In this document: positions 1 to 37,080 of the stretch, one piece after another
How the letters are laid out: each line of letters starts with the position of its first letter
Position numbering within the stretch: the first letter of the stretch is position 1
The notes under the pieces: model-generated
The model's input: the letters and a program-made list of their open reading frames with translations, nothing else
Told to the model about the DNA's origin: nothing
Database searches by the model: none
NCBI GenBank assembly: GCA_044233365.1
Contig: JBIIKE010000001.1
Coordinates: 1-37,080 of the forward strand
Source: Bdellovibrionales bacterium
GTDB taxonomy: Bacteria > Patescibacteriota > Patescibacteriia > UBA9570 > XYC2-FULL-38-9
Length of the DNA stretch: 37,080 nt
Reading direction: 5' to 3'
Program-made: the position numbers and the translations under genes

Positions 1-10894: not shown

Positions 10895-10976
10895 TGCCGG
10901 AGAGAGGACTCGAACCTCCACGGATTGCTCCACCTGCTCCTAAGGCAAGCGTGTATACCAATTTCACCACTCCGGC
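10895..10976 (-). tRNA. tRNA-Leu (anticodon UAG), no encoded CCA
   Basis: Minus strand GCCGGAG TG GTGAAATTGGTATACAC G CTTGC CTTAGGA GCAGG TGGAGCAATCCGT GGAGG TTCGAGT CCTCT CTCCGGC A. Confidence 0.9.
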
Positions 10977-10992
10977 GGAAAAATGTTTTTGT

Positions 10993-11021
10993 AGCCTATC
11001 TCGATTTCGCTCGCACGTCAA
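10993..11021 (-). promoter_or_regulatory. Candidate tRNA-Leu promoter TTGACG-17-TAGGCT
   Basis: Minus strand: -35 at 11016-11021 and -10 at 10993-10998, with a 17-nt spacer. It sits back-to-back with a plus-strand TTGACG. Confidence 0.35.
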
Positions 11022-11025
11022 AGGC

Positions 11026-11054
11026 TTGACGACTGTTTTGAGAATACGCATACT
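11026..11054 (+). promoter_or_regulatory. Candidate promoter TTGACG-17-CATACT for the lamin-tail-domain gene
   Basis: -35 at 11026-11031 and -10 at 11049-11054. TACTAT and TATATA alternatives lie immediately downstream. Confidence 0.35.
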
Positions 11055-11064
11055 ATATACGGAC

Positions 11065-11101
11065 ACATCCTCTGCAGCGCGCGCTCTAAGGATGTTTTTT
11101 T
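11065..11101 (+). promoter_or_regulatory. Terminator/attenuator-like hairpin plus T7 run abutting the start codon
   Basis: ACATCCT (11065-11071) pairs with AGGATGT (11089-11095), enclosing the palindrome AGCGCGCGCT. TTTTTTT follows, then the ATG at 11102. The 3' arm contains the only SD-like AAGGA of this gene. Confidence 0.4.
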
Positions 11102-13465
11102 ATGCCTGATTTTATAAAAAGGTTGAGGACAATCGGTTTTATTTTTATTTTGTGCTTTCTAGTGTGGCCAAGCATTACACAAGCAGTTATTTTACAATGT
11201 CAGTATATTGACGAAGCGACTGGCGAGGTCGTCGAAGATCCAACGGTTATTCCACCAACAATGGAGACTGAACCTGACGAAACCGAAGAGGGTGAGGGTC
11301 CGGCCCCTGAAACTACGCTGGTGAATATCCAATTATCTGAATTGTATCCAGCGCCAGTTGCTGGGCAAGAAGAATTTATTGAATTGTACAATCCGAACGA
11401 TCAGGCAATTTCTGTGAACGGACTCAAACTCACTGACGCCTCTGGTAAAACGTTCACAATTTCTGAAGCAACAATTGAGTCAACTTCTGTGGCCGCGCAT
11501 TCATATCTTGTTTTGCCGTACAGCACAACCAAAATCATTTTGAATAATAGTGGAGACACCGTCATTATTACTAATGAGAGTGGGGCGATTCTCGACCAAA
11601 CAACATATGCCTCTGCGCTTTCTGGGTTTAGTTGGTCACGACACATTGGCATTACTGATCCAGAGACACGCTGGGACTGGACGAGTCTTGTGACCCAAGG
11701 TACGGCGAATATGTTTGTGGAAGATGAGGCTAATGCGGAACCAGTCGCGCAACAATTAGCACTCACACAAGAGCCAGTACCAACAACCCAACCAACTGGT
11801 GGAAGTCCAACTATTACCGCGCCGACTACTACGCAGCCGATTGCCGAAGACACACGCCAAACCGCAAGCACGATAAAAATAAACGAACTACTACCGAACG
11901 CAGTTGGCTCAGACACGAACACAGAATGGATTGAATTGGTAAATACTGGCAAAGAAGCTGTGCGCTTGATTGATTGGACCCTGAGTGATGCCTCAAAAAC
12001 CTATCCAATTGGTGATGTGACGTTGGGCGCTGGTGAGTTGTTGCTGCTCGAATCTTCAGCCACACGAATTTCATTAAATAACTCCGGTGAGACCGTGACA
12101 CTAACCGACCCATTTGATAGCGTCATTGATTCAGTTGAATATGGCGCTTCGACTGAAGGGCAATCGTATGCACGATTTAGTGATGCTTTTAGTTGGACCG
12201 CAGATCCGACGCCTGGCACGGCAAATAAACTTGTGAAAGTATCAGTGGTGGAGACAAAAAAATCAGATGATGGGGATGAGAAATCGACTGATGGGAGTAG
12301 CAGTTTGAAAAAAGTCGTTGCGCCAGCGAAGACTACAACGCCTACAAATGTGAAAAAGGTGGCAGCTGCAGTTGGTGGCCAGAAAACGAGCATTGCCGCA
12401 GCGAAAATTTTGGAAGAGGGTGCGGAAGTTGTCGTAAACGGTGTTGTGACGGCACTGCCTGGACAACTCGGGTCGCAATATTTTCTGCTGCAAGATGCGA
12501 GCGGCGGTGTGCAGGTGTATTCGTATGCCAAATTGTTTCCAGACTTGAAATTTGGAGATCGGGTGACGGTCAGTGGTGAAGTTGGTGTGTCGCGTGAGAC
12601 CAAGCGAGTGAAAATTACACAAGCGTCGGATATTGTTGTGAATGGCGCTGGTGAGGCTGTCGCTCCAAAGGCAGTTGATGAATTAAACGAAACACTTGAA
12701 GGTCAGTTAGTGCAAACGTCGTCGGTACTCGCGGAAAAATCTGGTTTGAATTGGAACTTGGACAATGGTGTGGTAGTTGGCTTGAAAGGAAGCAGTGGGG
12801 TTTCGAATAAAGATTTTAAGGAAGGAGGTAGCGTGACGGTTGTTGGAATTGTTGAGCAATCTGGTGGAAGTTATCGGATTGCACCAAGGCAGGCAGATGA
12901 TGTCAAAAGTGGCGGTGGTGATGCGGCGGAAGATACTGGCGCTGAAGCTGAGAAAGACGACGCAGCATCTGCAATCGCTGGCAAAAATAGTGGGGACGGA
13001 GCTGCAAATGGAAGTGTAGTGACAACAAAAAAAGCTTCGGGAAATAAAACTGACGGAAAAAGCGCGGCAGAGTCTGGTGATTCGGCATTGGTGATGAATG
13101 TAAAAAATCATCCGTGGATGAGTTTGGGGATTTTGTTGACGGTTGTGGCTGCACTGCTGTATTTCATTCGTCGCAATTGGAATGAACTTGAACAAAAAGA
13201 TTGGATGAAACGATTACTCAGAAATCCACGTGTTGCGAAAATTGTTGAACAGTTAAAAACAAAAGGGTGGTTGCCGAAGTCAGAAGCAGTCGATGAATCA
13301 AACTCACAAGAATCAAGTGAACAAAAAGTGCAGCTCAGCTCAATACTACAATTTCACAATACAGCCAGCACGGCTCGTCAAAATGATTCGCAGGCCGTCA
13401 ATATTATTGACGACGACGGTGTATTTTATGCACTTTCTGAGCAATTTCGTCAACGACCATCTTAA
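11102..13465 (+). CDS. Large surface protein: two lamin-tail domains, an OB-fold-like domain and a C-terminal TM anchor
   Basis: N-terminal signal/TM segment. Two LTD signatures (LSELYPAPVAGQEEFIELYNPNDQAISVNGLKLTD and INELLPNAVGSDTNTEWIELVNTGKEAVRLIDWTLSD). An OB-like segment (VVVNGVVTALPGQLGSQYFLLQDASGGVQVY). TM helix MSLGILLTVVAALLYFI. Confidence 0.8.
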   Translation: MPDFIKRLRTIGFIFILCFLVWPSITQAVILQCQYIDEATGEVVEDPTVIPPTMETEPDETEEGEGPAPETTLVNIQLSELYPAPVAGQEEFIELYNPNDQAISVNGLKLTDASGKTFTISEATIESTSVAAHSYLVLPYSTTKIILNNSGDTVIITNESGAILDQTTYASALSGFSWSRHIGITDPETRWDWTSLVTQGTANMFVEDEANAEPVAQQLALTQEPVPTTQPTGGSPTITAPTTTQPIAEDTRQTASTIKINELLPNAVGSDTNTEWIELVNTGKEAVRLIDWTLSDASKTYPIGDVTLGAGELLLLESSATRISLNNSGETVTLTDPFDSVIDSVEYGASTEGQSYARFSDAFSWTADPTPGTANKLVKVSVVETKKSDDGDEKSTDGSSSLKKVVAPAKTTTPTNVKKVAAAVGGQKTSIAAAKILEEGAEVVVNGVVTALPGQLGSQYFLLQDASGGVQVYSYAKLFPDLKFGDRVTVSGEVGVSRETKRVKITQASDIVVNGAGEAVAPKAVDELNETLEGQLVQTSSVLAEKSGLNWNLDNGVVVGLKGSSGVSNKDFKEGGSVTVVGIVEQSGGSYRIAPRQADDVKSGGGDAAEDTGAEAEKDDAASAIAGKNSGDGAANGSVVTTKKASGNKTDGKSAAESGDSALVMNVKNHPWMSLGILLTVVAALLYFIRRNWNELEQKDWMKRLLRNPRVAKIVEQLKTKGWLPKSEAVDESNSQESSEQKVQLSSILQFHNTASTARQNDSQAVNIIDDDGVFYALSEQFRQRPS

Positions 13466-13475
13466 AGTCAGGCGC

Positions 13476-13501
13476 GAAAAAAGGATGCGCGGGCCATCCT
13501 T
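13476..13501 (-). terminator. Rho-independent terminator for the GC-rich ORF 13545..14216
   Basis: AAGGATG (13481-13487) / CATCCTT (13495-13501) with GC-rich loop cgcgggc. On the minus strand it is followed by UUUUUU (complement of the a-run 13477-13482). Confidence 0.55.
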
Positions 13502-13544
13502 ATACTCCCCCTCAAATTTCTGAACCAGCCCTAGCTGCAGGCGG

Positions 13545-14216
13545 CTACTTTGCCGCGGCCGCCAGCTTACGTTCTCGCTGGGCGAGCACAACCTGGTGGC
13601 ACTGCCACGCAATCTTGTGGATATCACTTCGCGAGAGCGCTGGCATTGATCGCTTGCACTTGAACGGCATTACCTCCTGGAGCAGGAGGTGGATGCCGAG
13701 CACCGATCGAAGATCTTCGCCGAACAAAAATCTCAGATGCTTTTCCACCAAAGGGGGGAACGCACTGAAATCAAGGTCGATGTCTTCAACCTCAGCGTCA
13801 GGCAAGTGCAAGCGCAGAGCATCACGACCACCGATTTCCACCAACTCATCGGTGAACTTGGTGATCGCGGCAAGAGCTTCTTCAATATCGCTTAAGGCAA
13901 CAACGCGATCTTGAAGAAGCTGAAGCCTGGCACAGTGCAGTAGCACCGAGATGACCTCGCCAGGCATCGCGTTGCCGAACAACTTGTGCCACCGGAAGCG
14001 GTGCCACTCGTCGCAGAGCATGCGAACCCGTTTGGCGTCTCCAGAGCGCCACCGAAAGATCTTCGAACGATCTTCCGGTATAGGGTGGTGACCACTGAAC
14101 ACAGTCACGGGCCTTGCCTTGGGAGTCACCTTGGTTCTACGACGTGTCTTTGGACTCTCCTTTTGCCGATAGCCTTTTGGCCATCGCTGCCCAGGACCCC
14201 GACCACGACCTCTCAT
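13545..14216 (-). CDS. Orphan 223-aa protein with an Arg/Gly/Lys-rich N-terminal tail (GC-rich island gene)
   Basis: GGAGG lies 4 nt upstream of the ATG and the gene has its own downstream terminator. MRGRGRGPGQRWPKGYRQKESPKTRRRTKVTPKARP is followed by a probably helical body with Cys/His/Trp clusters (CDEWHRFRWH, WQCHQ). No family recognised. It is the longest ORF in the island. Confidence 0.55.
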   Translation of the reverse strand: MRGRGRGPGQRWPKGYRQKESPKTRRRTKVTPKARPVTVFSGHHPIPEDRSKIFRWRSGDAKRVRMLCDEWHRFRWHKLFGNAMPGEVISVLLHCARLQLLQDRVVALSDIEEALAAITKFTDELVEIGGRDALRLHLPDAEVEDIDLDFSAFPPLVEKHLRFLFGEDLRSVLGIHLLLQEVMPFKCKRSMPALSRSDIHKIAWQCHQVVLAQRERKLAAAAK

Positions 14217-14352
14217 GCGGCCTCCATGGGTAAAAGGTGCAAAGTTGCCACCAGCATACTAACAATTAAACTTTTTGTCGAATAAAAGTACTCAATCTTA
14301 GCCAGCAAATCACAGCTGGCACGGATTCTTGCGGTCTGTTAGTATCACATAT

Positions 14353-17091
14353 ATGAAAAAACTCCTTATTATCGACGCTCACGCCCTTATTCACCGCGCC
14401 TATCACGCGCTTCCGCCACTCACAACCAGTAACGGAACACCAGTCGGCGCGGTGTATGGTTTTTTACTGATGACAATCAACGCTTTAAAAGACATGAAGC
14501 CAGAAGGCGTTGTTGTCTGTTTTGATTCAAAAGGTCCAACCTTTCGCCACAAACAATTCAAAGACTACAAAGGCACACGCAAAGAAACTGACCCTGATCT
14601 TGTTGCGCAATTTCCGCTCGTTGAAGAAGTAGTAAAAGCATTTGGATTTCCGGTTTTTAAAGTCAGTGGATTTGAAGCAGACGATCTCATTGGCACTATT
14701 TCCACAACTGTTTCGAAAACAAAAAAAACTGATGCAATTATTTTAACTGGCGACATGGATTTGTTGCAGCTCGTCAACGCGCACACGAAAGTATTGCGTC
14801 TTAAAAAAGGCGTAAAAGACATGGAATTATTTGACCGCAAGGCCGTAGAAGCAACTTATGGATTTACTCCTGAACAAGTGATTGAATACAAAGGCTTGCG
14901 TGGTGATACATCAGACAACATTCCAGGTGTTAAAGGCATTGGCGAAAAAGGCGCGACTGAATTATTGAAAGAATTTGGAACTGTTGAACATATTTATAAA
15001 AATCTCGAAAAAATAACTGGTCGCAATCGCAAAGCATTAGAAGGTCAGCAAGACCAAGCCGAAATGTCGCGCGAGCTCGCCACAATCATGTGTGATGCGC
15101 CGATTGAATTTTCTCTCGAAGACGCAAAGATTGGCAAATATAATCAAACAAAAATTCACGCGCTATTTCGAGAGTGGGAATTTCACTCACTGTTGAAACA
15201 GTTGCCGACGCTGCCAGGGTTCCAGAAAAAAGAAGGGCTATTTGCTGAACCAGAAACGGATGAAGAAAAAGCAGAAAACGCAAAACCGATTGATGCAACA
15301 TCGAATTATCGGATGCTCGTGAGTGAAGATGAAATTGGAGCGGCCATGAAAGAGTGTGCGCAAGCTGAGGTGATTGCGGTTGATACAGAAACAACCAGCC
15401 TGTCTGCGGTAAGCGCGGATTTAGTTGGCGTTAGTATTTCATGGAAAGAAGGCGATGGTGTCTATATTCCGTGCATGAATGAAAAAGGTGTGGTGACAGT
15501 CCCAGTGGCACTCCAAAAAATGCTAGAAGACGCAGCGATCAAAAAATCTGGGCATAACATTAAATATGATATTGAAGTACTGCATCATGCTGGCGTGCGG
15601 ATTGCCGGCGTGGTATTTGATTCAATGATCGCGTCGTATATTTTAAATAGTAGTAGCCGCGGCCATGGCCTTGATGCACTCGCGTTTGCATTGTTCGATT
15701 ATGAAATGCAGCCAATTGATGAATTGATTGGAAAAGGTAAAGCGCAAATTTCAATGGCAGATGTGGCACCAGAAAAAGTTGCCTGGTACGCAGCTGAAGA
15801 TGCAGATTTTTCGCTACGGCTCTACAACCACTTTGCGCCGAAGATCAAAAAAGACGGCTACGAACGATTATTTTACGACATTGAAATGGGAACGCTGTTT
15901 GCGCTCGTGCCAATGGAAGAGGCGGGTGTGAAAATTGACGTACCATTTTTGCACGACATGAGCAAAGATCTGCACAAACGCATCGCGATTCTTGATCGTG
16001 AAATTCAAGAGATGGCTGGCGCGCAGTTTAATGTTGGCAGCCCAGTGCAGCTAAAAGAAATTTTGTTCGACAAGATGAAAATCTCGACTGACAAAATTAA
16101 AAAAACAAAAACTGGCTTTTCCACTGCCGCTTCTGAGCTCGAGAAACTGCGTGGACTGCATCCGATTATTGATAAGATTTCTGAATTTCGTGAACTCAAA
16201 AAACTTACATCGACATATATCGACACTTTACCGACACTGATCAATCCAGAAACTGGTCGGATTCACACATCGTATAATCAAACAATTGCGGCAACTGGTC
16301 GCTTGAGCTCGACGGATCCGAATCTGCAAAATATTCCAATTCGCACTGAGCTTGGTCGGCAAATTCGAAAAGCGTTTATTGCAGACAAGGGTCATTCGTT
16401 AGTGTCGCTCGATTATTCGCAGATTGAATTGCGCGTGGTGGCACATTTGAGCGGCGATCCAGTCATGACTGAAGCCTTTCAAAACGGTGAGGATATTCAC
16501 ACAAAAACTGCAGCGGAATTAAATGATGTGCCAATGGACAAAGTGACATCTGATATGCGGCGCGCATCCAAAGCCATTAACTTTGGCATTCTCTACGGAA
16601 TGGGTGTTCAAGGAATTATGCGCGATTCAGGGATTTCCCGCGATGAAGCTCGGATGTTTTTGGATAAATATTTTTCTGTGCACTCAGGAATTCATGACTA
16701 TATTGCGCGCATCAAAGCAGAAACGGAAGAATCGGGCTATGCTGAAACGATGTTTGGTCGCAAACGCTACCTTCCAGACATTCAAGGGAAGAATCCAATG
16801 CTGAAAGCGGCAGCGGAACGGGCGGCTGTGAATATGCCAGTCCAAGGAACAGCCGCAGACATCATGAAACTCGCCATGATCAAAGTTGGTACAGCCATTG
16901 AAGCTGGAAAAATCGATGCGCGGATGTTGCTCCAGGTGCATGATGAACTTGTTTTTGAAATTGAAGATTCAAAAGTGAAATCAGAAACACCGAAGATTCA
17001 AAAAATTATGCAAGAAGTTGTTGAGCTGTCTGTCCCGCTCGATGTGGATGTTGAATACGGAAAAAATTGGGGTGATCAAGAAGAGTTATGA
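14353..17091 (+). CDS. polA: DNA polymerase I (5'-3' exonuclease, 3'-5' exonuclease and polymerase domains)
   Basis: MKKLLIIDAHALIHRAYHA..., GVKGIGEKGA, the exo domain VAVDTETTSL, and polymerase motifs DYSQIELRV, RRASKAINFGILYG and QVHDELVFE. Start set at the ATG at 14353; the track's 14329 is a TTG. Confidence 0.95.
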   Translation: MKKLLIIDAHALIHRAYHALPPLTTSNGTPVGAVYGFLLMTINALKDMKPEGVVVCFDSKGPTFRHKQFKDYKGTRKETDPDLVAQFPLVEEVVKAFGFPVFKVSGFEADDLIGTISTTVSKTKKTDAIILTGDMDLLQLVNAHTKVLRLKKGVKDMELFDRKAVEATYGFTPEQVIEYKGLRGDTSDNIPGVKGIGEKGATELLKEFGTVEHIYKNLEKITGRNRKALEGQQDQAEMSRELATIMCDAPIEFSLEDAKIGKYNQTKIHALFREWEFHSLLKQLPTLPGFQKKEGLFAEPETDEEKAENAKPIDATSNYRMLVSEDEIGAAMKECAQAEVIAVDTETTSLSAVSADLVGVSISWKEGDGVYIPCMNEKGVVTVPVALQKMLEDAAIKKSGHNIKYDIEVLHHAGVRIAGVVFDSMIASYILNSSSRGHGLDALAFALFDYEMQPIDELIGKGKAQISMADVAPEKVAWYAAEDADFSLRLYNHFAPKIKKDGYERLFYDIEMGTLFALVPMEEAGVKIDVPFLHDMSKDLHKRIAILDREIQEMAGAQFNVGSPVQLKEILFDKMKISTDKIKKTKTGFSTAASELEKLRGLHPIIDKISEFRELKKLTSTYIDTLPTLINPETGRIHTSYNQTIAATGRLSSTDPNLQNIPIRTELGRQIRKAFIADKGHSLVSLDYSQIELRVVAHLSGDPVMTEAFQNGEDIHTKTAAELNDVPMDKVTSDMRRASKAINFGILYGMGVQGIMRDSGISRDEARMFLDKYFSVHSGIHDYIARIKAETEESGYAETMFGRKRYLPDIQGKNPMLKAAAERAAVNMPVQGTAADIMKLAMIKVGTAIEAGKIDARMLLQVHDELVFEIEDSKVKSETPKIQKIMQEVVELSVPLDVDVEYGKNWGDQEEL

Positions 17092-18032
17092 TTATCGTGT
17101 TATTGGGCCCAGACAGTTTTCGCAAACGCGAGCGTATTCAGGTGCTGCGCGACGCATTTGTAAAAAAATTTAACGCACCAGATTCAGCCGTGAGTGATTT
17201 GAGCGGCGATGAAGCATCGATTCAACAAATTCAACTCGCACTCGCGGGTGGCGACCTCTTTTCAACAAAAAAATTTGTGGTGTTACGATCAGTTTTTTCG
17301 TTGAAAGACGATGATCAAGCAACGTTGCTTGGATTACTCCAAAAATTATCCGATGATGTGATTTGCGTGCTTGCAGTAGATAGCTTTCCTGCGAAAAAAT
17401 CTGAACTAAAAACTTTTTTAGAGACCGCGGATAAAACCGAACAGTTTCCAGCCCTCACCGTTTTTGAAGCGACCGATTACGTTCAAAATATCTGCCGTAT
17501 ACACGGCATTCACATTGACCAAGCAGTCGCTCGACTGCTCGCGGAAGGTTTTCATGAAGATAGCTGGCAACTACACCTGCGAACCAAAGCGCTCTGCTTC
17601 CAAGTCAAAGGTGACGCAACGCCGACAATCACAAAAGACCACGTCCTTGCCATTCTCCCCGAAGATACGCAAGAAAACTTCTTTGCACTCACCGATGCGA
17701 TCACTGCACGGAATCCGCAACTCATCGCCGAGCTCGTTCACAAACACCTCTCCGAAGGAGCTGCAATTCAACTTCTCACAACAATTATTTTCAAACATCT
17801 GACGTTGCTCCGAATTTTTGTTGGACAACCAACTACTGAACTGAAAGGCATCCATTCATTCGTCCAGCAAAAAGCCAAAGACGGCGCCAAAAAATATGCC
17901 GACACTGAAATTGCCACGGCAATGAACGAGCTCATTCAGCTCGATGTTGACAGTAAGTCTGGCAAACTCCCTGATCCCGAATCCAGACTACTCCTCATCC
18001 TCACAAATCTGTGTACCAAAAAACCGGCCTGA
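17088..18032 (+). CDS. holA: DNA polymerase III delta subunit
   Basis: ATGA overlap with polA. 314 aa. The N-terminus MIIVLLGPDSFRKRERIQVL and the overall helical layout are typical of HolA. The assignment rests on family resemblance and context. Confidence 0.7.
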   Translation: MIIVLLGPDSFRKRERIQVLRDAFVKKFNAPDSAVSDLSGDEASIQQIQLALAGGDLFSTKKFVVLRSVFSLKDDDQATLLGLLQKLSDDVICVLAVDSFPAKKSELKTFLETADKTEQFPALTVFEATDYVQNICRIHGIHIDQAVARLLAEGFHEDSWQLHLRTKALCFQVKGDATPTITKDHVLAILPEDTQENFFALTDAITARNPQLIAELVHKHLSEGAAIQLLTTIIFKHLTLLRIFVGQPTTELKGIHSFVQQKAKDGAKKYADTEIATAMNELIQLDVDSKSGKLPDPESRLLLILTNLCTKKPA

Positions 18033-18045
18033 GCCGGTTTTTTCT
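18017..18045. terminator. Bidirectional terminator between the convergent holA and rpsT
   Basis: aaaaAACCGGC ctga GCCGGTTtttttc: an A-run before and a T-run after a 7-bp GC-rich stem. Confidence 0.7.
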
Positions 18046-18046
18046 A

Positions 18047-18310
18047 TTACGCTTTTTTTGCTTTCGCTGATTTTGCAACTTGCGCTTTTAAACGAGACGC
18101 TTTGTTTGGGTGAATGACATTACGCTTTGCTGCTTTGTCGAGCGCTTTTTGCGCTTTCACCACTAACGCTTCAACGTCTTTCGCACCTTCCTTTAAAGCG
18201 TGTTCCAAGTTCTTCATCGCTTCTTTGATTGCTTTACGCTTTACGTTATTGAGCGCTGTACGTTTTTTTGTTTGACGGATTGCTTTACGTGAATTGGCTT
18301 TATTTGCCAT
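18047..18310 (-). CDS. rpsT: 30S ribosomal protein S20
   Basis: MANKANSRKAIRQTKKRTALNNVKRKAIKEAMKNLEHAL...: typical S20 sequence, composition and length (87 aa). Confidence 0.9.
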   Translation of the reverse strand: MANKANSRKAIRQTKKRTALNNVKRKAIKEAMKNLEHALKEGAKDVEALVVKAQKALDKAAKRNVIHPNKASRLKAQVAKSAKAKKA

Positions 18311-18611
18311 AAGAATAAATAGGTAGAATGATAATAATTGTTTGGGACAATTTGTATATAGAATTTGAGAGCCTCAAAACACTACCAAACAATAATAGAA
18401 ATTGCAACTACCTTGACCAAGGTGCAATGCATAGTGAAAAACACTTGCGTCTGAGAATAAGCAGTGAGACTGGAATGTGCCGTGCGCTTGGAAGATCACC
18501 TCCCTGCTTTTTGAAAGCAACGAGGCGAACCGTCCACAACGCTGCCAGACACGCTACTATTCTCGGGCTTTTCTTTTATTCAAAGTATAAAACCTTGGTG
18601 ATGTGGTGCAG

Positions 18612-18655
18612 CATGTTTTCAAAACTCAGCACGCATGCTGTTCTTTGAAAACATG
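18612..18655. other. 44-nt near-perfect hairpin in non-coding DNA
   Basis: CATGTTTTCAAA (18612-18623) pairs with TTTGAAAACATG (18644-18655). An inner stem CAGCA/TGCTG has a 4-nt loop. No U-run follows on either strand. Confidence 0.5.
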
Positions 18656-18706
18656 GCCTGCCAGAACACGAAGAATCGTACCTAACAGACGTGACGACGC
18701 ACTCAC

Positions 18707-18979
18707 TCAGCCAATACCTCCCCTGTCTCGGACAATCTGTTGCCAAGACGGGCCGTGGAAGGCCGTACGAATCGCATGCACCCACTCAGACTCGCCGGGC
18801 CGTCGAGCCAACGAAGCATCCCTAGTCGCCCACTCCTGAGCGACGAGCTGAGGCCCCACCTCTGCGGGGCCATGCGATGCTGCGCACGCCTCTGCGATAC
18901 GAGCCCTAATCCGCAGCTCATCAATACTTGGCGCGGCAAACAAGTCTATTCTTTTTTGACCGTCAGAGTCATGTGACAA
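18707..18979 (-). CDS. Orphan 90-aa ORF in a GC-rich patch (coding status uncertain)
   Basis: GAGGAGGTG lies 11 nt upstream of the ATG (GGAGG ends 13 nt upstream). MSHDSDGQKRIDLFAAPSIDELRIRARIAEACAASHGPAEVGPQLVAQEWATRD.... Sampled lines in 18781-18900 are 65-68% GC. No family recognised. Confidence 0.35.
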   Translation of the reverse strand: MSHDSDGQKRIDLFAAPSIDELRIRARIAEACAASHGPAEVGPQLVAQEWATRDASLARRPGESEWVHAIRTAFHGPSWQQIVRDRGGIG

Positions 18980-19035
18980 AGTGCACCTCCTCTATGTCTA
19001 TAGAGACTAACAAACTACAAAAATATGTCTAGCCT

Positions 19036-19434
19036 TTAAAATAATGACGCATCTGGTCGCAACTTCGAGCTTTTATATATCCCTGGCTCAAACGATTCTA
19101 GTCGCACAGCTTTTGCTTCCCACTCCGGCGGCAATTTCGCTTTTTGGTCATAGCCCAGCGCGATCACATCTGGCGCGACATCAGTGAGCACCTGCAAGTG
19201 CTTCCCCCACTCTTCATATCCAAGCCGTGCTTCATCAACCACTTCAAACTCCGCGACATTCTGCAAACGCACGTCTTCTGGGTTGTGTGGTCGTCGACCT
19301 TTTAGTCGCTCAACATTCGCGTCGCGCGCGACAACAACAACCAATCGATCGCCTAATTTCGCCGCTTCACGCAAAAAATATTCATGCCCTTTGTGAAAGA
19401 CGTCGTAGGTTCCAAATGCGAGCACTGTTTTCAT
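19036..19434 (-). CDS. Cytidylyltransferase-fold nucleotidyltransferase, RibL-like (archaeal-type FAD synthetase family)
   Basis: MKTVLAFGTYDVFHKGHEYFLREAAKLGDRLVVVVARDANVERLKGRRP has the (T/H)xGH nucleotidyltransferase motif and the RibL-like VVVARDxxVxxxKGRxP block. Start set at the ATG at 19434, 16 nt after the uvrB stop. Confidence 0.7.
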   Translation of the reverse strand: MKTVLAFGTYDVFHKGHEYFLREAAKLGDRLVVVVARDANVERLKGRRPHNPEDVRLQNVAEFEVVDEARLGYEEWGKHLQVLTDVAPDVIALGYDQKAKLPPEWEAKAVRLESFEPGIYKSSKLRPDASLF

Positions 19435-19449
19435 ACCAAAATACAATAA

Positions 19450-21495
19450 TTATCCACGCTTCTTTCGATTGCCAGACTTCGCTTGCTTCGCCAGTTTTTT
19501 CAAATCACCAAACCGCTGCCGAAAGACTGTTTCAAGTTCATCCAAATTGTCTCGCAAGCGTGCGGCTTCTTCAAACTCTAAATTCTCAGCAGCAAGATGC
19601 ATTCGCCCGCGCAACTCGTCGAGTACACGCACAAACTCTGGTTCCTCTAACCGATTTGTAATTTCTGGCGAAATTAATGAGTCATCCACTTCCTCAACTT
19701 TTTTCATTCCACTCAACCGATCATCTCGAATCGCTTTGACAATCGCAGCCGGCACAATATTGTGCTTTTTATTGTATTCCTCTTGCAGTGTACGTCGTCG
19801 ATTAATTTCATCCATCGCGCGTTGCATTGAGCCGGTAATCACATCTGCATACAAAATCGCCGTGCCTTCCAAATGCCGCGCCGCCCGCCCCATGGTTTGT
19901 GTTAACGCTGTTTCTGAACGCAAAAACCCTTCTTTGTCTGCGTCGAGAATCGCCACCAATGAAACCTCGGGCAAATCCAAACCTTCACGCAATAAGTTAA
20001 TGCCGATCAAGACGTCATATTTCCCAAGCCGCAAATCGCGCAAAATCTCAAGACGCTCCATATTATCAACATCAGAATGGATATATTGCACTGCAATGCC
20101 TTGCTCATTCAAATATTCCGTCAGCTCTTCGGCCATCTTTTTTGTCAGTGTTGTAATCAACGCTCTTTGACCATTTTCAATCCGCTCGCGCACACGCTCA
20201 ATCACATCTTTCACTTGCGAGCTAACCGGTTTCACAATAATTTTCGGCTCGGTAATTCCGGTTGGACGAATCAACTGCTCGGCAACCACACTTGTTTTCG
20301 CTTTTTCATATTTCCCTGGCGTTGCGGAGACATAAATTGTTTGCGGCATCCGCTGTTCAAATTCTGTAAATTGCAGTGGACGGTTATCGTATGCCCCGCT
20401 CACCCGAAAACCGTGATCAATCAACGATTCTTTCCGCGATCGATCACCGCCATACATCGCGCCAATTTGCGGAATGGTTTGATGCGACTCATCAATAATC
20501 AATAAATAATCATCCGCAAAATAATCCATCAACGTAAACGGTGGTGACCCCGGTTCGCGACCATCAAAATAACGCGAGTAATTTTCAATGCCGTTGACAT
20601 AGCCAACATTTTCAATCATTTCAAGATCAAACTTTGTGCGTTGCGACAAGCGTTGGGCTTCGACGAGTTTGCCAGCTTTTTCAAAGGCCGCCACTTCGGC
20701 TTTCATATCAGCGCGAATATTCTGAACCGCTTTTGCAAAATATTCATCTGCCGCTTGATACAGCGTTGCTGGAAAAATTGTCACTGTTTGAAAATTTCCA
20801 AACACCTCGCCAGTTAAGACATCAAATTCTGAAATTGCTTCGAGGTCGTTTCCGAAAAAATCAAACCGCAGCGCGCGATGTTCGCTCGACGTTTGAAAGA
20901 CTTCTACAATATCACCACGCACCCGAAAACTTCCGCGATGAAAATCAATATCGTTGCGGGAATATTGCATGTCAACAAGCGCAATCAGCAACTGTTCGCG
21001 GTTCAATCCACCGACCGACACGTCTTTACTGCCGGCCTTGTAACTTTCCGGCGAACCTAAACCATAAATACACGACACACTCGCGACAATAATTGTGTCG
21101 CGCCGCGTTAAAATTGATTGCACGGCCGCGTGCCGCAAACGATCAATCTCTTCATTGATGTCAGTTTCTTTTTCGATGTAGGTATCACTGCGTGCAATAT
21201 ACGCTTCTGGTTGATAATAATCGTAATAACTCACAAAATATTCAACCGCATTTTTCGGGAAAAATTCTCGAAATTCGCCAGCCAGTTGCGCAGCCAGGGT
21301 TTTGTTGTGTGAAATAATCAATGTTGGCTTTTGGGTCTGTGCGATCACATTCGCCATAGTGAATGTTTTTCCAGAACCAGTGACGCCCAATAAAATAGCG
21401 TCTTTTTCATCTGTTTGCACAGCATTCACCAGTGTTTTAATCGCTGTTGGCTGATCACCAGAGGGTTGAAAATTGCTTGCGAGTTCGAATTTCAT
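19450..21495 (-). CDS. uvrB: Excinuclease ABC subunit B
   Basis: GVTGSGKTFTMANVI (Walker A), the DESH box (IIDESHQTIPQ), helicase motifs, and the C-terminal UVR domain (EFEEAARLRDNL). Confidence 0.95.
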   Translation of the reverse strand: MKFELASNFQPSGDQPTAIKTLVNAVQTDEKDAILLGVTGSGKTFTMANVIAQTQKPTLIISHNKTLAAQLAGEFREFFPKNAVEYFVSYYDYYQPEAYIARSDTYIEKETDINEEIDRLRHAAVQSILTRRDTIIVASVSCIYGLGSPESYKAGSKDVSVGGLNREQLLIALVDMQYSRNDIDFHRGSFRVRGDIVEVFQTSSEHRALRFDFFGNDLEAISEFDVLTGEVFGNFQTVTIFPATLYQAADEYFAKAVQNIRADMKAEVAAFEKAGKLVEAQRLSQRTKFDLEMIENVGYVNGIENYSRYFDGREPGSPPFTLMDYFADDYLLIIDESHQTIPQIGAMYGGDRSRKESLIDHGFRVSGAYDNRPLQFTEFEQRMPQTIYVSATPGKYEKAKTSVVAEQLIRPTGITEPKIIVKPVSSQVKDVIERVRERIENGQRALITTLTKKMAEELTEYLNEQGIAVQYIHSDVDNMERLEILRDLRLGKYDVLIGINLLREGLDLPEVSLVAILDADKEGFLRSETALTQTMGRAARHLEGTAILYADVITGSMQRAMDEINRRRTLQEEYNKKHNIVPAAIVKAIRDDRLSGMKKVEEVDDSLISPEITNRLEEPEFVRVLDELRGRMHLAAENLEFEEAARLRDNLDELETVFRQRFGDLKKLAKQAKSGNRKKRG

Positions 21496-21557
21496 AGAAC
21501 TTTCAGCTTACTGCGAAAATAAAAAAAAGACAAACCTTTCTAGACCTAAGCACTATC

Positions 21558-22052
21558 TTAGGCGAGCTCTGTTAAAAACTCTTCAAACTCTGCCAGAGAG
21601 AGTGTTTGTACATTAGGATCGTGACCAGCTGTCGCAACACGCTCACCAGTGAGTTTGTCAGCATTTTCTGGAAGCGCTGCCCCAATAACAGGAAATGGTT
21701 TTTTTGGCGGGTAGTGTAGTGGGCGAAGGGTTGAACGCACCATCGACATGCGCCACTCCTCTTCTTCTCGCTCCCACATTTGTAGCGTTTTCAGGCATTG
21801 GTAGTGTTGCATTTGCATGCCATTTCTCGAAAACGACTCACCAAGAACCACGAGATATTGAGATGCGCAGAGTGTTTCGATCAATATATTTTGATAGGTA
21901 TCATGCCAGTCTGGTCCGTGGTCTTTTGAGAGAAAGTGGAGCGCCCGAGGAAATTGCTGCGGAGATCCATGTTGATAGATGAAATCGACAATTCGACGAG
22001 ACACCACTTCTATTTCTACTCGATGAACACCCACGCGAGTCTTATTCAACAA
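21558..22052 (-). CDS. Orphan protein (up to 164 aa) with an ambiguous non-ATG start overlapping the tyrS stop
   Basis: The ORF is open from a TTG at 22052. The first in-frame ATG is only at residue 78; GTG candidates are at residues 7, 16 and 17. No family recognised. Confidence 0.45.
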   Translation of the reverse strand: MLNKTRVGVHRVEIEVVSRRIVDFIYQHGSPQQFPRALHFLSKDHGPDWHDTYQNILIETLCASQYLVVLGESFSRNGMQMQHYQCLKTLQMWEREEEEWRMSMVRSTLRPLHYPPKKPFPVIGAALPENADKLTGERVATAGHDPNVQTLSLAEFEEFLTELA

Positions 22053-23298
22053 TCAACTTCGCAAAGCGACGTTTGCCAACTTGCAAGACATCGCCGTTTT
22101 TCACAGACACACTAGCTGTAATATCAGTCAGTTTTTCATCATTCAATTTCACACCACCTTGTTCGATCAATCGACGCGCTTCTCCGTTTGATGCAGCGAG
22201 ACCACTAGCAACAACCAACTCAACAACGTTCAACTCACCTGCCACACGCACTTCTGGGATATCATCTGGACGCTCCTTTTTTTGGAACTGGCTCACAAAT
22301 GCCTCTTGCGCGAGCTCTGCTGCAGCAGCGTCGTGATACATTTCAACAATTACTCGTGCGAGCTGCATTTTTGCATCGCGTGGATGCAATTCCCCGCTTT
22401 CAAGCTTCGCTTTTACAGCCTCAATTTCCGCATCAGACACATCTGTACACAATTTCCAATAACTTGGAATCAACTCATCTGCGAGTGACATCAACTTGCC
22501 GTACATCTCATTTGGCGCATCAGAAATTCCAACATAATTATCATAGGACTTACTCATTTTGCGGCCATCGAGCCCGAGCAACAATTCAAAGGTCAAAACA
22601 ATTTTTTCTTTCCCTGTTGCGGTTTTGAGCAAACTGCGGCCTGCGAGCATGTTAAACAATTGATCTGTTCCACCAACCTCAACATCAACGTCCATTGCAA
22701 CAGAATCGTAACCTTGCATGATCGGGTAAAAAAATTCATGGACATAAATCGGCTGACCGTTTTTCATCCGATTTTCAAACATATCACGCTCGAGCATTTG
22801 CTGCACCGTAAATTGACTCGCAAGCTGAATCACATCTTCAAACGACAATTTTCCAAGCCAATCCGCATTAAATGCCATAATAGCTGGTGTTTTTGCAGAT
22901 TCAGTAAAATCAATAATTTTCTGGACTTGCTCCCGATAGGTTTCTGCATTTTCCATCACTTGTTCTGTGCTGAGCGCTGTCCGAGCCGCGTCTTTGCCTG
23001 TCGGATCACCAATTCGACCAGTAAAATCACCAATTAAAAACACCACTTCATGCCCAAGGTCTTGCAACGCACGAAGAGCACGCAAAATCACCGCATGGCC
23101 AATATGCAAATCAGGTCGTGTTGGATCTGCGCCAATATACACCCGCATCTTCTCGCCGACCTCTAATTTTCGCACAAATTCCTCACGCGGAATCGCATCG
23201 ACAATCCCACGAAAAACCCGCCCTTGCATTTCGGCAGACGCTGGTGTAGCCTGGCCGCTCACCGCTTCAAACTGGGGTGTAAATAAATCGTTTTTCAT
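22042..23298 (-). CDS. tyrS: Tyrosine--tRNA ligase
   Basis: HIGH motif (PDLHIGHAV), KMSKS motif (GRKMSKSYDN) and a C-terminal S4-like domain (SNGEARRLIEQGGVKLN). Confidence 0.95.
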   Translation of the reverse strand: MKNDLFTPQFEAVSGQATPASAEMQGRVFRGIVDAIPREEFVRKLEVGEKMRVYIGADPTRPDLHIGHAVILRALRALQDLGHEVVFLIGDFTGRIGDPTGKDAARTALSTEQVMENAETYREQVQKIIDFTESAKTPAIMAFNADWLGKLSFEDVIQLASQFTVQQMLERDMFENRMKNGQPIYVHEFFYPIMQGYDSVAMDVDVEVGGTDQLFNMLAGRSLLKTATGKEKIVLTFELLLGLDGRKMSKSYDNYVGISDAPNEMYGKLMSLADELIPSYWKLCTDVSDAEIEAVKAKLESGELHPRDAKMQLARVIVEMYHDAAAAELAQEAFVSQFQKKERPDDIPEVRVAGELNVVELVVASGLAASNGEARRLIEQGGVKLNDEKLTDITASVSVKNGDVLQVGKRRFAKLIVE

Positions 23299-23363
23299 AC
23301 AAATAGTAACTGTACTTTTACTGCTGAATATACTAGCATAGGTACATCATTTGTCACAAAATT

Positions 23364-26177
23364 ATGCCAATCCCACATTTAGAATCATCCAAAAAAACTG
23401 ACGGCGATCACAGTCGAAAAACTCGTGCTGCGCAGCGATCAGGTGCAACTCCAAAAACAGAAAAAAAATCCACAAAGGGTTTTTTCAGCAAATTCAAACG
23501 CTCAAAAAAATCGTCTGATGAAAAAACAGACGCTTCAGAAAAGCGAAAACCTGGTCTCAAAGGCACAATTCAGCACTATTGGTCAAAACGCTGGGTGCGC
23601 ATTATCAGCTATATCCTCGCGACGCTGTTTATTCTTTTTATTGCGCTCATCATTGCCGCATTCTTGTGGGTTTCAAAAGATCTTGCCGATATTGCTGATC
23701 TTGAAAATCGTGCAATCACCCAAAGCACAAAAATTTACGCATCAGACGGAACAACTCTCCTCTATGAACTTGGTGACAACAAACGCCAAGACGTCGACAT
23801 TAAGGATATTAACTCTCACATTATCGACGCAACATTAATGTTAGAAGATCGACGCTTTTATGAACACGGAGGCTTCGATCCAATTGGACTCACTCGCGCT
23901 GTATTTTCAAATGCAACTGGCATTGGTGTTGGTGGCGGCGCTTCAACACTCACCCAACAATTTGTGAAAAATGCGGTTCTCACAAATGAACAAACCTACA
24001 CCCGAAAAGCGAAGGAAGTTATTCTTGCAACTCGGCTCGAACAAAAATACAGCAAAGATGAAATTCTGAACATGTATTTAAATGAAGTGTACTTTGGCCC
24101 AAACTATCAAGGGGTTGAAGCAGCATCACAATCCTATTTTAATAAATCTGCCAAAGACGTAACACTGTCTGAAGCGGCAATCCTTGCGTCACTGCCAAAA
24201 AATCCCGTTCGCTACCCGCGCGATCCAGAACGTCTCAAAACTCGCCGCGACTATGCGCTCGACGAAATGGCATCAGCAAAAAAAATCACTGAAGAAGAGC
24301 GCGATGCTGCAAAAGCTGAAGAAGTAAAAGTTCTCAACACAACTGTGACAGAAATCAAAGCACCACACTTTGTCTTCTATGTCATTGAAAAGCTTGATGA
24401 AGAGTATGGTCAGGTGAATGTTCGAAAAAACGGCTACAAAGTCATCACAACACTCGATTGGGATAAACAAGAAAAGGCGGAAAAAGCGATAGCTGATGGA
24501 ATTGGAAAAGTACAGCAATTCGGTGGAAGTAACGCGTCATTAGTATCGATTGAAGCGAAGACTGGAAAAGTCCTCGCCATGGTCGGTTCAAAAGATTATT
24601 ACGATAAAGACAATGATGGTGAGGTGAATGTTGCGACATCACTCCGTCAACCAGGCTCCTCAATCAAACCACTCGTCTACATGACTGGTTTTGAAAAAGG
24701 CCTGACACCTGACACAAAAGTCTGGAATGTTGAAACCGATTTCCCAACAGAAAGCGGAAATTATCGTCCGCGCAATTACAGCAACAATGAAACTGGATTA
24801 ATTGCGTTGCGTAATGCGCTGCCACAGTCACTAAACATTCCGGCTGTGAAAGTATTATATCTAGCTGGTATCGATAAAGTGCTCGATAACGCAGCCAAGG
24901 TTGGGTACACATCGTTGACGGACCGCAAGCGCTATGGTCTCGCGCTCACACTCGGCGGTGGTGAAGTCTCGTTACTTGAACACACTTCAGCCTTTGCAGC
25001 TTTTGCTCGTGAAGGAGAGCGTCATAAAATTGCCGTGATTAATACAGTCGAAGATCAAAGCGGGAAAATTGTCGACGAATGGAAAGATGAATCTGAACAA
25101 GCCTTGAACAAAGATGCGGTGAAAATATTGAACAGTGTGTTGTCAGATCAAGGATTGCGCCTTGGTGCTTTTGCAAAATTTGGTATTTCTGGAAAAACCA
25201 CAGCTGGAAAAACCGGAACAACAAATGACTTTCGCGATGCATGGGCAATGGGCTACACCCCATCAATCGCAACTGGTGTCTGGACTGGAAATAACGACAA
25301 CAGCGAAATGAAGTCTGGTGCTGACGGGTCTGTTATTGCATTGCCAATTTGGAATTCATACATGACAGCGGTTTTAAAAGACATGCCGAACGAACCATTT
25401 GCAAAAGCCTCTTGGAAAAATATCAACGATGCAGTGAGTGGCAACATCGAAAAAGAAGAAGAAAAATCATTTGATAAAGTTACAAAAGAGTTGATTCCAG
25501 ATACATGTCTCGCAAATTATCCAAAAGAATTTATTGAAAAAAAGAAAGTCAAAGAAGCACATTCGATTTTGTATTACCTCAATAAAGACGACTTTAAAGC
25601 GAGTCCTCGAAAAAACCCAGCCGATGATCCAATGTTTAATAACTGGGAAAAGGCGGTCCAAGAATATGTGAAGAAAAATAAACCGGACGAATATATTGTT
25701 ACGGATGACAAAGACAAAAAAGAAGTCGACTGCTCAATTCGAAGTAAAGAAGCCCAACCGGCGGTGACAATTTCATCTGTGACTGAGGGAGAAAGCTATC
25801 TCGCATCAGACATCACACTCGCAGCGTCAGTGAATCCAGGAAAAGGTCGTACGATTAAAACTGTCGAATTCTTTGTCGATAAAAAATCTGTCCAAACTAT
25901 TTCACCAAATGCAGCTGGTACAAAAACAATCACGTCATCATATAAAGGAAAATCACTCGACGTTGGTTCGCACACTATTAAAGTTGTTGTGACAGACGAT
26001 AAAGAAAATACTGCTGAGACGAGTGTAAAAATAAAAGTTGTTGAGAAAAAGGTGACTCCGACACCAAGCACGAACAGTAATACAAATTCCAACTCGAATT
26101 CAAATTCGAATAGTAATACAAACACGAACACAACAACTGAAGAGGTTCCTCTGACAAATGAAACTGTAACGGAATAA
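23364..26177 (+). CDS. Class A penicillin-binding protein (GT51 glycosyltransferase + transpeptidase) with an Ig-like and Asn/Ser/Thr-rich C-terminus
   Basis: GT51 motifs EDRRFYEHGGFD, GASTLTQQ and RKAKE. Transpeptidase motifs GSSIKP (SxxK) and KTGTTND. Lys-rich cytoplasmic N-tail plus a TM segment. C-terminal NSNTNSNSNSNSNSNTNTN tract. Confidence 0.9.
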   Translation: MPIPHLESSKKTDGDHSRKTRAAQRSGATPKTEKKSTKGFFSKFKRSKKSSDEKTDASEKRKPGLKGTIQHYWSKRWVRIISYILATLFILFIALIIAAFLWVSKDLADIADLENRAITQSTKIYASDGTTLLYELGDNKRQDVDIKDINSHIIDATLMLEDRRFYEHGGFDPIGLTRAVFSNATGIGVGGGASTLTQQFVKNAVLTNEQTYTRKAKEVILATRLEQKYSKDEILNMYLNEVYFGPNYQGVEAASQSYFNKSAKDVTLSEAAILASLPKNPVRYPRDPERLKTRRDYALDEMASAKKITEEERDAAKAEEVKVLNTTVTEIKAPHFVFYVIEKLDEEYGQVNVRKNGYKVITTLDWDKQEKAEKAIADGIGKVQQFGGSNASLVSIEAKTGKVLAMVGSKDYYDKDNDGEVNVATSLRQPGSSIKPLVYMTGFEKGLTPDTKVWNVETDFPTESGNYRPRNYSNNETGLIALRNALPQSLNIPAVKVLYLAGIDKVLDNAAKVGYTSLTDRKRYGLALTLGGGEVSLLEHTSAFAAFAREGERHKIAVINTVEDQSGKIVDEWKDESEQALNKDAVKILNSVLSDQGLRLGAFAKFGISGKTTAGKTGTTNDFRDAWAMGYTPSIATGVWTGNNDNSEMKSGADGSVIALPIWNSYMTAVLKDMPNEPFAKASWKNINDAVSGNIEKEEEKSFDKVTKELIPDTCLANYPKEFIEKKKVKEAHSILYYLNKDDFKASPRKNPADDPMFNNWEKAVQEYVKKNKPDEYIVTDDKDKKEVDCSIRSKEAQPAVTISSVTEGESYLASDITLAASVNPGKGRTIKTVEFFVDKKSVQTISPNAAGTKTITSSYKGKSLDVGSHTIKVVVTDDKENTAETSVKIKVVEKKVTPTPSTNSNTNSNSNSNSNSNTNTNTTTEEVPLTNETVTE

Positions 26178-26179
26178 CT

Positions 26180-26497
26180 CTATTCCCACTCCGCTTTCTC
26201 GCGCGGAATAATACACGAAATCCGAATCACTTCTGGGTGACCAATTTTTTCATTCAAAGCAGAAATAAACGCTTCACTCGACAACATCATCTCCTCAGAA
26301 ACAGCGGGATGAATCACTTCAATCATTAACGTCCGGTCTTTTATCGACACTGGTCGTGCGTGTTCGAGCGCACCTTCACCAAATCGCTCCAATACCAACT
26401 GGCGCGCATATTCAATGTATTGTGCCGCTTTTACTTGTGCACTCACTCCACCTTTTGAACCAATGTGCCGCTCAATATTAAACTTTTCAAATTTCAT
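26180..26497 (-). CDS. DUF721 / DciA-like protein
   Basis: A small protein immediately downstream of dnaN. The pattern ...AQYIEYARQLVLERFGEGALEHARPVSIKDRTLMIEVIHPAVSEEMML... fits DUF721. Start set at the ATG at 26497; the track's 26512 is a TTG. Confidence 0.6.
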   Translation of the reverse strand: MKFEKFNIERHIGSKGGVSAQVKAAQYIEYARQLVLERFGEGALEHARPVSIKDRTLMIEVIHPAVSEEMMLSSEAFISALNEKIGHPEVIRISCIIPREKAEWE

Positions 26498-26515
26498 CTC
26501 AGTGTTCAGCAACTA

Positions 26516-27628
26516 TTACTGCTTAATCGGCATGATCACCATAAAATACTGCACAGCTTCACTTACTGGCTTAAGCACCGCTGGCGCAGTCGCGTCAATA
26601 AAGTCCAATTGGATTGTATCACTACCAATATGTGCGAGCCCATCCAAAATATATCGATAATTAAACACAATCGTCAGCTCATCACCGGTAATCTGAGCTG
26701 TCATTTTCGAGACATTCTCACCGACTTGTGTATTCACTGACGTTACAGTCACACTTCCTTCTTTTGGTGACACATGAAAACTGACATCATGAATTCCAGT
26801 TTTACTAAATAGACTCGCTGACTTAATCGCTTGCACACATTGTGCAGTTTCCAAAATCACTGACGTTTTCTGATGCGTCGGCACAATCTGCTGATAATCT
26901 GGAAATGACACTTCAATTAACCGGCTGGTGTATTCCACATCTCCACAAACAAACAACACTTGCGAATCACTAAATACACACTTCACATCTGGATGCTCGG
27001 ATTCAGAAATAATCCGATTCAATTCAGCGAGTGCCCCAGATGGAATCACACACTGACGTTTACCTTCAACCTCTTTCTCGAGCGCTACAGTGGCCTCTGC
27101 GAGCCGATGACTATCTGTTGCTGCCATCACTAACGATTTTCCAGAAAACACCCACTGGACACCTGTAAGCTCAGGTCGTGATTGGTCATGACCAGCTGCG
27201 ACAATCACACGTGGTAGCGTCTGTTTCAACTCTTCAACATTCAAATTGCATTCAAATTGAGATTCAACCGTTGGAATCAATGGAAACTCACCAGAATTCA
27301 CACCCCGGATTTTCGTATTCTGACTTCCTGAGCTAATTGTCATTGATGCGTCGTCACATTCAATATCAACCCGATCACTCGAAAGTAGTGAAACATAACT
27401 ACTCACCACATGTGCTGGGACAGTAAAGCTTCCTTCCTGCTCCACTTTTCCGCGAATGACCACCTGGATACCAACCTCAAGATTTGTTGCTTTCAAGACA
27501 ATCTGTTCTCCTGAAGTTGTAATGAGAATATTTTGCAAGATAGGAAGTTGTGCATTCTTTGTTGCGATGTGTGAAACTAAAGATAAACCTTTTGCGAAGT
27601 TTGTTTTAGTACAGGAAAATTTCATCAT
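26516..27628 (-). CDS. dnaN: DNA polymerase III beta sliding clamp
   Basis: MKFSCTKTNFAKGLSLVSHIATKNAQLPILQNILI... Length of 370 aa, three-domain layout, and position downstream of dnaA. Confidence 0.9.
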   Translation of the reverse strand: MMKFSCTKTNFAKGLSLVSHIATKNAQLPILQNILITTSGEQIVLKATNLEVGIQVVIRGKVEQEGSFTVPAHVVSSYVSLLSSDRVDIECDDASMTISSGSQNTKIRGVNSGEFPLIPTVESQFECNLNVEELKQTLPRVIVAAGHDQSRPELTGVQWVFSGKSLVMAATDSHRLAEATVALEKEVEGKRQCVIPSGALAELNRIISESEHPDVKCVFSDSQVLFVCGDVEYTSRLIEVSFPDYQQIVPTHQKTSVILETAQCVQAIKSASLFSKTGIHDVSFHVSPKEGSVTVTSVNTQVGENVSKMTAQITGDELTIVFNYRYILDGLAHIGSDTIQLDFIDATAPAVLKPVSEAVQYFMVIMPIKQ

Positions 27629-27954
27629 ATAAAATTAATAAATAGATTGAGTTAACAATACCCATTATAAAGCCTGTGGACATCTGGATATCTCTTTTTA
27701 CCCTACTGGTTATTAACCAAAATGCAAACCGACCTGTGTACAGTCGCCGTATAACAATGTGAATAGAGATGGATAATTTACACAATCTGTGGACAATGTT
27801 TTTACGGTGTGCATCTTATGCACAGAAGTCAGTGTCTATCCACAGGTTTATCCAATACGTTATCAGCAATTACACGTGTGTTACACAGAGTATGTCCACA
27901 AGATGTTCACAGTATGAGGGTAAAAGTTGTAAGGAGCGTAGGCTGCTGAAGGTT
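27629..27954. other. oriC candidate (dnaA-dnaN spacer): DnaA-box cluster plus an AT-rich tract
   Basis: Boxes within 1 mismatch of TTATCCACA: TTGTCCACA (27788-27796, minus), TTATGCACA (27816-27824, plus), CTATCCACA (27836-27844, plus). Weaker boxes: 27675-27683, 27768-27776, 27848-27856, 27892-27900. AT-rich tract at 27629-27670. Confidence 0.6.
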
Positions 27955-29370
27955 TTATGAGTTGTAGAGCCGCTGTTTAATCATCGACACATCGTTTTCC
28001 ATTTTTTCGTCGATGTCGAGGAGTTGGGCGATTTTTTGATGTGCATGCATTGCGGTGGTGTGATCACGGCCACCAAGTTCGTCGCCAATATTTGGATAAC
28101 TTGCGTGAACCTCTTCACGCATTAAGTACATAGCGATTTGGCGCGGGACAACCAACTCTTTTTTACGACTATTACCTTTGATGTTTTCTAATGAGATGTC
28201 GAAATAATTCGCGACAGTGTCAATGACCTTTTTTGTGGTAATCGCATGTTTTTTTGGTGCCGGAGAAAATGATTGCAAAATCCCTTGAACTGATTCAATT
28301 GTTGGGGTTTTTTTGTTCAGTTCATGGTACGCAATCACGCGGTTGAGAGCACCTTCAAGTTCTCGAATATTATTTTGGACATTACTCGCGATAAACTGCA
28401 TGATTTCTGAGCGGATGTGATAGCCTTTTTCGCGACATTTCTGAGTGATAATCGCAATACGAGTCTCAAGGTCTGGTAGTGAGACATCAACAACCATACC
28501 ACCTTCAAAGCGTGATATTAAACGGTTTTCGAGGCTCGGAATCGCTCGTGGTGGGCGGTCTGAGGTCAGAATCACCTGCTTGTTGCCTTGTTGCAGGTGG
28601 TTAAAGGTGTGAAAGAATGCTTCTTGTGTCCCCTCTTTACCAGCGAGGAATTGAATATCATCAACCAAAAAGACATCAATACTGCGATATTTATTTTTGA
28701 ATTCGTCAGCGCGACCTTCACCAACACTTTTGATGTATTCGTTTGTGAAGGTTTCACAAGTGACATAGAGAATTTTTTTGTTTGGATCTTTGGCGAGAAT
28801 GGAATGGCCAACCGCTTGCATTAAATGAGTTTTTCCGAGGCCCACACCGCCGTAAATGAATAGCGGGTTATATGTTGTTCCCGGTTGATCAGAAATTGCA
28901 ATGCAGGCCGCGTGCGCGAGTTCATTTTTTTTACCGACGACGAAATTTTTAAAGGTGTAGCGTGGATTGAGGCCAAATAATGAACCAACATCGGCGGACT
29001 GTAAGGTTTGTTGCCCAGTTTTTTTGACACTATCAACAGTCTTTTTTTCCGTTGGCTGCTCAGTGGTTGGGGCGTGATCTTTTTCACCCTCAGCAGCTTC
29101 GTTATCAGCTCCTTCAAGTTTTTTTGTCCGGACTTGATAATGGACTGTTCGAATATCTTCTTCTGAGATGCGACGCATCGCTTTGAGGATTGCCGAGTGG
29201 TATTGTTTTTCCATCCAGGATTTCGTGAAGGCGCTCGGGACACCAACAACAACCTCTCCATTGTCCATTGAATAAATAAAAGTGTTTACAAACCAGGTAA
29301 TAAAATTTGGTTTGGAAATTTCGAGCTCGAGCTCGCCGAGGACGCCGTTCCAGAGTTCATCAGTGGTCAT
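27955..29370 (-). CDS. dnaA: Chromosomal replication initiator DnaA
   Basis: Walker A GGVGLGKTHLMQA, the AAA+ core, and a C-terminal DNA-binding domain (GGRDHTTAMHAHQKI). Start set at the ATG at 29370 (MTTDELWNGVL...); the track's 29412 is a GTG. Confidence 0.95.
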   Translation of the reverse strand: MTTDELWNGVLGELELEISKPNFITWFVNTFIYSMDNGEVVVGVPSAFTKSWMEKQYHSAILKAMRRISEEDIRTVHYQVRTKKLEGADNEAAEGEKDHAPTTEQPTEKKTVDSVKKTGQQTLQSADVGSLFGLNPRYTFKNFVVGKKNELAHAACIAISDQPGTTYNPLFIYGGVGLGKTHLMQAVGHSILAKDPNKKILYVTCETFTNEYIKSVGEGRADEFKNKYRSIDVFLVDDIQFLAGKEGTQEAFFHTFNHLQQGNKQVILTSDRPPRAIPSLENRLISRFEGGMVVDVSLPDLETRIAIITQKCREKGYHIRSEIMQFIASNVQNNIRELEGALNRVIAYHELNKKTPTIESVQGILQSFSPAPKKHAITTKKVIDTVANYFDISLENIKGNSRKKELVVPRQIAMYLMREEVHASYPNIGDELGGRDHTTAMHAHQKIAQLLDIDEKMENDVSMIKQRLYNS

Positions 29371-29426
29371 AATAGTATAGAGGGATGATATGGAAATAAT
29401 TTTGTTGTGCACGACCTACTATACCA

Positions 29427-29496
29427 TGTGGAAAACAATTGCTAAACACCTATAGGCAAGCAAACTTTTCCACCCCTGTGCACAGGGTGTGGATAG
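29427..29496. promoter_or_regulatory. Second DnaA-box cluster upstream of dnaA
   Basis: TTTTCCACA (29427-29435, minus), TTTTCCACC (29466-29474, plus) and CTATCCACA (29488-29496, minus). Confidence 0.5.
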
Positions 29497-29528
29497 AGTG
29501 TGTATGAGACTGCTTTGGAACTCACCGA

Positions 29529-29557
29529 TTGACACAAGCTGCTCACTGTTGTATAGT
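29529..29557 (+). promoter_or_regulatory. rpmH promoter TTGACA-17-TATAGT
   Basis: -35 at 29529-29534, exactly 17-nt spacer, -10 at 29552-29557, 22 nt upstream of the rpmH ATG. Confidence 0.5.
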
Positions 29558-29579
29558 TCGGCAGTTACACATTTGATTT

Positions 29580-29711
29580 ATGCCGAAACGAACCTACCAA
29601 CCAAACAGCCGTCGTCGCCAGAAAAAGCATGGTTTTCGTGCACGCGCTCGTAAAGCGTTGCACATCATCAAAGCTCGTCGTGCTAAAGGCCGCAAAAAAT
29701 TGACTGCATAA
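29580..29711 (+). CDS. rpmH: 50S ribosomal protein L34
   Basis: Hand translation gives [43 protein letters not shown]. It is too short for the ORF track. It sits in the classic rpmH-rnpA-yidD-yidC context. Confidence 0.9.
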
Positions 29712-29721
29712 TTGAAGTTTT

Positions 29722-30096
29722 ATGCTGCCTCGGGCGCATCGCGGATTGAAGCGGTCAGACTTTAACCGAATGTATAAAAGCGGAAAAACCCTAAAAACCG
29801 CTTTTTTTCGTATTAAAACTGCTCCAATGGAGGTTGCTGAAGTTGAAAAAGGCCTGAAAAATCGCTTTGGAGTGGTAATTTCTGGCAAAACCCTCAAAGG
29901 TGCTGTGAGGCGCAACCGACTCCGCCGCCAGATATTTGCTATTTTTAGGGAAATTGAGCCGCTATTGCTTCGGCCAGCGTTTATTGTTGTAATCCCTGAA
30001 TCTCAGGCAAAAGATGCTAATTTTAGTGAATTAAAAGCTGATTTAATCACCGGCTTGATAAAAATCGGTTTTTTGGATCCAACGATACAAACATGA
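29722..30096 (+). CDS. rnpA: Ribonuclease P protein component
   Basis: Basic 124-aa protein in conserved synteny after rpmH; the sequence includes RLRRQIFAIFRE. Confidence 0.85.
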   Translation: MLPRAHRGLKRSDFNRMYKSGKTLKTAFFRIKTAPMEVAEVEKGLKNRFGVVISGKTLKGAVRRNRLRRQIFAIFREIEPLLLRPAFIVVIPESQAKDANFSELKADLITGLIKIGFLDPTIQT

Positions 30097-30371
30097 AGCT
30101 CATACACCTCCCTAAAAAAACAGGGATTGCGCTGATCCGCGTCTATCAGAAGACGCTTTCACCAGATCATGGTATGATGGCCGGACTAACTCCAGCTGGA
30201 TGCCGCTATTATCCAACCTGTTCTGAGTATACTGCTCAAGCGATTGATCGTTTTGGGCTTATTGGCGGCTCAGTGCTCGGGAGTTGGCGGATCATTCGTT
30301 GTAATCCGTTCACAAGCGGTGGGATCGATGATGTTCCAGAGACATTTACATTCAAAAAACATTCACATTAA
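30093..30371 (+). CDS. yidD: Membrane protein insertion efficiency factor YidD
   Basis: IRVYQKTLSP...CRYYPTCSEYTAQAIDRFG...RCNPFTSGGIDDVP is the hallmark YidD sequence. ATGA overlap with rnpA. Confidence 0.85.
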   Translation: MKLIHLPKKTGIALIRVYQKTLSPDHGMMAGLTPAGCRYYPTCSEYTAQAIDRFGLIGGSVLGSWRIIRCNPFTSGGIDDVPETFTFKKHSH

Positions 30372-30373
30372 TT

Positions 30374-31171
30374 ATGGGAAATCTGTACACACAATTTTTA
30401 TACGACCCACTCTTCAATACATTGATTTGGCTGTACGATGTCATGCCGTGGCAGGATTTGGGTATCGCGATTATTTTGCTCACACTGCTTATTAAATTGT
30501 TATTGTTCTATCCATCATTACAAGCTATTCGTCAGCAAAAAGGGATGCAAGAGTTGCAGCCGAAGCTTGAAGAGTTGAAGAAAAAATATAAAGACGACAA
30601 AGAAGAGCTTGGGAAGCAGATGATGGGGCTCTACAAAACCCATAAAGTCAATCCATTGTCCAGTTGCTTGCCTCTGTTGATTCAGTTGCCGGTGTTGATT
30701 GCGCTGTTTAATGTCTTTAATAACGGTTTGCACATTGATGCAGCAACTGGCTATTTAGCACAAGACGTATTGACGCATTTGTATGAGCCAATGAAGACAG
30801 CATATCAGACTGTTGTTATTAACACGCAGTTTTTAGGTTTTGTTGATTTGACGGCGACACATAATATTCCACTCGCAGTTGCGGCTGGTGCGGCACAATT
30901 TGCGCAAGCCAAGATGATGCAAAATAAGCGGCCAAAAGTTCAGAGCGAAGGCGCGAAAGATGAGGATATGGCTGCGATTTTGAATAAACAAATGCTCTAT
31001 GTGCTGCCGGTGATGACGATTGTGTTTGGGTATCAATTCCCTGCTGGTGTAACGTTGTATTGGTTTGCTTCAACGATGTTTACTTGGATTCAACAATTAA
31101 TTTTCTTGCGAGAACACAAACGTATGGATGCTGCGAAAGAAAACGCAGTTGAGATTATCGATGTGAAATAA
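30374..31171 (+). CDS. yidC: Membrane protein insertase YidC (short form)
   Basis: Multi-TM 265-aa protein with YidC/Oxa1 motifs (MQELQPKLEELKKKYKDD, NPLSSCLPLLIQLPVLIALF), in conserved synteny. Confidence 0.85.
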   Translation: MGNLYTQFLYDPLFNTLIWLYDVMPWQDLGIAIILLTLLIKLLLFYPSLQAIRQQKGMQELQPKLEELKKKYKDDKEELGKQMMGLYKTHKVNPLSSCLPLLIQLPVLIALFNVFNNGLHIDAATGYLAQDVLTHLYEPMKTAYQTVVINTQFLGFVDLTATHNIPLAVAAGAAQFAQAKMMQNKRPKVQSEGAKDEDMAAILNKQMLYVLPVMTIVFGYQFPAGVTLYWFASTMFTWIQQLIFLREHKRMDAAKENAVEIIDVK

Positions 31172-31634
31172 GCGAGTAGTCGTATTGATCGGCGTCAGTG
31201 TTTGGGCTAGAGGCAAATACTAGTAACAGCGAACCAGCTTGACTGCTTGTGACTGCATGCGCGATTGGTGTATTCACAAACAACATTGAGTTTTCACTCG
31301 ATTTGAGCTCAATTGTTTCCCGGACTTTAGTTTCTATATCTTCGAGTGTGACAACAAAATCGCCGACAGTCGGAATGAATAATTCTTTTTTGTGATGATG
31401 GTAGTGATTTCCTGCGGTGTTGCCTGCTTCGTAAAAGCGCACGCTATACGAATAACGGAGTTCAAAATCTTCGACCAATGGAAAGCGCGAATCATAATTC
31501 ACCAGGATTTCTCGGCCTGGTTTTTTTGGATTACGGCGTGGTTCAAAAAAGAATTGAGTCGCCAGTTTGTGCTGTATGGTTTTGATTGGTTTTGAAAACG
31601 GATCCATGGGATCTTCTATGGTAGTGGTGTTCAT
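31155..31634 (-). CDS. Cupin-fold protein, WxcM/FdtA-like (sugar ketoisomerase-like)
   Basis: GNHYHHHKKELFIPTVGDF resembles the His-containing cupin motif of WxcM-like proteins. Its 3' end overlaps the convergent yidC by 17 nt. Confidence 0.5.
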   Translation of the reverse strand: MNTTTIEDPMDPFSKPIKTIQHKLATQFFFEPRRNPKKPGREILVNYDSRFPLVEDFELRYSYSVRFYEAGNTAGNHYHHHKKELFIPTVGDFVVTLEDIETKVRETIELKSSENSMLFVNTPIAHAVTSSQAGSLLLVFASSPNTDADQYDYSLISHR

Positions 31635-31643
31635 AGTATAAAA

Positions 31644-32306
31644 TTATGAAAAGAGTGTGATGATTTTCTCAAACGACAGTTCGGTGAAATCCCGGACTGT
31701 TTTTTTTGCGCCAACCAGTTCGTCTGGTCGCGCGCTGGTGAGGATTCCGATGGTTGGAATTTCAGCTCTCACAGCTGAGTGTAGTCCGTGTGGTGAGTCT
31801 TCAAAAGCAACGGCGTGTTCTGCGTTTACGTTAAAATATTCAAGGGCTTTGAGGTATGGTTCTGGATCTGGCTTAATGCGCTCAACGTCTTCGATGGCAA
31901 TAATAGTTTCAAAATAATGGTCGATGCCCGCGGCGCTTAGGTCGCGTTCAATAATAGCGCGCTTTCCAGAGCTCACAATACAGATTTGCACGTTGTGTTT
32001 TTTGAGGTCAGCAAGCAGCGCTTCAACTCCAGATGTTAACAATGCTTTCGCGTCTTCACATTTTTTTGCAGTCAGCACTCGCGCAGCCCGTTCCAGTTTC
32101 CACGCGAAGTCTTCTGAATACAAATCACGCAACTTCAACATCAGTGTAATACGGTCAATATACGGCGTGCCAGAATGAGCGGCAGATTCCTCTGGTGAAA
32201 TGGTGATGCCGCATTCTTTTTGAAGCACTGTCTCAATAGAGGTGCGGTGAATCTGCTCCGTCGAAAAGAGCGTTCCGTCAAAATCAAAACACGCGAGCCT
32301 GAGCAT
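31644..32306 (-). CDS. HAD-superfamily hydrolase (beta-phosphoglucomutase-like phosphatase)
   Basis: Motif I FDFDGTL, motif II VSSG, and a distal EDSPHG motif. Confidence 0.8.
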   Translation of the reverse strand: MLRLACFDFDGTLFSTEQIHRTSIETVLQKECGITISPEESAAHSGTPYIDRITLMLKLRDLYSEDFAWKLERAARVLTAKKCEDAKALLTSGVEALLADLKKHNVQICIVSSGKRAIIERDLSAAGIDHYFETIIAIEDVERIKPDPEPYLKALEYFNVNAEHAVAFEDSPHGLHSAVRAEIPTIGILTSARPDELVGAKKTVRDFTELSFEKIITLFS

Positions 32307-32322
32307 GAAATTGTACTACTAG

Positions 32323-32595
32323 TTAATACGCGCTTTTGACAGTAACGTCGCCTTCGACTTGGCACTGACATGCGAGCCGTTGCCCTTCTTCAGCGCCCAT
32401 TGCGTCGAGTGTTTCTTGTTCATTTTCTTCAATCGCTGAAACTGCGCCGTCGACTGTTGATAAACAGGTTCCGCAAATTCCTTGCTCGCAACCAAATGGA
32501 ATCATTGCGCCAGCATCTTCTGAGACGTCCTTTAGATTGCTGCCTGCCTCGACATCAACGCTGATATTGTCGTCTTCAAATGTAACTTTTGCCAT
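32323..32595 (-). CDS. 2Fe-2S ferredoxin
   Basis: Cys ligand pattern GCEQGICGTC ... LACQC in a 90-aa acidic protein. Confidence 0.8.
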   Translation of the reverse strand: MAKVTFEDDNISVDVEAGSNLKDVSEDAGAMIPFGCEQGICGTCLSTVDGAVSAIEENEQETLDAMGAEEGQRLACQCQVEGDVTVKSAY

Positions 32596-32619
32596 AGATG
32601 AAATAGTGATGTGTCTTTG

Positions 32620-32692
32620 TGGGTGCAGAGGGATTCGAACCCCCGGCCAATTGGTTAAGAGCCAACTGCTCTACCAGCTGAGCTATGCACCC
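32620..32692 (-). tRNA. tRNA-Lys (anticodon CUU), no encoded CCA
   Basis: GGGTGCA TA GCTC AGCTGGTA GAGC A GTTGG CTCTTAA CCAAT TGGCC GGGGG TTCGAAT CCCTC TGCACCC A. Confidence 0.9.
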
Positions 32693-32693
32693 G

Positions 32694-32770
32694 TGGTGCG
32701 CCTGCCAGGAATTGAACCCAGAACCTCTTGGTCCGAAGCCAAGCGCTCTATCCAATTGAGCTACAGACGC
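32694..32770 (-). tRNA. tRNA-Arg (anticodon UCG), CCA encoded
   Basis: GCGTCTG TA GCTC AATTGGATA GAGC G CTTGG CTTCGGA CCAAG AGGTT CTGGG TTCAATT CCTGG CAGGCGC A CCA. Its CCA end is 1 nt from the 5' end of tRNA-Lys. Confidence 0.9.
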
Positions 32771-32788
32771 ATATTTATACGCCCAAAG

Positions 32789-32817
32789 AGCATAACGAAA
32801 AAGCATCGTCACGTCAA
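32789..32817 (-). promoter_or_regulatory. Candidate promoter TTGACG-17-TATGCT for the tRNA-Arg/tRNA-Lys pair
   Basis: Minus strand: -35 at 32812-32817 and -10 at 32789-32794. It ends about 19 nt upstream of the tRNA-Arg 5' end. Confidence 0.4.
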
Positions 32818-32854
32818 TCTGTGCGATGCTCTTATAGGTATTTTTCTTCTTTGC

Positions 32855-33160
32855 CTATACAGCCGAGTCTTCCGGCATGCTCGTGTGCTTAATTGCTTCT
32901 TTGAGGTTTTTTCCGGCTTTGAATTTTGGAACAGTAACAGCTGGGATTTGCATTGGTTCAGATGGATTCTGTGGATTCACACCGTTGCGTGCATGACGAA
33001 ATTTCGCCATAAATGTTCCGAAGCCCGCAATAGTTACTTCGTCCCCTTTTTGTAATGTTTCTGTCACAATGTTTGTGAATGCGTCGATATATTCTTCAGC
33101 GGTTTTTTTTGGAAGTCCCGTGCGATCGCTCAGAGCCTCCGCGAGTGATGCTTTGTTCAT
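32855..33160 (-). CDS. hup: HU family DNA-binding protein
   Basis: MNKASLAEALSDRTGLPKKTAEEYIDAFTNIVTETLQKGDEVTIAGFGTFMAKFRHARNGVNPQN...IPAVTVPKFKAGKNLKEAI is a canonical HU/IHF fold sequence. Confidence 0.9.
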   Translation of the reverse strand: MNKASLAEALSDRTGLPKKTAEEYIDAFTNIVTETLQKGDEVTIAGFGTFMAKFRHARNGVNPQNPSEPMQIPAVTVPKFKAGKNLKEAIKHTSMPEDSAV

Positions 33161-33266
33161 AGGTCTTAAATGGATTGTTTATTACTTGAAGTATACAGGT
33201 TTTTTTCCTACTTTGCCTAGGCTTTTGATCAATTTTATACACATTGCTCGCGTGAATTGGCTATAG

Positions 33267-34247
33267 TTAGCTACGGCTTGTGAGTTGAATGCGTTCTATA
33301 GAGGATGCTTTTTCAGTCTCTCTTTCAATAGTAATGAGGAGGCCTTGTACGATTGTTTCAGTGGCGTTATCGGGTGGCTCCAGGCTCACGTCTTGTTTGT
33401 AGGCAACTTTTTTTATCGCGATGTCACGGCGCATGCCAATTGATGAATCGAGCGCGCCTGTAAAACCAAGGTCTGTAATAAAGGCTGTTCCTTCCCCGAG
33501 GATCTGTTCATCAGCCGTTTGTACATGCGTATGCGTTCCGACAACGGCGAGAGCACGACCGTCAGTATAATATCCAAACACTCTTTTTTCTCCGGTGGCT
33601 TCGGCATGTAGATCAAAAATTGTGTGGACATTTTCGTCTGCATAAGTGGCGATGAGCGCGTCAGCAGTTTCAAAAGGTGAGGCGACGGTGTCTTTCATGA
33701 AGACTTGGCCGAGCAGACAAGAGATGACAATATCTTTCGTGAACCCGTGAACGCGGATGCGAGTGTGGGTAGGTCCGGCGAGTGCCTTGTCCGCATTTGC
33801 AGGCCTGAGAACAGTCGGGTGTTTTTTTGAAGCGAGGAGTTGGACACCAGCCGCGTTTTTCCAGGTATGATTTCCGCCGGTGAAAACGTCAACGCCAGTT
33901 TGTTGAAGTTCCGCGATTGTGTCAGGCGTGATACCAAAGCCATGCGCAAGATTTTCTGATTGGGCAATTACGAGGTCGATTCCTCGATTGTGTTTCAATT
34001 TCTGTAATTCATTTTTCAAAGCAATCCGACCTGGTCGTCCAACAATATCACCAATCAGAAGAATGTGGAGCGGTTCGTTTGCGTTAGCGTCGAGCGTACC
34101 TTTTCGTTCTGCGGTCGGCTCAATGACAACTGCGTCTGTTGTTGGTATCACCGTAAATACAGGAACAGGAACCTCAAGAGGCGCCTGTTCGTTGTTGCTT
34201 GAGTTGTCTGCGGCTTTATCGAGCATATTCGACAATGCGCGTCTCAC
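33267..34247 (-). CDS. ymdB: YmdB-family metallophosphoesterase (TIGR00282 type) with a ~65-aa N-terminal extension
   Basis: HILLIGDIVGRPGR...VIAQSENLAHGFGIT...VFTGGNHTW...DLHAEATGEK...GTHTHVQTAD are YmdB motifs. The rny-ymdB synteny is conserved. The 5' end overlaps the rny 3' end by 32 nt. Confidence 0.85.
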   Translation of the reverse strand: MRRALSNMLDKAADNSSNNEQAPLEVPVPVFTVIPTTDAVVIEPTAERKGTLDANANEPLHILLIGDIVGRPGRIALKNELQKLKHNRGIDLVIAQSENLAHGFGITPDTIAELQQTGVDVFTGGNHTWKNAAGVQLLASKKHPTVLRPANADKALAGPTHTRIRVHGFTKDIVISCLLGQVFMKDTVASPFETADALIATYADENVHTIFDLHAEATGEKRVFGYYTDGRALAVVGTHTHVQTADEQILGEGTAFITDLGFTGALDSSIGMRRDIAIKKVAYKQDVSLEPPDNATETIVQGLLITIERETEKASSIERIQLTSRS

Positions 34248-35730
34248 GAATCATGGTGATTTTAATTTCACCTGGGTATTTCAACGTTTCTTCAATCCGT
34301 TTTGCCATATCTTTGGCAAGTTGGTGGGCTTCAAAATCTGAGACAACACCCGGGTCAATAAAGACACGAACCTCACGCCCTGCTTGAATCGCATAGACTT
34401 TTTGGACGCCCTGGAAGGTCATGACGGTGTTTTCGAGCTCTTCTAAGCGTTGTACATATTGCTCGAGTGAGTCTTTGCGTGCACCAGGACGCCCTGCCGA
34501 AATCGCATCAGCTACTTTAACGATAATCCCTTCAATTGACGGCGGTAGATCGTCATGATGACAAAATGCTGCGTCAGACAGCTCTTGAGAAAAGCCAAAC
34601 TTTCGGCCAATGTCACGACCGATTTCAGGGTGCGTTCCTTGAATATCATGGTCCAGCGCTTTGCCAATATCGTGGAACAAGCCAGCTTTCCGTGCCATTG
34701 CGACGTCAGCACCGAGCTCTTCAGCAATGAGCGCGGCAACTGTTCCGACTTCAATCGAATGCCGCAAGACGTTTTGTCCGTAACTGGTTCGGTAACGCAG
34801 GCGGCCGAGAATCTGTGTGAGTTTTGGATCAATACCAGTGATGCCCATTTCATAGAGCGCTTCTTCACCCGCTTGTTTGATTTCACCTTGCAATTGTTTC
34901 TTCGAGAGCTCGACCACTTCTTCAATGCGGCCTGGGTGAATCCGACCATCTTCCATCAAGCGTTCAATCGTGCGTTTCGCAAGATGACGTCGAATTGGTG
35001 AGAAGCTGGAGAGTAAAATGGCTTGTGGCGTATCGTCAACAATCACTTCAACGCCAGTGATTTCTTCAATTTTTTTAATGTTACGACCTTCTTTCCCGAT
35101 AATACGACCTTTCATTTCATCAGATGGGAGATGGAGTACGGTTGATGTTGTTTCAGCGGAATGTGACATGCCGCAGCGGTGAATCGCTTGGGTTAAAATG
35201 TCACGAGCTTTTGCGTCATAGACATCAGCAGTGGTTTCTTGCAGTTTGCGGACACGGCTCATCAAAGCATCGTTTTCATCTTGTTCAACCTTTTTCATCA
35301 AGACCTCAGTCGCCTGTTCGCGTGAGAGTGAGGCAACAGTTTCCAGTTTATCGAGTTGTTGTTGTTTAATCTGCTTGAGCTCTTCTTTGTCTTTTTCGAG
35401 TTGTTCGTTTTTTTCCTGAATCAAGTCTTGTTTTTTTTCAATGTCGAGCAGTTTTTGATCAAACATGCTTTCGCGTTTTTCAATGCGTTGTTGCATCTGT
35501 TGCATTTCATCGCGGCGTTTTTCTTCTTCCTTCTTGGCGTCCTCGATGATTTTCAAGGCTTGTTCTTTGGCTTTGAGAACGAGTTCTTGCTGTTCAGACT
35601 TCGCGTCTTTTAATAATTGTTCTGCCTTCCCTTCGGCTGAGTTTTTTGCACTGGCGGCTTTGAGTTGTCGCAATAGCCAGCCCAGGCCAAGCCCGAGAAT
35701 GGCAGCGACAAAAATAAAAATCATGTCCAT
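34216..35730 (-). CDS. rny: Ribonuclease Y
   Basis: N-terminal TM segment (MDMIFIFVAAILGLGLGWLL), a coiled coil, a KH domain (GRIIGKEGRNIKKIEEITG) and an HD domain (HSIEV...LFHDIGK). Confidence 0.9.
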   Translation of the reverse strand: MDMIFIFVAAILGLGLGWLLRQLKAASAKNSAEGKAEQLLKDAKSEQQELVLKAKEQALKIIEDAKKEEEKRRDEMQQMQQRIEKRESMFDQKLLDIEKKQDLIQEKNEQLEKDKEELKQIKQQQLDKLETVASLSREQATEVLMKKVEQDENDALMSRVRKLQETTADVYDAKARDILTQAIHRCGMSHSAETTSTVLHLPSDEMKGRIIGKEGRNIKKIEEITGVEVIVDDTPQAILLSSFSPIRRHLAKRTIERLMEDGRIHPGRIEEVVELSKKQLQGEIKQAGEEALYEMGITGIDPKLTQILGRLRYRTSYGQNVLRHSIEVGTVAALIAEELGADVAMARKAGLFHDIGKALDHDIQGTHPEIGRDIGRKFGFSQELSDAAFCHHDDLPPSIEGIIVKVADAISAGRPGARKDSLEQYVQRLEELENTVMTFQGVQKVYAIQAGREVRVFIDPGVVSDFEAHQLAKDMAKRIEETLKYPGEIKITMIRETRIVEYAR

Positions 35731-35762
35731 AAATGTTTCAGTTGCCTCGCGATTGTATTACT

Positions 35763-35785
35763 CAAAAAACCCAATGAATTGGGTT
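35763..35785 (-). terminator. Terminator hairpin between clpP and rny
   Basis: Minus strand AACCCAAT tc ATTGGGTT followed by UUUUU, about 35 nt upstream of the rny ATG. Confidence 0.5.
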
Positions 35786-35930
35786 ATGCGCGATGAGAAT
35801 TGTGGAGCAATGAATGCTGCATAAAATAGATCAAACGCGTAGTGAGCAGGAACAGACGGTCAGCAAAATTTCAAAAGAATTAGTGTACTTTCAGACTACT
35901 CTTTGCTGTGGGTTTCGTCAAACTGATTTT

Positions 35931-36527
35931 TTACGCGATGATTTTATCGATCAAGCCGTATTTCTTGGCTTCTTCGGCAGTCATGAAGTTGTCGCGATCC
36001 GTATCGTTTTCAATTGTTTTGAGCTTTTGTCCAGTATGTTTCACTAAAATTGTGTTCAAACGATCTTTCACACGCAAAATATGTTCCGCGGCGATTTTGA
36101 TATCAGCTGCTTGTCCTTCAGCGCCGCCCATCACTTGATGAATCATCACTTCCGCATTTGGCAGTGCAAACCGCTTGCCTTTCGTGCCTGCTGCCAATAA
36201 CACCGCGCCCATAGAAGCTGCCATTCCAACGCAAATGGTACTGACATCTGGTTTGATGTATTGCATTGTGTCATAAATCGCCAAACCCGCTGAGACCGAA
36301 CCGCCCGGAGAATTTAAATAGATTTTAATATCTTTGTCCGCATCTTGTGATTCCAAAAAGAGTAATTGTGCAATGACCGCGTTCGCGACGCCATCATTAA
36401 TTCCAGTGCCAAGAAAAATAATTCGTTCTTTTAATAAACGAGAGTAAATGTCATAGGCGCGTTCGCCATAGGGTGATTTTTCAATCACAGTCGGCACCAT
36501 GTAATCGTTGGAAATTTCAGTATTCAT
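35931..36527 (-). CDS. clpP: ATP-dependent Clp protease proteolytic subunit
   Basis: [13 protein letters not shown], the active-site Ser context [11 protein letters not shown], and the His context MIHQVMGG. Confidence 0.95.
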
Positions 36528-36560
36528 AGAATAGAAAGATAATAGAGCGACAGTACCACA

Positions 36561-37080
36561 TTATTTTTGAATAATCCAGCCGCCTGGTGTTTCAACTAAT
36601 TTTCCTTGAACTGCAAAGCCCGCGGCTTTTTTGTGTCCGCCGCCACCAAAGGCTTGTGCCAATTTACTCACATCGACTTGCGGATGAGTTGTGCGGAAGC
36701 TGCCCTTCACTGTCGTTTCATCTCGTTGCGTCAACACCAAAATCACGCGCGCATCTGTTTCTTGATCGAGTGAATTCAAAAAATTACTAATGCCTTCTGA
36801 GCCATCTGTGCCCGCTGCTGCTAAATCTTCTTGTGTTAAAACGGTGTAGACCAAGCCGTAGGGTGTTTGTTGCAAACGCTCGAGCGCTTTCCCCCACATT
36901 TTCAATGTTGCAAGCGACCGATTATTCATCGTGCGTTTTGAAAGGTCTGGCAAATTCACGCCGCGTTTTAATAAATCCGAAGCGGCATCAACGGATGAGC
37001 CCGTCGTTGCGAGGTTCATGAAATGTCCCGTGTCAGTGATGAGTCCGGTCAATAAACACTCGGATGATTTTTTGCTCAGC
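36561..37080 (-). CDS. DHH/DHHA1 phosphoesterase, NrnA-like (C-terminal part; 5' end beyond the window)
   Basis: The frame is open to the window edge (...LLTGLITDTGHFMN...), and the DHHA1 motif GGGGHKKAAGF lies near the C-terminus. Confidence 0.75.
   Translation of the reverse strand, partial: LSKKSSECLLTGLITDTGHFMNLATTGSSVDAASDLLKRGVNLPDLSKRTMNNRSLATLKMWGKALERLQQTPYGLVYTVLTQEDLAAAGTDGSEGISNFLNSLDQETDARVILVLTQRDETTVKGSFRTTHPQVDVSKLAQAFGGGGHKKAAGFAVQGKLVETPGGWIIQK

Follow-up and report, generated by a model that had tools for sequence, protein, structure and literature searches.

In the Patescibacteria family studied here, the junction between ribL and rpsT is a slot for accessory genes, a recombination hot spot whose content varies from genome to genome. 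The 725 bp that occupy it in the window (the whole 37,080-nt stretch of DNA analyzed) are probably what the deletion of an ancestral marR-MFS efflux operon left behind there. That the operon was deleted from this lineage, rather than inserted in others, we infer from synonymous-site divergence and parsimony. The source genome (G000) is an 846-kb, 82%-complete Patescibacteria bin, and its close homologues are named “Candidatus Kerfeldbacteria.” In minus-strand order, the region begins with an orphan ORF that is GC-rich, preceded by an SD, evolving near neutrality, and shortened in frame relative to a sister strain, and that would be transcribed together with uvrB-ribL; a conserved stem-loop would close this transcription unit and is followed by the probable marR-MFS deletion junction, by a structured element of ~190 nt, and by a genus-wide rpsT promoter with a short leader (Table 1).

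Table 1. Features of the ribL-rpsT region, in window coordinates
Feature	Positions	Strand	Remarks
uvrB	21495-19450	minus	
RibL-like cytidylyltransferase (CTP_transf_like) gene	19036-19446	minus	PF01467, E = 8e-14; core gene on the upstream side of the slot
Spacer between ribL and the small ORF	18980-19035	minus	carries the SD GAGGAGG at 18986-18992
GC-rich orphan ORF	18707-18979	minus	90 aa, TTG start; in-frame shortened version of the 159-aa ORF of L030
Conserved block with the 44-nt hairpin D	18612-18680	minus	putative stem-loop closing the ribL/small-ORF unit
Junction at which relatives hold marR and MFS	18585-18611	minus	-10-like TATACT at 18584-18589; 2243 bp here in G001
Structured element (Part B)	18392-18584	minus	candidate sRNA or distal leader; long hairpin, small hairpin, and hairpin over the rpsT -35
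Part B, long hairpin	18449-18568	minus	
Part B, small hairpin	18433-18445	minus	
Part B, third hairpin	18403-18431	minus	overlaps the rpsT -35
rpsT promoter and 5' leader	18311-18408	minus	-35 TTGCAA 18403-18408; 17-nt spacer; -10 TAGTGT 18380-18385
Leader elements	18365-18372 (box)	minus	GCTCTCAA box; small stem-loop TTGTCCCAAACAA
rpsT (ribosomal protein S20)	18047-18310	minus	PF01649, E = 3.8e-16; downstream core flank of the slot
polA and holA		plus	converge on uvrB-ribL-rpsT

Context of the Gap

How far does the gap stand out from its surroundings? The initial annotation had singled out the 725 bp between the RibL-like gene and rpsT, and these are indeed the largest non-coding gap in the window; its figure of about 200 nt as the maximum for other gaps was too low, as the window's ORF table has others reaching about 280–330 nt. 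The distal part is GC-rich, as described (62–65% GC in 150-nt windows over 18700–18925, vs. 46% for the whole window), and the listed hairpins lie where they had been placed. The gap is not an assembly artefact, because a Logan assembly made independently (L039) agrees with the window at 100% of 3610 nt, and the gene layout of a JGI contig matches. The 725-bp segment is single-copy in the genome, which disposes of reading it as a repeat or mobile element. Rfam 15 yielded no family at its gathering score over 18311–19035, and relaxing the search to E values of up to 10 brought only che1, mir-764, and MIR1428, at a chance-level 19–25 bits (cut-offs, 54–82).

The proximal part had been described as having no credible ORF. 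Gene callers do call a 106-aa plus-strand ORF there (18328–18648), but it is spurious, because in the related genome G001 its two halves lie 2.2 kb apart and the ORF is impossible. The same applies to a 48-aa ORF and to the other frames across the hairpin region: changes in them are mostly nonsynonymous, which, together with the split of the 106-aa frame in G001, means that the structured element they cross is not coding. A proposed long-range pairing of 18592–18599 with 18416–18423 is complementary at 8/8 positions but unconserved, being mismatched in the sister strain L030 and lacking its left arm in G001.

An Accessory-Gene Slot

What do relatives carry at this junction? The gene order uvrB-ribL-rpsT is kept in nine other genomes of the family, convergent with holA-polA throughout. 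The initial annotation had proposed asking whether sister genomes have a short spacer; in six other genera (G011, G009, G007, G003, G005, and G004) the ribL-rpsT spacer is about 65–150 nt long, and within the window's own genus it is hypervariable. Elsewhere in the family, the spacer is 1.65 kb in G008, with a GC-rich ORF, and reaches 6.1 kb in G010, where it encodes an HD protein, a protein of 1135 aa, and two proteins with SET domains. Seven different slot states occur within the window's genus. The spacers of G001 and G002 (2.85 and 2.70 kb) hold marR and a 562-aa MFS_1 transporter, both Pfam-confirmed; the slot of L032 holds a Na/Ca exchanger (Na_Ca_ex) on the opposite strand; and the spacers of L031, L041, and L030—the last a sister strain with ~95% nucleotide identity to the window—measure 256, 448, and 928 nt. 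The only portion of the gap common to all seven genus-level loci runs from window position 18311 to ~18418 (~108 nt). A metagenome scan for further genus-level loci added one distant locus only.

Given the short spacer in the outgroup genera and the variable content within the genus, the short spacer is ancestral and the junction is a site of recurrent gene gain and loss. Its core flanks are conserved, close relatives differ in what lies between them, and outgroups have the site short and “empty”; its cargo is compositionally atypical, with the elevated GC content given above and SD-led ORFs amid an SD-poor backbone. SD motifs precede the window's GC-rich ORFs, the one in the gap included, but are absent from backbone genes, a pattern that fits a foreign origin. 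Of the four explanations that had been offered for the gap, a decaying remnant of a foreign insertion came closest and is largely right: the site is a slot in which sisters hold marR and MFS or other cargo. Slot content may be exchanged by homologous recombination between the core flanks, a mechanism that we put no more firmly because we found no recombinase, repeats, or target duplications marking the slot.

Probable Loss of a marR-MFS Operon

The two sides of the gap are homologous to the two flanks of the marR-MFS operon. Window positions 18612–18680 match the G001 sequence immediately upstream of marR (93% identity), and positions 18311–18584 (274 nt) match the sequence directly 3' of its MFS terminator (88%); in G001 these flanks lie at L008 5953–6021 and 8265–8537. 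Between them, 2243 bp in G001—the marR promoter -10, an operator-like palindrome, marR, MFS, and the terminator—correspond to 27 nt in the window, and the junction in L030 is the same as the window's.

How old is the operon? Four-fold-site identity between G001 and G002 is 61–66% for marR-MFS and 45–57% for the flanking core genes. Because the operon's value is close to that of its flanks, marR-MFS is about as old as the genus. On the uvrB/ribL side of the slot the window's genome is closer to G001 than to G002, and on the rpsT/holA/polA side the reverse holds; this mosaic ancestry points to homologous recombination with a breakpoint in or beside the slot. With an operon about as old as the genus, and with G000 nested whichever topology is taken, the most parsimonious history is that the G000/L030 lineage lost it.

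A Conserved, Structured Element Upstream of rpsT

Is any of the remaining non-coding DNA constrained? The structured element (Part B) is 88% identical to G001 and about 93% identical to L030. As a neutral yardstick for G000 and G001, four-fold sites of the flanking genes are 36–74% identical (51% overall). The adjacent rpsT coding sequence is 77% identical. Both Part B and the hairpin D block are conserved above the neutral rate. A stem that had been noticed around 18497–18527 is real, and is the tip of a 123-nt hairpin (18448–18570; -50 kcal/mol) that scores better on the minus strand (z = -4.45, vs. -3.17 on the plus strand) because of its G-U pairs. Another listed hairpin, at 18402–18427, exists but is thermodynamically unremarkable (z = -0.4). 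In G001, Part B is located between the MFS terminator and rpsT.

Part B is found only in G000, L030, and G001, and is missing from G002, L031, L032, and L041. A covariance model of the 123-nt hairpin, run on 61 genomes, matches only G000 and G001 and finds the hairpin in neither G002 nor 58 other relatives, which excludes a universal RNA and, with it, an SRP or 6S identity for the long hairpin; neither SRP nor 6S RNA is Rfam-detectable in the genus. The GGAGGTGATC tract at 18485–18494 is a perfect 10-nt complement of the 3' end of the genus 16S rRNA (anti-SD). We rejected rRNA mimicry as an explanation for the element, as its 16S similarity is limited to this 10-nt complement, which is unconserved beyond GGGAGG and is followed by no start codon.

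These properties make it conceivable that 18392–18584 is a functional, lineage-specific minus-strand structured RNA, a reading that we hold tentatively and that is compatible with operon loss. It would be either an sRNA of ~190 nt, with a promoter near 18584–18589 and an end at the hairpin and U-rich tract of 18390–18431, or a distal rpsT leader transcribed from an upstream promoter. The 88% identity to G001 over 274 nt and the stable, minus-strand-biased hairpin speak for such an RNA. So does the pattern of substitutions: variable columns are about 2.6-fold commoner at unpaired positions (11/37 vs. 10/86; Fisher p about 0.02), and all five G000/G001 substitutions in the hairpin at 18403–18431 keep pairing, one of them being compensatory. 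Across the 68 pairs of an RNAalifold structure from the three sequences, 13 changes keep pairs (2 compensatory, 11 one-sided) and 6 break them, counts made on a structure derived from the very sequences tested.

Against this stand covariation that is not significant relative to a shuffle control (283/500, three sequences), the absence of Part B from four of the seven genus-level loci and of its long hairpin from the 58 other relatives, the lack of an Rfam match, and a promoter and terminator that are weak or inferred. High identity could also stem from a recent recombination tract, as the region is visibly mosaic. Of the unannotated structured RNA that had been suggested for the gap, then, only 18392–18584 is a candidate, with conservation and pair-keeping changes in its favor but no significant covariation among three sequences. 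Weighing both sides, we regard a functional RNA at Part B as possible but doubtful. The fuller proposal—a new genus-restricted structured RNA, acting as an sRNA or a distal attenuating leader and kept by selection after operon loss—is on sequence evidence somewhat less likely still. Such an RNA would comprise an irregular hairpin of 123 nt, in which a GGGAGG tract is sequestered, together with a small hairpin and a terminal one that overlaps the rpsT -35. A distal attenuating leader, if that is what the element is, would couple upstream transcription to rpsT expression.

How much of the gap could serve rpsT? The E. coli rpsT mRNA is autoregulated and has two promoters, and a cis-regulatory leader for rpsT had been among the explanations proposed. 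The promoter TTGCAA-N17-TAGTGT (18408–18380) is kept in all seven genus loci; genomes of other genera have a consensus-like promoter upstream of rpsT and then a GCTCTCAC box about 10–13 nt past the -10. Leader hairpins of 4–6 bp showed no significant stability. The proposal survives at most for the proximal ~75–108 nt, which are present genus-wide, but not for the 400-nt hairpin-rich tract. A long autoregulatory S20 leader spanning 18392–18706 was rejected, as this stretch lies upstream of the genus-wide promoter and is missing in G002, L031, L032, L041, and the other genera. If the lineage has a cis-regulatory leader for rpsT at all, it is the short promoter-proximal segment and not the 400-nt tract.

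The GC-Rich ORF

Is the 90-aa ORF a gene? An SD-preceded ORF without a recognizable domain had been reported, and this holds: it has the SD GAGGAGG and no Pfam or PHROG match. Its only counterpart is the 159-aa ORF of L030. The first 62 nt after ribL, SD and start included, are 100% identical in the two strains and the stop is common to both; relative to L030, the window ORF is without ~69 codons near the N-terminus, in frame. A search of 5.8e9 clustered proteins with the 90-aa ORF returned only the self-match, a search of 1.84e9 representatives with the 159-aa form found only itself and the window ORF, and domain, sequence, and fold searches gave nothing specific.

Where window and L030 can be aligned, the ORF has 57% amino acid identity over 72 residues, compared with 97.5% for core proteins. 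Its dN/dS is 0.75 over 73 shared codons, vs. 0.11 for holA, and its pS (0.32) exceeds that at neighbouring four-fold sites (0.16). An AF2 model of the 159-aa form is a long helical hairpin with a pLDDT of 87.5; the model of the 90-aa form, from which the first helix and half of the second are missing, reaches 58. The absence of further homologues, the low amino acid identity, the dN/dS, and the poor fold together make this an orphan under weak constraint. Purifying selection is not evident, with that dN/dS and only two cluster members worldwide. The most that can be said for the ORF is that it is an orphan gene under very weak constraint, and it may be decaying.

We also weighed whether the ORF encodes a functional small protein, a shortened member of a strain-specific coiled-coil family kept by selection. 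The identity of the SD/start region to L030 is what such a protein would predict, as are a length difference that is a multiple of three, with a common stop, and a frame open in both strains despite about 27% divergence, when every other frame is stopped in at least one of them; the confident prediction of a long helical hairpin for the L030 form agrees. Set against these are the weak constraint and low identity, the poorly folded model of the 90-aa form, and the lack of any homologue beyond the window and L030. Moreover, GC-rich frames stay open by chance, at our own estimate about 9% of the time for 73 codons, and one gene caller left the ORF uncalled in the identical L039 contig. A selected protein here is thus an uncertain prospect, and we lean toward the weakly constrained orphan.

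Small ORFs at the same position in relatives do not extend the family. The GC-rich cores of G000, G001, and G002 show no mutual homology by blastn, tblastx, or hhalign. The corresponding ORFs of G001, L041, and G002 belong to a different family, in which G001 and L041 share the motif GPGTLHxxExDRW and the G002 ORF aligns weakly to the other two; that family has no profile similarity to the window ORF.

Hairpin D and the Operon Junction

The 44-nt hairpin at 18612–18655, which had been flagged as near-perfect, is confirmed, and no short-range inverted repeat in 33.7 kb is longer. Its stability is -25.5 kcal/mol in the window (z = -4.3) and -12 to -19 kcal/mol in relatives. The block that contains it is 93% identical between window and G001 and 97% between L030 and G001, vs. 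51% at four-fold sites. Hairpin D occurs in five of the seven genus-level loci, with a variant in L041, and its 3' half, TGCTG.G.TTTGAAAA.ATG, is invariant in 5/5 copies. In G001 and G002 this half abuts the -35 of the next promoter, that of marR. In G002 a copy of the hairpin flanks the ORF on each side, and the second copy, behind a canonical terminator, has a degenerated 5' arm.

What might the hairpin do? On the window's minus strand the stem is followed by CUGCACCAC with no U-run, and a terminator scan picks out no more than the inner stem, and that on the plus strand; for lack of that U-run, the window copy fails the canonical definition of an intrinsic terminator. In relatives, U-rich tails follow (GAUGUUUUGUU and AUGUUUUUU), and it is because of these that we propose that hairpin D may end the ribL/small-ORF transcript. 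In relatives it could double as an A/T-rich upstream element (UP-element) of the marR promoter.

Sequence past the hairpin bears on whether the operon was lost or gained. From there on, the window junction aligns poorly to the G001 marR promoter (about 10/29 positions), and because of this the junction taken alone is compatible with insertion of marR-MFS into a window-like ancestor. On that account, the window's arrangement would be ancestral and the operon would have entered between hairpin and structured element in the G001/G002 lineages. The differing sequence immediately after the hairpin (window and L030 vs. G001) is what insertion would leave, and the slot plainly takes insertions in other genera. 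But between G001 and G002 the cassette has diverged at four-fold sites about as far as the core flanks have, both genomes have the same left junction, and G000 nests with one or the other on either flank, so that two gains or an old transfer would be needed. We consider insertion unlikely and prefer loss of the operon.

Mobile-element and toxin-antitoxin readings fare worse. Hairpin D is single-copy in the genome and the other GC-rich islands in the window are without such flanking hairpins, and so an attC-like or MITE-like reading is disfavored; a site-specific mobile element was rejected on the same two observations and because none of the neighbouring ORFs encodes an integrase. It is very improbable that the gap is a small toxin-antitoxin-like module or an integron-like cassette in which the hairpin serves as an attC-type site: a small SD-led ORF does adjoin a long imperfect palindrome, non-homologous small ORFs do fill the slot in different species, and the G002 hairpin does flank both sides of an ORF, but the toxin/antitoxin suggestion of the initial annotation finds no support in a lone ORF that is hydrophilic and helical, lacks a partner gene, and matches no Pfam or PHROG family, no integrase lies nearby, and the hairpin sequence occurs once in the window's genome.

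Implications

The finding is mostly one of ordinary genome flux: a small slot for accessory genes that here holds an orphan ORF and a probable deletion scar. What looked like an anomalous gap becomes a documented micro hot spot at which genes are gained and lost in a reduced genome of the candidate phyla radiation (CPR). Within one genus, a single junction of 0.07–6 kb can be nearly empty or can hold orphan mini-genes, an ion exchanger, or an efflux operon, and its two sides are mosaic in ancestry. The slot thereby offers context for how streamlined Patescibacteria maintain a flexible gene pool. Annotators should be cautious here, as the 90-aa and 106-aa ORFs are weak or spurious. The conserved 190-nt segment is the sole element of possible wider interest; if transcribed, it would be a new lineage-specific RNA.

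Relation to Known Systems

Like other orphan small ORFs, the window ORF has no homologue outside one species cluster, is weakly constrained, and has a simple helical prediction; its only notable trait is the in-frame 69-codon length difference between ~95%-identical strains. Like sRNA genes and ribosomal-protein leaders such as that of E. coli rpsT, the window has a stable, conserved, strand-biased hairpin directly upstream of rpsT, and a possible upstream promoter would make Part B a distal leader of the ribosomal-protein kind. Unlike them, Part B lies upstream of the common promoter, is missing from most genomes with rpsT, and has no Rfam match.

The operon of G001 and G002 resembles MarR-regulated MFS operons of the DHA2/EmrB type, with marR (PF01047) followed by the 562-aa MFS_1 transporter; its promoter is sigma70-like, and a palindrome sits between the -10 and the start codon. 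The window, in contrast, has neither gene nor the palindrome and retains no more than the hairpin block on the upstream side and the flank on the downstream side. The slot itself differs from genomic-island hot spots in being very small (0.07–6 kb), in holding a scar rather than cargo in the window, and in showing none of the hallmarks of site-specific integration, such as a tRNA, an integrase, or direct repeats. In its main features it is like them: the core flanks uvrB-ribL and rpsT-holA-polA are conserved, the cargo between them varies between close relatives and is partly atypical (GC-rich and SD-led), and ancestry is mosaic across the site.

Cargo at the ribL–rpsT junction

What lies between ribL and rpsT in related genomes? 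In other genera of the family, the junction is used for different cargo (see table)—a single long ORF, without a Pfam match at 1e-5, in G008 and a multiprotein block in G010. Within the window's genus, other species carry mini-ORFs at the same position after ribL as the window's GC-rich, 90-aa orphan ORF. Those of G001 and of a further genus-level locus (L041) have GPGTLHxxExDRW in common (pairwise E = 4e-6), and the G002 mini-ORF aligns weakly to this motif-bearing family. These mini-ORFs are a second family, unrelated to the window's ORF.

Features at and near the ribL–rpsT junction in the window and related genomes
Feature	Location	Strand	Details
498-aa ORF	L025 6722-8218 (G008)		60-70% GC; GC3 79%
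6.1-kb block	L026 8449-14612 (G010)		HD/YfbR-like protein, two SET-domain proteins, 1135-aa protein
Mini-ORFs	L008 (G001) 5719-5925; L041 442-633; L009 (G002) 7782-7928	minus (L009)	Pro-rich, GC-rich, Shine-Dalgarno-led; 48-68 aa
Perfect 11-bp stem	window 18018-18043		AAAAAACCGGC/GCCGGTTTTTT; between convergent holA and rpsT
GCTCTCA(C/A) box	window 18365-18372	minus	downstream of rpsT promoter -10

Shine-Dalgarno motifs and 16S complementarity

Across the ORF starts of the window, a Shine-Dalgarno motif is almost never found at those of backbone genes; GGAGG is present at the GC-rich ORFs 7422-8084, 13545-14216, and 18707-18979. The 16S rRNA of the genus (L042, from G001) still has the 3' end GGATCACCTCCTTTCT. 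A perfect 10-nt complement to the 16S 3' end, GGAGGTGATC on the minus strand, occurs at 18485-18494, where it is hidden within the stem of the 123-nt long hairpin (18448-18570, minus) and no start codon follows it. Only GGGAGG of this tract is kept in the sister strain (L030) and G001.

RNA elements

The stem between holA and rpsT is a predicted bidirectional terminator, and it accounts for the weak matches to small-RNA models (OrzO-P, RsmY, and isrK) in the surrounding stretch. Whole-genome searches of G000 (the window's genome), G001, and G002 gave no match at E up to 1 to SRP RNA (RF00169, RF01854) or 6S RNA (RF00013); two of these three genomes are at least 97% complete, and control models gave matches. 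A divergent SRP RNA, missed by the Rfam models, is probably present in the genus.

Comparison of rpsT upstream regions from the window and L021, L024, L025, L027, L028, and L029 placed the GCTCTCA(C/A) box about 10-13 nt past the -10 in the majority of the family's genera; a partial copy, tctcaagcacGCTCTCAC, often comes before it. The box is a candidate for a conserved motif in the leader or initially transcribed region of rpsT.

Mosaic ancestry around the gap

Does the region share a single history? We compared window 14329-21495 with its counterparts in G001 (L008) and G002 (L009). Toward rpsT, holA, and polA, the window resembles G002 more closely, and the rpsT proteins share 99-100% identity; toward ribL and uvrB, its nearer match is G001 (four-fold identity of 64-74% vs. 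50-52%). These sequence affinities indicate mosaic ancestry, with a putative recombination breakpoint within or beside the gap (18311-19035).
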